From an uncultured Planctomycetota bacterium (lineage in GTDB: Bacteria; Planctomycetota; Planctomycetia; Isosphaerales; Isosphaeraceae), in assembly GCA_963737655.1 (NCBI GenBank), contig CAVTTN010000002.1, positions 2,400,001 to 2,464,000 of the forward strand: 64,000 bases of DNA, given 5' to 3'. The position numbers and the translations under genes are program-made. Below the pieces are notes generated by a model. It was not told where the DNA came from, searched no databases, and was given only the letters and a program-made list of their open reading frames with translations. The stretch's first letter is position 1. Every line of letters starts with the position of its first letter. This document shows positions 1 to 64,000 of this stretch, one piece after another.

Positions 1-43
1 CGTGGAGGAGGGCGGCGAGGGTGGGGTCGAGGGAGTCTTTCAT
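1..43 (-). CDS. 5' fragment of a gene running off the window (MKDSLDPTLAALLH...)
   Basis: ATG at 43-41 overlaps the TGA stop of the thioesterase gene (ATGA coupling). Only 14 codons are visible. Confidence 0.35.
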   Translation of the reverse strand, partial: MKDSLDPTLAALLH

Positions 44-456
44 CGGTCGAGGTCCGACGCGGGGAGGAAGACCAGGGTGGCCGACCCGGTGGCGACCAGC
101 TCTCCGCCTTCGGTGAAGACCTCGGCCACGGCCACGGCGGTCTTCCGGCCCGAGTGCTTCACGCGGGCCTCGGCCAGGAGCCGCTCGCCGTGGCGGGCCG
201 GGCGGACGAAATTCGCGTTGAGCTGGGCCGTGACCACATCCAGGCCCGCCGGGGCCCGGGTGCTCGCCGCCAGGCCCAACGCCGTGTCGAGCAAGGTGGC
301 CAGCACCCCGCCATGAACGACCCCCCGGGACCGAAGATGGTCCGGGCCGACGACATAGGCCACGCGGACATGGCCCGGCCCCACGACCTCGGGCCGCATG
401 TCCAGGAGGTCCAGCAAGGGCCCTCGACGGTCCGTCGGCCCGGAATCCTCGGTCAT
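40..456 (-). CDS. PaaI-family (hotdog-fold) thioesterase
   Basis: C-terminal part of ORF 40..1095. Contains GVVHGGVLATLLDTALG and TAQLNANFVRP motifs. Start set at MTEDSG (ATG 456). Confidence 0.9.
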   Translation of the reverse strand: MTEDSGPTDRRGPLLDLLDMRPEVVGPGHVRVAYVVGPDHLRSRGVVHGGVLATLLDTALGLAASTRAPAGLDVVTAQLNANFVRPARHGERLLAEARVKHSGRKTAVAVAEVFTEGGELVATGSATLVFLPASDLDR

Positions 457-622
457 GATCGGTCGAGTCCCCGTCGCGAAGCCCGAGAGGCCCGATCGAA
501 CATCGGCGCCCGCCCGGGACGATTGTAGCGACCCGAACCCGATCGCGGCAAACCAGGCCGCCGAGCGTCCCGTCAAAAACCTCCCAACGGATCGTCTCCA
601 CCATCCCTCCCGGCGGTCGAAA

Positions 623-1097
623 GGGTGTGGCCGCGGAATCATGTAGAGTTTGCCGGTTCCGCCGGTTATCATGCGCGCTCGCCCGCCGCCACCCGGGAGC
701 CCGCGCCATGCCCGCCGCCGTCGTCCGACGCACCGACACCTCGTTCGTCGTCCAGGTCGAGGTCCACTACCGCGACTCGATGCTCGAGGCCGAGGACGCC
801 ATCCTCGACGCCCTGAACGAGGCGGGGGTCGCGGCCACCGAGGAGGCCCTCCGGCGGTTCGACGCCGACGGCCGCCCGATCCGCCTCGGGCCGATGAAGC
901 TGACCTCCATGGGAAAGGTCCGCAAGGAGTACCAGACCCCCTACGGCGTCGCGGCGGCGGCGGCGGTGCTGTCGCTGCGTTGCCTGACGTACACGGCGGG
1001 GAGGTGGGACCAGTTCTGGTCGCGGATCGACCGCTCGGGATTCCCGATCGCGGCGTGACGATCGCGACGGTTACAACATGAATCCGCGGCCGCACCC
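623..1097 (+). mobile_element. Internally deleted, non-autonomous ISKra4-like element (475 bp)
   Basis: Terminal IRs GGGTGTGGCCGCGGAATCATGT (623-644) and ACATGAATCCGCGGCCGCACCC (1076-1097) match at 20/22. The internal ORF matches the N- and C-termini of the neighbouring transposase. Confidence 0.85.
708..1058 (+). pseudogene. Truncated ISKra4-like transposase (N-terminus fused in frame to C-terminus, catalytic core missing)
   Basis: MPAAVV...KEYQTPYGVA is joined directly to AAAAVLSLRCLTYTAGRWDQFWSRIDRSGFPIAA. Both halves align with the ends of 1188..2471. Confidence 0.85.
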
Positions 1098-1105
1098 CCT
1101 CGAAA

Positions 1106-2520
1106 GGGTGCGACCTCGGAATGATGTAGGATCTACCGGTCGTGACGGTTATTGTGCGGGCTCACCTCCACCCCGGGAGCCCGCGTCATGAACGCACAGA
1201 TCGTCGCCCGCACCGAGACCGGCTTCACCGTCCAGGTCGTCATCCCCTTCAAGGACTCGATGCTCGACGCCGAGGACGCCATCCAGGACGCCCTGAACGA
1301 GGCCGGCGTCGTCGCCACCGCCGAGGCCCTCGGCCGCTTCGACGCCGACGGCAAGCCGATCACCATCGACGGCGTCAAGCTCACCAGCAAGGGGCGGCTG
1401 CCCAAGGACTATCAGACCCCCTACGGCGTCGCCACCGTCGGCCGCCACGTCTACCAGCCATCTCGCGGCGGCAGGACCTTCTGCCCGCTGGACGACGCGG
1501 CCCGCATCGTCGTCAGCTCCACGCCCCGCTTCGCCAAGCAGGTGGCGCACAAGTACGCCGAGTTCGGCTCCGCCCGGGTCGCCACCGACCTGCAGGAGAA
1601 CCACGGCCGCGCCGTCGCCCGGTCGTTCGTCCAGAACGTCGCCGACGCGGTCGCGGCCGTGGCGCTGGCGCGGGAAGTCGACTGGGAGTACGACCTGCCG
1701 GAGTTCCGGGAGCCGGTGGCCACGGTGACCGTCGGGCTCGACGGGACGTGCTTGCTGATGGGCAAGGACTCCTGGCGCGAGGCGATGGTCGGGACCCTCG
1801 GCTTCTACAACGCGGAGGGCGAGAGGCTGCACACCGTCTACACGGCGGCGACGCCCGAGTACGGCAAGCTGACCTTCGCCGAGCGGTTCGACCGCGAGCT
1901 GGGCCGGGCCAAGGCGGCGTGCCCGGGGGCGCGGTACGTCGGGCTGGCCGACGGGGCGAAGGACAACTGGACGTACCTGGAGCTGGTGACCGAGGTGCAG
2001 GTCGTGGACTTCTACCACGTGACGCAGTACCTCTGGCCGGCGGCCGAGGCGCTGTTCGGGGGGCACGGGGGCGAGATGGTGGCCTGGTCCGACGGCTGGC
2101 GGCACCGGCTGCGACACGAGCCGGGTGCGGCCGCGGCGCTGATCGCGGACCTGGAGGCGCGGGCCGCGGCCCTCGGTAAGCCGCGGCCGCCCGAGGCGGT
2201 GGGGCGGGCGCTGACGTACCTGAAGAACCAGGCGGCCGGGGGCCGGCTGGACTACGCCGGGCTGGCCGAGCGGAAGATCCCGATCGGATCGGGTGTGACG
2301 GAGGCGGCGTGCAAGGTGCTGGTCAAGCAGAGGCTGTGCGGGTCGGGGATGCGGTGGAAGGACGCCGGCGCGGCGGCGGTGCTGTCGGTGCGCTGCCTGA
2401 CGTACACGACGGGGCGATGGTCACAGTTCTGGGGCCGGATCGACCGCGAGGGGTTCCCGTTGGCGGCATGATCACGGAGACCGGTCGTGCCGGTGGCCAC
2501 ATCATTCCGAGGTCACACCC
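1106..2520 (+). mobile_element. Complete ISKra4-family insertion sequence (1415 bp)
   Basis: IRL GGGTGCGACCTCGGAATGATGT (1106-1127) and IRR ACATCATTCCGAGGTCACACCC (2499-2520) match at 21/22. An 8-bp direct repeat CCTCGAAA lies at 1098-1105 and 2521-2528. Confidence 0.92.
1188..2471 (+). CDS. ISKra4-family DDE transposase
   Basis: Motifs VGLDGT, LADGAKDNW, VDFYH and PIGSGVTEAACKVLVKQRLCGSGMRW are typical of ISKra4-type DDE enzymes. The ORF lies between the IRs. Confidence 0.9.
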   Translation: MNAQIVARTETGFTVQVVIPFKDSMLDAEDAIQDALNEAGVVATAEALGRFDADGKPITIDGVKLTSKGRLPKDYQTPYGVATVGRHVYQPSRGGRTFCPLDDAARIVVSSTPRFAKQVAHKYAEFGSARVATDLQENHGRAVARSFVQNVADAVAAVALAREVDWEYDLPEFREPVATVTVGLDGTCLLMGKDSWREAMVGTLGFYNAEGERLHTVYTAATPEYGKLTFAERFDRELGRAKAACPGARYVGLADGAKDNWTYLELVTEVQVVDFYHVTQYLWPAAEALFGGHGGEMVAWSDGWRHRLRHEPGAAAALIADLEARAAALGKPRPPEAVGRALTYLKNQAAGGRLDYAGLAERKIPIGSGVTEAACKVLVKQRLCGSGMRWKDAGAAAVLSVRCLTYTTGRWSQFWGRIDREGFPLAA

Positions 2521-2668
2521 CCTCGAAAGAAACATAACGCCCATTATCGGACCCAACGGACCGAGATTACCTGCACTCCGGAGAGGCGGCCGACGCGGCT
2601 GGCGGCCTACGATTTCTTCGATCCGGCCCTGGCCGTCGCCCTGGATTGCTCTCTTCCCGCCGTCGCGG

Positions 2669-3268
2669 TCATCGCGGGGGCTTGGCGTCGGGCTCTCCCA
2701 GGGCCTTTTCTCTTGCGAGCCAGACCTCGGCTTCCATCCGGGAGTATTCGACCTGGGCGAAGTCGAACGCGGAGAATTGCTGGGTCTCGTAGAGCCGGCG
2801 GTAGCGGGCTTCCAGGTCCTTCATCCGGGCCACGTGGCCTTCGAGGGCGGCCCGGCGGGCCGGGTCGGAGGGGCCTTTCGCCCGGTTCAGGTAGACCTCG
2901 ACGTCCTGCGTCCGGGGCTCGTCGGCTCGGAACGTGAGAAAAACCTCGCATTCCAGCTGCCGGCGCGACCAGGAGTACTGCTCCCGGCTGGAGGCCGCGA
3001 CCGGTGCGCCGATCTGCCGGGAATTGGCGAGCAGCGCCAGGGCTTTCTTCGCGAGCCTCAACTGGGTCTGGACCTGGGCGTTGATCTCCTCGGCCTGGGC
3101 CGTCGGGGTCGGTCCGGGCTTTGCGTTGGCGGAGACGCGGAGGGCCGGGCCGATCCACGAGGCGGCCAGGGCGATCGTCGCCGCCGCCAGGCCGAGGCGG
3201 AGGCGACGGATCGATCGGGCCAGACGATCGACGGAATCGGCGGGGGGGGTGAATCGAGGGACGTCCAC
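2669..3268 (-). CDS. Hypothetical helical protein with an N-terminal hydrophobic segment
   Basis: ORF 2669..3364 with probable GTG start at 3268. Hydrophobic LRLGLAAATIALAASWIG is followed by amphipathic helices (WSRR...ALEGHVARMKDLE...EAEVWL). Confidence 0.65.
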   Translation of the reverse strand: MDVPRFTPPADSVDRLARSIRRLRLGLAAATIALAASWIGPALRVSANAKPGPTPTAQAEEINAQVQTQLRLAKKALALLANSRQIGAPVAASSREQYSWSRRQLECEVFLTFRADEPRTQDVEVYLNRAKGPSDPARRAALEGHVARMKDLEARYRRLYETQQFSAFDFAQVEYSRMEAEVWLAREKALGEPDAKPPR

Positions 3269-3362
3269 GGCAGGTATCCTGGGCGGGAACGAGGTCCGAG
3301 CAGGTCCGCGAACCTCTATAAGTAACGTCACCTGTGCGAGCCCGCCAGCACATAAAGGAAAC

Positions 3363-4583
3363 ATGATGCGATGGATGGTGGCCTTGATCCTGATCCTCGG
3401 CCCCGGATCGGAGTCCGAGGAGGTCCGCGTGCCGATCGATCGGGCCGGGCGGGTCGATCTCGCGGAGGTCGTCCAGCGGCTGGCCGAGGGGGTTGCCGGG
3501 CGGGTCGAGCGGCCCGGGCCCTGCCTGTTGAAGGTCCGGGGGATTCCCGGCGCCTATGCCCGCGGCCTGATCTTGCGGTCGCTGGACGAAACGGCGAGCG
3601 TCTCCGTCGGCCTGACCGACCTCGTGGTGACGATGCCGAAGCGGCCGACCGCCGAGCAGGTCCGCGCCCTGGCCGATCGGGTCCGCGACGAGATTCCCGA
3701 GGGGCGACTGGGGATGACCGCCCGGCCGTCGTATCGGCCCAACGACCCGGACCGGCCGACGATCTGCCTGGTCCACGGGATCAACTCGACGGCCCACGTC
3801 TTCGCCCACCTCGTCCCGTCTCTGGAGAAGGCGGGTTTCGGGATTGTCCTGTATGAATATCCGACCGATCGGGGGCTGGAGGCGTCGTCGAAGGCGTTCG
3901 CGAAGGACTGGGCCGAGTTCCGCCGCGACCGGGGCGAGACGGCGAAATGGGCGGTCCTCACCCACTCGATGGGTGCCCTGCTCGCCCGTCGGTACGTCGA
4001 GGGCGACGCGTACGGAGGAGACGTTTCGCACCTCCTCCTGATCGGCCCGACGAACCACGGGGCGATGACGGCCAAGGTCCAACCGCTGATCCGCCTGGCC
4101 CGGGCCGTGGAGGGCGGAGGGCGGGTCGAGGCGGCGGTGGCGGACCTGGACGCCCCGGAAGGGGAAGCCTCGCGCGACCTCCTGCCCGATAGCGCATTCC
4201 TGGCGAAGCTGAACGCGAGGCCGCGACGGGCGGGGGTCCCGTATCACATCCTCGCCGGGAGCGGGGGCTTCCTCACCAGGGCGGCGAGGGGACGGGTCGA
4301 GGCGAGGGTGGCTCTCGCGACGAAGGCCGGTGGGCTACTCGGAGGGATCTCGAAGGTCGCGGCCGGGACGGTCGCCGCCGGTCTCGACGAGATGACCGAA
4401 GGGACCGGCGACGGCTGCGTGGCGGTCGCCTCGACGAGGCTCGACGGCGTGACCGACCACGAGACGTTGCCGGTGGATCACGTCGAGCTCGGTGAGGGGC
4501 CCCCTGCTCTACCCCGATCCCGGCCCGGTGGCGTGCGAGCCGTTCGTTCTGCGGAGGCTCAAGGCGAGGTAAGCCGGTCGTGA
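3363..4583 (+). CDS. Secreted alpha/beta hydrolase (lipase/PGAP1-like), probable frameshift near the 3' end
   Basis: LVHGINS, nucleophile elbow THSMG, and GDGCV...H. After DHVEL (~4491) the +1 frame reads VRGPLLYPDPGPVACEPFVLRRLKAR* (TAA 4570-4572), which looks like the real C-terminus. Confidence 0.8.
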   Translation: MMRWMVALILILGPGSESEEVRVPIDRAGRVDLAEVVQRLAEGVAGRVERPGPCLLKVRGIPGAYARGLILRSLDETASVSVGLTDLVVTMPKRPTAEQVRALADRVRDEIPEGRLGMTARPSYRPNDPDRPTICLVHGINSTAHVFAHLVPSLEKAGFGIVLYEYPTDRGLEASSKAFAKDWAEFRRDRGETAKWAVLTHSMGALLARRYVEGDAYGGDVSHLLLIGPTNHGAMTAKVQPLIRLARAVEGGGRVEAAVADLDAPEGEASRDLLPDSAFLAKLNARPRRAGVPYHILAGSGGFLTRAARGRVEARVALATKAGGLLGGISKVAAGTVAAGLDEMTEGTGDGCVAVASTRLDGVTDHETLPVDHVELGEGPPALPRSRPGGVRAVRSAEAQGEVSRS

Positions 4584-4734
4584 GCCGGGCGGCAACGGCT
4601 CCGTCACGGGCCGCTCCGGGAGGAGCGGGAAGGGACTTGGGGGCGGGGCCGGGATCGGGTACTCTTTCCGGGTCCGGGAACGGACCGGCCGGCCACGACG
4701 CGCATCCCCCATCTTCCTCGGAGCGTCCGTCCCC

Positions 4735-6327
4735 ATGTCGTCCATCTCTGATGCCCCCGAGGTCGCCCCCGGGCGATCCTCCGGCCTGCGATCGTTCCTC
4801 GATCATCCCCCGGGCCTCTATCCGCTCTTCTTCACGGAGATGTGGGAGCGGTTCAGCTTCTACACGATGATTGCCCTGCTCTCGCTCTACCTGAACGAGT
4901 ACCACGGGTACTCCGAGGGCGAGGCGTCGAACGTGACGACCTGGTACAACTCCCTGGTGTACTTCACGCCGTTCCTGGGCGGCCTGATCGCCGACCGGGT
5001 GATCGGCTACACCCGGGCGATCCTCATCGGCGGCGTCCTGATGATGGCCGGGCACCTGCTCCTGGGGTTCGACCGGGCGAGCGACCCGACCCATCTCTGC
5101 CTGTTCGGGGCCCTGGCGTTGCTGATCGCCGGAAACGGCCTGTTCAAGCCGAATATCTCGACGCTGGTCGGCTCTCTGTACTCGCAGAACGACCCGAGGC
5201 GCGACCAGGGTTACACGATCTTCTACATGGGAATCAACATCGGCGCGTTCATCGCGCCCTTGTCGGCGAACCTCCTCCGTCGCAAGGGGGTGGACCTGGC
5301 GAAGGCGCTCGGGTTCTCGGCGTCTCCGGAGATCGGCTGGCACCTCGCGTTCGGATCGGCCGGGGTGGGGATGCTCGTGAGCGTCCTGATCTTCTGGTTC
5401 GTGAAGGGCCGGTTCCGCGACAGCGCCGCCCGGTTGAACGAGGCGCCGACCGACGATAAGCACGGCCTGGCCACGACCTCCACGCCCGAGGGAGATCGCG
5501 CGATCTTCATCGGCCAGTGGTTCAACATGGCGGCGGTGGTCGCGGCCCTGGCCTGGCTGTTCGTCGGCCCCCTCGTCCCCTGGCCCGAGGCGATCAAGAC
5601 GGCCGCGCTCTGGCCCACGAACGTCGTCCACTTCGCCTACATCTGGCTGGCGATCGAGGCGATCACCATCGTGATCTTCCTCACCGGAGGGGATACGGTC
5701 TCGGCCAACGCGGCGAAGCTCAAGGCGGTCTTCGTGGTCGTGGCCCTGTTCTGGATGGCCTTCCATCAGAACTCGGTGACGCTCACCTTCTTCGCCCGGG
5801 ACAACACCGCCACGTCGTGGGACGCCGAGACGTTCCAGGCGATCAACCCGATCTGCATCGTCCTGTTCAGCCCGTTGATGGTCATGCTCTGGTCCTGGCT
5901 GGAGAAGAAGAAGGCCGAGCCGTCGATGACGACGAAGATCATGCTCGGGATGCTCGTCACGGGCCTCGCCTACGTGGTGATGTATGGCGCCAGCCGGGCC
6001 GGCGGCGACACGGGCAAGGTCTCCGCCGCGTGGCTCACGGGGACTTACGTGATCTTGACCGTGGCCGAGCTGCTGGTCAGCCCGATCGGCCTGTCGCTGA
6101 CGTCCAAGCTGGCGCCGCCGAAGTACAAGGCGTTGTGGATGGGGTTCTGGTTCACGGCCACGGCGATCGGCAACAAGCTCGTCCACGTGATCGGCCAGTA
6201 CTGGAAGGTCTATCCGCCGAGCCAGCTCTTCCTGATCCTGGTGGGGTCGTCGATCGCGGCGGCGGCCGTGTTGTATGTCCTCCTGCTGATCCTCAAACTC
6301 GTCGGCCCCCGGAGCACGGCCGCCTGA
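4735..6327 (+). CDS. Proton-dependent oligopeptide transporter (POT/PTR family, MFS)
   Basis: EMWERFSFY (ExxERFxY motif), GNGLFKPNISTLVG, FYMGINIGA and ELLVSPIGLS, with many TM segments. Confidence 0.95.
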   Translation: MSSISDAPEVAPGRSSGLRSFLDHPPGLYPLFFTEMWERFSFYTMIALLSLYLNEYHGYSEGEASNVTTWYNSLVYFTPFLGGLIADRVIGYTRAILIGGVLMMAGHLLLGFDRASDPTHLCLFGALALLIAGNGLFKPNISTLVGSLYSQNDPRRDQGYTIFYMGINIGAFIAPLSANLLRRKGVDLAKALGFSASPEIGWHLAFGSAGVGMLVSVLIFWFVKGRFRDSAARLNEAPTDDKHGLATTSTPEGDRAIFIGQWFNMAAVVAALAWLFVGPLVPWPEAIKTAALWPTNVVHFAYIWLAIEAITIVIFLTGGDTVSANAAKLKAVFVVVALFWMAFHQNSVTLTFFARDNTATSWDAETFQAINPICIVLFSPLMVMLWSWLEKKKAEPSMTTKIMLGMLVTGLAYVVMYGASRAGGDTGKVSAAWLTGTYVILTVAELLVSPIGLSLTSKLAPPKYKALWMGFWFTATAIGNKLVHVIGQYWKVYPPSQLFLILVGSSIAAAAVLYVLLLILKLVGPRSTAA

Positions 6328-6345
6328 AAGGGCGCCGGACGAACC

Positions 6346-8418
6346 ATGCGAATCGCCCTCGGGATCACAATTGCACTCATGACCGCCTCCGCCGCGATGG
6401 CCGCCGGACGGCCGATGACCGTGGACGACCTCCTCGCCGTCAAGAGCGTGTCCGACCCCCAGCTCTCGCCCGACGGCAAGCTCGTCGCCTACGTCGTCTC
6501 GGCCGTGGACGTCGAGAAGAATAAATCGAATTCCGACCTCTGGCTCGTGCCGGTCGAAGGCGGCGAGCCGAAGCGCCTGACGACCTCTCCGGGGGCCGAC
6601 AACCATCCCCGGTGGAGCCCCGACGGCAAGACGATCGCCTTCAACTCCGACCGCTCCGGCTCGACGCAAATCTGGCTGTTGCCGCTCGACGGCGGCGAGG
6701 CCCGGCCCCTCACGAAGCTGCCGATCGACGCCTCGGGGCCGATCTGGTCGCCCAAGGGGGACAAGATCGCCTTCGCCGCCGAGGTCTTCCCCGGCAAGTC
6801 CCCCGAGGAGACCGCGAAGATCGACAAGGAGAAGTCCGAGTCGAAGAGCAAGGCCCGGGTGTTCGACTCGCTGATGATCCGCCACTGGACGAGCTGGGAC
6901 GAGGGGAAGAAGTCGCACATCTTCGTCTGCGACGCGAAGACGGGCGAGGCGACGGACCTGATGCCCGACCTGAAGGTGAATACGCCCCCGGGTCCGTTCG
7001 GCGGGTCGGAGGAGTACGCCTGGTCGCCCGACGGGACCGAGATCGCCTTCACGGCGGAGCCCCTCGAAAACCACGCGTGGTCCACGAATACCGATATTTA
7101 CACGGTCCCGGCCTCGGGAGGGCCGAGGAAGAACGTGACCGAGGCCAACAAGGGGGCGGACGCGCAGCCTCAGTACCTGTTCGACGGCCGCCACCTCGCG
7201 TTCGTGAGCCAGGAGAGGGCCGGCTTCGAGGCCGATTCCTGGGTCGTGAAGGTCGCCGACCTGGACGATCGAAAGGGCCCGAAGCCCGCGGCCTTGACCG
7301 CGACGTGGGACCGGCCCGTCCAGTCCTTCCGGATCGAGGGCGCTCGGCCGCCCCTTCTCACGGCCGTGATCGACGACACGGGAGGGATGACGATCGCGTC
7401 CTCGGGGTTCACGGTCGTGAAGGACGGAGACTCGCTCAAGACGGCCCACGGTCCGGGCCTCCATCGGCTCGCGGCCGGAGGCGTGAACACCGCCTACGCC
7501 GGCCGGGCCGACGGCGACCGCCCCGTCTTCCTTCACGGCGACTCGGCCCACCCCAACGAGGTCTATACGATCAGTCGAGATCGAGCGAAACTCTCGCCAC
7601 TGACCCACCACAATGACGATCTCCTCGCGAAACTCGACGTGAACCGGGCCGAGGGCTTCGCCTTCAAGGGATCGGGAGGCGACGAGGTCGCGGGCTGGTT
7701 GGTGAAGCCGCCGGGGTTCGACCCGTCGAAGAAATATCCCGTCCTCTTCCTGATCCACGGAGGCCCGCAAGGCGCCTGGCACGACGAATGGCATGCCCGA
7801 TGGAATTATGGACTGTTCGCCGCGCCGGGATATGTCGTGGTGGCGATCAACCCGCGAGGATCGACCGGCTACGGCCAGAAGTTCACCGACGAGATCTCCA
7901 CCGACTGGAACGGCAAGGTCTATGAAGACCTGATGACGGGCCTCGACTTCGCCCTGACGACCTACCCGTTCCTCGACAAAACGAAGATGGCGGCGGCGGG
8001 AGGATCGTTCGGCGGGTACATGGTCAACTGGATCGCCGGCCAGACCGACCGCTTCAAGGCGCTCGTCTCCCACGCCGGGATCTTCGACCTGACGAGCATG
8101 AACGTGACCACGGAGGAACTCTGGTTCTCGCAATGGGAGTTCGGCGGGATGCCGTGGGAGACGCCCGAGCGTCACCTCAAGCAGTCGCCGAGCACCTTCG
8201 CGAAGAACTTCAAGACACCGACCCTGGTGATCCACGGGGCCCTGGATTTCCGCGTGCCGGACGGCCAGGGTCTCGGCATGTTCACGGCGTTGCAACGGCT
8301 CGGCGTGCCCAGCCGCTACGTCTACTTCCCGGACGAGGGGCACTGGATCCTCAAGCCGGCCAACCGCAAGGTCTGGTGGGACGAGGTCCACGGCTGGCTC
8401 GCGAAGTACCTGAAGTGA
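6346..8418 (+). CDS. S9-family (prolyl oligopeptidase / dipeptidyl-peptidase 5-like) secreted peptidase
   Basis: Signal peptide, WSPDG beta-propeller repeats, IHGGPQG, GGSFGG nucleophile, HGALDFRVP and DEGHW. Confidence 0.95.
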   Translation: MRIALGITIALMTASAAMAAGRPMTVDDLLAVKSVSDPQLSPDGKLVAYVVSAVDVEKNKSNSDLWLVPVEGGEPKRLTTSPGADNHPRWSPDGKTIAFNSDRSGSTQIWLLPLDGGEARPLTKLPIDASGPIWSPKGDKIAFAAEVFPGKSPEETAKIDKEKSESKSKARVFDSLMIRHWTSWDEGKKSHIFVCDAKTGEATDLMPDLKVNTPPGPFGGSEEYAWSPDGTEIAFTAEPLENHAWSTNTDIYTVPASGGPRKNVTEANKGADAQPQYLFDGRHLAFVSQERAGFEADSWVVKVADLDDRKGPKPAALTATWDRPVQSFRIEGARPPLLTAVIDDTGGMTIASSGFTVVKDGDSLKTAHGPGLHRLAAGGVNTAYAGRADGDRPVFLHGDSAHPNEVYTISRDRAKLSPLTHHNDDLLAKLDVNRAEGFAFKGSGGDEVAGWLVKPPGFDPSKKYPVLFLIHGGPQGAWHDEWHARWNYGLFAAPGYVVVAINPRGSTGYGQKFTDEISTDWNGKVYEDLMTGLDFALTTYPFLDKTKMAAAGGSFGGYMVNWIAGQTDRFKALVSHAGIFDLTSMNVTTEELWFSQWEFGGMPWETPERHLKQSPSTFAKNFKTPTLVIHGALDFRVPDGQGLGMFTALQRLGVPSRYVYFPDEGHWILKPANRKVWWDEVHGWLAKYLK

Positions 8419-8807
8419 TCCCCAAAGGGAAGCGGACGGCGGCGATCTGGCGGCTCCGATGCCCCGTCTGCGGCGAGGGCCCGGTCTTCCGCGGCACCTG
8501 GGCGATGAACGAGCGATGCCCCCATTGCGGGCACGTCTTCGGCCGGGGGGAGCCGGGCTATTTCCTCGGGGCGATGTACTTCAGCTACGGGATCGGCGTC
8601 GTCCTGATCGGGGCGTTCGCGGGGATTTTGTACCTGGTTTTCCGCTCGTCGAAGCTCTGGCAACTCGTCCTGGCGGCGTGGGTGATCTTCCTGCCGCTGG
8701 TGCCGATCGTGTATCGTTATTCGCGGGTCCTCTGGCTCCACTTCGACCAGGTGATCGACTCGGACGACGGCGAAGGCCCGACCACGGGCGACACCCGATT
8801 GCCCTGA
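8415..8807 (+). CDS. DUF983-like zinc-ribbon membrane protein
   Basis: GTG start overlaps the upstream TGA. RCPVCGEG...CPHCG, EPGYFLGAMYFSY and two TM helices. Confidence 0.8.
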   Translation: MIPKGKRTAAIWRLRCPVCGEGPVFRGTWAMNERCPHCGHVFGRGEPGYFLGAMYFSYGIGVVLIGAFAGILYLVFRSSKLWQLVLAAWVIFLPLVPIVYRYSRVLWLHFDQVIDSDDGEGPTTGDTRLP

Positions 8808-8815
8808 GGCGACCG

Positions 8816-9547
8816 ATGCCGCTGCTCGACCACTTCCACCCGCCGATCTACCCGGTTCGCCACTGGGAGTCGCTCCACGCCGTTTGGTTGACGTCGATCA
8901 TGGCCCGGCTCAACCAGGGCATCCTGCCGCCGAACTACTTCGCCGAGGCCCAGGTCCACGTGGGCAGTCGGTTCGAAGTGGATGTCGGGTCGTTCGAGGA
9001 GACGACGCAGGAATCTCTGGAGCTTCCGACCGGCGGAGGGACGGCCGTGGCCGTCGAGCCCCGGGTCTGGTTGGCGCCTCCGCCGGTGGGCACCCTCCCG
9101 GCCGTCTTCCCGGACAGCCTCGAAGGGCTGATCTACGCCGACGAGGGCGGGGCCATCCTCGCCGGGGCGATCGAGATGGTCAGCCCCGGCAACAAGGACC
9201 GAGCCGCGACCCGCGAGGCGTTCGTGGCCAAATGCGCGAGCTATCTCCAGCAGGGCGTGGGCGTGGTGATCGTCGATATCGTCACCAGCCGGCTGGCGAA
9301 CCTCCACGAAGAGCTTTCGAACGCGCTGGGCGGCTCGTGCCCTCTGCCCAAGGGTTCGAACCTTTATGCGACCGCCTATCGGCCCGTTCGTCGGCCCGAC
9401 ACCGATCATCACGAGGTCTGGACGTACCCCCTGGCGCTCGGCGAGGCCCTGCCGATCGTCCCGTTGGCTCTCCGACGAGGGCCGATCGTCCCGGTGGACC
9501 TCGAATCGGCGTATCGCGAGGCTTGCCAACGGAGCCGCCTGGGATAA
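8816..9547 (+). CDS. DUF4058-family protein (PD-(D/E)XK-like fold)
   Basis: MPLLDHFHPP...WESLHA, AIEMVSPGNKDR and VDLESAYREAC, a pattern common in planctomycetes. Confidence 0.8.
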   Translation: MPLLDHFHPPIYPVRHWESLHAVWLTSIMARLNQGILPPNYFAEAQVHVGSRFEVDVGSFEETTQESLELPTGGGTAVAVEPRVWLAPPPVGTLPAVFPDSLEGLIYADEGGAILAGAIEMVSPGNKDRAATREAFVAKCASYLQQGVGVVIVDIVTSRLANLHEELSNALGGSCPLPKGSNLYATAYRPVRRPDTDHHEVWTYPLALGEALPIVPLALRRGPIVPVDLESAYREACQRSRLG

Positions 9548-9608
9548 AGTCTCCACGCATCGGATGCAGGACCGCCCCCTCCCTCCACGAACGACCGGCG
9601 CCCCTTCG

Positions 9609-11264
9609 ATGATGAACACGCCCCCCGGACTCCGACCGATCGCCGACGTGGCCCGAGACCTCGGGATCGCCCCCGATCACCTCGAACCGTTCGGCCGGGA
9701 CAAGGCCAAGGTCCGCCTGGAGGCGATCGCCGCCGCCTCCGGTCGCCGAGAGGGCGGCAAGCTGATCCTCGTGTCGGCCGTGACGCCCACACCGGCCGGC
9801 GAGGGGAAGACCACGACGTCGATCGGCCTGGCCCAGGGCCTCCAACGGATCGGCAAATCGGCGTGCCTTGCCTTGAGGCAGCCGTCGATGGGTCCGGTCT
9901 TCGGCCGGAAGGGCGGGGCGACCGGCGGAGGGGCGAGCCGTCTGGAGCCGTCCGACACGATCAACCTCCAGTTCACGGGCGATTTCCACGCGATCACCGC
10001 CGCGCATAACCTCCTGGCCGCGGCGATCGACAACCGCCTCCACTTCGGCGATACCGAGCTCGACCCCCGGCACGTCGTCTGGAAGCGCGCCCTGGACATG
10101 AACGATCGCGCCTTGAGAAAGATCGTGATCGGCCTGGGGGGGCCGGGCCAGGGCGTGCCTCGGGAGTCGGGCTTCGACATCACGGCCGCCAGCGAGATCA
10201 TGGCCATTCATGGACTCAGCGAGTCGCCGGGCGACCTCCGGGCGAGGATCGACCGGATCGTGGTCGGCTACGCGAAGGACGGCCGGCCCGTCCTGGCCGA
10301 GGAGATGAAGGTCTCGGGCTCGATGGCGGCGATTTTGAACGAGGCGATCTTGCCGAACCTGGTGCAGTCTCGCGAGGGGACGCCCGCATTCGTCCACGGG
10401 GGGCCGTTCGCGAACATCGCCCACGGCTGCAACTCGGTCCTCGCCACGAGGATGGCCCTGGCCCACGCCGATTATGCCGTCACGGAGGCCGGCTTCGCCT
10501 TCGACCTCGGCGCCGAGAAGTTCTTTGACATCAAGTGCCGAGGCGCGAACCTGAACCCGGCCGCCATCGTGATCGTGGCGACGGTTCGGGCCTTGAAGAT
10601 GCACGGCGGGACGGCCCTGGAAGACCTGACGACGCCGGATGCGTCGGCCGTGGAAAAGGGGCTGGAGAACCTGGCCGCGCATCTCGACGCCGCCAAGCAC
10701 TTCGACAAGCCCACGCTGGTGGCGATCAACCGTCGAGGCGAGGACACCGACGCCGAGCTCGCCGCGATCCACGCCTTCTGCCAGGCCCGAAACGTCCCCT
10801 CGGCCACGGCCGATGTTTACGGGCAAGGAGGCGCGGGGGCGATCGAGCTCGCCGAGAAGGTCGTCGAGGCCACCGAAGGCCCGATTTCGCCCTTCCGCCC
10901 GCTCTACTCGCTCGATCTGACGGCCGAGAAGAAGATCGAGGCGATCGCGAAGGGGATGTACGGGGCCGACGGGGTGGCGATCCTCCCGACGGCCCAGACG
11001 AAGCTCCGCAAGGCGAGGAAGATCGGCCTGGGCGGCTTGCCGATCTGCATGGCCAAGACCCAGGACTCGCTGTCGGACAACCCCAAGCTCCGGGGCCGGC
11101 CCAGGGGCTTCACGCTCACGGTCCGCGACGTGGAGATCGCCGCCGGGGCCGGATTCCTCGTGGCGTTGACCGGAGAGATCGTGCGGATGCCCGGGCTCCC
11201 CGAGCGACCGGCCGCCGAACGGATCTCGGTCGATGACTCGGGGACGATTCGAGGGTTGAGCTGA
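9609..11264 (+). CDS. fhs: Formate--tetrahydrofolate ligase
   Basis: TPTPAGEGKTTT, KGGATGGG, VHGGPFANIAHGCNS, GAEKFFDIKCR and PICMAKTQ. Confidence 0.97.
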   Translation: MMNTPPGLRPIADVARDLGIAPDHLEPFGRDKAKVRLEAIAAASGRREGGKLILVSAVTPTPAGEGKTTTSIGLAQGLQRIGKSACLALRQPSMGPVFGRKGGATGGGASRLEPSDTINLQFTGDFHAITAAHNLLAAAIDNRLHFGDTELDPRHVVWKRALDMNDRALRKIVIGLGGPGQGVPRESGFDITAASEIMAIHGLSESPGDLRARIDRIVVGYAKDGRPVLAEEMKVSGSMAAILNEAILPNLVQSREGTPAFVHGGPFANIAHGCNSVLATRMALAHADYAVTEAGFAFDLGAEKFFDIKCRGANLNPAAIVIVATVRALKMHGGTALEDLTTPDASAVEKGLENLAAHLDAAKHFDKPTLVAINRRGEDTDAELAAIHAFCQARNVPSATADVYGQGGAGAIELAEKVVEATEGPISPFRPLYSLDLTAEKKIEAIAKGMYGADGVAILPTAQTKLRKARKIGLGGLPICMAKTQDSLSDNPKLRGRPRGFTLTVRDVEIAAGAGFLVALTGEIVRMPGLPERPAAERISVDDSGTIRGLS

Positions 11265-11441
11265 CGTCGAAGGGCCGAACGCCGCAATCCGCTTGAGGGT
11301 CTTGAAGGGCTTGTCGGTGGTCGAGCGATCGAACCACCGGGTCGCCTCGGACGTACTCGATCGAAGGGGGCTGGGGGCGGGACGTCGGTCAAGGTTCCCG
11401 CGATGGCCCCCCCTGCCCTTCTTCGCCGAGGACCACCGATC

Positions 11442-12353
11442 ATGAGACCCTCGCGACCGGCCGCCGCATCCCGAGGCATCACCCTGGTCGAGGTGGCCGT
11501 GGTGATGGGAGTCGTGCTGGTCCTTCTCCTGCTCGTGGCCATGGTCCTTCCCCGAGGCCGCGAGACGGCACGGTTGGTGGGCTGCAAGAAGAACCTGATG
11601 GAGATCGGCCAGGCCGTCGCCTATTACGACGGTGCCCAGGGGCATTTGCCGACCGTTCCCGCAATCGGCCAGGCGGGCGAGGCCCCGTTGCCGGCGATGC
11701 TGGGCTTGCTGGGACTGGGCGACTTCGGGCCGTTGAACGACCCGAAGCGGAAGGGGTTCGGGCGCCCGTCCGAGGCCCCTCCCGAACATTACATCTCGGC
11801 CTTCACCTGCCCGAGCGACCGCAGCGCCACCCGGGGCCGGTTCCCCGCGCCGGTCAGCTATCGGGCGAACGCCGGAGCGGACGCGGGCGGGGTGGACGGG
11901 CCGTTTGCTCCGGGGAAGGTCGTGAGCCTGAAGCAGGTCGAAGCGGCCGACGGCCAGGACTTCACCGCCGGGTTCGCCGAACGGCTCGTCGGCTCCGAAT
12001 CGGGCGAGCCCGACCCGATTCGCGATTACCGGCTCGCCCGAGGCCCGGTGGGCGACGACGGCTGCCCCGACGATTCGGATTCCGCCTGGGGCCTGGACGC
12101 CGGGTCCTCCTGGGCGCGGGTCGGCTGGGCGTGGTCCGTGTACAATCACACGCTCCGGCCCAACGGCTCCCCTTCGTGCGTGGCCAGGGACGGCAAGACC
12201 GCCCGGATCGGGGCCTCCAGCGAGCACGAAGGGACGATCCACGTCCTGATGCTCGGCGGGTCGGTCCGGGCGTTCTCGCCGACCGTCGATCCCGGGGTCT
12301 GGCGGAAGTTTGGCGCGATCGACGACTCCGGAAGGCTCAAGGCTTCGCCTTGA
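11442..12353 (+). CDS. DUF1559-domain prepilin-type protein
   Basis: RGITLVEV N-terminal cleavage motif, CKKNLMEIG, FTCPSD, YNHTLRPN and ASSEHEG. Confidence 0.85.
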   Translation: MRPSRPAAASRGITLVEVAVVMGVVLVLLLLVAMVLPRGRETARLVGCKKNLMEIGQAVAYYDGAQGHLPTVPAIGQAGEAPLPAMLGLLGLGDFGPLNDPKRKGFGRPSEAPPEHYISAFTCPSDRSATRGRFPAPVSYRANAGADAGGVDGPFAPGKVVSLKQVEAADGQDFTAGFAERLVGSESGEPDPIRDYRLARGPVGDDGCPDDSDSAWGLDAGSSWARVGWAWSVYNHTLRPNGSPSCVARDGKTARIGASSEHEGTIHVLMLGGSVRAFSPTVDPGVWRKFGAIDDSGRLKASP

Positions 12354-12816
12354 CCGCGGCCGGCTTCGGCATCCGGACGAGTTCCACGGCCTCGATGTTG
12401 CGGACCCAGCGGACGCGCATCGGGTCGCCCGGGATCAGGAGCTTGACCGGCCCCTGGTCCTTGTCCAGAGGCTTGCCGTTGCGTTCGAGGGCGAGAACGT
12501 ACCGCTCCCCCGAGTCGTCCATCGCCACGGAGGCGGCCGAGACGGCGGCCTGGTAGCCGTCGGTCCCCCGGATGATCAGGACGGCGTCGGACAGGGCGCG
12601 GAGGTCGCTCATGGCGGGCTTCGGCCCCTTCCACTGGTCCTCCAGGAGCGTGCGGAGCGGGACTCCTCGATACGAGGCCTCGCCGTCTCGCTCCTGGACC
12701 TTGATCTCGACTTTCTTCTCGATCTTCGCGAGGGCGGCGGGGTCGAACTTCAAGGGTTCGACCTGCGCGGGGGCGTCGGCCGAGAGCAGGGCCAGGGTCA
12801 TCGCGAAGGCGATCAT
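12337..12816 (-). CDS. Secreted protein with a molybdopterin-oxidoreductase-like (MsrP-type) domain
   Basis: Signal peptide; YRGVPLRTLL, GTDGY and NGKPL...GPVKLLIPGD..RWVRNI. Confidence 0.75.
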   Translation of the reverse strand: MIAFAMTLALLSADAPAQVEPLKFDPAALAKIEKKVEIKVQERDGEASYRGVPLRTLLEDQWKGPKPAMSDLRALSDAVLIIRGTDGYQAAVSAASVAMDDSGERYVLALERNGKPLDKDQGPVKLLIPGDPMRVRWVRNIEAVELVRMPKPAAVKAKP

Positions 12817-12928
12817 CAGCGGTTCCTTTCGCAGGGAGACAACGGGGTGGACAGGGGGATTGGGCTCGGCCTACGATCGTAGCCGCTCCGGCCCGAGGGC
12901 GGGGAGTGCCTCGGAGTGCTGAGCGTGG

Positions 12929-12949
12929 TTGGTGCGTTTCATGCACCCT
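12929..12949. repeat. Degenerate single REP-like unit (TTGGTGCGTTTCATGCACCCT)
   Basis: One mismatch to the unit seen at 27361, 39091 and 53992/54109. Confidence 0.7.
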
Positions 12950-12972
12950 CGATTGGTTCCCTGGAGGCGGGG

Positions 12973-13629
12973 ATGGGACGACGACCGGCGTTGATCTTTG
13001 ATTTTGGGAATGTGATTGCCCATTTCGATTTCTCGATCGCCGGGGCCCGACTGGGCGAGCCTCTGGGCATGGCGGGATCGGCGTTCATTGAGCATGTTCG
13101 TGCGCTGGGACTTGCTCAAGTCCTCCGAAAGTTGGAGAGCGGCCAGATCACGGGGGAGGTCTTCAGTCGCGCGGTCCTGGATATGGCCGGGCTGGACCTT
13201 TCTCACGAGCAGTTTGTTGCCGCCTGGGTGGATATCTTCTCGTTGAACGAGCCGGTGGCCCGCTTGATCCGGGGGTTGAAGGCGAAGGGGTACCCGTTGG
13301 TGCTCGGGTCGAACACCAATGACCTCCACTTCACGTTCTTCCGGGAGAAGTTCGCCGAGGCCCTGTCGCCGTTCGATCGCCTGGTGGTTTCGTTCGAGGT
13401 CGGCCACGTCAAGCCCGCGAGGGAGTTCTACCTCGCCTGCGCCGAGGCTGCCGAGGTTCCTCACGGGGATTGCGTCTTCATCGACGACATGGAGGAAAAC
13501 GTGGAAGGGGCCCGCGCCGCGGGCCTGGGAGCGGTCCACTATCGCGACCTGCCGTCGTTGCGGGCGGATCTCCTGGCACTCGGCGTCGAATTGCCGGACG
13601 ACCACCAAGAATCCTGGGCGGCTCGGTAG
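12973..13629 (+). CDS. HAD-family phosphatase (YihX-like)
   Basis: LIFDFGNV, GSNTN, VGHVKP and FIDDMEENVEGA. GGAGG RBS upstream. Confidence 0.92.
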   Translation: MGRRPALIFDFGNVIAHFDFSIAGARLGEPLGMAGSAFIEHVRALGLAQVLRKLESGQITGEVFSRAVLDMAGLDLSHEQFVAAWVDIFSLNEPVARLIRGLKAKGYPLVLGSNTNDLHFTFFREKFAEALSPFDRLVVSFEVGHVKPAREFYLACAEAAEVPHGDCVFIDDMEENVEGARAAGLGAVHYRDLPSLRADLLALGVELPDDHQESWAAR

Positions 13630-13647
13630 CCAATCCCTTCGGAGCAT

Positions 13648-13731
13648 CGAAACGAGTAGGTCCGACTTCAGTCGGGCCTCCAAGAATCCCCTTTTTTGTA
13701 GGCCCGACTGAAGTCGGACCTACTCGTTTCG
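13648..13731. repeat. GTAG-type REP doublet (32-bp perfect inverted repeat)
   Basis: CGAAACGAGTAGGTCCGACTTCAGTCGGGCCT (13648-13679) and its exact reverse complement (13700-13731), between convergent genes. Confidence 0.85.
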
Positions 13732-13915
13732 TCATTTTCAATGGGGTTTTCTACCGAGCAATCCTGGGCACTTCGGGGCACCGGCTCCTCTCGCGGTCGA
13801 GAGGAGCCGGTCCCCCAATTGTGCCCAGGATTCTTAAGGCCGGGGCGACCGGAGGGGTCGCCCGGGCCGTCGGAGTCGCGATGATTTCGCGGGACGCTTC
13901 GCGCCCGGCTCAGGC

Positions 13916-14710
13916 TCAGCGGAGGATCGGCTGGTAGACGCCGGACATGCTCACGACGTTGCTCGTCTGCGCGACCGCGAGGATTTGATTGATCGGGAGG
14001 AGTCCTTCGACCGTCCCGGTCGTCGCGTCGATGTTCTGGACCTGCATCCCCAGCGCCTCGAGCTGGGCGGCGAAGGCGTTCGGGTCGCCCGAGGACCGGA
14101 GGTCCACGCCCACGGAGCTTCCGACCACTTCCAGGCGGCTGCTGGCCGAGGCGATCGACGAGGAGCCGGTGGACTGGAGGTACAGGCTGGCGAGATCCTG
14201 CCCGGCCTTGGCGAGCGGCCCGTTCTTGAGGTCGGTCAGGTCGCTGGAAGTCGGCACGAAGGATGACCCTGCGGGAGTGGAGGAGGAGGCCGAATCGAGC
14301 GAGGAGGCGGTGGTCGAGGAGGTCAAGACGGTGGTGGCGGCCGGGGTGGTGGAAGTGGTCGTGGCGGCGGTCGTGGTCGGGCTGGTGGTCGGGGTCGTGG
14401 TCGGGGTCGTGCTCGGGCTGGTGGTCGGGGTCGAGGCGGCGGTCGGCCTCAGGGCGGCGAAGTGGGCGGCGTGGGCCTGCTGGCGGGCCGCCGTCAGGGC
14501 GAGCTGGTGAGCGTGGCGGGCCTGGGTGGCCTCCAGGCGATGCTCGCGCTGAGCCAGGGCCTTTTCGTGGGCGCGTTCGACGGCCTGCTGATGGGCCTCG
14601 ACGACCGCCTCATGATGGGCCGCCACCGCGGCGGCCGACGGCATCACGCGCTCATCGAGTCCTTCGAGGCCGGGGCGGAGCTGACGATCGGTGCGGTGGA
14701 GGCGAGTCAT
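13916..14710 (-). CDS. Secreted protein: planctomycete export motif, His/Ala-rich helix, Thr/Ser linker and stand-alone subtilase propeptide-like domain
   Basis: RPGLEGLDERVMPS N-terminal motif. The C-terminal ~115 aa align with residues ~51-172 of the 15452..26140 product, including identical KNGPLAKAGQDL. Confidence 0.85.
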   Translation of the reverse strand: MTRLHRTDRQLRPGLEGLDERVMPSAAAVAAHHEAVVEAHQQAVERAHEKALAQREHRLEATQARHAHQLALTAARQQAHAAHFAALRPTAASTPTTSPSTTPTTTPTTSPTTTAATTTSTTPAATTVLTSSTTASSLDSASSSTPAGSSFVPTSSDLTDLKNGPLAKAGQDLASLYLQSTGSSSIASASSRLEVVGSSVGVDLRSSGDPNAFAAQLEALGMQVQNIDATTGTVEGLLPINQILAVAQTSNVVSMSGVYQPILR

Positions 14711-15451
14711 CGGGCCACTCCTTGTCGCAGAACAGGACGGTGAGGCCGAGAAGTTTCCTCGGGCGAGGTCCCGCGCCGGGGACACAATCCCTCAAGGGCG
14801 CGAACATCGTTAGATGCGAGAGCATAAGGCAATCGGCGTGCCAAGATTCCCGGGGCTTGCCGGGGTCGGTCCGTCCGTGAGATCGTGGTCGGGGGCCGGC
14901 CGGCCCGCCCGATGGGTTCGTCCCAGGCGGCAGGGATCGCGCAACCGGAGGGTCCACCGAGGTTTTCCCGGGCAGGCCGGTTGACATCGCCGCCCCAGGG
15001 GCGAAATTGGACTCGATGCACGGATCGCGCCCCGCGCCGAAAGGGAATTCGCCGACCCACCTCGCTGCCCTTCCCGCTCCGTCTCGAATTTCCCTTCGGA
15101 TTCCGCTTGACTGCGACCTGACCGCCCGTAATGATTGAGTGCATGCATGGAGCCAATCATCCTTGGTATCCATTCCCGGGCCGTTCCCGTCGTCGTACTC
15201 GTCCCTGAGAGGGAGGGGCGTCGAGGGGCCAGTCCGGGCCTGGGCCGGAGGTCGATGGCCGACGATCGCGATGCCCCGGGGTCGGGGCGGCCTCTCGGCG
15301 GAGGTCTGTCGAGGTCAGGTCGAGCACGATGAGGCGCCGATTCGGGATGGCTTGATTTTTCGAGAGAGAAGAGATCACCCTCGTCCTTCTGAGATGGCCC
15401 CGGCCCCCGCCGGGGCGGGCCTCGGGGCGGGGCTAACCGGGGAGCCTGTCG

Positions 15452-18400
15452 ATGGGCAGCTTCAATGACAAGGGACGGGACCGCCGCTCGCCTCGGCGAC
15501 GAGGCCCGAACGATCGCGATCGACGGCGGCAGGCCCTCCCCATCCTCGAGCCGCTCGAGAACCGCCGGTTGCTGGCGGCTCCGGGCTACGGTCCGCCGAC
15601 GTGGGTGCCCACCACCACCAACATCGCCGACGTCAAGAACGGGCCCCTGGCCAAGGCCGGGCAGGACCTGATCTCGCTGTATCAGGAGTATCAGACCTAC
15701 CTGGCCAACGACGGCGTGGCCGGTCAGTTCCACTCCAAGCAGGCCGGGCGCCTGGAGATCCAGGGCACCAACGTCGGCGTGGACGTGAACGTCTACGGCG
15801 ACCTGAACGCCTACGCCCTGGCGGCGGCCCGCCTGGGGATGAAGATCGGCGCCATCGACACGGCGACCGGGATCGTCGAGGGCGTCGTCCCGATCGCGCA
15901 GCTGCCGGCCCTGGTGAACGTGGCCGGGACCGTCGGCGTGGCGCCGATCTACATGCCGTTCACGCACTCCGTCGGCTCGGCGACCGACCAGGGCGAGGCG
16001 GTCATGCAGGCCAACACGGCCAAGACGACCTACGGGGTCGACGGCACGGGCCAGACCGTCGGCGTCCTGTCGGACTCGGTCAGCCAGGTCGGCGGAGGGA
16101 TCGCCGACTCGGTGAAGACCGGCGACCTGCCGGCGGGCGTGACGGTCCTCCAGGACGGCCCGGCCGGCTCGACCGACGAAGGCCGGGCGATGCTGGAGGA
16201 GGTCCACGACATCGCCCCGGGGGCCAAGCTCCAGTTCACCACGGCCGACGGCGGCGAGGTCGCCTTCGCCAACGGCATCCGCTCGCTGGCCTCGGCCGGC
16301 TCGACGATCATCGCCGACGACATCGGCTATCCCACCGAGCCGTTCTTCCAGGACGGCGTGGTCTCCCAGGCCGTGGACCAGGTGGCCGCGCAGAACATCA
16401 CCTACCTGAGCGCCGCGGGCAACACGGCCGACAGCGGCTACCAGTCGGTGTTCCGGGGGGCCAACGGCACGGTCACCGGCGTCGGCTCGGGCCGGTTCAT
16501 GAACTTCGATCCCAACGGCGGGACGGCGTTGACCATCGGGATCAACGTCTACCGGCCCAGCCAGATCACGTTCATGTACGACAACCCGTTCTACACCACC
16601 AACGGGGTGACCTCGGACCTGGACATCTACGTCCTGGACGCGAACAACAACGTGGTGGCGTCGGGGACGACCAATAACATCGCCACGCAGACCCCCTTCG
16701 AGATCCTCCAGCCGGTGCAGCCGGGCCTGTACAAGGTGGCGATCAAGGTCAACGCGGGCAGCCCGGACGTCGGCCGCGTGGCCTTCTACGAGCCGGGGGA
16801 CGGCGGGTTCTCGGTGGACCACCAGTACGGCTTCGCCGGGGGGACGAACTACCCGACGACCAACGGCCACCCGACGGCGAACGGGGCCCTGGGGATCGGG
16901 GCGGTCCCCTGGTTCAACGCGCCCCCGTTCGACACCCTGCCGAGCTACTCCAACGAGCCGTTCAGCTCGTTCGGTCCTTCCGAGATCGTCTTCAGCCCGA
17001 CCGGGGCGCCCCTGGGGACGACCCAGGTCCGGCAGAAGCCCGACGTCTCCGGCCCCGACGGGATCGACACCAGCTTCTTCCCGGTCCCGGCGGCCCAGAA
17101 CACGCTCTCGACGCTGAATCCGCCGTTCCCGCAGTCCTCGGCGCCTCCGTACCCCGGGGAGCCGGCGACGGTCACCGGCGAGCAGGCCACGACGACGGAG
17201 CTGGACGGCAACGCGCTGCCGAACTTCTTCGGCACCTCCGCCGCGACGCCCAACGTCGCGGGGGTCGTGGCCCTGATGAGGCAGTTCTCGCCCTCCACGA
17301 CCAACGCGGACATCTCCTCGGCCCTGAAGTCCACGACGATCCCCCTGGACGGCACCCCGGCCGGGTCGTGGGGGGCGCAGTCCGGCTACGGGCTGGTCCA
17401 GGCGACCCGGGCGATCGCCGCTTTGGACACCTTCCACGTCACGGCGACCGACCCGCCGAACCTCTACGCCGAGACCTCGGCCCCCAGCCAGATCGTCTTC
17501 GCCTTCAACGGCGCCGTGGACCCCGGGACGCTCCAGCCGGGCGACCTGACCTTCCTCGGCACCCCGGCCGGGGTGACCGTCACGGTCGGCCAGCCCTACC
17601 TCGACCCGGCCAACAACAACGTCGTCCACTTCCCCCTGACCTACAACATCGCCGCCGGCGCCAAGGCCAACGGCGGCTACTACTACCAGCTCAACGCCAA
17701 GTCGATCACCTCGGCCGCGAACAAGTCCGTCGCCCTGTATAGCGGGGCCTTCGGGATCGCCGACACGATCGCGCCGAAGGTCACCAACGTCACGATCAAC
17801 GGCCGGTACATCAACATCCAGTTCAGCGAGGCGATGAACCCGGCGACGATCAACAAGACCGACATCTACCTGGAGAGGACCGGTTCCTCGGGCGTCTTCG
17901 GCAGCCCGACGAACGTGAACCTGAACCTCGACCCCCGGGCGATCGTCGCCTACAACGCGGCCACGAACACCGCGGTCCTGGACCTCAGCCAGCTCGACCA
18001 GTCCGAGCTGCCGACGGACCATTACGCCCTGATCGTCACCGACGCGACGACCGACGTGGTGGGCAACCGGCTCGACGGCGAGTTCTCCGGCCTGTTCCCC
18101 TCGGGCAACGGCGTGGAGGGCGGGAACTTCGTCGATGACCTGGGCGTCCGCACGCTGACTCCCCCCCAGATCCTCAGCCTCCAGCTCGCCCCGGCGTACG
18201 ACAGCGGGATCAAGGGGGACCAGAACACCAACAACCAGCTCCCGGCGTTCGTCGGCCAGGTCCAGGCGAACTTCCCCGGGACGGCCGGCGGCCTGACCGT
18301 CGTGGCCGAGTTCAACGCGCTCCACCAGGGGACCTTCGACCTGGCCCAGGGGGCCGGCGGCCGGGGGTTCACCGGCAACTTCGACGTCCAGGTGACGACC

Positions 18401-21400
18401 GACGCCCAGGGCCGGTTCGCCTTCGTCGCCCCGACGGCCCTGCCCAACGGCTTCCAGACCGTCCGGGTGGTGGTCGTCGGCGCCAGCGATTCGCCCCCCC
18501 TGCCCGGCCTCTCCTCGCTCCTGGAGAACTCGTTCCGGATCGTCACGAACAGCCCCCTGATCACGACCGACGGCTCGTCGATCCAGCAGGGCCAGAAGGT
18601 CCCGACGCTGACCAACGTGACGCTCGACGTGCTCGACCCGGTCCTCCCCTCGGACCTGGGCAACCCCCTGGCGGTGCCCACGCAGTTCTCCGTGCCCGCG
18701 CTGGACCCGGCCACGGCGGACAACATCAGCAACTACTCGCTGGTGAACCTCGGCTCGGATAACGCGATCGGCGGGACCACGTCCGACACCGCCGACAAGG
18801 ACTATTCGAGCTACATCACGTCGGCGAACTTCGTGACGACCGGGCAGAGGACCGCGACGAACGACCCGTTCCTGGGCCAGATCAACCTGACGTTCGCCCC
18901 GGGCCTGCCCGCGGGGCGCTACCTGGTGATCGCCCACCGTCCTCAGCCGGGCTACCAGGGGATCACCGACGCGGCCGGCAACCAGATCGACGCCGACCTG
19001 AACACCCCGGGCGCCCAGGACTTCGTCCTCGTCGTGGACGTGAACCCAACGCCCGCCTACATCACCGGCTTCTACGCGGTGACGCCCGACAGCCTGGGCG
19101 GGGCGCCGACGCTGACCGGCCCCAAGTCGTACTACGAGATCCCGGTGCCCGGCAACACGCCCCGGGCCGTCGCCCCGCCGAACCAGTTCTACATCGACTT
19201 CTCCAGCCCGTTGAACACGGCGGCGGACTACACCAACGACGTCGAGCTGATCCGCTCGGCCAACTCCCCCACGGCCGCCTCCGACGGCGACTTCGGGACC
19301 GACCCGACCTACACCAGCGGAGTGGGCTACACCCGCGTCCCGGGCGTCACGGTCACCCTCGTCAACTCGATCCTGGGCGCCACCTTCGGGACGCCCGGGT
19401 ACAAGAACCGGCTGGTCGTCTCGATCGCGCCGGGGACGAGCCTCCCGGCCGACCACTATCGGTTCTTCATCCCCAATGCGGTCCTGTCCAACGGTCAGGA
19501 CACGAGGATCTTCGACCAGTTCGGCAACCAGCTCGACGGCGAGTTCCTCGGGACGCCCAGCATCTCGGGCAACGGGACGTATGAGGACCTGCTGCCGACC
19601 GGGCAGTACCGGCCCGACGACCTCTCGGGCGACGGGACGCCGGGCGGCTCGTTCGAGACGGGCTTCATCGTCGTGCCCAACGGCAACATCATCTATGCCC
19701 GGCCGGACTACGTGGACGACCCGTTCCTGACCTCCGACGACCCCGACGGCAGCCTCGCCCACCCCTACCCCGTCCTGGCGCCGGAGGCCGTGGCCAACGC
19801 GGCCAACGGCGGCGACCTGAACAGCGTGGCGAACTTCGGGACCGGGTTCAACTCGGTGTACGACCGCTCGGGCAACGGCCACTTCGACCGCTCGGCCCTG
19901 TACGCGGCCGACGTGCTCTCGGCCAAGGGCCCCGTGGTGGTCGTCGCCCTCCCGGCGCTGAACGACAAGAGCAAGACGTTCGTCCTCCAGGCCCCCTCGG
20001 GCAGCAACCCGGTGGCCAACGACGGCTCGGCGACCGTCCCGTTCAACACCGACCTGGTGTTCGCCCCGGGGTCGGTGCTGAAGCTGAGCAACGCGGCCCT
20101 GTTCGTCCAGAACCAGGGCAGCTCGATCCAGGTGATCGGCGGGCCGAACCCGGCCGATCAGGTCGTCTTCACCTCGTACGCCGACGATTCGGTCGGCGGC
20201 GACACCAACGGAGACGGCGCCGACAGCTCGCCCCTGGGCGGCGACTGGGGCGGGATCGTCCTGAGGAACTTCGACGACACCTCCAACGGAGGCCGTCCGA
20301 TCCCCGAGGCCCCGGGCCCCGTCGATCCCCTGAGGAATCACCTGGGCGTCTCGGGCGAGGACGACGCGCTGTCGTACTTCAACTTCGCGCAGGTCAAGTA
20401 CGCCGGAGGGGCGGTCCCGCAGACGATCGGGTTCCGGTTCGACGCGATCACCAACTTCAACTCGCGGCCGGCGATCTCGAACATCGTCATCTCGCAGACC
20501 GGCGGGACGAACTCGCCCCAGGGCGCGATCTCCGGCGACGTGGACTCGTTCCGCGAGGACAACCTCGCCCGGGGCATCCTGGTCCGCCGAGCCACCCTGA
20601 TCAACAACAGCCTCAACGGCATCTACGTCCGGGCCGAGCTGACCGGAGTGGCCGAGCCGACCGACGCGATGACCTACCCGGATAACCCGATCACCCTGGG
20701 CGGCCAGCAGAACTACTCGTTCTTCGCCCCGGTCCCCTACGTCCTGGTGGCCCGCCTCGTCCTCGGCGAGACGCTCCAGCAAGACACCAACGGCAAGACC
20801 GTCGCGAACACCGACCGCTACTATTTCCAGCCCGGCACGGTCTTCAAGTTCCAGAGGGGCGCGGGGATCGACGTCAACAACCCGGGCGCCAGCCTCAACA
20901 TCGGCGACCGGACGTACATCAACGAGTTCGACGCCAACCCCAACCTCGCGCCGACCGACGCCGGCTTCAAGGCCCCGACCGTCGGCGACGCCCAGGTGGT
21001 CTTCACCTCCCTGTTCGACGACAACGCCACGACCTCGTATACCGACCCGAACACCGGCGTGGCCTCGACGATCGTGGCGCCGATCGACACGGACAACGGC
21101 GGGGCGGTGAACCTGCCGACGCCCGGCAACGTGCCGGCCCTGGCCCGCTGGGGCGGCATCGCGATCATCTCCGGGGCGATCTCCGTGATCGACGAGGCGG
21201 ACTTCCGCTACGGGGGCGGCTCGGTCAACTCGGCCAACGGGACGATCCCCCAGCGCGACGTCCTGGACTTCGAGCAACCCGGAGGAGGCCAGCTCACCGG
21301 GACCGGGGCGGGCGGGCAAATCGGCCTCACGCTCTTCGGCCAGCAGATCATCAAGGCCCTGGGCACCACGGCCTACACCACGAACAACACGTTCGAGGAC

Positions 21401-24400
21401 AACGCCCAGGCGCCGATGTCGATCGACCCCAACGGCCTGCTCGCCGCCGACCCGCTCCGCCCGCTCAAGTCGGGCAACCCGTTCTTCCGCGGCAACGTCT
21501 TCCTCCGCAACGACCTCAACGGCCTGGAGGTCCTGCCGAGGTTCCAGGGCGTGACCGGCTACAACCCCAATCTGCGGGTGGACTCGGTCTGGGACGACAC
21601 CGACCTGACCTACATCCTCCGCGGCACGATCAGCCTGGCGGGCGCCGAAATCCGCAACATGTACCCCACGCCGGACTCCACCCAGTTCACCGACGAGCTG
21701 AAGCCGGCGATCACCCTGACGATCGAGTCCAGCCTGCCCGGGACGCTCCTGGCCAACGGCCAGACCATCGGCCTGCCCGGCGAGTCGAACATCGTCAAGC
21801 TCCTGAACACCACGGCGCCGGTGGGCGACGGCGTCAACGGCGGCCAGGGGATCACCTCCGACGAGCAGGGCGGGGCCGGGTTCCTCGTCGGCGTGGACGA
21901 CACGGTCGACCCGCCGGCCGACCCCTTGACCGACCCCGGCTTCTTCAGCCAGATCCGCATCCTCGGCATCGGCGGCAACGCGACGACCGGCCAGCAGAGG
22001 GTGCCGGTGATCATCACCTCGCTCCACGACAACACCGTGGGGAGGACCGTCCGGGGCGTGGACCAGTACGCCGCCATGTTCGGCAACTCCACCGCCCCGG
22101 CCGCGGGCGACGGCGGCGTGATCGAGTTCGGCGCCAACTCGCTGTCGGACTACAACCTGCTCGACCCCCGGGACGGCAGCCTGATCGACAACGCCGACAT
22201 CAAGTACATCACCCGGGTCGAGCAGCAGGGCGGCGGCTGGGTCTACACCAACACGGGGAACAACCGGGTCGACAAGATCGGCAACACGCCCGCCACTCAG
22301 TTCAACACGGCCAAGGCGATGACGATCTCCGACTCGAACTTCTCGAACTTCAGCCAGGTCGGGTTCATCGCCCACCCCTCCGGCGCCACCCAGATCGACC
22401 TGCTGGCCGCGCCGGTGGGCACCTTCCAGCTCCCGGCCCGGGATACGATCCTCCACGGCCAGCCGACGCTCACCTACTTCGTCAACGACACGTTCTCGAA
22501 CATGCCGGTGGGCGTGAGGATCAACGCCGACGGCGGCGCGGACCTCAACGGCCAGACGCCCTCCGAGGCCGTCTTCCTCAACAACACGTTCTACAACGAC
22601 CCGGTGTCCGTCCACCTCGACGCGCCGATCGCCACCGGGCTGAACAACTTCTCGCATAACAACGTCCTGTTCATGGACAACATCTTCGCCAACTCCTCGA
22701 CCGCGGCGATCCAGATCGTCGGCCAGGACTACGGCAGCCAGGGCCAGTACAACTTCTTCAGCGGGGACACCACCGACGTCTCGCTGACCAGCGACTCCGG
22801 CTTCTCCAACAACGAGCCGGTCACCGGCAACCCCGCGTTCCTCGACGCGGCCAACGGCAACTTCCAGCTCCTGCCCAACTCCGACGCGATCGACGCCTCG
22901 AGGTCGGAGCTCGGGCCGACGAACCTCGGCCTGTCGCTCCTGCCGATCGCCGACCAGCAGCTCAACTCCACCGGGGGCGTCCGCAACGCCACCGGCCGGA
23001 CGAACTTCTCCGGCGGCCTCCGCGACGTCTCCAAGCCCGGCGACATCGTCACCCTGCCCGGCTATCCGCTCCACTTCAACGACGGGGCCGGCAACTTCTA
23101 CGACCAGTGGGTCCCGGCCATCGCCGGGACGCCCGGCGCCATCCCCGGGCCGACGACCAACGCCGGCGGCGTGTTCAGCTACACCCCGATCACCGGCGAG
23201 CGCGACCAGGCCGGCTACCTCCGCGTCGACGACCCGAACGTGGCCAACGTCGGGTTCGGCAGCCGGCCGTTCTTCGACATCGGGGCGTATGAATACGTCC
23301 AGCTCAACCCGCCCCACATCACCAACGTGATCGCCACCCTGCCCAACCCGGCCGTCCCGGGCGGCGAGGCCGACACCCTGATCTACACCGCCGGCCAGGT
23401 CCTCGGCACGAACCAGACGCCCGACCAGCTCGTGCTCTTCTTCGACCAGAGGCTGGACCCGACGACCGTCAACAACATGACGATCCTGCTCCAGGCCTCC
23501 GGCGGCGACGGGATCTTCGACAACGGCAACGACAAGTTCATCTCGCTCTCGGGCAAGCTGGTCTACGACCCGGTGGCCAAGACGATCACCATCAACCTGG
23601 CCAGCAGCAACCTGACCCTGGCCAACGACACCTATCGCCTGATCGTCTACGGCTCGGGCTCCAACGTGATCCGCAATCCCCAGGGCCTCGCCCTGGACGG
23701 CGAGAACACCGTCGGCGACCAGCCGAACCAGCCGACCCTGCCGCTGCCCTCCGGCGACGGCTTCCCCGGCGGCAACTTCTTCCTGACCTTCACGGTGGAC
23801 AATCATCCCCCGGCGATCGTCGGGGGGACGTTCAACCTCGCCCCGTCCAGCGATACCGGCATCGGCGGCGACCGGATCACCGACCAGAACCGCCCGAACT
23901 TCGTCGGCCGGATCACCGACGTCGCCCCGCCGGTCAACCCCCTGCTGAACGAGACGGTGTATATCGACGTCTCGACCAAGGGGAACGGCGTCTTCGACCG
24001 CCTCGGCGTGGCCGTGGGCAAGACCGACGCCCTCGGCAACTTCATCGCCACCTACGTGCCGGGCCAGGCCCCCCTGCCCGACTCGGCCTATAGCGTCGGG
24101 CCCGACGGCATCCTCGGCACGGCCGACGACTCGGGGTACTCCGTGGCCCGGGTCCGCATCGTGGACCAGAGCGGCAACGTCTCCAGCCTCAGCGACGCCA
24201 ACGCCCTGCTGTCGTTCGTCGTCGATACGACCGGCCCGAGGGTCACCGGCAGCTCTCCCCTGCCGAACTCCCAGCCGCCGGTGACCGCCGGGACGATCCC
24301 GGTGGCCCTGGTCGTCAGCGAGAACATCAACCCGGCGACCTTCACGGCGCAGTCGGTCAAGGTGACCCGCTCCGGGCCCGACGGGGTCCTCGGCACGGCC

Positions 24401-26140
24401 GACGACGTCTCGGTGGCCGTCGATCCGGCGAGCTTCTCGATCGAGAACCTGCACTCGACCAGCGGCTCGGAGATCCTCCACTTCAACATCATCGGGGCCA
24501 CGGCCAGCGACCTCTACCAGGTCACCCTCCTGGGCACCGGCACCTCCGCGGTCCAGGACATCGCCGGCAACGACCTCGACGGCGAGTTCGGCGGGACGTT
24601 CCCCAGCGGCAACGGCACGCCGGGCGGGGACTTCAACCTCACGTTCATCGTCTACAACCCGGCCAGCACCCACCTGATCTTCGTCGGCCAGACCGCGACC
24701 ACGCCGACGGCCACCCCGGGCACCCGCGCCAACCCGTACCCGACGATCACCGCCGGCATGAACGCCGCCAACCCCGGCGACATCGTGGCCGTCCTGCCCG
24801 GCGTGTACACCGAGAACGTGACCCTGAAGTCGCTCGTCCGCCTGCTCTCGGCCGACAACTCCAGCACCGACTCCCATTTCGTCCCCGGCCTGGCCCTGCA
24901 GACCGTCATCCGCGCCCCGGCCAACAACGGGGCGCCGACCACGACGGTGACCGGGACGAACCTCTACAGCATCCCGGCCCTCTCGACCGAGATCGCCGGC
25001 TTCACCATCGCCAGCCCGCTCAACGGCGACACCGCCCACGGCCCGATCCTCGACGGCTCGGTCGGCCTGCTCCTGAGCAACTCCGACGTCCTGGTGGACA
25101 AGAACTACTTCGTCGACAGCTACATCGGCGCGGGCGTGGGCTTCAACGGGGCCAACGCCGCGGCCCCTCGCTTCGAGAGCGACGGGTTCATCGGCAACAT
25201 CACGGGCCTGGTCGTCAACGCCGGGGCCACCACGTCGTTCCGCAACAACCAGGACGTGGAGATCGCCAACAACGACTTCGCGTTCAACACGTACGGCTAC
25301 TTCCAGATCACCACGGCGACGACCGGGCCGATCCTGGCCGACGTCGTCAACAACATCTTCTGGCAGAACGCCGACCGCTCGGGATTCCGCAACGGCACGG
25401 CGATCCTCACCAACGTCCCGGGCCGGATGACGGTCCAGTACAACCTGTTCTCCGGCAACGGCCCGAGCGATTCCAGCCCGGCCGACGACACGGTGAACGT
25501 GGGCGGCGGGTTCGACCCGACGGTGCTGGGCACCACGCCCGACGCCTTCGGCAACATCACCGGGGCCCCGGCCTTCGCCCTGCCCGTGGACCCCAGGCCC
25601 GACGGCGACGGCCCCGGCAACTTCTTCCTCGCCGCCAACTACGACCTGACCGCCTCCTCGGCGGCCATCGACGAGGCCCTGAACGCGGACGCACCGATCG
25701 TGGACTTCCGCTATCGAGGCCGGATCGCCATCCCGGGCCACGGCCGCACGGGCACCGGCCCGGCGGACATCGGGGCGTTCGAGTACCTCGGCACCTACGG
25801 CGTCGGCTCCGGGACGGCCTTCAATGCCAGCTCGGTCCGGGTGATCGGCCCTCCGGGCGTGCCCAACCAGTCGGCCTCGTCCGGCTCGTCCTCGTCCGGC
25901 GGGACGACCAGCTCGGGCGGGACCGGGACGACCAGCGGCGCGGGCACGACCTCCGGCGGGACGACCAGCTCGGGCGGGACCACCACGGCCGGGGGACGAG
26001 GGCCGACCACGACGACCTCGCCCACCACGACAACCCCCAAGGTGGGCAAGAAGAAGGCCAAGGTGGTCAAGCACAAGGTCGCCAAGAAGAAGCCCAGCGG
26101 ACCCCTCGGCCTGATCAGCAAGTTCCACAAGAAGCACTGA
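15452..26140 (+). CDS. Giant (3562 aa) secreted S8/S53-like subtilase-fold protease with Ig-like and beta-helix adhesin modules
   Basis: LEPLENRRLLA export motif; VGVLSDS, DEGRAMLEEVHDIAPGA, SAAGN and FFGTSAATP; repeated GNxLDGEF...SGNG..GG.F modules; PYPTI...PGVYTEN; DIGAYEY/DIGAFEY; S/T/G linker and Lys/His-rich tail. Strong GC3 bias in this frame. Confidence 0.93.
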   Translation: MGSFNDKGRDRRSPRRRGPNDRDRRRQALPILEPLENRRLLAAPGYGPPTWVPTTTNIADVKNGPLAKAGQDLISLYQEYQTYLANDGVAGQFHSKQAGRLEIQGTNVGVDVNVYGDLNAYALAAARLGMKIGAIDTATGIVEGVVPIAQLPALVNVAGTVGVAPIYMPFTHSVGSATDQGEAVMQANTAKTTYGVDGTGQTVGVLSDSVSQVGGGIADSVKTGDLPAGVTVLQDGPAGSTDEGRAMLEEVHDIAPGAKLQFTTADGGEVAFANGIRSLASAGSTIIADDIGYPTEPFFQDGVVSQAVDQVAAQNITYLSAAGNTADSGYQSVFRGANGTVTGVGSGRFMNFDPNGGTALTIGINVYRPSQITFMYDNPFYTTNGVTSDLDIYVLDANNNVVASGTTNNIATQTPFEILQPVQPGLYKVAIKVNAGSPDVGRVAFYEPGDGGFSVDHQYGFAGGTNYPTTNGHPTANGALGIGAVPWFNAPPFDTLPSYSNEPFSSFGPSEIVFSPTGAPLGTTQVRQKPDVSGPDGIDTSFFPVPAAQNTLSTLNPPFPQSSAPPYPGEPATVTGEQATTTELDGNALPNFFGTSAATPNVAGVVALMRQFSPSTTNADISSALKSTTIPLDGTPAGSWGAQSGYGLVQATRAIAALDTFHVTATDPPNLYAETSAPSQIVFAFNGAVDPGTLQPGDLTFLGTPAGVTVTVGQPYLDPANNNVVHFPLTYNIAAGAKANGGYYYQLNAKSITSAANKSVALYSGAFGIADTIAPKVTNVTINGRYINIQFSEAMNPATINKTDIYLERTGSSGVFGSPTNVNLNLDPRAIVAYNAATNTAVLDLSQLDQSELPTDHYALIVTDATTDVVGNRLDGEFSGLFPSGNGVEGGNFVDDLGVRTLTPPQILSLQLAPAYDSGIKGDQNTNNQLPAFVGQVQANFPGTAGGLTVVAEFNALHQGTFDLAQGAGGRGFTGNFDVQVTTDAQGRFAFVAPTALPNGFQTVRVVVVGASDSPPLPGLSSLLENSFRIVTNSPLITTDGSSIQQGQKVPTLTNVTLDVLDPVLPSDLGNPLAVPTQFSVPALDPATADNISNYSLVNLGSDNAIGGTTSDTADKDYSSYITSANFVTTGQRTATNDPFLGQINLTFAPGLPAGRYLVIAHRPQPGYQGITDAAGNQIDADLNTPGAQDFVLVVDVNPTPAYITGFYAVTPDSLGGAPTLTGPKSYYEIPVPGNTPRAVAPPNQFYIDFSSPLNTAADYTNDVELIRSANSPTAASDGDFGTDPTYTSGVGYTRVPGVTVTLVNSILGATFGTPGYKNRLVVSIAPGTSLPADHYRFFIPNAVLSNGQDTRIFDQFGNQLDGEFLGTPSISGNGTYEDLLPTGQYRPDDLSGDGTPGGSFETGFIVVPNGNIIYARPDYVDDPFLTSDDPDGSLAHPYPVLAPEAVANAANGGDLNSVANFGTGFNSVYDRSGNGHFDRSALYAADVLSAKGPVVVVALPALNDKSKTFVLQAPSGSNPVANDGSATVPFNTDLVFAPGSVLKLSNAALFVQNQGSSIQVIGGPNPADQVVFTSYADDSVGGDTNGDGADSSPLGGDWGGIVLRNFDDTSNGGRPIPEAPGPVDPLRNHLGVSGEDDALSYFNFAQVKYAGGAVPQTIGFRFDAITNFNSRPAISNIVISQTGGTNSPQGAISGDVDSFREDNLARGILVRRATLINNSLNGIYVRAELTGVAEPTDAMTYPDNPITLGGQQNYSFFAPVPYVLVARLVLGETLQQDTNGKTVANTDRYYFQPGTVFKFQRGAGIDVNNPGASLNIGDRTYINEFDANPNLAPTDAGFKAPTVGDAQVVFTSLFDDNATTSYTDPNTGVASTIVAPIDTDNGGAVNLPTPGNVPALARWGGIAIISGAISVIDEADFRYGGGSVNSANGTIPQRDVLDFEQPGGGQLTGTGAGGQIGLTLFGQQIIKALGTTAYTTNNTFEDNAQAPMSIDPNGLLAADPLRPLKSGNPFFRGNVFLRNDLNGLEVLPRFQGVTGYNPNLRVDSVWDDTDLTYILRGTISLAGAEIRNMYPTPDSTQFTDELKPAITLTIESSLPGTLLANGQTIGLPGESNIVKLLNTTAPVGDGVNGGQGITSDEQGGAGFLVGVDDTVDPPADPLTDPGFFSQIRILGIGGNATTGQQRVPVIITSLHDNTVGRTVRGVDQYAAMFGNSTAPAAGDGGVIEFGANSLSDYNLLDPRDGSLIDNADIKYITRVEQQGGGWVYTNTGNNRVDKIGNTPATQFNTAKAMTISDSNFSNFSQVGFIAHPSGATQIDLLAAPVGTFQLPARDTILHGQPTLTYFVNDTFSNMPVGVRINADGGADLNGQTPSEAVFLNNTFYNDPVSVHLDAPIATGLNNFSHNNVLFMDNIFANSSTAAIQIVGQDYGSQGQYNFFSGDTTDVSLTSDSGFSNNEPVTGNPAFLDAANGNFQLLPNSDAIDASRSELGPTNLGLSLLPIADQQLNSTGGVRNATGRTNFSGGLRDVSKPGDIVTLPGYPLHFNDGAGNFYDQWVPAIAGTPGAIPGPTTNAGGVFSYTPITGERDQAGYLRVDDPNVANVGFGSRPFFDIGAYEYVQLNPPHITNVIATLPNPAVPGGEADTLIYTAGQVLGTNQTPDQLVLFFDQRLDPTTVNNMTILLQASGGDGIFDNGNDKFISLSGKLVYDPVAKTITINLASSNLTLANDTYRLIVYGSGSNVIRNPQGLALDGENTVGDQPNQPTLPLPSGDGFPGGNFFLTFTVDNHPPAIVGGTFNLAPSSDTGIGGDRITDQNRPNFVGRITDVAPPVNPLLNETVYIDVSTKGNGVFDRLGVAVGKTDALGNFIATYVPGQAPLPDSAYSVGPDGILGTADDSGYSVARVRIVDQSGNVSSLSDANALLSFVVDTTGPRVTGSSPLPNSQPPVTAGTIPVALVVSENINPATFTAQSVKVTRSGPDGVLGTADDVSVAVDPASFSIENLHSTSGSEILHFNIIGATASDLYQVTLLGTGTSAVQDIAGNDLDGEFGGTFPSGNGTPGGDFNLTFIVYNPASTHLIFVGQTATTPTATPGTRANPYPTITAGMNAANPGDIVAVLPGVYTENVTLKSLVRLLSADNSSTDSHFVPGLALQTVIRAPANNGAPTTTVTGTNLYSIPALSTEIAGFTIASPLNGDTAHGPILDGSVGLLLSNSDVLVDKNYFVDSYIGAGVGFNGANAAAPRFESDGFIGNITGLVVNAGATTSFRNNQDVEIANNDFAFNTYGYFQITTATTGPILADVVNNIFWQNADRSGFRNGTAILTNVPGRMTVQYNLFSGNGPSDSSPADDTVNVGGGFDPTVLGTTPDAFGNITGAPAFALPVDPRPDGDGPGNFFLAANYDLTASSAAIDEALNADAPIVDFRYRGRIAIPGHGRTGTGPADIGAFEYLGTYGVGSGTAFNASSVRVIGPPGVPNQSASSGSSSSGGTTSSGGTGTTSGAGTTSGGTTSSGGTTTAGGRGPTTTTSPTTTTPKVGKKKAKVVKHKVAKKKPSGPLGLISKFHKKH

Positions 26141-26170
26141 GGCCCCCGGCCTCGGTGATCCGATCCGAGC

Positions 26171-26226
26171 CGGCCTTCCGGGGCGGCCTTTCCCAGACCG
26201 GGGAAGGCCGCCCCGGGCCGTTTTGT
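26171..26226 (+). terminator. Probable intrinsic terminator after the giant protease gene
   Basis: GC-rich stem CCGGGGCGGCCTTTCCC / GGGGAAGGCCGCCCCGG followed by TTTTGT. Confidence 0.7.
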
Positions 26227-26326
26227 CGGGCGGGTAGCGAGGCCCGGATCGCCCGGGTAGGATGGCCAGGGCCCCCGAACGGGCCCTCTCGCCGACTCCC
26301 GGGCGAACGTCCAGGACGATTCCGAA

Positions 26327-27279
26327 ATGAACACGATCGATTACATCTATCGATTCGATCCCAAGAACCCGAGCATGAAGCCGCCGCCCCCCGATGCCGA
26401 GGCGGCCCGCAAGACCCTGGAGGCGGGCAACCGGATGTTCTCCCGGTGGATGGAGTCGTGCCGGACCGGCACCTTCTCCCAGGGCGAGCCGAGGTACGTG
26501 GTCCAGTGCAACGGCCTGGAAGTCGGCATGAACCGCACTCATGGATCGGTCCCCAAGCAGTCGCCGTTCGCCGTGGTGGTCGGATGCTCCGATGCCCGGG
26601 TCCCCACCGAGATGCTCTTTGGCCAGGGGTTCAATGACCTGTTCGTGATCCGGGTGGCCGGCAACGTGATGGGCGACGTCTGCCAGGGATCGATCGACTT
26701 CGCCCTGAACGCCCTGAGCGAGAGCGTGAAGGTCGTGGTGATGCTCGGCCACAGCGGATGCGGGGCCGTCACCGCGGCCGTCGATTCGTACCTGATGCCC
26801 CTGAAGTTCTGGTCCAAGTCCACCACGCCGATGCTCCGGAACATCCAGGAGAAGATCTTCGTCGCCGTCCGCGAGGCGGCCAACGGGATCGAGGACGCCT
26901 GGGGGCCGAGGCGCGAGAGGTTCCAGGTTACCGCGATGTCCTGATCGATGTCGGCGTGGCCGTGAATGCGGCCCAGGCGGCCTTCGACCTCCGGCAGGAA
27001 GTCGAGAGGGCGGCGAAGTGGGAGATCGAGGTCCTCCACGGCGTCTTCAACCTCCACAATCACCAGGTCAGCATGCCGCCCAACCCGATGGCCCCGGTCG
27101 CCGACGAGAACGTCCGCCTCGAGTACGCGCCGACCAATCCGCGAGACTTCCGGGCCCTGGCCGTCCGGATGGCCGAGATGCTCCGGCCCGAGTCGATCGG
27201 AGGGGCGCCGGCGGTCCCGATCTCCCCGCTCGCGCCCTCGCCCGAGCGAGTCCCGGCCAATGGTCCGGCGACGGGTTGA
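26327..27279 (+). pseudogene. Beta-class carbonic anhydrase, split by a 1-nt frameshift near 26905 (possibly a sequence error)
   Basis: GCSDARVP, FVIRVAGN and LGHSGCGAV zinc motifs in 26327..26944. The continuation EAREVPGY...VNAAQAA...HGVFNL lies in ORF 26758..27279. Confidence 0.85.
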
Positions 27280-27360
27280 GGGCGTCCTCGGAGTGCGGAG
27301 CGCGGAGTGCGGATTCGGAGAGGGAGACGGAGACGGTGGGCGGGTTTCTCCCGCCTCTTG

Positions 27361-27382
27361 TTGGTGCATTTCATGCACCCTA
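27361..27382. repeat. Single REP-like unit (TTGGTGCATTTCATGCACCCTA)
   Basis: Reverse complement of the unit at 39091 and 53992. Preceded by CGGAG(T/C)G heptamer tandem repeats at 27289-27309. Confidence 0.75.
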
Positions 27383-27395
27383 AATTGGGGTTCCC

Positions 27396-28463
27396 ATGAG
27401 CGTCGAGGCGAGCGGTTCGGGGGCGGTGGGTCGTCCTCGGTGGCGAGGGACCCTGGGCTGGGTCTGGACCGCTTTTGGTCCGTTCCTGGGCCTGGTCCTG
27501 ATCTCCGGCCTCTTCATCGGGCTGACCCGCGACTCCGGGACGTTCCTCACCGCGTATACCTGGCGGACGATCGCCGTTCAGACGGTCGTCGTGGGGATCG
27601 CCGCGCTGGGGATGACGGCCGTGATGATCTCCGGGGGGATCGATCTGTCGGTCGGTTCGGTCGTGGCGCTGGTCACGGTGATCGTGGCCTCGGCCGCCTC
27701 GGGCTTCGACCTGATGTTGCCGTTTCGCTCGGCGCCGGTCCATGTTCCGGCGATCCCGGTGGTGCTGGCGATGCTCGTGGGGGTGATGGCCGGCGGGCTT
27801 TGCGGGTTGATGAACGGCGGGCTGATCACCCGGTTGGGGGTGGTGCCGTTCATCATCACTCTGGGTAGCCTGAAGGTCTTCCGCGGGATGGCGAAATGGC
27901 TGTCGGGGAGCACGCAAGTGTATGTGCCCGAGGCCGTGAAGCCGCGATGGATGGAGGGCGTACTCGCCGCCCAGCCCGATCCCCGGTGGCTGGTCGTCGC
28001 CCCGGGGGTCTGGGTCTTGCTCGGTTTGAGCGTTTTGCTCGCCTTGACCCTCAAATACAGCGTCCTGGGCCGTTATCTCTATGCGGTCGGTTCGAGCGAG
28101 CCGACGGCCCGGCTGTGCGGGATCGACGTGCCGGGCGTGAAGCTCGCGGTGTACGGCCTGGCGGGACTGGCCACGGGTTTGGCGGGCGTCATGCAGTTCC
28201 TGTTCATGAACGGCGAAGGGGACCCCGTGGCGGCCGACGGCCTGGAGCTCCAGGTGATCGCCGCCGTGGTGATCGGCGGGGGGAGCCTCTCGGGGGGCGA
28301 GGGCACGGTGCTCGGCACCCTGATCGGCTGCCTGATCATGAGCGTCCTGAACAGCGGATGCACCCAGGCCGGGATCTCCAACGCGAGCCAGGACGTCATG
28401 ATCGGGGCCATCATCGTCGCGGCCGTGGCCCTGGACGGCCTCCGCAGACGCCGTCGGGCCTGA
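27396..28463 (+). CDS. Sugar ABC transporter permease (RbsC-like)
   Basis: GGIDLSVGS, PFIITLG, GRYLYAVGSSEPTARLCGI and ELQVIAAVVIGG.SLSGG.G. Confidence 0.93.
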   Translation: MSVEASGSGAVGRPRWRGTLGWVWTAFGPFLGLVLISGLFIGLTRDSGTFLTAYTWRTIAVQTVVVGIAALGMTAVMISGGIDLSVGSVVALVTVIVASAASGFDLMLPFRSAPVHVPAIPVVLAMLVGVMAGGLCGLMNGGLITRLGVVPFIITLGSLKVFRGMAKWLSGSTQVYVPEAVKPRWMEGVLAAQPDPRWLVVAPGVWVLLGLSVLLALTLKYSVLGRYLYAVGSSEPTARLCGIDVPGVKLAVYGLAGLATGLAGVMQFLFMNGEGDPVAADGLELQVIAAVVIGGGSLSGGEGTVLGTLIGCLIMSVLNSGCTQAGISNASQDVMIGAIIVAAVALDGLRRRRRA

Positions 28464-28510
28464 CCGCCCGTTTCGAAACCTAGTTCCGTCCGGTCCCGGG
28501 AGCCATCGCC

Positions 28511-29250
28511 GTGAGAACGCCTCGATTCGCCCTGCTCGGCAGCCTCTTCCTCTCGCTCGGGAGTCTCCCCGTGAACGCACAGGACAAGCCCGAGGCCCGG
28601 ACGATCAGCGTGACCGGGACGGCCAGGGTCTCGGCGGCTCCGAACGTGGCGGAGGTCCACGCCGGCGTCGTCACCCACGGGACCACGGCCCGCGAGGCCC
28701 TGTCGGCCAACAACGAGAAGATGACGGCCCTTCACAATGCCCTGAAGGAGCGAGGGGTCGCCGCCAAGGACATCGAGACCACGCAGTTGAATATCACCCC
28801 CCAATACACCCAGCCTCCGGCGTACCAGCCCGGGCGCCTCCCCGGGAGTTCACGCCGAAGATCATCGGCTACCAGGTCAGCAACACGGTCGAGATCACCG
28901 GGAGGGACCTGGCGAAGCTCGGGCCCTTGCTGGATTCCGTGGTGGACGCCGGGGCCAACCAGATGCACGGCATCAGCTTCCGGATCGAGGGGGCCGAGTC
29001 GCTCCTGAACGACGCGAGGAAGCGCGCCATGGCCGACGCCCGAGCCAAGGCCGAGCTCCTGGCCGGAGAGGCCGGGATGGTCGTCGGCCATCCGATCACG
29101 ATCCGCGAAGAGGGGACGCCGACGGCGAGCAAGCCGATGATGGTCGGCTTCCGGGCCGCCGCGATGACGCCCAACGTCCCGGTCTCGCCCGGAGAGCAGG
29201 AGCTGGCGGTGTCGGTGTACGTGGTCTACGAGCTGAAGACCCCGAAGTGA
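28511..29250 (+). pseudogene. SIMPL (DUF541) periplasmic protein, split by a frameshift near 28840 (possibly a sequence error)
   Basis: Signal peptide with RTISVTGTARVSAAPN. A second frame continues IIGYQVSNTVEI...GANQMHGISF...AMADARAKAE...PGEQELAVSV. Confidence 0.85.
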
Positions 29251-29382
29251 GGCGCCGGCGGAAGAGTGAAGTCCCGGAGGGCCGGCTCCGAATGAAGAAG
29301 AAGGGCGGGCCGGGCCCCTCGGGGAGCCGGCCCGCCCGCTGGACCGTTCCCCCCGACCGAGGCCGCACGGAGGCCCCTCGCC

Positions 29383-29682
29383 ATGGCCGTCCCCCACGAT
29401 CCCCCGACGATCGACATGATCCGCTGGACCTTCTCCGTCGATCCCCGGCGCCGACCGAGCATCGAGGCCCACCTCGCCGACCTCGGCCTGGACGTGTTCG
29501 TCCAGGGCGAGGGGCAATTCCACGTCTCCTGGGACGAGCCCGACCGCGACATGGACGAGCTGATCGTCGAGCTCTGGGACCTCGCCGGAAGCCCGTTCGA
29601 GATCACCCAGGAAGAGTTCCACCGGGTCAGCCTCTCGCTCCTCCAGCACCACGACGACGAGGCCGACGCCGTCGCGGCGTGA
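29383..29682 (+). CDS. Small acidic hypothetical protein
   Basis: 99-aa ORF with GGAGG RBS and host-like codon bias. Confidence 0.7.
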   Translation: MAVPHDPPTIDMIRWTFSVDPRRRPSIEAHLADLGLDVFVQGEGQFHVSWDEPDRDMDELIVELWDLAGSPFEITQEEFHRVSLSLLQHHDDEADAVAA

Positions 29683-29686
29683 CGTC

Positions 29687-29777
29687 GGTAGGGGATGCAG
29701 AATCGAAAAATGATGTCAGATCAATTTTCGCGGCGAAAATTGATCTGACATCATTTTTCGATTCTGCATCCCCTACC
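29687..29777. repeat. Perfect 91-bp palindrome (45-bp arms, 1-nt centre), GTAG-ended and AT-rich
   Basis: 29687-29731 is the exact reverse complement of 29733-29777. Lies between convergent genes. Confidence 0.95.
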
Positions 29778-31313
29778 TCCGGAGAGAATACCACCGCATG
29801 TGCTCCATCAGGTCCACGATCCAGGGGTGGCTCCAGGGGTGTCTCAGCGCGTAGCCGACGGAGAAGGCCGAGACCGCCAGGGCGATCAGGCTCAGCCCGC
29901 GATACCACGGCCGGGTTCCCCCGGCTCCAGCCCCGCCGGCAGGACGACCAGCCAGAACGGGATCAGCCAGAACAGCCACCGGAGGCCCTGGGTCGATCCC
30001 CCGTAGTTCCTCGCCTTCGGGTTCCAGTCGTAGAACGCGAGCATGGCGATGGTCAGGAGCAGCGTGAGACCGCCCGCGCGGACCATCCCCGGCGACCGGC
30101 TGAACAGGGCTCGCAAGGCCCCGATCATCGAAAAGGCGAAGATCGGCGAGAGCGAGAACACGCCGTGGTGCCCCACCGTCATGTGGACGAGATAGAGCCA
30201 CTTCGGCTCGGGTTCCTTGTTGAAGTAGTCGAATTCCAGGGGGGTGGCCCAGTAGCTGCCGGCGTATTCATAGGTCTTCGTGCCGAATTCCTCATACACC
30301 GGCTTGAACTGGCCCATCGCGGCGAACTGGGTGAGCAAAAACGCCAGGCACGGCACGATCGCCACCGGGACGAACCAGGCGAGCGTCCGTTTCGGCGACC
30401 GGAACAGCAGCAGCAGGAACAGCAAGATCCCGAACACGGCGGCCGGGAGCTCGTTGCAGGCGCAGAAGGCGCCGAAGAACCCCGAGGCCAGGTAATTCCC
30501 CCGCCCCGCGCCTTCGGGGTCGTCCCAGATCTTCATCGCCGGATAGAGCGCGAAGAAGGCCGAATAGGCCGCGACGGTGTGGTTGTTCAACGTCTGGTCG
30601 AACGAGAGCAAATACGTGCCGAACGCCGCGGCGAACAGGCTGCCCATCCAGGCCCAGTCATTGGCCGCCACGCGGTCGAGCAATCGGGCGAAGAGGATCA
30701 GGAACGCGAGCATCGGCACGATGTTGAACAGGACGACCACCGGCTTGAGGTAGTACACATACGCCGGCCACTTGATCGGCTCCTTGGGCGTCTCGAGGAC
30801 GTTGATGGTCTGGCCGGGGTGTTCGGGGTCGGGCTTCGAGACGTTCCTCTCGTGGCGGGGTTCGAGCCTTTCGAAGTCCAGGGGGATGGCCGTGGCCTTG
30901 CGGACCGGGTAGAGCATCCCGGCGATGATCGTGGGCAGGAGGGGCGGCTTGCTCGAATAGAAGTGCTCGGTCGGCTCCCCTTCCTTCCATTTCCTCGGGG
31001 CGATGGCGTATTCGAACCGGGCGAGAGAGCCGGTCGTGGCCGACGGGGCCTCCAGCTTGTCGGGCTTCCTGACCTTGTCCTGGGTCTTGGCCTGCCACGG
31101 GCAATCGTCGATGGCGTAGGTGCCCCGCTCCAGGAGCGACCAGACGGTGCACCATCGCGAGATGTCATTGGCTTCGAGCTGGGTGGGGGACTTCAGCGCG
31201 ATGCCCAGCGCCTGGGCCGTGGCCGTCCCGATCACCAGGAGCGCGACGACCTGGCGGCTGGAGGAGCGTCCGGCTCGTCCCGAGAGGTCGTGGGAGTCGT
31301 CCAGGGTCTTCAT
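29773..31313 (-). CDS. Polytopic membrane protein, putative GT-C-fold glycosyltransferase; frameshift near 29920
   Basis: TM1 followed by ANDISRW and YSSKPPLLP, then many TMs and GGSTQGLRW. The last TM and C-terminus (PWYRGLSLIALAVS...WSHPWI...RR*) lie in the frame of ORF 29773..30201. Confidence 0.7.
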
Positions 31314-32284
31314 CGGTGGAGGGCCCCTCGCGAGATGGCGTCCGAGGCGATCGAGTCATCCCTGGCGTCGATCGTCTCGGCCACGGTGAACGTTTTGTCC
31401 GGAGTCATGGTGGAATGCGTGACGAGCTCGGCCAGCAGCCCCACCAGGAGGCTCTGGGCCCCGAGGACCATCGCGGCCGACGAGCCGACGACCAGGGGCA
31501 AGGCCCCTCGCCCGCCCCAGATCCACGTGATCAGCAGGGCGATCAGGCCGAGGAGGCCGACGGCCATCAGCCCCAGCCCGAACGAGCCGAGGACGTGCAT
31601 CGGGCTCTGACGAAACCTCGTCAGGAACCGGACCGTCATGAGGTCCAGGAACCCCTTGATGAGTCGGCCAATGCCGTACTTCGAGTGCCCGAACCGCCGA
31701 GGCCGATGGTTCACGACGATCTCGCCGACGCGGAACCCCCGGGCCCCGGCCAGGACCGGCACGAACCGATGGAGCTCCCCGTAGATCGTCACCTCGTCCA
31801 GGACCTCGCGGCGGTACGCCTTGAAGCCGCAGTTGTGGTCGTGGAGTCTCGTCCCGGTCGAGGCGCTCACGGCCCAGTTGAACAGGCGGCTGGGCAAGAC
31901 CTTGTGCCAGGGGTCGTGCCGGGTCTTCTTCCAGCCGGAAACGACGTCGAGGCCGCCGTTCAGGGCGTCGAGGAACCGGGGGATCTCGGCCGGGTCGTCC
32001 TGGAGGTCGGCGTCGAGCGTGAGGACGACCTCGCCCCGGCTCGTCCCGAACCCGGCCGAGAGCGCCGCCGCCTTGCCGAAGTTGCGGCGGAGGCGGATCG
32101 CCCGGACCCGGGGATCGTTCTCGGCCAGGGAGCGGAGGACGTCCCAGGAGCCGTCCCGGCTGCCGTCGTCCACGAAGACGAACTCGGCGGGTATGCCGAG
32201 CGCCGCGACGGCCCGGCCGAGCTGGCCGAGGAGTTCGGGAAGGCTCTCGGCCTCGTTGAACAGGGGGATCACGACCGAGATCAT
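31310..32284 (-). CDS. GT2-family polyprenyl-phosphate glycosyltransferase (ArnC/GtrB-like)
   Basis: ISVVIPLFNE, VDDGSRDGS, RNFGKAAAL, LDADLQDDP and HDHNCGFKAYR, with two C-terminal TMs. Confidence 0.93.
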   Translation of the reverse strand: MISVVIPLFNEAESLPELLGQLGRAVAALGIPAEFVFVDDGSRDGSWDVLRSLAENDPRVRAIRLRRNFGKAAALSAGFGTSRGEVVLTLDADLQDDPAEIPRFLDALNGGLDVVSGWKKTRHDPWHKVLPSRLFNWAVSASTGTRLHDHNCGFKAYRREVLDEVTIYGELHRFVPVLAGARGFRVGEIVVNHRPRRFGHSKYGIGRLIKGFLDLMTVRFLTRFRQSPMHVLGSFGLGLMAVGLLGLIALLITWIWGGRGALPLVVGSSAAMVLGAQSLLVGLLAELVTHSTMTPDKTFTVAETIDARDDSIASDAISRGALHR

Positions 32285-33273
32285 GGCGCCGACACCTCGA
32301 CCGGGGCCTTCGTGGGGCTGAAGCTCAGGAAGGCCGCCGCCGCGACGACCTCCCCCACGACCCACGCCAGGCGGAGCCCCAGGGAGGCGACCACGGCGAG
32401 GTCCTGATCGAGGACCGCGCCCAGGGCCGTCCAGAGGACCCACTCGCGGACGCCCAGCCCTCCCGGGGCGACCGCCACCACGAACCCGGCGACCGTCGCC
32501 AGGGCCACGCTCCCCACCGCCGCCGGCCATGCCCATCCTGGGAGACCTCCGGGGACCATCGATCGAATCACCGCCACCTGGCTGAACCCGAGGCAGAGCC
32601 ACCCCAGGACGTCCAGGAGCAAAACCTTGCCCAGCAACCCGTTGGACAGTTTCGGCAGGCTCTCCGCCGAGACCCCGGGGAACCGCTTTCCCAGCCTCGC
32701 CGAGACCCAGGAGAACCCCCGAGGGCTCACCAGCACCAGGAACCCCACGCCGGCCGCCAGGCCCATCCAGCCCAGGGCGACCTCGAACGAGCCGAACCGG
32801 CCCAGGGACAGCCGGATCGGGCCCGAGCGGACCGCCGCGAAGCCGATCGCCGCCACGAACCCGCCGGCCGCCATCATCGCCAGGGTTTCATACACCGAGG
32901 CGAATGCCGTGGTCGCCGCCCGGGCCCCGCCCGGGGCCATCAGGCCGACCCTCATCACCACGACCAGCGCCTTGCCCGGGACGTACTTGCCGAGATGGCT
33001 GACGAAGTAGGCGCGGAGGCCGTCGGCCCGCCGGACCGGCCCCGGACCGCTCCTCATCACCGCGACGAACGCCAGGCCGTACCAGACCAGGCCCACCAGG
33101 TACAGGGCCACGGCCAGGATCGCCCAGGACGGATCGACCCGAGGCAGGCCGCCTCGCGAGCCCAGGTCGTTCCAGGTCCGGCGGACGTGGAGGCCGACGG
33201 CGACCAGCACCGCGAGGCCGACGGCCGCCTTGACCAGCCGTTTGACGAGGTTTTTCCCGCGGAGATCGGCCAC
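32281..33273 (-). CDS. Lysylphosphatidylglycerol-synthase TM-domain / flippase-like membrane protein
   Basis: GTG start with AAGGA upstream. SHLGKYVPGK and PGGLGVRE motifs, multiple TMs. Confidence 0.85.
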   Translation of the reverse strand: MADLRGKNLVKRLVKAAVGLAVLVAVGLHVRRTWNDLGSRGGLPRVDPSWAILAVALYLVGLVWYGLAFVAVMRSGPGPVRRADGLRAYFVSHLGKYVPGKALVVVMRVGLMAPGGARAATTAFASVYETLAMMAAGGFVAAIGFAAVRSGPIRLSLGRFGSFEVALGWMGLAAGVGFLVLVSPRGFSWVSARLGKRFPGVSAESLPKLSNGLLGKVLLLDVLGWLCLGFSQVAVIRSMVPGGLPGWAWPAAVGSVALATVAGFVVAVAPGGLGVREWVLWTALGAVLDQDLAVVASLGLRLAWVVGEVVAAAAFLSFSPTKAPVEVSAP

Positions 33274-33576
33274 TCGTCCTTCGCTCGCCTTCTCGATCTC
33301 GCCCAGCTCGCCCCAGCCTTCGATCCGTCTCAGGCTAGCCGTGGCTTCCCCGGTCCGCAAGGGGCGGGGGAGGCCGACGGGTGGGTCGGGGCGACCCGGC
33401 CGTCTTCTAGAGCGTTGAAACTTGCGGTTTTCTTCCGTCCGCCCGGGAAAAAACTCGAAGTTTTCGCGCGTTCTTCGGTAGTCGTTTCCGAGGCACGGGT
33501 TGTGACGAGAGGGGCGAGCGAATTTCGGGGCGATCGGCGCTCCTTCGACTTCCCGGAAAACGGGAAGGAGCGTGGG

Positions 33577-33643
33577 GACTCGCCATCTGGCCACCGAAGG
33601 GCGGAGGGCAGACACAAATGGGTTCCTGCCCTGGTGGCGAGTC
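33577..33643 (+). ncRNA. Candidate structured leader RNA (multi-stem junction) upstream of a DUF1559 gene
   Basis: Closing stem GACTCGCCATC/GGTGGCGAGTC encloses CCGAAGG and a stem AGGGCAG/CTGCCCT. About 100 nt upstream of the start codon. Confidence 0.4.
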
Positions 33644-33742
33644 GCCGACGGCAGGGCAGCCCGGGGATTCCCTCGCGCGGCCCCTCTCGGCGACAATCGA
33701 GAGGCCCCCCCGACCGCCCTCCGCCGCCCGGAGCCTCCCGCC

Positions 33743-34762
33743 ATGATCGCCCGCCCCGCCCGGCCGCCCCTCCGAGCCGGCTTCACCCTGATTGAACTCC
33801 TGGTGGTCATCGCCATCATCGGCGTGTTGATCGGCCTGTTGCTGCCGGCCGTCCAGGCGGCCCGAGAGGCCGCCCGCCGGGGGCAATGCTCGAACAACTT
33901 GAAGCAGATCGGCCTGGCGATGCACAACTATCATGCATCGTGGGACGCATTCCCGGTAGGGTTCCTCGTCCCCTCGGGGCCGATCCCGGCGGAGACCTCG
34001 GCCCAGCAGTATCGGTGGTCGGCCCTGGCGCAGCTCTCGCCGTTCCTGGAGCAGTCGAACCTCTTCGCCGCCCTGAACTTCGGCCTCCCCCTGGCGCACA
34101 AGCCCAGCGGCCCGGCCTCGGCGTTCTGGCCGTTCTATCCGCAGAACGCCACCGCGATGGCCACGACCGTTTCGACGTTCCTCTGCCCGAGCGACGGGGC
34201 CCGCCCCCCGGCCGATGACTCGGGGCCGACCAATTACGCCGTGAGCACCGGCAGCGGCTCCAACGGCGGAGACGCCACCAACGCCGACGGCCTGTTCGCC
34301 CTGGGCGAGGTCCACTCGATCCGGGACGTCCTGGACGGCACCTCGACCACGGCCGCCGCCTCGGAGTCCGTCCTGGGGATCGCCGGTCCCTATACCCAGA
34401 CCACCCCGTTGCCCGTCCCGATGCCCTGGCAACGCGCGTTTGCCCGGGTCGCCGCCGGGCCGTTGACCGATTCGGGGTGCGCGTCGGCCCCGAGCGGCTG
34501 GCTCCTGAATAAAGGCTCGTCCTGGTGGGACGGCAACTATCTGAACACGCTCTACAATCACTACAGGACGCCGAACTCGGGCGTCCCCGACTGCGTGACC
34601 TACCACAACCCGGGCTGGAGGGCCGCGCGAAGCTACCATCGCGGAGGCGTGAACGTCCTGTTCGCCGACGGCCACGTCACGTTCGCCCGCGACGCGATCG
34701 ACCCGGCCTCGTGGAAGGCCCTGAGCACTCGGGCCGGAGGAGAGGTCCCGTCGGGATTGTGA
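33743..34762 (+). CDS. DUF1559-domain prepilin-type protein
   Basis: [51 protein letters not shown] and [12 protein letters not shown] (H-X9-DG). Confidence 0.96.
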
Positions 34763-35203
34763 CGGTTTGGCCGGATATCCCGGATTCGCCGAGTCTTCCG
34801 ATCGGGCCGAGTTTGCGGACGTTCGGAAAGATCGACATGAATCTTGAGGAAATCTTTTGGATTCCAGGCGCGTCGTGATAAATTAGCACGACCTCGCCGC
34901 CCCCCCCGGCGAGCTGGCGGCGCCGCCCTTCTCCCGGTCCGTCGTCGAACGACGCAACGGGTTTTGCACCAAAGAGTTCGGATATCAAGAGAGACCCAGA
35001 CTTCGGACGGCCCAGCGGGCCTGTCCCCGCCGGAAATCGCCCCCAGGAGGCGGTCCCCGGAGCTTCCGCGCGCCGGATTCGGCACCCTCCGAGGGCCGTC
35101 GAGGCCCGACGCCGCGACCAGACGTGAGCTAACCCTTCTTTCATCAGGACAGGACGGATCGTTCCCGATCGCCCAGGGAGGTGGCGGCCCGAGAGACCTC
35201 CCC

Positions 35204-38200
35204 ATGAGCCGCCCCCGTCGTCGCCGAGCCGTTCGTCCCTCGGTCCTTCCGCTCGATCCTCGCGTGATGCCCTCCGGGGCGACGCCCTCGGGCACGTGGA
35301 TCGGCCAGGACGGCCACGATTACGTCGGAACGTCGTCCACCATCGCCCCCGACGGCGTCCAGGACATCCACATCGGCCTCACCGGCCTGCCGGCCGATCG
35401 GTCGATCGCCTGGATCGACATGCAGGGCCTTGGCGGAGGCGAGTCCGAATACAACGGGCCTTACGGAGTCGCCGCCATCGCCGTCCAACGGGCTTCGGGA
35501 TCGACGACGGCCGACCTGTTCGTCGATCCGTACCAGGTCGAGACCGGGCGGCCGTTCCAGTTCACGATCCGGTACGACGACGGCTCGACCTCGGGGTTCT
35601 GGGTCCAGGGCGGGGCGGCCGACCCGAACCTGAGGATGCCCTCGGCCAAGGCCCAGCTCGGGTGGATCGGCCAGGACGGCCACGACTCGGTCGGCCCGAA
35701 CGCCTCGGCCGGGCCCGACGGCGTCCAGGACGTCCACCTGACCCTCGCGAACCTCTCGGCCGACGTGGCGATTTCCGCCCTGACGATCACCTCCTCGGGG
35801 GGGGCCACCTGGCAGTTCGGGGCGAATCCCCTCGGAGCGGCGAGGATCGACGTCCAGCGATCGTCGTCCGATCCCTCGAAGGCCGACCTTTACGTGGCCG
35901 CCCAGGGCGACCCGTCCGGCCAGACGTTCACCGCCTCGATCCAGTACGCCAACGGCAAGAGCGACTCGGCCTCGGTCGTCGCCGGGCCCGCGAACCCCGG
36001 GCTCGCCGAGACCCCGACGGCCCCGGCGGCGCCCGTGTTCTCCTCGGCGATCTCGGCGACCTGGATCGGCCAGGACGGGCAAAACCTCGTCGGCCCCGGG
36101 GCGGCACGGATCGCCCTCTCGGGGATCCCGAGCGGACGGACCATCGTGGCCGCCGCCCTGAGCGATCCGGCCAACGGCGAGTGGTCGTTCAAGTCCAATG
36201 CGGGCGTCCCATTCTACACCGATCCCTGGACCGATGTGTTGGCCGTCCGGGCCAATGGCCCCGGCCAGGCCGACGTCTCGTTCCCTCCCGCTCGCAACGA
36301 GATCGGTGCGACGCTGACCCTCCGCGTCCTCCTGGATGACGGCTCCCAGGCCGTCACCACGGTCCTCGCCGGGGCGACCGACCCGGGCCTCCGGGGGCCG
36401 ATGCCGTCGAGCTCCTCGGTCGTCGCGAAGCCGGGCGATGACCTCAACGCACTGGCCAGCCGGTACGGGACGGTCCGGCTCTCGGCCGGGACGTATCCGA
36501 TGAACGCCCCGTTGACGTTGACGCAACCCGTCTCGATCCTCGCCGATCCGGGCGTCGCGCTGATGTTCACCCAGGCGGCGAACGCCCCGTCGTGGTCGGC
36601 GGCGATCAAGGTCCGCGCCTCCCACGTGACGCTCGACGGCTTCGCCGTGAGGTTCTCCGGGCCGGTGAACTGGGACCAGTCCGTGAGTTACGGCCCGGCG
36701 GTGATCGGGACGACCGACAGTACCGATACCGGCCCCTCCGGGCTGGTCGTGGGCCTGACGATCACCCACCTCGACCTCCAATCGCCGCCGGTTCCGGCCG
36801 GGGCGAACGTCGAGGCGCCGGGGATGATCCGGCTGGCCTCGGGCCTGGGCGGGACGATCGCGAACAACAAGCTCAACGGAGGGACGACGACGTTCCTCGG
36901 CGGCCCGTGGTCGATCGTGGGGAATACCTACGTCGGGACGGTCCCGAACACCTTCACCTGGGCCGCGTTCGCCGGCCATTCGACTCATGACGTGACCCTC
37001 TCGGGCAACATCGCCCAGCCCCAGGGCGGATCGGGCAAGACCTGGCGGTTCCTGGTCCTCACCGGGACCGGCTCGGGCGATTCGATCGCCAATAACACGG
37101 TGATCGGGATCGGGCCGAGAGACACCGATACCGTCGATGTGAACGCGGCCGAGGTCATCCTGACCGAGTCGTACAGCCTGGACTTCGAGGGGGTCTCCGA
37201 ATCGATCTCGGCCGACGGCCGGATCTTGCGGATCCCCTCGCCCCAGGGGGGCGCGGCCCGCACCGGAGATGAGGTGGCGATCCTCTCCGGGCCGTTCGCC
37301 GGGCAGTTTCGCCGGATCAGCCAGGCGCTCGGCCCCCAGGTGTATCTGATGGACCAGCCGTTGCCGGCCGGTTCGTATGCGATCTCGATCGCCTCGGGGT
37401 TCGTCGGCGAGAAGTTCGTGAACAACACGATCGACTGCCGGGGGTCGTCGGCCGCCGGAGACCTCGTCCTGACCGGCAACCATTACGGGACGGTCGTCGC
37501 GAACAACCTCCTGATGGGCGGCTCCCAGGGGTTCAAGATTTCTTCCTCGCCGACGGAGGACCCGGTGCAGTGGGGCTGGTCGCACGACCCGTTCCTCGGC
37601 GCCACGATCGACGGCAACACGATCACCGACGCCCTGAACGGCGCGACGATCGGCGTGGAGCACTCCCCGGCGATCTCCGGGGACGGCGGCCGGGTCTACT
37701 TCTCGGGGACGCTCACCGACAACACCGTGACCTGGTCCTCCGCGTTCGCTCAGGGCCACGGGGCGACGGCCCCGGGCCTGATCGTCGGCGACCCCGGCGG
37801 CAGCAGCCCCGGGGAGATCGCCCTGACGACCGGGGGGAACGACTCCGACGCCCCGGCTGGCTACAACCCCACGCTCCAGGTCATTTCCGGGACGCTCGAC
37901 GGCCAGGCGATGACGAACCGGACCTTCTCGCTCGCGGCCCTGGCCCCTCCGGCGCCGACGGGCCTGGCGCTCATGAATGACTCGGGAAATTCGGCGAGCG
38001 ACGGCCTGACCAACGACGGGCGAATCCGGTTCAACGCGGTCCCGGCGGCCTCGGGCTACGAGTTCCGCGTGAATGGATCGACCACGTATCTGGCCAGCGG
38101 GCCGCCCTCGGGGTTCCTGCCGACGGGGCTGGTCGAGGGCGTCAACACGATCGCGATCCGGGCGATCGACGCCGAGGGACGCCGAGGGGCCGACGCGATC

Positions 38201-39094
38201 CTGACGTTCACCCTGGACACCACGCCGCCTCCGGCGGTCGCGAACCTCGCCGGGACGGCCTCGGGCGTGACGTTCTCGGCGGCGGAGGCCGGGGCCTCGA
38301 ACTCGGAGCAGGTCGGGACCGCCGCCCTGGTGGCGATCGGTCCGGCCACGTCGTTCGTGCCCTCGGGCCTGACGACCGGGGCGAACCGCGTGGGAGTGAT
38401 CGCGACCGACGCCGCCGGGAACGTCGGCCCCGAGTCGTGGATCACCATCACCGTGGCCCCCGATCCCACCCCGTCGCCGACACCGACACCAACCCCGTCG
38501 CCGACGCCAACCCCCACCCCGTCGCCGACGGCGCCCTCGGACCCGTTGCCGACGGGCCAGTGGCTGGGTCAGGACGGCCACGACCTCGTCGGCCCCTCGC
38601 CGGTGGCCGGGCCCGACGGCATCCAGGACGTCCACATCGCCCTGGCCGGGCTCCGGGCCGATCATGCGATCACGTTCGTTGATATCGAGGGACTCGGCGG
38701 CGGCCAGTGGCAGTACGGAGGGGGCTGGGGCCCGTGGCGGGCGGCCCTGGTCCGGTCCTCGGGCTCGTCGTCGGCCGATCTGTACTTCCAGCCCGGCCAG
38801 GTCGAGACGGGCCGACCGTTCGTCGTGGCTCTCGTGTATGACGACGGCGTCTCGGTGAAGTTCTGGGTCGCCGGAGGCGCCGCCGACCCCTCGAAGACGA
38901 TGCCGCAGGTCGCCCCGGCCCCGACCGGGTCCCCGGCGGCGGCCGTGGCCTCGTCCCCGACCGCCAAGCAAAAGGCCAAGGCCAAGGTCAAGAAGGCCAA
39001 GGCCAAGAAGCCGCTCGTTCGGGCCAAGGCCAAGCACGCCATCACCGTCGTCGGCCATGCCTGGACGCGAAAACCCGGGAAATCCAAACCGTAG
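35204..39094 (+). CDS. Large secreted protein (1296 aa): WIGQDGHD repeats, right-handed beta-helix, Ig-like domains, PT linker and Lys-rich tail
   Basis: RPRRRRAVRPSVLPLDPRVMPS N-terminus; four W(I/L)GQDG repeats; Asn/Gly/Thr-rich central region with IANN/VVANN/IDGN strands; FTLDTTPP and ATDAAGNVG. Confidence 0.88.
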   Translation: MSRPRRRRAVRPSVLPLDPRVMPSGATPSGTWIGQDGHDYVGTSSTIAPDGVQDIHIGLTGLPADRSIAWIDMQGLGGGESEYNGPYGVAAIAVQRASGSTTADLFVDPYQVETGRPFQFTIRYDDGSTSGFWVQGGAADPNLRMPSAKAQLGWIGQDGHDSVGPNASAGPDGVQDVHLTLANLSADVAISALTITSSGGATWQFGANPLGAARIDVQRSSSDPSKADLYVAAQGDPSGQTFTASIQYANGKSDSASVVAGPANPGLAETPTAPAAPVFSSAISATWIGQDGQNLVGPGAARIALSGIPSGRTIVAAALSDPANGEWSFKSNAGVPFYTDPWTDVLAVRANGPGQADVSFPPARNEIGATLTLRVLLDDGSQAVTTVLAGATDPGLRGPMPSSSSVVAKPGDDLNALASRYGTVRLSAGTYPMNAPLTLTQPVSILADPGVALMFTQAANAPSWSAAIKVRASHVTLDGFAVRFSGPVNWDQSVSYGPAVIGTTDSTDTGPSGLVVGLTITHLDLQSPPVPAGANVEAPGMIRLASGLGGTIANNKLNGGTTTFLGGPWSIVGNTYVGTVPNTFTWAAFAGHSTHDVTLSGNIAQPQGGSGKTWRFLVLTGTGSGDSIANNTVIGIGPRDTDTVDVNAAEVILTESYSLDFEGVSESISADGRILRIPSPQGGAARTGDEVAILSGPFAGQFRRISQALGPQVYLMDQPLPAGSYAISIASGFVGEKFVNNTIDCRGSSAAGDLVLTGNHYGTVVANNLLMGGSQGFKISSSPTEDPVQWGWSHDPFLGATIDGNTITDALNGATIGVEHSPAISGDGGRVYFSGTLTDNTVTWSSAFAQGHGATAPGLIVGDPGGSSPGEIALTTGGNDSDAPAGYNPTLQVISGTLDGQAMTNRTFSLAALAPPAPTGLALMNDSGNSASDGLTNDGRIRFNAVPAASGYEFRVNGSTTYLASGPPSGFLPTGLVEGVNTIAIRAIDAEGRRGADAILTFTLDTTPPPAVANLAGTASGVTFSAAEAGASNSEQVGTAALVAIGPATSFVPSGLTTGANRVGVIATDAAGNVGPESWITITVAPDPTPSPTPTPTPSPTPTPTPSPTAPSDPLPTGQWLGQDGHDLVGPSPVAGPDGIQDVHIALAGLRADHAITFVDIEGLGGGQWQYGGGWGPWRAALVRSSGSSSADLYFQPGQVETGRPFVVALVYDDGVSVKFWVAGGAADPSKTMPQVAPAPTGSPAAAVASSPTAKQKAKAKVKKAKAKKPLVRAKAKHAITVVGHAWTRKPGKSKP

Positions 39095-39113
39095 GGTGCA
39101 TGAAATGCACCAA
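39091..39113. repeat. Single GTAG REP-like unit (GTAGGGTGCATGAAATGCACCAA)
   Basis: Identical to 53992-54014. Its TAG is the stop codon of the upstream gene. Confidence 0.85.
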
Positions 39114-39149
39114 CCCCGCGCGGGCGAAGCCCGCCATCCTTGGCCCCGT

Positions 39150-39800
39150 TCACCCGCTCGATAGCAGCAACATCATCTCCGCCCTCTGGATCGCCCGGGC
39201 CAGCGCCTCCTCGGCCGATCCGGGGCGTCGGGCGGCCTCCCCGCAGAAGCCGACGAAGGCGATCGGGTCCCAGGCCCCGCCCTTCACCAGGCGTTGGGCG
39301 AGGGACTCGTCTCCGAACCCGTCCAGGATCGGGCCGGCCGTCTCGGTCAACGCGGCGAGGACCGGGTGACGGCCGACTCGTCGGAACCAGTAGGCGGCGT
39401 TGCCCGGGTCGGGTTCGCGACGGTGGGCGATCGCGTGCCAGAAGGCCGAACTCGACGATTCCCCGAGGTCGTCGGCCTCCTGGGCCGCCTCGTGGCTGGG
39501 CTCCCAGGCGTCGAGCATCTGCAATAGCCCGGCCGAGATCGCCAGCCTCGACGATCGGCCAAGCCTCGGAAAGAGGGGCGCCAGGGCCGGTTCCGTGGCG
39601 AACGGGATCAGCCCCGGCCTGTTCGGCCTGGAACGCAGGAGGGGCGGACCGCCATCATCCATCGCCGCGAAGACGATCGCCGCGAGGGTGTCGAGCGGGT
39701 CCGCCGGGCCGGCCGGCTCGCCCCGTTCGAGGCGACCGGCCAGGTCGATCCACTCGGCCGTTCTCGAGGGGTCTTCGACCCGTTCGCGGAGGCCCGTCAT
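39150..39800 (-). CDS. Conserved hypothetical protein (WHAIAHRREPD.GNA.YWFRR motif)
   Basis: 216-aa ORF whose start overlaps the stop of the Hint-domain gene. Confidence 0.8.
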   Translation of the reverse strand: MTGLRERVEDPSRTAEWIDLAGRLERGEPAGPADPLDTLAAIVFAAMDDGGPPLLRSRPNRPGLIPFATEPALAPLFPRLGRSSRLAISAGLLQMLDAWEPSHEAAQEADDLGESSSSAFWHAIAHRREPDPGNAAYWFRRVGRHPVLAALTETAGPILDGFGDESLAQRLVKGGAWDPIAFVGFCGEAARRPGSAEEALARAIQRAEMMLLLSSG

Positions 39801-41869
39801 GGCCGGGCCTTCGCGTCGAGCTTCGCGAGCTCGGCCGAGTCGAACGGCGAGGCCACGGGACGGACGAGGCTATTGTCGTGGACCATCGCCCCGGCCTTCC
39901 CCACGAAGAAATCGTGCCCTCCGGCCACTTCCAGGTTGAAGACCGGCTGAATCCGCTCGGGCCGGACCTCCTGGACCCGGAGGACGCCGGAGACCGTTCG
40001 GACGAGGTCGCCGGTCTTGAGGTCTCGGGCCATCGTCCAGCCGGAGCCGGCCTTCCAGAAGCGGTGAATCCCGGTGGCGACGATCGCGTCGTCCCCCAGG
40101 TCCACGCGGAACGTCGAGGCCGGCGGATTGTGGTAGGCCGCCAGGACGGGCTGGAAGCTCAGGGAGCCGGTCGAGGTGTCGCGGGTCAGGACCACGTCGC
40201 CGACGGTCACGCGTTCGATCGGCTTCGGGCCGACCCGGGTCGTCACCACGGTCCCGGCGGCGAAGCAGCTATGCCTCTCGACGGCATAGCTCGTCGGCCC
40301 GGCGGAGAAGCTGGGGGCGATCGGCTGGGGTTGGTACGCGAGCGGGACGTTCTCGACGATCGTCGGCAGGGGCATCTGGGTCGGCGGGGTGTAGGCGTAG
40401 CCGCGACGGTCGGCGAACCAGGACCGCCACGCCTCGGCGTCGGCGTCGATGTCCTGGCCGGTGGCGTCGCGGAGGGCGCCCACGACCCGATCGTTCGAGG
40501 CGCGGATGCTCTCATTCCCGGCCTGGATCGCCGCCACGTCGGCCTCGAGCTGGCCCTCGGCGACGGCCGCCGCCTTCTGGGTCTCCAGGGCCATCCGGCC
40601 GACGGGGATCGCCTCGATCACCGACTGGTCCTGGAAGATCAGAGGCGAGCCGCCGAACTGCCTGGCGTTCCTCACGACGGTCCGCTCGGCCGTGGCGGCG
40701 TCCGAGGTGTAGAGATTACCCGAGGAAACCGGGAGGGTCGGGCCGGAGGTCTGGTTGTTTGCCGAGAGGTCGGCCCGGGCCTGCTGCCAGGTGATCTCCG
40801 TCTCCGAGTTCATGACCGTTCGGAAGATCGTCGGGAGGCCGTCGGCGCCCGTCCCGAACGTGTCTCCGGGGCGGATCGCGAGGTTCAGCGACGGCGGGGC
40901 GTAGATCCTCTGCCGGTTGAACTGCTCCCCCTCGACGAACAGGGCGCCCGGCGATCCGGGGCCGCCCACGGGCCGGACCTCGTACTTCAAGGGCTTGCGG
41001 ATCAGGTCGATCCAGAGGCTGGCGAACTCCCGGGGGTCGCGGCGGCGGAGGGTCTCGACGGCGGCGGCCCGCGAGCCGGCGGTCGGCCCGTAAATCGCCA
41101 GGACCGCCAGGGCCCGGGACGAATCCGGCGAGGCGATCTGGCCCAGAATCTGGACCAACCGCGAGGCGTCCCCGTTGCCGAACACGCGGAGGACGCCGGG
41201 CAGGGCCCGGGGGTCGGAGACGCCGGCCAGGGCGGTCTGGGCCCGGTCCTTCTTCCTCGGGTCGTTCAGCTCGGCCCTCATTTTTTCGAGGCGGTTCCGC
41301 CAGTCCCGGTCGGCCTTCTTCTGGGCCTCGGATTCGGCCTTCTCGGCGGCGACCTGGGCGTCGGTGGCCCATCGTCCGCCGACTTTCTTGTAGCCGAGCC
41401 GCTTCCAGGCCGCCTCTCGCGACGGGTCGAGCCGGACGCAGCCGGTGAAGTGGGCGCGGGCCTCGGCGTCCAGCCCGTTCTCCTCGCACCAGATCCCCAG
41501 CTTCCACTGGGCCTCGGCCGTCTCGGGGGTCCTGGCCCTCTTCTCCTGATAGGAGGCGAGGGCGGCGGAGAGCCTGGCGTCGGCCTGGACCTTCTCGGCG
41601 AGATCCTCGGGGCTCCGCCAGGCCCGGCCGTCGGGGACCAGGCCCATCAGACCCCGGATCGCCGCGCTGGAGGGGTCGGCCATCGCCGCCAGGGCGAGGT
41701 GTTCGGCCTTCTCGGCGGTCAGCCCGTGGCCCTCGCACCAGAGGGCCAGCTTCGTCTGGCTGACGGCGTCGCGTCCGGCCTCGGCGCGGGCCTTCCGATA
41801 GGATGCCAAATCGTCGGCCGACGGCCCGGCCGCGGTCAAGCTCACGCAAACGATCGCCAGCGATAGCAT
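39797..41869 (-). CDS. Secreted helical-repeat protein with a C-terminal Hint (pretoxin/intein-like) domain
   Basis: Signal peptide, two LALWCE/LGIWCE repeats and HEAT-like helices. Hint domain reads SCFAAGT...TGIHRFW...VFNLEV..HDFFVG...VHDNS. Confidence 0.9.
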   Translation of the reverse strand: MLSLAIVCVSLTAAGPSADDLASYRKARAEAGRDAVSQTKLALWCEGHGLTAEKAEHLALAAMADPSSAAIRGLMGLVPDGRAWRSPEDLAEKVQADARLSAALASYQEKRARTPETAEAQWKLGIWCEENGLDAEARAHFTGCVRLDPSREAAWKRLGYKKVGGRWATDAQVAAEKAESEAQKKADRDWRNRLEKMRAELNDPRKKDRAQTALAGVSDPRALPGVLRVFGNGDASRLVQILGQIASPDSSRALAVLAIYGPTAGSRAAAVETLRRRDPREFASLWIDLIRKPLKYEVRPVGGPGSPGALFVEGEQFNRQRIYAPPSLNLAIRPGDTFGTGADGLPTIFRTVMNSETEITWQQARADLSANNQTSGPTLPVSSGNLYTSDAATAERTVVRNARQFGGSPLIFQDQSVIEAIPVGRMALETQKAAAVAEGQLEADVAAIQAGNESIRASNDRVVGALRDATGQDIDADAEAWRSWFADRRGYAYTPPTQMPLPTIVENVPLAYQPQPIAPSFSAGPTSYAVERHSCFAAGTVVTTRVGPKPIERVTVGDVVLTRDTSTGSLSFQPVLAAYHNPPASTFRVDLGDDAIVATGIHRFWKAGSGWTMARDLKTGDLVRTVSGVLRVQEVRPERIQPVFNLEVAGGHDFFVGKAGAMVHDNSLVRPVASPFDSAELAKLDAKARP

Positions 41870-41993
41870 GATCCGATCCCCTCGCCCGATTGCCGATCCG
41901 AGGCCCCCCGGCTCGCCGCCGGTCGCCTCCGACCCTACCATAGATACCGCAGAACACGCGATCTTCGACCCAGAAAAACGGCGAGGCCCCGCC

Positions 41994-42569
41994 ATGACCG
42001 ACCAATCGCCCCGCCTGACGCTCCTCCAGAGGAGGGAGATCGAGGCGAAAATCGTCGCCCCCCTGGTCCGGGCGACGATCGAGGAGATCGGCCGGGATCG
42101 CGCCCTGGAGCTGCTTCGGAGGGTCATTTCCGACCTGGCGAGGGAGTCCGGGGCGGCGATGGCCCGCGAGTTCGCGGACGCCTCGCTCGTCGCCTTCGCC
42201 GCCGGGCTCGACCGCTGGAAGGAAGGCGGGGCCCTGGAAATCGAGACCCTGGCCCAGGCCCCCGAACGGCTCGACTTCAACGTCACCCGCTGCCGATACG
42301 CCGAGATGTACCGCGCCCTGGGCCTGGCCGACCTCGGCGGAAGTCTGTCGTGCCAGAGGGATTTCGCACTGATCGAGGGGTTCAACCCCGACGTCGAGCT
42401 GACGAGGACTCAGACGATCATGGAAGGCGCCCCGTTCTGCGACTTCCGGTTCCGGGCGAAGCCGACCGGCCAGGGCGGATCGGCCCTGTCCCCCGATCGC
42501 GCGAATTCCTATACTGGTCCCGATCCCGAGGAGTCCTCTCCGGCGCCCCTTCGACGGACCGACCCATGA
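41994..42569 (+). CDS. L-2-amino-thiazoline-4-carboxylic acid hydrolase-like protein
   Basis: LLQRREIEA, FNVTRCRYAEMY, SCQRD and LTRTQTIMEGAPFCDFRF. Confidence 0.88.
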   Translation: MTDQSPRLTLLQRREIEAKIVAPLVRATIEEIGRDRALELLRRVISDLARESGAAMAREFADASLVAFAAGLDRWKEGGALEIETLAQAPERLDFNVTRCRYAEMYRALGLADLGGSLSCQRDFALIEGFNPDVELTRTQTIMEGAPFCDFRFRAKPTGQGGSALSPDRANSYTGPDPEESSPAPLRRTDP

Positions 42570-44083
42570 GCGACGCCGAGGCCGTGGCCGCACCGACCCG
42601 CAAGGCCCCGCCCAAACCTCATGTGGTGATCGTCGGCGGGGGTCTCGCCGGCCTGGCGACCGCCGCGAGCCTGGTCGATCGCGGGCTGCGGATCACCCTG
42701 ATCGAGAGCCGCCCCCGATTGGGCGGCCGGGCCGGCTCGTTCACCGACCCGGCCACCGGCGAGCTGGTCGATAATTGCCAGCACGTGAGCATGACCTGCT
42801 GCACGAACCTCGCCGATTTCTGCGAGCGAGTCGGCACTCGCGAGCTGTTCCGGGCCGTCCCGGAGGTCGTCTTCCTGGGCGAGGACGGCCGGGCCTCGAC
42901 CCTGAAGGCCGGCCCCCTGCCCGCCCCGTTCCACCTCGCCGGCAGCTTCCTCGGCGCGAAGTATCTCACCTTCGCCGAGAGGCTGAGAGTCGCCTTCGGC
43001 CTGGCGTGCTTGCGGTTCGCCCGGCCCGATCCGAACGACCCCGAGCCGTTCGAACGCTGGCTCCTCCGCCACGGCCAGACGCCTCGGACCGTCGATCGCT
43101 ACTGGGGGACCGTCCTGATCTCGGCCCTGAACGAACGGCTCGACCGGATGGACCTGGGCCATGCCCGCAAGGTCTTCCTCGACGGGTTCCTCCGCAACCG
43201 CGAGGGGTTCACGATGGAAGTGCCGCTCGTCCCCCTGGGCGAGCTTTACGGGACGAGGCTGGAGACGTGGCTGGCGTCCAGGGACGTCGAGGTCCGGCTG
43301 ACCTCGGGCGTCCGCTCGGTGGCGATCGACGACGAGGGTGCGGTGGTCGGCGTGACGATGCGATCGGGCGAGGTCCTGGACGCGGATTTCGTCGTGCTGG
43401 CCGTCCCCTTCGATCGCGTCCGCGGGATGATCCCCGAGGATCACCGCGAATTGCTGCCGTCCCTGGAGCCCCTGGAGAGGATGGCCGCGTCGCCGATCAC
43501 CGGCGTCCACCTCTGGTTCGATCGCGAGGTCTGCCCTCTGGAGCATGCCGTCACGGTGGGCAAGACGGTCCAGTGGGTCTTCAACCACTCGGCGCTCCAG
43601 GGCCGCCGGGCGCCGGAAGGCGGCGGCCAGTACCTTCAACTCGTCGTGAGCGCGGCGTATGACCTCGTGGCGAAGGACAAGGCGGCGATCCTGGAGATCG
43701 CCCTGGCCGATCTCGCGTCGCTCTGGCCGGCGGCCCGCGAGGCGACGCTGTTGCGATGGTGGGTCGTCACCGAGCATGGGGCGACGTTCGCCGTGCGTCC
43801 CGGCGTCGAGGCGCTCCGGCCGTCGCAGAGGACGCCGGTGGAGGGCCTGTTTCTGGCGGGAGACTGGACGTCCACCGGCTGGCCCGCGACGATGGAAGGG
43901 GCGGTACGATCGGGCTACCTCGCGGCCGAGGGCGTCCTCGCCGACCTCGGCCGACCCGAGCCCCTGTTGAAGTCGGATTTGCCCGACGGCCGGCTCGCCC
44001 GGGTCCTGCTCGGCCCGCCCTCGCCGGGTCGGCCCCGACCGCCCATGCCATTCTTCCCGCAGGTCCGAGCGACGGCCGAGTGA
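42566..44083 (+). CDS. hpnE: Hydroxysqualene dehydroxylase (FAD-dependent, hopanoid pathway)
   Basis: VIVGGGLAGL, LGGRAGSF, DNCQHV, EHGATF and LAGDWT.TGWPATMEGAVRSG. Confidence 0.88.
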   Translation: MSDAEAVAAPTRKAPPKPHVVIVGGGLAGLATAASLVDRGLRITLIESRPRLGGRAGSFTDPATGELVDNCQHVSMTCCTNLADFCERVGTRELFRAVPEVVFLGEDGRASTLKAGPLPAPFHLAGSFLGAKYLTFAERLRVAFGLACLRFARPDPNDPEPFERWLLRHGQTPRTVDRYWGTVLISALNERLDRMDLGHARKVFLDGFLRNREGFTMEVPLVPLGELYGTRLETWLASRDVEVRLTSGVRSVAIDDEGAVVGVTMRSGEVLDADFVVLAVPFDRVRGMIPEDHRELLPSLEPLERMAASPITGVHLWFDREVCPLEHAVTVGKTVQWVFNHSALQGRRAPEGGGQYLQLVVSAAYDLVAKDKAAILEIALADLASLWPAAREATLLRWWVVTEHGATFAVRPGVEALRPSQRTPVEGLFLAGDWTSTGWPATMEGAVRSGYLAAEGVLADLGRPEPLLKSDLPDGRLARVLLGPPSPGRPRPPMPFFPQVRATAE

Positions 44084-44113
44084 CGCCGGAGGTCGGCTCC
44101 TTGGGACCGCGCG

Positions 44114-46015
44114 TCAATCCGCGTTGAGGGGCGACATCGCCGGCAGAGGGCGCACGGCGATCTCTTCCACGGCGGCTTTCGCGGGGACGGGCGGCTCCTC
44201 GTCGTCCCGGTCGAAGCTCGGGCGCTCGGCGATCCGGGCGAATCGGGCGAAGGTGCCCATGGTGAGGATCGCCGCGAGGATCGCGTAGAGGATCCCGCCG
44301 AGGACCACCGTGGGGATCGGCTGATCGAGCCAGATCTTGGGGTCATTCGCCGTGGTCCCGGCCTGGAACAGGTCGAACCGGCGGAAATCGATGTCCGACA
44401 ACAGCGAATGGTACAGGTCGAACGGCATGAGCCCGACGTGGAAAATCGTCGGGGCCCGGCCCTGAAAGATCAGGGCGAGCACGACCTGATAGCCCACGTT
44501 GACGAACATCAAGATCCCCACGGCGACGGTCAACGACTTGCTGGTCGATCCGGAATTCAGCGAACTCCGCATCCCCAGGGCCGAGGCGAACCAGAGGAAA
44601 ATCGCCAGCTCCAGAATGGCCGAGGCCAGGCCCATCGGGTGGATCGATCCGGCGATCACCCCGCAGACCCAGACGATCAACAGGGTCAGCCCCAGCCAGC
44701 GGAACCGGAGGATCGCGCCGAGCATCTTGGCCCGGAGGATCTCCTTGCCCTCCACGGTCGTCGAAAGGAGGGTGATCCACGTGTCGTCCTCGCGCTCGCC
44801 GGAGATCGAGCCGGCGGCCGTCGCGGTGGTCCCGAGGATCCAGAACCCGCCGATCCAGGCGGTCATCGTCTGGATCAGGCTGTGGAACATCATCCGGTTG
44901 GGGTGAGTCGGCGGGATGGCGGGCACGCTGATTCCCCAAGGAGAGCTCTCGGGGTTGAGTTCCAGGGTGTAGCCGTTTTGCCAGAGCTCCCACAGGGCCG
45001 ATCGGCCCCACTCGAAGACCAGGCAGCCCACCAGGACCGCCCAGAACATGTTGTGCAACAGGCCCACGACCTTCATGACGCCGCCGGCTCGCGAGGTGTG
45101 CCGCTCCTTCCACAGCATGGCGTCGTCGCCGCACTCGGGCCGGGCGATGGCCCGCCATCGCCACTGTCCGTTCTTGTCGATCCTCAGCATCTGCTTGGGG
45201 CGATGCTCGGACTTCGCCGCCAGGGGGCGGAGCTTCCACGTGGCCCAGAGCAGGCAGGCGAGCCCGCAGACCCACTGGATCGCCAGGGGACGAACCAGGG
45301 GCCACATCGAGCCGAACCCGGAGCGGTCCAGGATCATCAGGTCCCGGTTGCTGGGGGTCGGATTCAGCCATTCCACGAACGGGGCCAGCGGTTCCAGGAT
45401 CGGGAAGAGGCCGACGAACATCTGGGCCAGGGCCGGCGCCAGGCCGATGGCGACCAGGACGAAGTAGGTCGCGATGATCGCCGTCCGGGCCCTCCGGGCC
45501 AGCGTGGAGGCGAGGATCGACAGGCTCGCCACGAAGAACGCGACGGACAGCGCCACGGCGTAGGAGCCGAGGATCAGCACGAAATCCACACCGCCGAACA
45601 TCCGGAGCAAGAACAGGATCGGCACGCCGGCGGTCAGGAACGTCAGGAGCAGCAAGAGCCTGGCCAGGAGCTTGCCGACGACGATCTCCCACGACGTGAC
45701 CTGGCTGGCCAGCAGGTAATGGAGCGTCTTCCTCTGCTTCTCGCTGGCGATCGTCCCGGCGACCATCGCCGGGGTCAGCACCAGGACGGCCAGCACCTGG
45801 ACGATCGCGAACCAGGCGAACAGACGACGCGTGAACATCGCCATCTCGCCCGGCGTGAACACCGTCGAATTGGGCCCGAACACGGACCTCATCGATTCGT
45901 AGCTCGTCCAGACGACGAACAACAGCGCCATCCCGTAGACGACCCGGAGCGCGTAATAGCGGGCGCGTCGGGCGGTCGTCAGCATCTCGGCGGCGAACAC
46001 CGGGCCGGGAAACAT
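44114..46015 (-). CDS. ABC-2-type transporter permease (two-repeat planctomycete form)
   Basis: TPAMVAGTIASEKQRKTLHYLL...IVVGKL and a second repeat ISGEREDDTW..LL.T...I..AK. Confidence 0.85.
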   Translation of the reverse strand: MFPGPVFAAEMLTTARRARYYALRVVYGMALLFVVWTSYESMRSVFGPNSTVFTPGEMAMFTRRLFAWFAIVQVLAVLVLTPAMVAGTIASEKQRKTLHYLLASQVTSWEIVVGKLLARLLLLLTFLTAGVPILFLLRMFGGVDFVLILGSYAVALSVAFFVASLSILASTLARRARTAIIATYFVLVAIGLAPALAQMFVGLFPILEPLAPFVEWLNPTPSNRDLMILDRSGFGSMWPLVRPLAIQWVCGLACLLWATWKLRPLAAKSEHRPKQMLRIDKNGQWRWRAIARPECGDDAMLWKERHTSRAGGVMKVVGLLHNMFWAVLVGCLVFEWGRSALWELWQNGYTLELNPESSPWGISVPAIPPTHPNRMMFHSLIQTMTAWIGGFWILGTTATAAGSISGEREDDTWITLLSTTVEGKEILRAKMLGAILRFRWLGLTLLIVWVCGVIAGSIHPMGLASAILELAIFLWFASALGMRSSLNSGSTSKSLTVAVGILMFVNVGYQVVLALIFQGRAPTIFHVGLMPFDLYHSLLSDIDFRRFDLFQAGTTANDPKIWLDQPIPTVVLGGILYAILAAILTMGTFARFARIAERPSFDRDDEEPPVPAKAAVEEIAVRPLPAMSPLNAD

Positions 46016-46135
46016 GGCGCGTCCTCGACTCGTCTCGGTGTGATCGGGCGAAGTCCCTGCTCGACGATTCGCCCGAGGCGAGGAGATATTAACGAATTCG
46101 GAGGAAAAAAGGGAGGCCCTCGATCCGGCGAGGGG

Positions 46136-47981
46136 TCAATCCAGGTCGGGGGTCTTGCTCTCGGGCGGCAGGGGCTTGGCCGGGGGTCGGGGAGCCGGCG
46201 GGTTCCAATCGCGGCGGGGGCGGTCGGCGGCGACGTCGAACTGGGTGATCGCCCCGGCGACCAGGAAGAAGGCGGCGATCCCGTAGCCCAGCGTGCCGAG
46301 GATGCACGCCAGGACCAGCTCGCCCAGGTCGCGACTGGGGCTGTTCAGGGCCGCGTCTGACGTCCCGAACACGCTGGCCACCTCCCACGGGCTCGATCAG
46401 CGAGACCGCCTCGATGAACGGCGTGACCCCGGCGAAGATGGCGATCGTCGGCCGGTTGGAGAAGAACACCGGGCAGCAGCACATCAGGTAGCCGCCGTTG
46501 AGGACGAGCAGGACGCCGATCGTCGTGACCTGCGACCGCCACGTCGATTTCGCCCGGATCGAGAAGTACGTCCCCATCGCCGCGCCGAACCCCAGGAACG
46601 CCGCGAGCTCGACCGCCTCGAACAGCACGCCCAACGGGTGGACGGCCCCGCAGACCATCCCGATCAGCCACAGGACCGCGGCGAGGATCAGCGCGTGGCG
46701 GACCTTCCACAACACCCCGAAAAATTTCGGGAGGACGATATCCGAGGCTTCCAGAGGGGTCGAGACCAGGCTGATCCAGGTGTCGTCCTCGCGCTCGGAG
46801 GTCATCGAGTTGGCGCCTCCGACGCCCACCGCCAGGAGGCAGACGGTGCCGATGGCGGTGGTCAGGAAGCGGAGGAAGGCGTTGAAGTTGGCGCGATCCG
46901 AGCCCAGGACGTCGTACCGCATCGACGCCAGCTCATTGAAGCTGTCTCGGGCGTAGAAGAAGGTCCAGTAGGCCACCGCCGAGACGACCACGAGCGAGAC
47001 GATCATGCCGATCACCTGGGCCGTCCCGCTGGTCCGCGACGTGTGGAGCTCCTTCCAGATCATCGCCTCGTCCCCCACGGGCCGGCGGGCGAACAGGCGG
47101 AGCCGGGATTTCGTGCCCCCGCCGAACGTGAACCCCAGGAGCCGGAACCCCTTGGACCCTTCCTGGGCCTGGAACACCGGCCGGAGCCTCCAGACCGCCA
47201 GGCCCAGGAGGACCACGCCGGCGGCGACCTGGAGGACGACCATCCAGAACGTCGCCCGGACGACCGGCTCGACCCCCGAGACCAGGATCGATCCGCTAAG
47301 GGCGGTCATCGGTCCCCAGGGGGTGCTGGCCATCAGCCAGTCGTTCACGGGCTGGACGAATTCGTAGAGCGTCGGATACGTCATCGGCATGGTGCCGAGG
47401 ATCAGCGGAGGCAGGAGCAGCCAGACGATCTCCAGGGCGTAGGTCGCCGAGATCGCCTCGCGGACCCTCTTGCTGACCGTCGAGCACAGGACCGACAGCG
47501 AGGCGAGGAAGAAGGCGCAGGACATCGTCCCGGCCGCCGACAGGAGCACATATTTGGGATCGACCCCGCCGAAGAGGCTCAGGATGCTGAGGATCGGCAG
47601 CCCCACGGCCAGGAACACCCCGGCATGGAGCATCCGGGCCAGGAGCTTCCCCAGGACGATCTCCGAGCTGCTGAGCCGGCTGGCCAGGAGGTAGTGGAGC
47701 GTCTTCCTCTGCTTCTCGTTGGCGATCACCCCGGCGACCAGGGCGGGCGTCATGAAGACGATCAGGCCGCCTTGCAGGGCCACGAGCGAGCCGAACGTGG
47801 TCCAGGCGAAGGCCCGGAGCATCTCCGGGCTCATCTCCACGCCGCGGCCGCGATCCCATCCGCTATAGTTGATCCACACGAGGATCAGGAGGGCCAGGCC
47901 GTAGACGACGCGGAAGGCATAGTAGCGAGGCCGCCGCGACGTCGTCAGCAGCTCGACGTTGAAGACCGGTCCTGGCAGCAT
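46136..47981 (-). CDS. ABC-2-type transporter permease paralog; frameshift near 46390
   Basis: Same motifs as the neighbouring permease. The final TM (LVLACILGTLGYGIAAFFL...FDVAADRP) lies in ORF 46136..46381. Confidence 0.85.
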
Positions 47982-48182
47982 TCGGGGTCATCCCTCGGGC
48001 CGGAGCGATCGGCTCCCGGGCTCGGCCGTCCACCTTACGCCAGCGGCCCGAGGAAACCAACCGGGAGCCGATCGGCCCCGGGAAATGCTCGACCGGGTCC
48101 GGGGACCGGAAAGGAACGAGGCCGGACCCGATCGGATCGGGGCCGGCCTCGAAGGGTTCGTTGTCGCGAGGGGATCGCTCGC

Positions 48183-48629
48183 TCAATAGCGACCGCCGCC
48201 GTAGCCGCCACCGCCGCCGCGGCTCCCGCCGCCGCCGCCGTAGCCGCCCCGGCCGCCGCCACCGCCGCCGTAGCCGCCGCCACCACCGTAGCCGCCGCCA
48301 CCGCCGCCGTAGCCACCGCCGCCGCCGCCGTAGCCGCCGCCCCGGCCGCCCCGGCCGCCTCCGCCGCCACCGCCGCGATCCTCACGGGGGCGGGCCTCGT
48401 TGACCGTCAGGTTCCGTCCCCGGAAATCCTGACCGTTGAGCTGGTTCGCCGCCTCGTCGGCCGCCTGACCGTCGGCCATCTCCACGAAACCGAATCCCTT
48501 GGACCGGTTCGTGTCGCGGTCGATGATGATCTGCGCCGAAAGGACCTCGCCGAACTCGCTGAACAGCTCCACCAGGTTGTCTTCGGTCGTGTCGTAGGTC
48601 AGGTTACCGACATACAGCTTCTTGGCCAC
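48183..48629 (-). CDS. Glycine-rich RRM RNA-binding protein
   Basis: RNP2 LYVGNL, RNP1 KGFGFVEM, VNEARPRE and a GGGY-repeat tail. Confidence 0.97.
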   Translation of the reverse strand: MAKKLYVGNLTYDTTEDNLVELFSEFGEVLSAQIIIDRDTNRSKGFGFVEMADGQAADEAANQLNGQDFRGRNLTVNEARPREDRGGGGGGGRGGRGGGYGGGGGGYGGGGGGYGGGGGYGGGGGGRGGYGGGGGSRGGGGGYGGGRY

Positions 48630-48764
48630 TGCGAATCCCTCTGCGTGCGAAATGGGCGTTCTGGCGAGGCTAGCGTCCTGACGGCTAATGGGAACCCGCC
48701 CAGAGCGGCAGACATTAGCCTACCGTTTCCCGCCGGTTTGAACAGCGGAACTTCGTCGAAATTT

Positions 48765-49982
48765 TCATTTTTCCGAATTTTTTTCCGACCTCGATTTGAC
48801 CGGGTTTCGGGCCGTCGCGGCGATCAAGGCCAGGGCCGGGACGACCGGCGCCCTCATCCGCAAATCGGTCCAGAAGACCGAGTGGACCAGGCTCAACGCC
48901 ACCACGACCGCCGCCGCCGAGGCCCTCGGCCATCGCCACGTCTCGCGTCGAGAAAGGCCCGTCGCCACCAGGGCCCAGAACGGCAAGGTCCACGCCGCGG
49001 AGGCCGCCCTCGTCGCCTCGCCGTACACTTTCCCCGACGGCGCCAGGCCCCAGAATCGGCCCAGTCGGGCGAGCGAGGCCCGGAGGAAGTCCTTCGGCCT
49101 CTCCCGGAGCATCCGCAGCCCTTCGGACCGGAGGATCCGGTCGGCCTCGGGCTCGGGAAGGCCGCGGGTCCGTCGGCTGATTTCCAGCTCCCAGGCCCTC
49201 TGCCCCGGGCCCGACCAGACCGCTCCCGGAGGTCCATTCAACACGTCCCGATAATAATATTCATTGTTGGCCAGAGCCAGCGTGTAGCCGCCGTGGGTCG
49301 TGGTGGCGATCGGCTCGCCCAAGACGAACCAGTTGCGGATCGCCCACGGCGCGAGGACCGCGGCGATCGTCGCGGCCATCGCGGCCGATCTCGCGAGACG
49401 GTCGCGAACCGGCTGGCGACCCGTCGAGGCCGAGAAGACGATCGCCAAGGCCGCGCCGGCCAGGGTGCTCGGCCGACACAGCCCGGCCAGGCCGAACCCG
49501 ACGCCCCCGAGGACGCCGCCGGTCCATCCCGGCCTCGCCGAACCGGCCAGGGCGACGGCCAGGAGGAACGCCGCGAAGGTCTCCGTCATGACCGATCGCG
49601 ACTGGACCACGAGGACCGGATCGACCGCCACGAGCATCATGCAAAGGAGCACCCGACGATCCGAGAGCCCCCACGCCCGCCCCGCCAGGCCCGAGGCCGC
49701 GACGGTCCCCACCCCGAAACACAGGTGGAGGACCGCGATTCCCGAGGTGAACGTCCCGCCCGCGTTTCCCGGCAGGATCAGGGGATAGAGCGGAGGTCGA
49801 TAGGCCGTCGGCTTCCCCAGGATCTCGAAGCCCCGGCCGTCGGCGAGCGTCTTCGCCAGGGGGAGGTAATTGTCGGGGTCGTCGGCCGGGCGGCCGATTC
49901 GGGGCAGGATCACCGCGAGCCTCAGCGCGAAGGCGATCAGGAGGACGGCCGCCGTCGCCATCCTCAGGCGATGGGCAGTCAC
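48765..49982 (-). CDS. GT39/ArnT-like (PMT-type) membrane glycosyltransferase
   Basis: DDPDNY, TAYRPPLYP, MTETF, LCRP and PWAIRNW, multiple TMs. GTG start overlaps the rhomboid stop. Confidence 0.85.
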   Translation of the reverse strand: MTAHRLRMATAAVLLIAFALRLAVILPRIGRPADDPDNYLPLAKTLADGRGFEILGKPTAYRPPLYPLILPGNAGGTFTSGIAVLHLCFGVGTVAASGLAGRAWGLSDRRVLLCMMLVAVDPVLVVQSRSVMTETFAAFLLAVALAGSARPGWTGGVLGGVGFGLAGLCRPSTLAGAALAIVFSASTGRQPVRDRLARSAAMAATIAAVLAPWAIRNWFVLGEPIATTTHGGYTLALANNEYYYRDVLNGPPGAVWSGPGQRAWELEISRRTRGLPEPEADRILRSEGLRMLRERPKDFLRASLARLGRFWGLAPSGKVYGEATRAASAAWTLPFWALVATGLSRRETWRWPRASAAAVVVALSLVHSVFWTDLRMRAPVVPALALIAATARNPVKSRSEKNSEK

Positions 49983-50974
49983 CGCCCGGACCCCCGGAGC
50001 TCGGCCCAGAGATGCGGGATCAGCCCCAGGACGATCCCCGAGCCCAGGCCGACGACGTGCGCCGCGTTGGCGATCGGCCCGATCGCCCCGGTCATGCAGA
50101 AGAACAACCAGGCGACCATGTAGAGGATCGTATTGCTCGGCAATTTCATGTCGGCTTCGGGGTCGTAGTCGCTCTTCATCCACACGTAGCCGAAGAGGGC
50201 ATAAACCACGCCCGACATCCCGCCGAAAGCCACGATCCGCCACTCGTCCCGGCCCCGGGTTTCCCAGAGGAACTCGCCGAAGTTCGACGCGACGGCCGAG
50301 ATCAGGACGATCGCGAGCATGGCCCATCGCCCCTTCCTCAGCTCGATCAGGCTCCCGAGCCGGTAGAGCATGATCATGTTGAAGACCAGGTGGGGGATGC
50401 CGAAATGGAGGAAGATCGGCGAGACCAGCCGCCAGAGCTGCCCACGGCGGATCGCGTCCAGGCCGGAAGACGTCCAGACCGGCCTCGGCACGACCCTCTC
50501 CACGACGGCGCCATCGATCTCCACCGGGACGGTCGGGCCCTCGGCGAGTTCCAGGTGATAGTCGGCGAAGAGGAAGGGGCGGCAGGCGCGGTCGTCGGAC
50601 CCGAACCCGGTGAGCACCGCGGCGGCGATCGAGACGAAGATCAGCCCATAGGTGACCGGGCATCGGACGGCCGACGGCACGTTCAATCGCCCGCTGAGGT
50701 TGATCGTCTTGCGGCGGTGCTCGCGCTCTCGCTTCGCGGCTTCCTTGCGGAGGGCCTCGGCAGTCCGGGCCGCCCCCTGGTACCTGGGGTCGTCGGGGTC
50801 GGCGAGGAACGCGGAGGTCTCGGCCTGGGCCTCGGGCACCTTCTCCTCGCGGTGGACCCAGACCGCGACCCCCTGCGGGCCCGGGATCATCTTGGTGGCG
50901 ATGTCGCGGGTCAGGAGGTAGTCGGCCAGGGCCTTCGCCAGCGCCTCGTCGGGGATCGTGGCAACCAGTCTCAT
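49979..50974 (-). CDS. Rhomboid intramembrane serine protease (GlpG-like, with N-terminal soluble domain)
   Basis: GQLWRLVSPIFLHFG..HLVFN, GGMSGVVY and ANAAHVVGL. Confidence 0.95.
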   Translation of the reverse strand: MRLVATIPDEALAKALADYLLTRDIATKMIPGPQGVAVWVHREEKVPEAQAETSAFLADPDDPRYQGAARTAEALRKEAAKREREHRRKTINLSGRLNVPSAVRCPVTYGLIFVSIAAAVLTGFGSDDRACRPFLFADYHLELAEGPTVPVEIDGAVVERVVPRPVWTSSGLDAIRRGQLWRLVSPIFLHFGIPHLVFNMIMLYRLGSLIELRKGRWAMLAIVLISAVASNFGEFLWETRGRDEWRIVAFGGMSGVVYALFGYVWMKSDYDPEADMKLPSNTILYMVAWLFFCMTGAIGPIANAAHVVGLGSGIVLGLIPHLWAELRGSGR

Positions 50975-50991
50975 GCGCTCGGGGCCTCGAA

Positions 50992-51579
50992 TCAGGAGAC
51001 AGGTTCGGGGGCAGTCTCGCCGAAGAAATCGGCCAGGGGAAGGGCGAATCCGAGGACCACGTCGCCGCCATCGAGCGAGTCGGCCCGGGTCAGGACGCGG
51101 ACCGAGGTCGGCGACGAATACACGTAAACCTGCTCGGCGACCGGGAAGATCGCCCAGACGAGGCGGGCCCCCGCGACCAGGTACTCGCGGACCTTGGCCA
51201 GGACGTCTTCCGCCGAGTTCCCCTCGCTGATGACCTCGATCGCCAGATCGGCAGCGAACGGGAACGCGGCCCGCCTGGGCCCCCGGGGGCCGATCGGCCA
51301 TTTCTCGGCCGAGACGAACGCGAGGTCCGGGCGCCTCCGCAGCTTGCGGACCGGGTCGAGCGTGAACAGGGCCTCGGAGACGACGATTCCGAGCCGATGC
51401 CCCCGGGTGAACGATCCGAGGATTTCCAGCAAGAACGACGCAAGACACACCTCATCCGCGCCCATCCCCGGGATCTCCACGATCTTGCCATCGACGACCT
51501 CGTAGAGGACGTCCCCGGCCGGCGGGGCTTCCTCCTCGTCGAGCGTCGCCGGGATCGGCGCTTCGGTCACCGTCGCCAT
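50992..51579 (-). CDS. Uma2-family putative endonuclease (copy A)
   Basis: YEVVDG, RRRPDLAFVS, DLAIEVIS and KVREYL.AG.RLVW. Confidence 0.93.
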   Translation of the reverse strand: MATVTEAPIPATLDEEEAPPAGDVLYEVVDGKIVEIPGMGADEVCLASFLLEILGSFTRGHRLGIVVSEALFTLDPVRKLRRRPDLAFVSAEKWPIGPRGPRRAAFPFAADLAIEVISEGNSAEDVLAKVREYLVAGARLVWAIFPVAEQVYVYSSPTSVRVLTRADSLDGGDVVLGFALPLADFFGETAPEPVS

Positions 51580-52283
51580 GAGTCGCCTCCTCGCCTCGCC
51601 AGGGGTTCATTCCGCCTCGCCCGCCTCGTCGTCGCCGACCGGCTCGCCGAAGAAATCGGCCAGCGGTAGGGCGAAGCCGGGGAGGATGTCACCGGCGTCC
51701 AGGATGTCCTCTCGGGTCAGGACATGGACCGAAGTCGGTGAAGAATAGGCATAGACCAGCTCGAGCCCGGGCACGACCAACCAGACGAGTCGGACGCCCG
51801 CGGCGAAATATTCCCGGACCTTGGCCAGGTCGTCCCTCGTGCGGTTGGTCTCGCTGATGACCTCGACGGCCAGGTCGGGGACGACGGCCCAGGCCGCCCG
51901 GTTCTTCGGGAGCCGGCGCGTCACGGGCCACCTCGCCGCCGTCACGAAGGCGACGTCCGGGCGACGGCGGAGCCCCGAGGCGGCATCCAGGAGGAAGAGC
52001 ATCTCGACCTCGACCTTGCCGAGCCGTCCGGGGCGGGCCACGGCCACCATCGCATGAGCCAGCTCGTTCGCCAGGTCGGTCTCGTCCGCGCCCATCTCCG
52101 GGACCTCCACGATCTGGCCATCGACGACCTCGTAGAGGACGTCCCCGGCCGGCGGGGCTTCCTCCTCGTCGAGCGTCGCCGGGATCGGCGCTTCGGTCAC
52201 CGTCGCCATGAGTCGCCTCCTCGCCTCGCCAGGGGTTCATTCCGCCTCGCCCGCCTCGTCGTCGCCGACCGGCTCGCCGAAGA
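51487..52283. repeat. 167-bp identical direct repeat, 630-bp period (51487-51653 = 52117-52283)
   Basis: Read base by base. Spans the 3' end of one Uma2 gene, the intergenic spacer and the 5' end of the next. Confidence 0.9.
51607..52209 (-). CDS. Uma2-family putative endonuclease (copy B)
   Basis: YEVVDG, RRRPDVAFV, PDLAVEVIS and KVREYFAAGVRLVW. Confidence 0.93.
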   Translation of the reverse strand: MATVTEAPIPATLDEEEAPPAGDVLYEVVDGQIVEVPEMGADETDLANELAHAMVAVARPGRLGKVEVEMLFLLDAASGLRRRPDVAFVTAARWPVTRRLPKNRAAWAVVPDLAVEVISETNRTRDDLAKVREYFAAGVRLVWLVVPGLELVYAYSSPTSVHVLTREDILDAGDILPGFALPLADFFGEPVGDDEAGEAE

Positions 52284-52836
52284 GCTCGGCTAAAGCCAGG
52301 GCGAATCCGGGGACCACGTCGCCGCCATCGAGCGAGTCGGCCCGGGTCAGGACGCGGACCGAGGTCGGCGACGAATACACGTAAACCTGCTCGGCGACCG
52401 GGAAGATCGCCCAGACGAGGCGGGCCCCCGCGACCAGGTACTCGCGGACCTTGGCCAGGACGTCTTCCGCCGAGTTCCCCTCGCTGATGACCTCGATCGC
52501 CAGATCGGGAGCGAACGGGAACGCGGCCCGCCTGGGCCCCCGGGGGCCGATCGGCCATTTCTCGGCCGAGACGAACGCGAGGTCCGGGCGCCTCCGCAGC
52601 TTGCGGACCGGGTCGAGCGTGAACAGGGCCTCGCTGTAAACGAGACCAATCCCATGATCGAGGGCGAAGCTACCCATTCGGATACACAGGAACGTTCCAA
52701 TCGCTGATTCATCCGCGCCCATCCCCGGGACCTCCACGATCTGGCCATCGACGACCTCATAGAGGACGTCCCCGGCCGGCGGGGCTTCCTCCTCGTCGAG
52801 CGTCGCCGGGATCGGCGTTTCGGTCACCGTCGCCAT
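52237..52836 (-). CDS. Uma2-family putative endonuclease (copy C)
   Basis: Start MATVTET with GGAGG RBS. Same motifs as copy A. Confidence 0.93.
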   Translation of the reverse strand: MATVTETPIPATLDEEEAPPAGDVLYEVVDGQIVEVPGMGADESAIGTFLCIRMGSFALDHGIGLVYSEALFTLDPVRKLRRRPDLAFVSAEKWPIGPRGPRRAAFPFAPDLAIEVISEGNSAEDVLAKVREYLVAGARLVWAIFPVAEQVYVYSSPTSVRVLTRADSLDGGDVVPGFALALAELFGEPVGDDEAGEAE

Positions 52837-52981
52837 CCGTCCGCCTCCTCCGATCGGGCCGGTTCGTGAACCTCCCGATTCTACCGCGCGAGCCGAGATC
52901 GTGTTAGGCTGACGGGCCTTGCGAGGGCCCGGCGAAGGACGCGGGCGGTGGGTGCGGTTCGTGCACCGAATGAGGCGATCC

Positions 52982-53983
52982 ATGACTGAGCGACCGATCA
53001 TCCTTTCGTTGACGGCCATGCAGGAAATCGGCCTGGCGAAGCTCCGCGAGGCGGGGGAGCTTCGGATGGCCTCGTCCCTGGAGCCGGAGGTGCTGTATCG
53101 CGAGATCGCCGACGCCGACGCCCTGGTCATCCGCACCGCCGGGACGATCGATGGCGCCTTGATGGACCATGCGCCGAGGCTCCGGGTGATCGGCCGTCAC
53201 GGGGTCGGTTACGACCAGGTGGACGTCCCCGCCGCGACGGCTCGGGGGATTCAGGTCGTGTACACGCCGGGGGCGAACACCGAGGCCGTCTGCCAGCACG
53301 CGATCGCCTTCCTGATCGGCCTCTCGAAGCACTTCCCCCAGCAGATGGCCAAGCTCCCGGCGGGCAAGTACAACGAGCGGACGAAGCACGTGGGCCGGGA
53401 CCTCACCGGCCGGACCCTCGGCATCGTCGGCTTCGGCCGGATCGGCCGGAGGGTCGGCGAGGTCGCGTTCCGGGCGTTCGGGATGAAGGTGCTGTACACC
53501 GACATCCTCGCCGCCCCGGGCGAAATCGAGGCGAAGGCCGGGGCCCGCCGGGTCCCTCTGGAGGAATTGCTCCGAGAGTCGGAATACGTGACGCTCCACG
53601 TCCCCCTGGACGACTCAACCCGGAGGATGATCGACGCCAGGGCCCTGGCGACGATGAGGCCCGACGCGATCCTGATCAACACCTGCCGGGGGCCGGTCGT
53701 GGACGAAACGGCGGTCGCCGCGGCCCTCGACGCGAAGAAGCTCTGGGGGTATGGCGCCGACGTGTTCGACATCGAGCCCCCGCCGCCCGATCACCCCCTG
53801 ATCGGCCGCCCCGACGTGATGCTCACCCCTCACAGCGCCGCCCAGACGATCGAAAGCCTCACCAACATGGCAAGGGAAGTCGCCGAGGACGTCGTCGGGG
53901 TCCTCCAGGGCCGTCCGCCGATCAACCCGGTGAACGACCCGGTCGAGGTCGCGGCCCATCGCAGGCAAACCTCGGGTGGATGA
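52982..53983 (+). CDS. D-2-hydroxyacid dehydrogenase (SerA-like)
   Basis: RHGVGYD, GIVGFGRIG, LHVPL, INTCRG, DVF..EP and TPHSA. Confidence 0.93.
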   Translation: MTERPIILSLTAMQEIGLAKLREAGELRMASSLEPEVLYREIADADALVIRTAGTIDGALMDHAPRLRVIGRHGVGYDQVDVPAATARGIQVVYTPGANTEAVCQHAIAFLIGLSKHFPQQMAKLPAGKYNERTKHVGRDLTGRTLGIVGFGRIGRRVGEVAFRAFGMKVLYTDILAAPGEIEAKAGARRVPLEELLRESEYVTLHVPLDDSTRRMIDARALATMRPDAILINTCRGPVVDETAVAAALDAKKLWGYGADVFDIEPPPPDHPLIGRPDVMLTPHSAAQTIESLTNMAREVAEDVVGVLQGRPPINPVNDPVEVAAHRRQTSGG

Positions 53984-53991
53984 ATGACCGT

Positions 53992-54131
53992 GTAGGGTGC
54001 ATGAAATGCACCAATCCCCCGATGCGGGCGAGGCCCGCAACCTTCTCCTCTTCCCATCGATGACCGACGGAAGAGAGGACGGTTGCGGGCCTCGCCCGCG
54101 TCGGGGGATTGGTGCATTTCATGCACCCTAC
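53992..54131. repeat. REP doublet / long hairpin (about 51-bp arms, 1 mismatch)
   Basis: GTAGGGTGCATGAAATGCACCAATCCCCCGA(T/C)GCGGGCGAGGCCCGCAACC and its reverse complement, between convergent genes. Confidence 0.9.
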
Positions 54132-54868
54132 TTGAGATATTTATCCAGGAATGCCAGCGCCCGCTTGCCGGAGTCCTCGCCGAGGGGGCCGTGCCCCTTG
54201 CCTTCGTAGATCTTGACCTCGTGGTCGATCTTGTGCTTTTCCAGGAGGGCCTTGAGCTTCTCCGCCTCCTTCACCGGGACGACCACGTCGGCGTCTCCGT
54301 GGAGGACCAGGGTCGGCGGGAGCTTGCCGGCCTTCTCGACGAGGCTCTCGGGCAGGCCGCCGAAGTATTCGACGACGACCTTGATCCTCGGGTCGATCGT
54401 GGCGTTGGACAGCGCCAGGTACGCCCCGAGCGAGAAGCCGACGAAGCCGATCTTCTCCGGGTTCACGTCGGGCCGCTTCGAGGCGAAATCGACCGTGTCA
54501 TTGATCGTCTCCATCCAGGGCACGAACTCGTCCTTCATGGCCTTCGGGTCGGCCGTCTTGCGATCGGTGCGGTCGAAGTAGTGGGGGACGAGGGCGACGT
54601 ATCCCTGCTTCGCCAGCTCTCGGGCGGTCACTCGGAAGGCCAGGCCCCCGCCGATCAGCTCCATCCCTCCAGACCCGTGGAGGACGAGCACCGCCGGATG
54701 CTTCCCCTCCTCGCCCTTCGGCGCGAAGACCTCCACGGCGATCTTCTTGCCGTGGCTCTCGAACGTCTCGTTCGTCTCCCGGACCTCGCCCCCGAACGAG
54801 GCCGGGGCGGTCGTCAATCCGATCAGGATCAGGGCGAGGGGGATCATCATCCGTAATGTCAATGTCAT
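54128..54868 (-). CDS. Dienelactone hydrolase-family secreted alpha/beta hydrolase
   Basis: LHGSGG, GFSLG, LHGDADVVVP and YEGKGHG, with a signal peptide. Confidence 0.9.
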   Translation of the reverse strand: MTLTLRMMIPLALILIGLTTAPASFGGEVRETNETFESHGKKIAVEVFAPKGEEGKHPAVLVLHGSGGMELIGGGLAFRVTARELAKQGYVALVPHYFDRTDRKTADPKAMKDEFVPWMETINDTVDFASKRPDVNPEKIGFVGFSLGAYLALSNATIDPRIKVVVEYFGGLPESLVEKAGKLPPTLVLHGDADVVVPVKEAEKLKALLEKHKIDHEVKIYEGKGHGPLGEDSGKRALAFLDKYLK

Positions 54869-54966
54869 GGCCGGTGTCCGCGATCCTCGGGGGATTCCGG
54901 GCAGGTCTGGCGACGCGGAGGAGAATCCTCGCGGACCCCCGGCCCGGTTTCAAGCCCGAACCCGCG

Positions 54967-55641
54967 TCATTTCTCGGATTTCGCGGCGGCCTTGACCGGG
55001 ACTTGCACTTCCCAGAGCCGCCGGGCCACCGGGGTCATGGGGCCGTGGTAGCCGATCCGCCGAGGGGCGCCGTCGGCGACCCACTCCGCCTTGTGCGCCT
55101 CCAGCCACTTGCGGAGGGTGGCGAGGCCGTCGCGCATCTCCCGGTCGTTCATCCCGCCCTGGACGCCCAGGCAGACGAATTTTTGCTCGGGGTGATCGAC
55201 GACCTCGACCATCGCCCCGTCCTTGCCCGCCTTGCCGATCGAGGGCTCTCGGTAGACGAACTCCATCGAGACTTCCCCCTTCGCCCCCGGGGTCTCGATC
55301 ACGGCCGGGGTCGGGAACGTGCTGATGACCGGGGCGGTCATCTCCACATGGTTCTTCTCGATGTGATTGAACAGGGGCCAGAACAGCATGTCGCCGGAGC
55401 CCATCGTGGCCTTTTCGACCTTCGCCACGGCGCCTCGATAGGCGGGATAGGTCTTGACCTCGATCTCGCCCGGTTTGGTCGCGGCGGGGAAGTCCTTCGC
55501 GAGCGGGGCATCGCCGTCGGCCGGCTTGGGCTCGACCTTCGCGGGACCGGCCGGCGGCTTGGGCTCATCGGCCCGGGCCGGAGCGGCCATCCCCATCAGA
55601 ACCACCATCACGGCGAGAGACCGAAGGCGGGACCGCGGCAT
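54967..55641 (-). CDS. SOUL heme-binding-family protein
   Basis: Signal peptide; IEVKTYPAYR, FWPLFNHI, EMTAPV and MEFVY. Confidence 0.8.
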   Translation of the reverse strand: MPRSRLRSLAVMVVLMGMAAPARADEPKPPAGPAKVEPKPADGDAPLAKDFPAATKPGEIEVKTYPAYRGAVAKVEKATMGSGDMLFWPLFNHIEKNHVEMTAPVISTFPTPAVIETPGAKGEVSMEFVYREPSIGKAGKDGAMVEVVDHPEQKFVCLGVQGGMNDREMRDGLATLRKWLEAHKAEWVADGAPRRIGYHGPMTPVARRLWEVQVPVKAAAKSEK

Positions 55642-56072
55642 CGGAGGGTCTCCTCAAGCCCCGGGGACGGGCCCCGGGTGGGACGTCGGCGGGATTCCCC
55701 AATGGAGACGACTTAGGCGGCGAACGCCGATCGTCAAGGGGCCCCGGGCCACCGACCCCAGAGCCCTCTTTTTTCCCAATCCGCGAGGGTCTGCCAGGAC
55801 GTTGTCACTGGTAGGGCATAGGGTCCCCTCGGATCGCCGGGATACGGGGCCGGGGGCTAGGCGATGGAGCCCGCCCGGCCCCGTCCCGGCGGTCCGACCG
55901 GAGACCAGCCGGTCGGCACTGGTTGGGAAGAGCCACCGAAGAGATCGGACCACCCGCAGATCGCCGGGCAACCGCCCCGATGGGCCGGACCGCGCCGGGA
56001 CTGGCGGCCGGGCCCTCGGCCGAGACGCTTCGGGACCCGCGCCACCCCCGGTTCTCAATGAGGAGACGCCCC

Positions 56073-56411
56073 ATGAGCCTGAATACCGCCGCCCCCGCCC
56101 CCGCCGCGATGGCCCCCATCGACCCCGCCTCTCGAGATTGGTCGGATCGTCGCGCCTCGGCCCAGGCCCTCCGGGCCGCCCAGGCCCGCCACGCCAGCGG
56201 CCGTCGCCGGTTCGTCGATCCGGCCACGTGCGAGCGCGACTACTCGGCCGCCGAGATGGAGTTCATGCAGGCCATGCAGGACTACAAGGCCAGCAGCGGC
56301 CGGATGTTCCCCACGTGGAGCGAGGTCCTCGAAGTCCTCCTGGACCTCGGCTACGAGAAGCCGTTCGAGTCCCGGCTGGAAGGCGAAGCCCCCCGAGTCG
56401 CCGCGGGGTGA
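56073..56411 (+). CDS. Small planctomycete-type conserved protein (DPATCERDY...[11 protein letters not shown])
   Basis: AGGAG RBS before ATG 56073. Motif recognised from other planctomycetes; function unknown. Confidence 0.8.
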
Positions 56412-56432
56412 GGCCGGGATCACCAATCGCCT

Positions 56433-56465
56433 CAACGTAGGGTGGGCGAATTCCGCCCTACGTTG
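56433..56465. repeat. GTAG-containing hairpin between convergent genes (possible bidirectional terminator)
   Basis: CAACGTAGGGTGG / CCGCCCTACGTTG stem. Includes the TAG stop of the MFS gene. Confidence 0.7.
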
Positions 56466-57714
56466 GGGAATCGCCGATCCCGCCGCCCTCGACCTTCGGC
56501 ACGATCAGCCAGCAGGCCGCCGTCGTCGCCGCGCCGAGGGCCACCAGCGCCGAGAATGCCGGCCGTTGTCCCCACTGGTCCGACGCCCAGCCGTAGAACC
56601 GACCGCCCAGCCAGCCCGAGCCGGTCGTGGCGAGGTTCTCGATCGACATCAACAGGGCGAAGGCCGTCCCGGCCGCTTCGGGCGGGCAGCTCCGCGCCGC
56701 CAGGTCGAGCTGGATCAACGTGGCGGTCATGTACGTCAGGCCGACGGCGATCGTGATGGCGATCGCCGAGGCCCGGTTCTCGGTCAGGAGCGCGTAACAG
56801 GCCGTCGAGACGACCCCGAGCACGATCGAAAACCGGACCATCCTCGCCATCGGCACCGACCGAGCCAGAAAACCGTAAGCGATGCTCGCCGCCACGCACG
56901 CCGCGGCGAGGATCGTGACGGTCTGCCCGTAGAACGACTGGGACAGGCCCAGGGCCCCGGTCATGTGGAGGTGCAGCACCCCCTGAGAAAACGGGTTGAA
57001 GTTCCACAGGAACAGGAACGCGGCCACCCGCTGGAGGCCCGGGGTCCTCGCGGCCCCCACCAGCGTCCTCCAGGCCGCCCGGCCGGTCCGGGGCGACGAC
57101 GGCTCCTCCCTCACGAACGCCACGGCCAGGACGAGCGTGAGGAGCGACAGTCCCCCGCAGATCGCGAACCCGAGGCGCTCGACCTTGTTCTCCGAGAGCC
57201 ACCCGCCGACGATCCCCACGGCCATCGTCGCCGCCCAAAGGCAGCCCCACTGGACGCTCTGGAGAGTCCCGGTGATCCCCCGAGGGCGGCCCGCCTCGAT
57301 CATCAGGGCGTCGGCCACCACGTCGGCAAACGCGATCGCCGCCGTCGGCACCACCAGGCAGCACAACAAGGCCGCCTCGCCCCCCCGGCCGATCGGCAGG
57401 ACCCCCGCCGCGAGGAGTCCGATCGCCGATGCGGCGGAGGTGAGGATCAGGTAGGAGCGCCTCCGCGACCCGAACAACGGGACGGCGTCGGTCAGGAGCC
57501 CGAACAGCGGCTTCAGCGACCACGGGATGGCCACGATCGCCGCGAAGTCCGTGACCTGCGCGTCGGAGCGGCCCCAGGACTTCAGCAGAGACCGCACCGG
57601 CTGGGCCACCAGCCCTTCGGTCGGCTCGCCCACGCCCTGGACGAAGTAGATCGCGCCGAAGAGGAGGCCCAGGCCGACCACCTCCCGGCTCGGCGCGTTG
57701 CGGATGGGCCTCAT
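56458..57714 (-). CDS. MFS transporter, BT1/folate-biopterin-like
   Basis: YFVQG, IPWSLKPLFGLLTD.VP..G.RRRSY, DVVADALMIE and CP....GT.FALLMSI.N. Start position uncertain. Confidence 0.88.
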   Translation of the reverse strand: MRPIRNAPSREVVGLGLLFGAIYFVQGVGEPTEGLVAQPVRSLLKSWGRSDAQVTDFAAIVAIPWSLKPLFGLLTDAVPLFGSRRRSYLILTSAASAIGLLAAGVLPIGRGGEAALLCCLVVPTAAIAFADVVADALMIEAGRPRGITGTLQSVQWGCLWAATMAVGIVGGWLSENKVERLGFAICGGLSLLTLVLAVAFVREEPSSPRTGRAAWRTLVGAARTPGLQRVAAFLFLWNFNPFSQGVLHLHMTGALGLSQSFYGQTVTILAAACVAASIAYGFLARSVPMARMVRFSIVLGVVSTACYALLTENRASAIAITIAVGLTYMTATLIQLDLAARSCPPEAAGTAFALLMSIENLATTGSGWLGGRFYGWASDQWGQRPAFSALVALGAATTAACWLIVPKVEGGGIGDSPT

Positions 57715-57906
57715 CGCCGGGGCGTCCCGTAGAAGGGAGTCACGGCCGGACCGACCGGGCGTAGGGGACGCTGAAGACATATCGGACACTCCTTCGGAAG
57801 CGCCTCCCCCGGCGTCTCCCCGGGAGATCGCGTCGGGGCGCCGATCGTGGCGTCCGGCCCTGTCCACCATCCGTCGCGACTGGCGATTCTACCCCGGAGG
57901 GACGCG

Positions 57907-58739
57907 ATGCTCGACCCGAGCGATCGCCGCCGAGCCGATCGATATCAGCTATTACGGGCCCCCGGGGCCCCGCCAACCTGGCAACTCCGGGGCGCCCCGG
58001 ACCGCTCGCCGTTCTTCCTTCGAGAGAGCCCCCTCCGGGCGCCGAGACCGCCAGGTCCCCGGCCCCCGAGGCCTCGCCGTTCGGCCTCCACCCCGACTCC
58101 ACGGCCGCCCGCCTGCTCCGCAACCGGCCCGACCCCCTGGCCGCGCTCCTCGCCCAGTACCTCCAGGCCGAGGACGAACCCGAAGAGGAAGACGAGGAAG
58201 ACGATTCGGCCCTGTCGGTCTGCCGGACCGCCCTGTTCGACCGCTCGAAGCGGGAATCGGACCCCGACCGCTACATGGACCCGGCCGACATGCCGTTCCT
58301 GACCCTCTCCACCCGCCGGACGTTCCGCCGGACCGGCGTGACCCTCGGCGATTACGCCGTGGTCCTCGCCCCCCGGACCGGCCGTCTCTGCCTGGCCGTC
58401 GTCGGCGACTCCTCCGACCTGCCGAGCATCCAGCCCTCTCCGTTCATCGCCGAGGCCCTCGGCACCAGGGAAGCCCCCGATCGCCTGATCTACCTGGTCT
58501 TCCCCGGCTCCGGCCTGGGGCAGGGGACGATTCCGACCCTCGAACAGATCCAACGGCGAGGCGCCCGGCTCTTCAACCGAGGGGTCGTCCCCTCCTTCGG
58601 CCCCGACGCCGCCCCGAGGAGCGACGCCGCGATGGCCCCCCACTGGAACCTGATCCTCGCCGACGCCTTCGGAGAGGTCCTCAAGACCGCCGCCCCCGTC
58701 GATCGGACCCTCCGAATCGCGAGGTTGGCCCCGGCCTGA
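57907..58739 (+). pseudogene. GH75 (chitosanase)-like protein, degenerate; frameshift near 58015-58045
   Basis: GGAGG RBS and ATG 57907. The frame of ORF 58275..58739 extends upstream as ...VCRTALFD...DPDRYMDPADMPFL...LGDYAVV...AVVGD...IYLVFPGSG, resembling bacterial GH75-like proteins. Confidence 0.5.
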
Positions 58740-58775
58740 CGCGAGCGGGGCGGGGTCGCGCTCCGAACAATCCGG

Positions 58776-59258
58776 CTATAAAGGCTCGACTCGCCGGAGC
58801 CATCGTCTCCAGCGCGGAACCCAATCTCGCGGATCGTCGCGGAACCCCGACTTCTCCAAACGGCGGAGCTCGGCGAAGCTCTCCCCGAGCGGGCCTTTCA
58901 ACTTTCCCCAGGCCATCGCGAACGCCGGCTTCTTGAAGTTCGACCGCATCCCCTGGCACCAGTTCCGCCAGGTCGTTCGGGAGACGCGCCCGGCCATCCT
59001 CAAGAAGGCCTGTTCGTTCGAGAGGTCCAGATAGCGAAAGATGATCGAGGTCGTCTCCTTCTCCTGGTCCTCGGCGAGGGCCCCGTTCAAGAGCGCCTCG
59101 ACCGGCAGGGCACGCATCAGGTCACGATATTCCCGGGAGAGTTCATCCTCGAAATCGGTCCGGGATTGCTGGGCTGACTGGCGGAGCTGCCAGGCGGCCA
59201 CGAGGACGGCCACTGCCGTCCCGATCGACCCGATCGCGGACCAGTCGATCATGCTCAT
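58776..59258 (-). CDS. Hypothetical protein with an N-terminal membrane anchor
   Basis: 160 aa; WSAIGSIGTAVAVLVAAWQL TM followed by a helical domain (RYLDLSNEQ.FL). Confidence 0.7.
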   Translation of the reverse strand: MSMIDWSAIGSIGTAVAVLVAAWQLRQSAQQSRTDFEDELSREYRDLMRALPVEALLNGALAEDQEKETTSIIFRYLDLSNEQAFLRMAGRVSRTTWRNWCQGMRSNFKKPAFAMAWGKLKGPLGESFAELRRLEKSGFRDDPRDWVPRWRRWLRRVEPL

Positions 59259-59267
59259 GGTCCCCTC

Positions 59268-60017
59268 TCACTTCTCCTCGACCAGCCAGATATTCCGGTA
59301 CTGGACGGGGTTGCCGTGGTCCTGGAGGTGGATCGGCCCGGGGGTGCAGGGGTCTCCTCCGAGGCCGGCGACCGTGTTGTCGATCGGGATCTCCACGTCC
59401 TTGTGGATCGTCTGGCCGTTCTGGACGACCGTGATCCGGGCGTTCTTCGTCTTCTTGCCGTCCTGGCAGGTCGGGGCGGTGAAGTCGATGTCGTAGGATT
59501 GCCAGACGGTCGGCGCCTTGCAGGCGTTCACCAGGGGCTTGGCGACCTTGTAGATGCCTCCGCAGTCGTTGTCCTGGCTGTCCAGGCCGTAGCTGTCGAG
59601 GACCTGGACCTCGTAGCGGCCCTGGAGGTACACGCCGGAGTTGCCCCGCCCCTGCCCTGTGGATGTGGGCATGTAAGGCACCCGGAACTCGACATGAAGC
59701 TTGAAGTGGCCGTCGAACGCCTTCTTCGTCTTGATCCCGCTCCCCTGGACCTGCATCGCCCCGCCGTCCACGAGCTTCCAGGGGCAGGGCTTGCCGTCGA
59801 CGGAGAGCCACTGGTCGGTGTTCTTGCCGTCGAACAGGACGACGGCCCCGGCCGGCGGGGGCACGGTCGCGACGTCCTTGCCGTCCTCGGGCTTCGCCAG
59901 CTTCAGGCCGGTGATGTCCCCATAAAAGCCGTCCTGATCCCTCGGGGTCGCGAACGAGACGGAGGCGAAGGCGAAGGCCAGGGCCAGGGCGGCCGGAGCG
60001 AGGAATCGGGCGCTCAT
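59268..60017 (-). CDS. DUF1080 (3-keto-disaccharide hydrolase-like) secreted protein
   Basis: VLFDGK, LHVEFR, GNSGVYLQGRYEVQVLDS, WQSYDI and LQDHGNPVQYRNIW. Confidence 0.93.
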   Translation of the reverse strand: MSARFLAPAALALAFAFASVSFATPRDQDGFYGDITGLKLAKPEDGKDVATVPPPAGAVVLFDGKNTDQWLSVDGKPCPWKLVDGGAMQVQGSGIKTKKAFDGHFKLHVEFRVPYMPTSTGQGRGNSGVYLQGRYEVQVLDSYGLDSQDNDCGGIYKVAKPLVNACKAPTVWQSYDIDFTAPTCQDGKKTKNARITVVQNGQTIHKDVEIPIDNTVAGLGGDPCTPGPIHLQDHGNPVQYRNIWLVEEK

Positions 60018-60571
60018 CGGGGCGTCTCCGGGGAGGGGAGAAATCGGTTCGCGGGGATCTCGGGCGAGGGGCCTATCCTGGCCCGTCGGTCCGGGGAAAT
60101 CAACCCTCGGGTCCGGCCGATCCGGGACGCGACGCCTCTCGCGATTGCGCCGAGGGATCGCCCGGAATCCGGCGGTCCGGAGATGGTCCGGCCGATCCGG
60201 GGGAGCCGATAGATCGACGGACGACCGCGAGAGGGCGGCCCGAGGAATCGGGGCGCGGGCCGTCCTGGCCGGGCCGGGTCTGTTCATGCGCGCGTCGGAC
60301 CTTCGCCGGGCCTCCCGGGCGTCCCCGGCCTCGGGGGGGGTGGGCGAGGGAAAAAGGGCGCCGGGCGCGAAAATTCCGGGAAGCCGGCCGGAAGGACTTA
60401 AGTGGTGAACCGGCCTCGCGCCGCCGATGCCATCTCGGCGACGCAACCGCCCTTGGAGGGCCGGTCGCCGGGAAAAAATCCTTGCGTGATGGGGCCGCGT
60501 CGGTAAGTTCGTTCCATCCTGCCGACCGGGCCCCTCTGGCCCGGAACGAGTCCCGAAGGAGCCTTGCCACG

Positions 60572-61762
60572 ATGCCTCAATCGACCCGCATCCGCCGGTC
60601 CCGGGGTTGCTTGCTCGGCCTGGCCGTCGGCGATGCGCTGGGGGGCCCCCTGGAGGGCCTCAGCGCCCAGCAAGTCCGGACCCACTACGGTCTCGTGACG
60701 GGCTACGTCGATGGGGTCCTCGCCTGGAAGAAGAAGCCCTACCGCTGGAGGATGCCGGGCCTCTACACCGACGACACCCAGCAGGCCCTGGCCCTGGCCG
60801 ACGTCCTGCTGGACCGCGGATCGGCCGATGCCTCGCAGCTCGCCGCGCTGTACCTGGCCCTGGCCTCGCCCAAGGGGGCCTATCTCGGGGCCCACCGGGG
60901 CGTGGGCAAGAGCTTCCGCCTGGTCCTGGGCGACCTGGAGCGAGGCGTGGATCCCCGGCTGACGGGCCAGTCCTCGGCGGGCGTCGGCGCCGCGATGAGG
61001 ATCGCCCCGGCCGCCCTGTTCTTCGGACCCGACGAGCCCGACGCCCTGTTCGACACCGTGATGGCCGCCAGCCTGATGACCCATCGGGACGTCCGAAGCC
61101 TCGCCGGCGCCTTCGCGGTGACGTCGGCCGTTGGCCGGCTCCTGGACGGCGCCGAGAGGACCCCCGGCCTGCTCCTCCGGGTGGCCGGCGACGTCAAGGC
61201 GGCCGAGGATCGCATCCTCGCCGAATTCGGCGACGTCGTGGCCTCCGCCGACGCCCACCCCCACGCCGTCTCCTCCGCCCTGGCCCACGCCGAGAGCGTC
61301 CTGGACGGCCCCCGAGACCGCGCCCTGGCCGCCATCATCGAGGAAGCCAACCGCCACGGCGCCGAACCCGCCTGCCGACGCCCCACGATGGGCTTCCCCC
61401 CCGCCTGCCTGCCCACCTGCCTGTACGTCCTCCTGACCACCGACTCGTTCGAGGACGCCGTCCTGGAAGTCGTCAACCTCGGCGGAGACGCCGACACCGC
61501 CGGCGCCATCCTCGGCGCCCTGGCCGGCGCCCACTACGGCGAATCGGCCATCCCGGCCAGGCTCCTCGACGGCCTCCACAACCGGGACGGAGTCGCCCTC
61601 CGGGCCGAGGCCCTCGCCCAACGCTCCCGAAACGGCCTCGACCCCATCCCCGACCTCGTCGAGACCGAGCGCCGCCTCAGCGACCTCGAAGCCATGTGCC
61701 GGGACGACCTCCTGGCCCTCCGCCAGAACGGCGGAGACCTCGGCGCCAATCGGCGGATCTGA
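60572..61762 (+). CDS. ADP-ribosylglycohydrolase (DraG/ARH family)
   Basis: GLAVGDALG, YTDDTQQ, GAAMRIAP, MTH and NLGGDADTAGAILGALAGA. Confidence 0.93.
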   Translation: MPQSTRIRRSRGCLLGLAVGDALGGPLEGLSAQQVRTHYGLVTGYVDGVLAWKKKPYRWRMPGLYTDDTQQALALADVLLDRGSADASQLAALYLALASPKGAYLGAHRGVGKSFRLVLGDLERGVDPRLTGQSSAGVGAAMRIAPAALFFGPDEPDALFDTVMAASLMTHRDVRSLAGAFAVTSAVGRLLDGAERTPGLLLRVAGDVKAAEDRILAEFGDVVASADAHPHAVSSALAHAESVLDGPRDRALAAIIEEANRHGAEPACRRPTMGFPPACLPTCLYVLLTTDSFEDAVLEVVNLGGDADTAGAILGALAGAHYGESAIPARLLDGLHNRDGVALRAEALAQRSRNGLDPIPDLVETERRLSDLEAMCRDDLLALRQNGGDLGANRRI

Positions 61763-61771
61763 CACGATCCC

Positions 61772-61808
61772 GGGGCAACGATCGGCGTCCCGGGCCGATC
61801 GTTGCCCC
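61772..61808. terminator. 15-bp GC-rich hairpin after the ARH gene
   Basis: GGGGCAACGATCGGC / GCCGATCGTTGCCCC, with no clear U-tract. Confidence 0.45.
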
Positions 61809-61908
61809 TCCTGCCTTCGCCCACTTCGCCTTGCCAGCGACTCGAAGCAGCCGCTAGAGTGGGGGGACGAAACCAGTCGTCCCGTTCCCTCCGAGAGATT
61901 GGCGAGCG

Positions 61909-62991
61909 ATGCCCGGCCGAGTCGTCCTGGCGATGAGCGGGGGCGTGGATAGCTCCGTCGCCGCCCACTTGTTGAAGGAGCAGGGGCACGAGGTCATCGG
62001 CCTCTTCATGAGGACCGGCGCCCACGGCGACGGACTGGATCGCCGCGCCAGGACCTGCTGCTCGGCCACCGACGCCCTCGATGCCCAGGCCGTCGCCGAT
62101 CGCCTGGACATCCCGTTCTTCGCGCTCGACTTCGAGGCCGATTTCGCCCGGATCATGGACGGCTTCGCCGACGAGTACGCCGTCGGCCGGACCCCGAATC
62201 CCTGCGTCCTCTGCAACATCTGGCTGAAGTTCGGCAAGCTCTGGGCCTATGGCAAGCAAGTCGGCGCCGATTTCGTCGCCACCGGCCACTATGCCCGGAT
62301 CGTCCGCGACGAGGACGGGAATCCCCGGATCGCCCGGGGTGTCGATCCGTCGAAGGACCAATCCTACGTCCTTTTCGGGCTGGGTCGCGAGGTCCTGCCC
62401 CACGTCCTCCTGCCGGTGGGCGACTACCCCAAGGCCGAGGTCCGCCGGATGGCCCGGGACCTGGATCTGCCCGTCCACGACAAGCCCGACAGCCAGGAAA
62501 TCTGCTTCATCCCCGACGACGATTACCTCCGATTCGTCCGCGAGCGAAGGCCCGACCTCGAAACCGCCGGGCCCCTCGTCGATCTCGACGGCACCGAGCT
62601 CGGGCGGCACTCCGGGATCGAAGGGTTCACGATCGGCCAGAGGCGGGGGCTCGGAGTCGCCGTGGGCTCGCCGCGATACGTCGTCCAGATCGAGCCGGTG
62701 ACGAGGACGGTGACGCTCGGGCCTCGCCAGGCGCTCGACGCCCCCGGCCTGGCCGCCTCTCGCTTCCTCTGGCAGATCGACCCGCCCTCCGGGCCGATCC
62801 GGGGCCTCGCCCAGATCCGCGCGAGGCACCGGGCCGTCGAGGCCACGATCGAGCCGACCGGGCCGGACTCGGCCGACGTCTGGTTCGACGACCCGCAGCC
62901 CGCCGTGACCCCGGGGCAGGTCGTCACGATCTATCGCGAGGATCTGGTCCTGGGCGGGGGCTGGATCGATCGGCCCCTGACCCGAGGGTGA
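61909..62991 (+). CDS. mnmA: tRNA 2-thiouridine(34) synthase
   Basis: AMSGGVDSS, GRTPNPC..CN, ATGHY, KDQSY, DSQEICF, TIGQRRGLG and TPGQ. Confidence 0.97.
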   Translation: MPGRVVLAMSGGVDSSVAAHLLKEQGHEVIGLFMRTGAHGDGLDRRARTCCSATDALDAQAVADRLDIPFFALDFEADFARIMDGFADEYAVGRTPNPCVLCNIWLKFGKLWAYGKQVGADFVATGHYARIVRDEDGNPRIARGVDPSKDQSYVLFGLGREVLPHVLLPVGDYPKAEVRRMARDLDLPVHDKPDSQEICFIPDDDYLRFVRERRPDLETAGPLVDLDGTELGRHSGIEGFTIGQRRGLGVAVGSPRYVVQIEPVTRTVTLGPRQALDAPGLAASRFLWQIDPPSGPIRGLAQIRARHRAVEATIEPTGPDSADVWFDDPQPAVTPGQVVTIYREDLVLGGGWIDRPLTRG

Positions 62992-63006
62992 CGTCCGATC
63001 CCCCGA

Positions 63007-63234
63007 TCAGCCCGCCGGCCTCGGCCTCTCGACCACGGAGAGCCCGGCCTTCCCCAGCCGGCTGAGGATCACCCGCCAGGTCCGGCCGAAGCTGTGCTCG
63101 TCCATCGTGTGAGAACACTCGATCGTGTCGCGATCGAACCGCCCCACCACCTTCACGCCGCCCGGGGCGCGGCCCAGGGCCCTCTTCACCGCGTTCACGC
63201 TCCCGGCCTTCACGAAGAATCGCTCGATCATCAC
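63007..63234 (-). CDS. Small hypothetical protein
   Basis: 75-aa ORF with host-like codon bias filling the gap between mnmA and the DUF971 gene. Confidence 0.6.
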   Translation of the reverse strand: MMIERFFVKAGSVNAVKRALGRAPGGVKVVGRFDRDTIECSHTMDEHSFGRTWRVILSRLGKAGLSVVERPRPAG

Positions 63235-63313
63235 TCGGCCCCGCCCCAGCCAGGGAGATCCGCGACGGCGGGGCGATCCGCCGCCCAGCTTGGTGCCCCC
63301 TCGCCGATCGACC

Positions 63314-63322
63314 TGCTACAAT
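63314..63322 (+). promoter_or_regulatory. Possible extended -10 promoter (TGcTACAAT)
   Basis: Near-consensus TGnTATAAT, 30 nt upstream of the DUF971 start. Confidence 0.45.
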
Positions 63323-63351
63323 GATGCCCGCTTCCCGAGGGGACCCATCGA

Positions 63352-63663
63352 ATGAGCGACCCGCCGACGAACATCCGGGCCCACCAGGCCGACCAGGTCC
63401 TCGAACTGGCCTGGACCGACGGCCGGGCCGACCGCCTCCCCTACCGCTTCTTGCGAGGGATGTGCCCGTGCGCCTCGTGCCGGGACGAATGGACCGGCGA
63501 GCGCATCCTGGACCCGGCCTCGATCCGCCCCGACCTGAAGCTCGAAGGGATGGAGGCCGTGGGGAGCTACGCCGTCCGCCTGTCCTGGAACGACGGCCAT
63601 TCCTCCGGCCTCTTCACCTGGGAGAGCCTCCGCAAGCTCGGCGAGGAGAGGCCGGAGGCGTGA
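63352..63663 (+). CDS. DUF971 (gamma-butyrobetaine hydroxylase N-terminal-like) protein
   Basis: LRGMCPCASC, VGSYAV...WNDGHSSGLFTWESL. Confidence 0.9.
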   Translation: MSDPPTNIRAHQADQVLELAWTDGRADRLPYRFLRGMCPCASCRDEWTGERILDPASIRPDLKLEGMEAVGSYAVRLSWNDGHSSGLFTWESLRKLGEERPEA

Positions 63664-63674
63664 ACCGGGGCCGA

Positions 63675-64000
63675 TCACCTCGTCCCCGACGCGACCGATC
63701 CGGCCACCGGGCCGCCCACTCCTCGTCGAGCCGACAGGTCGACGTGGAGCCTCTGGATCTCGAGCTCCAGGACCTTGAGCCGGTCCAGGATGGCCGCCGT
63801 CGGGTCGAGCTTCTCGTGGGCCTCGTCCGACGCCGATGTGATCGTCAACAACCCGTCGGCATCGACGCTGTAAACCAGCCCGAGCTGACCCAGGATCAGC
63901 GTGAGCGTCTTCTTCAGGGGGATGCCCTCCAGGTCGAGGACGATCGGCGAGGCGATCGTCTTCTCGGCCTCCTGGAGGCCGACCGGATCGACGTAGATCG
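63675..64000 (-). CDS. 3' end of a gene entering from outside the window (STN-like domain)
   Basis: Hand translation: IYVDPVGLQEAEKTIASPIVLDLEGIPLKKTLTLILGQLGLVYSVDADGLLTITS...TR*. Confidence 0.75.
   Translation of the reverse strand, partial: IYVDPVGLQEAEKTIASPIVLDLEGIPLKKTLTLILGQLGLVYSVDADGLLTITSASDEAHEKLDPTAAILDRLKVLELEIQRLHVDLSARRGVGGPVAGSVASGTR

Follow-up and report, generated by a model that had tools for sequence, protein, structure and literature searches.

A gene in an uncultured planctomycete of the family Isosphaeraceae encodes a stand-alone copy of the propeptide of a giant subtilase, and we consider it reasonably probable (roughly 60%) that the small gene's product is a trans-acting, propeptide-type inhibitor of this surface protease. 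The gene lies in a 64,000-nucleotide stretch of DNA, the window (Table 1). The free domain stops where the protease has its putative maturation junction, and it is under purifying selection across the family.

Table 1. Features of the small gene, the giant subtilase, and their surroundings (positions within the window)
Feature	Position	Strand	Details
HAD hydrolase gene, conserved upstream neighbor of the protease	12916..13629	+	
Stand-alone propeptide-like gene	13916..14710	-	264 aa; start codon, AAGGAG, GC3 0.89
Propeptide-fold domain of the small protein	13916..14260	-	Alignment, structure prediction, fold search, complex model
Thr/Ser-rich linker	14261..14446	-	T or S at 40/62 residues
Ala/His/Glu/Arg-rich segment	14447..14635	-	Probably helical (inferred)
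Planctomycete export-type motif of the small protein, RPGLEGLDERVMPS	14636..14677	-	Read from sequence
Promoter-like element of the protease	15107..15160	+	TTGAC-17-ATGAT, then TGA.TGC.TGCATG motif
Giant subtilase-fold protein	15452..26140	+	3562 aa; export motif, propeptide, catalytic domain, long Ig-like/other tail
Built-in propeptide of the protease	15602..15967	+	Residues 51-172
Catalytic domain with inserted beta-domain	15968..17431	+	Glu243, Asp289/Asp290, Asn324, Ser596

The stand-alone propeptide domain

Both frames from which the sequence-only reading started, the minus-strand protein and the divergent 3562-aa protein, are present in the window. The small gene more likely starts at ATG 14710, with AAGGAG upstream, than at GTG 14785, and its separate 264-aa product, which has no catalytic domain, consists of an export-type motif, a His/Ala/Glu/Arg-rich segment, a Thr/Ser linker, and the propeptide-fold domain, in that order. 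The second of these is a generic part that recurs in one or more unrelated exported proteins of the same genome. Export motifs had been claimed for both proteins and are visible in both; the one in the small protein is a visual variant of the planctomycete motif that falls below every Pfam model, and the one in the protease is a sub-threshold match to PF07595 (15.9 bits against a cut-off of 25.5; E 0.011). The planctomycete signal PF07595 is described as a cell-surface signal (PMC8567305). Of 51 family members, 40 gave a match to a loose regular expression for the export-type motif, with the match wrongly placed in a few. Judging by sequence, the 264-aa protein is probably exported.

A pairwise check confirmed that the last 115 aa of the small protein align with residues 50 to 169 of the 3562-aa protein (49/120 identical, or 41%; 74 similar; E 2e-25). 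The 12-mer KNGPLAKAGQDL is common to both and, as first read, differs at four synonymous codons (CCG/CCC, CTC/CTG, GAT/GAC, and CTC/CTG). Over the whole domain, identical residues have the same codon in 32 of 48 cases; codon usage predicts 31.6, so that synonymous sites are saturated. Because of this saturation, we exclude both gene conversion and a recent duplication linking the small gene to the neighboring protease; the dN/dS of 1.1 between the window's small domain and the built-in propeptide is a saturation artifact. The terminal PILR and stop of the small protein are in register with PFTH/SVGSAT of the protease, the putative maturation junction, in agreement with the earlier reading.

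Structure prediction and fold comparison bore out the expectation that the shared domain has a subtilase propeptide fold. AlphaFold2 modeled the small domain with a pLDDT of 91.9, and the first 15 of 15 PDB rows from VIA-align were subtilase prodomains or their mimic. Z scores were 9.5 against pro-Tk-SP (3.1 Å, 88 aligned), 8.8 against the PCSK9 prodomain, 8.0 against the subtilisin propeptide, and 7.0 against POIA1 (2.5 Å, 67 aligned). Foldseek returned no match to the domain at E ≤0.001, the best being pro-Tk-SP at 6e-3. Among its Atlas look-alikes, the named family was PF18425, the CspB prodomain (score, 0.93); clusters of 114 to 143 aa were also present. The small protein matched no Pfam family at E up to 0.1, PF05922 (Inhibitor_I9) included, and had no NCBIfam match of note, and a profile search of PDB sequences with the domain gave nothing below E 0.46 and no match to solved I9 chains. 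No fusion to unrelated enzymes was seen in the best 150 of 1,249 library hits; a generic module on many non-protease proteins was one of the objections that the first reading had itself raised.

The giant subtilase

The giant protein matches PF00082 with 41.6 bits (cut-off, 21.8) and has a subtilase fold by fold search as well, the best match of its catalytic domain being CspB (4i0w; E 6e-12). The Asp-His-Ser triad is absent in 17 aligned sequences; in all 17, an invariant Glu243 replaces the usual His and Ser occupies the usual Asp position. The catalytic motifs are Glu in DEGRAM, an Asp-Asp pair on the strand that corresponds to subtilisin 124-125, and Ser in GTS, and the Asn oxyanion residue is retained; we take the equivalence of these positions to those of S8 from the motifs and from family knowledge. 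The missing His and the Ser in place of the usual Asp count against the inhibitor reading, since the activity of the protease is then presumed from conservation. The genome holds only two catalytic-domain loci, this protease and a paralogue. Strong catalytic-domain matches occur in 96 of 121 genomes of the family, in proteases of 3,500 to 3,900 aa, and the promoter-like element is kept upstream of the protease gene in 42 of 46 relatives.

Distribution, neighborhood, and origin of free copies

We found 51 stand-alone frames in at least 42 of the 121 genomes, with up to three copies per genome. The position of the stop is strongly constrained: 36 of the 51 frames end exactly three residues past a conserved Pro112, and 42 end two to four residues past it. 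The terminal residue itself varies among the 36 (R in 8, N in 8, S in 5, K in 4, and others in 11). Tandem domains occur in 3 of the 51 frames and, among C-terminal-domain library hits, in 20 of 105. The dN/dS was 0.14 to 0.41 in all ten close stand-alone pairs, which are not independent of one another. Beyond the family there are five phylum-level matches, in frames of 516 to 1,735 aa (E 3e-9 to 5e-5), and two weak Pseudomonas-type matches appeared in a search for related loci.

In this genome, an insertion has placed the small gene between the HAD gene and the protease. The sequence-only reading took the divergent pair for a conserved unit, which comparison with relatives does not support: a propeptide copy occupies the HAD-protease slot in 0 of 43 relatives, three of them other genomes of the same genus. 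Similarly, a catalytic domain was beside 0 of 50 other free copies in the flanks fetched (at least 4 kb on both sides for 35). These two counts exclude a conserved adjacent inhibitor-protease pair of the Spi/SpeB type, and the adjacency seen here is a local insertion.

A catalytic-domain match is present in 39 of the 42 genomes with a free copy; the other three are 60%, 74%, and 89% complete, and the 89% complete one has a protease start at a contig end. Conversely, none of ten genomes that are at least 90% complete and have no or only a weak catalytic match carries a free copy. Co-occurrence of free copy and protease is nevertheless weak, because these ten genomes represent only four genera.

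Phylogenetic analyses only suggest that free copies arose more than once. An 85-row tree needs six label changes, of which three are forced by starred branches, one of them owing to a mislabeled broken copy, and a 42-row subset needs three, one of them forced. On that subset, an AU test of a single origin gave a p of 0.023 under LG+G4; in trials, 5 of 71 true clades were wrongly rejected under this model. The window's own copy lacks reliable placement in the tree.

Predicted complex and proposed inhibition

The predicted complex of the small domain with the catalytic domain scored 0.92 in three runs, against 0.00 for the best of three controls; the mark for this score is reached by 116 of 157 solved pairs and 2 of 215 mismatched pairs. 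Contacts agree by at least 88% across runs, and the pLDDT of the partner, whose alignment consisted of stand-alone copies only, is at least 88. The modeled interface involves residues 18-23, 104-110, and 112-115 of the small domain and residues 71 (Glu), 118-123, 149-152 (Asn), 422-424 (Ser), and 233-249 (insert) of the catalytic domain. As anticipated from the sequence, the C-terminal PILR is placed among the catalytic Glu, Asn, and Ser. Propeptide-subtilase complexes have been solved many times, so the score may reflect likeness to these rather than binding of this copy.

In the model, the sheet of the free domain would pack against two surface helices of the catalytic domain, with the last four residues lying in the active-site cleft and the additional N-terminal helix gripping the inserted beta-domain. 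We favor a free, probably exported propeptide copy that would inhibit the giant subtilase, and perhaps also the paralogue, in trans by product-like competition. Since the free chain ends at the presumed P1, with nothing to cleave off, it would re-block enzyme already stripped of its own propeptide. The export motif and Thr/Ser linker could deliver and display the inhibitor in the compartment of the protease, an arrangement that would not require gene adjacency. Free propeptide mimics are described as inhibitors of subtilases (PMC6993865).

Alternative roles

In most family members, a long N-terminal stalk separates the export motif from the domain. This, together with the modeled extra grip on the inserted domain, could instead indicate docking, in which the free domain binds matured protease through the propeptide interface and holds, positions, or stores latent enzyme at the surface by means of the helical segment and Thr/Ser stalk. 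The CspB prodomain is reported to remain bound (PMC3567191). We consider docking unlikely: stalk and motif are absent from four members (G004, G024, G133, and G134) and almost absent from the tandem forms found in G141 and G143, the sequence shows no membrane anchor, and the conserved C-terminal length suits active-site occupation.

The first reading also allowed for a chaperone that folds the catalytic domain in trans. Subtilase propeptides are intramolecular chaperones (PMC6993865), and free I9 proteins of yeast and Pleurotus have been reported as chaperones (bioRxiv 10.64898/2026.05.05.722857). This role appears quite improbable here, because the protease retains its own propeptide in the loci examined and a free copy is missing from many genomes that carry the protease (of 96, at least 39 do have one); copies are also unlinked to the protease and probably not coregulated.

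Unlinked genes, multiple copies, and tandem domains would also suit a shield against foreign subtilases of competitors, predators, or kin, and the own-genome propeptide is the closest in only 5 of 15 divergent members tested. Against this similarly doubtful reading stand the ten well-assembled, protease-free genomes without a copy and the window's genus, where each of the three copies has the propeptide of its own genome as the closest one.

That the small gene is what remains of a truncated protease duplicate, or reuses the fold without a link to proteases, is very improbable and largely refuted by the family data: its inverted position beside the protease would suit local duplication and frameshifted protease reads exist in several family genomes, but no catalytic remnant lies past 13916, synonymous sites are saturated at 41% protein identity, the stop position is fixed, dN/dS is below 0.45 in relatives, and the N-terminal half of the small protein is absent from the protease.

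Extending inhibition beyond the window, we tentatively propose, at slightly less than even odds, an unannotated class of free subtilase propeptides in bacteria, present across the family, repeatedly born from the local protease pro-region and grafted onto an exported stalk. Its single, tandem, and cytoplasmic forms would control the giant His-less (Glu/Asp/Ser) subtilase in trans from unlinked genes through an extra helix clamping the inserted domain.

Relation to known systems

Eukaryotes are already known to have free propeptide inhibitors, and in bacteria Spi/SpeB offers an analogue from a different protease class; the known concept and the loss of the gene-pair argument lessen the weight of the finding. 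The characterized free subtilase-propeptide inhibitors that we found in the literature are all eukaryotic, and a search covering few subscription journals yielded no publication on a bacterial or planctomycete one. Clear sequence descent of a bacterial inhibitor family from its cognate propeptide would reveal how proteins of this kind originate; such a family would also supply a specific inhibitor for an unstudied 3,500- to 3,900-aa surface protease with a nonstandard catalytic set. Both the inhibitor domain and its partner domain are small and directly testable.

Siezen and co-workers (2007) reportedly described sedolisin-like subtilases with Glu for the catalytic His and an acid on a beta-strand, presumably the group listed in CDD as "Peptidases_S53_like." The giant protease shares with them the Glu, the strand Asp-Asp, and the Ser but differs by its S8-type Asn oxyanion residue and its PF00082 match; we know of no free propeptide in that group. 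The prodomains of Tk-SP (3afg), PCSK9, subtilisin BPN', and CspB (4i0w) share the fold of the small domain but are zymogen parts, not separate genes. CspB, like the catalytic domain of the giant protease, has an inserted domain.

Spi of Streptococcus pyogenes is a bacterial free propeptide analogue encoded beside its protease SpeB (PMC2873492). SpeB is a C10 cysteine protease of unrelated fold with conserved linkage to Spi, whereas the enzyme here is a serine subtilase and the genes are mostly unlinked. The closest parallels are the free inhibitors of MEROPS family I9, including Pleurotus POIA1, yeast PBI2, Arabidopsis SPI-1, Toxoplasma MIC5, and Plasmodium SUB1-ProM (PMC6993865), as well as the stand-alone propeptide-like inhibitor TrI9 of Trichoderma (bioRxiv 10.64898/2026.05.05.722857). 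The small gene resembles them in being a separate small gene with a propeptide fold and no catalytic domain, and SUB1-ProM likewise adjoins subtilase genes; the model also places its C-terminus in the active site, although complexes of this type are among those already solved. It differs by the lack of a PF05922 hit and by its extra N-terminal helix, planctomycete export-type motif, Thr/Ser stalk, and tandem forms. Finally, the I9 inhibitors named above are all eukaryotic and without clear sequence similarity to their cognate propeptides, whereas the copy described here is bacterial and 41% identical to the propeptide of its putative target.

Small gene and giant protease

The sequence-only reading had described a minus-strand open frame and a plus-strand frame of 3,562 aa, and both are present in the window. 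The small gene likely starts at an ATG nine bases after AAGGAG, giving a product of 264 aa with a GC3 of 0.89. As proposed earlier, its domain (the last 115 residues) aligns end to end with the giant protein's residues 50-169 (49/120 identities, E = 2e-25), and a shared 12-mer carries four synonymous codon differences. Over the whole domain, the same codon occurs at 32 of 48 identical residues versus 31.6 expected; this chance level indicates that the similarity is old and maintained at the protein level. Pfam and NCBIfam searches returned no naming family for the small protein. In a fold comparison with 48,161 representative chains, the top 15 rows for the domain (Z 9.5 to 6.6) were all subtilase prodomains or POIA1, a free mimic, and Foldseek ranked pro-Tk-SP first, yet with an E value of just 6e-3. 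Between the HAD and small genes, which converge, lies a pair of palindromic repeats with a GTAG head; presumably REP-like, they have about 180 similar copies genome-wide.

Features of the window and related loci
Feature	Location	Strand	Details
DUF1559 (prepilin-like) and HAD hydrolase genes	11403-13629		
Palindromic repeats	13655-13725		GTAG head
Open frame of small gene	14785-13916	minus	
Small gene	14710-13916	minus	from ATG 14710
Export-type motif	residues 12-25	minus	small protein
Ala/His/Glu/Arg-rich segment	between motif and linker	minus	small protein
Linker	after rich segment	minus	62 residues, 40 Thr or Ser
Propeptide-like domain	last 115 residues, after linker	minus	small protein
Promoter-like element	15107-15160		TTGAC-N17-ATGAT, then TGA.TGC.TGCATG
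Giant protease	15452-26140	plus	3,562 aa
Tail of giant protease	within 15968-26140	plus	2,900 residues
Second protease	G000:C2:3796480-3806471		window's genome; frameshifted
Gap gene, G003	L066:13695-14282		no propeptide domain
Gap gene, G015	L067:13525-14236		no propeptide domain
Gap gene, G028	L039:6873-7715		no propeptide domain

The giant protein matches PF00082 above the cut-off and has a subtilase-like fold whose best match is CspB, which likewise has an inserted domain. In all 17 aligned sequences, Glu243 stands where His is usual, Ser occupies the usual Asp position, and Asp289/Asp290, Asn324, and Ser596 are invariant; we take this Glu-for-His set to be that of Siezen and co-workers' sedolisin-like subgroup. 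From this conservation we infer that the protein is probably catalytically active. PMC11593635 gives the two known triads. Protease length is kept at 3,500 to 3,900 aa across the family, and Pfam matches over most of the tail are few and weak. The promoter-like element, with its near-palindromic motif (potentially a conserved operator that overlaps the -10 box), lies upstream of the protease gene in 42 of 46 relatives and occurs once in the window's genome.

The window's genome holds three domain copies, in the small gene, the giant protease, and the pro-region of a second protease elsewhere on the same contig. A catalytic-domain search of this genome matched the two proteases only, with no remnant past 13916. 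The second protease is of the same kind, has a tail with PKD-like repeats, and lies downstream of an exported repeat protein that is also frameshifted; the frameshifts in both may be assembly errors.

Distribution and origin of free copies

Matches to the domain profile occur in 99 of 121 Isosphaeraceae genomes. A single-query search found the domain in 0 of 24 sampled genomes from other families of the class, and matches in other genomes of the phylum were few and weak (5/300). Stand-alone frames number at least 51, including the window's, in at least 42 genomes; these are lower bounds, as frames were collected from the short-frame matches listed and 50 of about 200 matches lie outside that list. 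The usual build is a motif, charged segment, Thr/Ser/Pro linker, and terminal domain; a loose regular expression picks up an export-type motif in 40 of 51, a few of these hits being spurious. Three frames carry two or three domains in tandem, and four members (G004, G024, G133, and G134) are bare domains without the motif. In a wider library, 1,249 clusters match the domain at E 0.001; the best 150 comprise 32 proteases, 105 that finish with the domain and lack a catalytic match (contig-end fragments may be among them), and 13 others, for the most part truncated protease starts or short extensions. Two library proteins depart from the typical build, with seven (P0073, 1,327 aa) and three (P0102, 945 aa) weak propeptide-like repeats.

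Trees of about 120 columns were poorly resolved, and in both of them one large group consisted of diverged free copies. Free copies of G002 were placed with their own genome's protease and the G113 copy among proteases, and a single clade of all free copies was rejected (p = 0.023; 42-row subset, simple model). Within the window's genus, the own-genome propeptide is closest for all three copies (45, 53, and 49% versus 41, 49, and 41% for the next); overall, it ranks first for 5 of 15 tested. These placements suggest repeated birth or co-evolution of free copies.

Genomic context

The HAD hydrolase gene precedes the protease in 23 loci of a first set and 20/20 of a second, and is itself frequently preceded by a DUF1559 gene; upstream of the protease these two genes make up a conserved block, with HAD in 43 relatives. 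The sequence-only reading's divergent pair is not a conserved unit. No propeptide copy lies in the HAD-protease gap of the 43 relatives, including same-genus G001, G002 (two copies, both elsewhere), and G003, and the flanks fetched for the 50 other free copies, which reach 4 kb or more on each side for 35 of them, contain no catalytic match. The face-to-face arrangement in the window thus reflects a local insertion. In three relatives this gap is occupied by a different small divergent gene that has an export-type motif and ends in a short motif present twice (GGYY..TP.G..LL in two of them, similar in the third), possibly a second small partner type.

Catalytic matches occur in 39 of 42 genomes with a free copy, the other three being incomplete, and none of ten well-assembled genomes without the protease, from four genera only, has a free copy. 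This co-occurrence is compatible, if weakly, with a functional tie.

Conserved end and predicted complex

In 36 of 51 stand-alone frames the stop falls three residues past conserved Pro112 (two to four in 42/51), the point at which protease chains go on to the mature domain with its conserved start. The penultimate residue is Leu in 17 of the 36, and the terminal residue varies.

The catalytic domain was modeled from a 17-row alignment together with the free domain, for which all 51 rows were stand-alone copies. The complex scored 0.92 over three runs, against 0.00 for the best of three controls, with contact agreement and partner pLDDT of at least 88% and 88; the score mark is reached by 116/157 solved and 2/215 mismatched pairs, a calibration roughly valid here. 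The confident predicted interface joins the catalytic Glu, DIGYPT strand, AAGN Asn, and GTS Ser to the last strand and PILR of the free domain, whose extra helix (AKAGQD) is predicted to touch the enzyme's inserted domain. Since solved structures include many propeptide-subtilase complexes, the model indicates that the free copy still resembles a fitting propeptide, short of proof of binding.

Proposed action and known systems

We favor, at a probability of about 0.6, a product-like competitive inhibitor that works in trans, in the compartment receiving both exported proteins. It would be a safety catch on enzyme already rid of its own propeptide; bare-domain members would exert the same inhibition in the cytoplasm. 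A dock or latent store for the protease is a doubtful alternative. A shield against foreign subtilases is unlikely, and equally so a trans chaperone, as the copy, found in at least 39 of the 96 genomes with the protease, is not required for folding in general. Decay or unrelated use is very improbable, a decayed protease being ruled out by the fixed stop and by dN/dS of 0.14 to 0.41 in ten close stand-alone pairs (overlapping, and taking in some linker).

The export motif has been described as a planctomycete cell-surface signal (PMC8567305), the CspB prodomain stays bound (PMC3567191), and Spi is a bacterial propeptide analogue next to the cysteine protease SpeB (PMC2873492). Free propeptide mimics inhibit subtilases in fungi, plants, and apicomplexans, and SUB1-ProM adjoins subtilase genes (PMC6993865; bioRxiv 10.64898/2026.05.05.722857). 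The literature searched, with partial coverage, yielded no bacterial free subtilase propeptide. The small protein's putative action is like that of stand-alone I9 inhibitors, but by sequence it lies outside PF05922. The concept of a free propeptide-type inhibitor is already known, and the putative bacterial subtilase version would be a variant of it.
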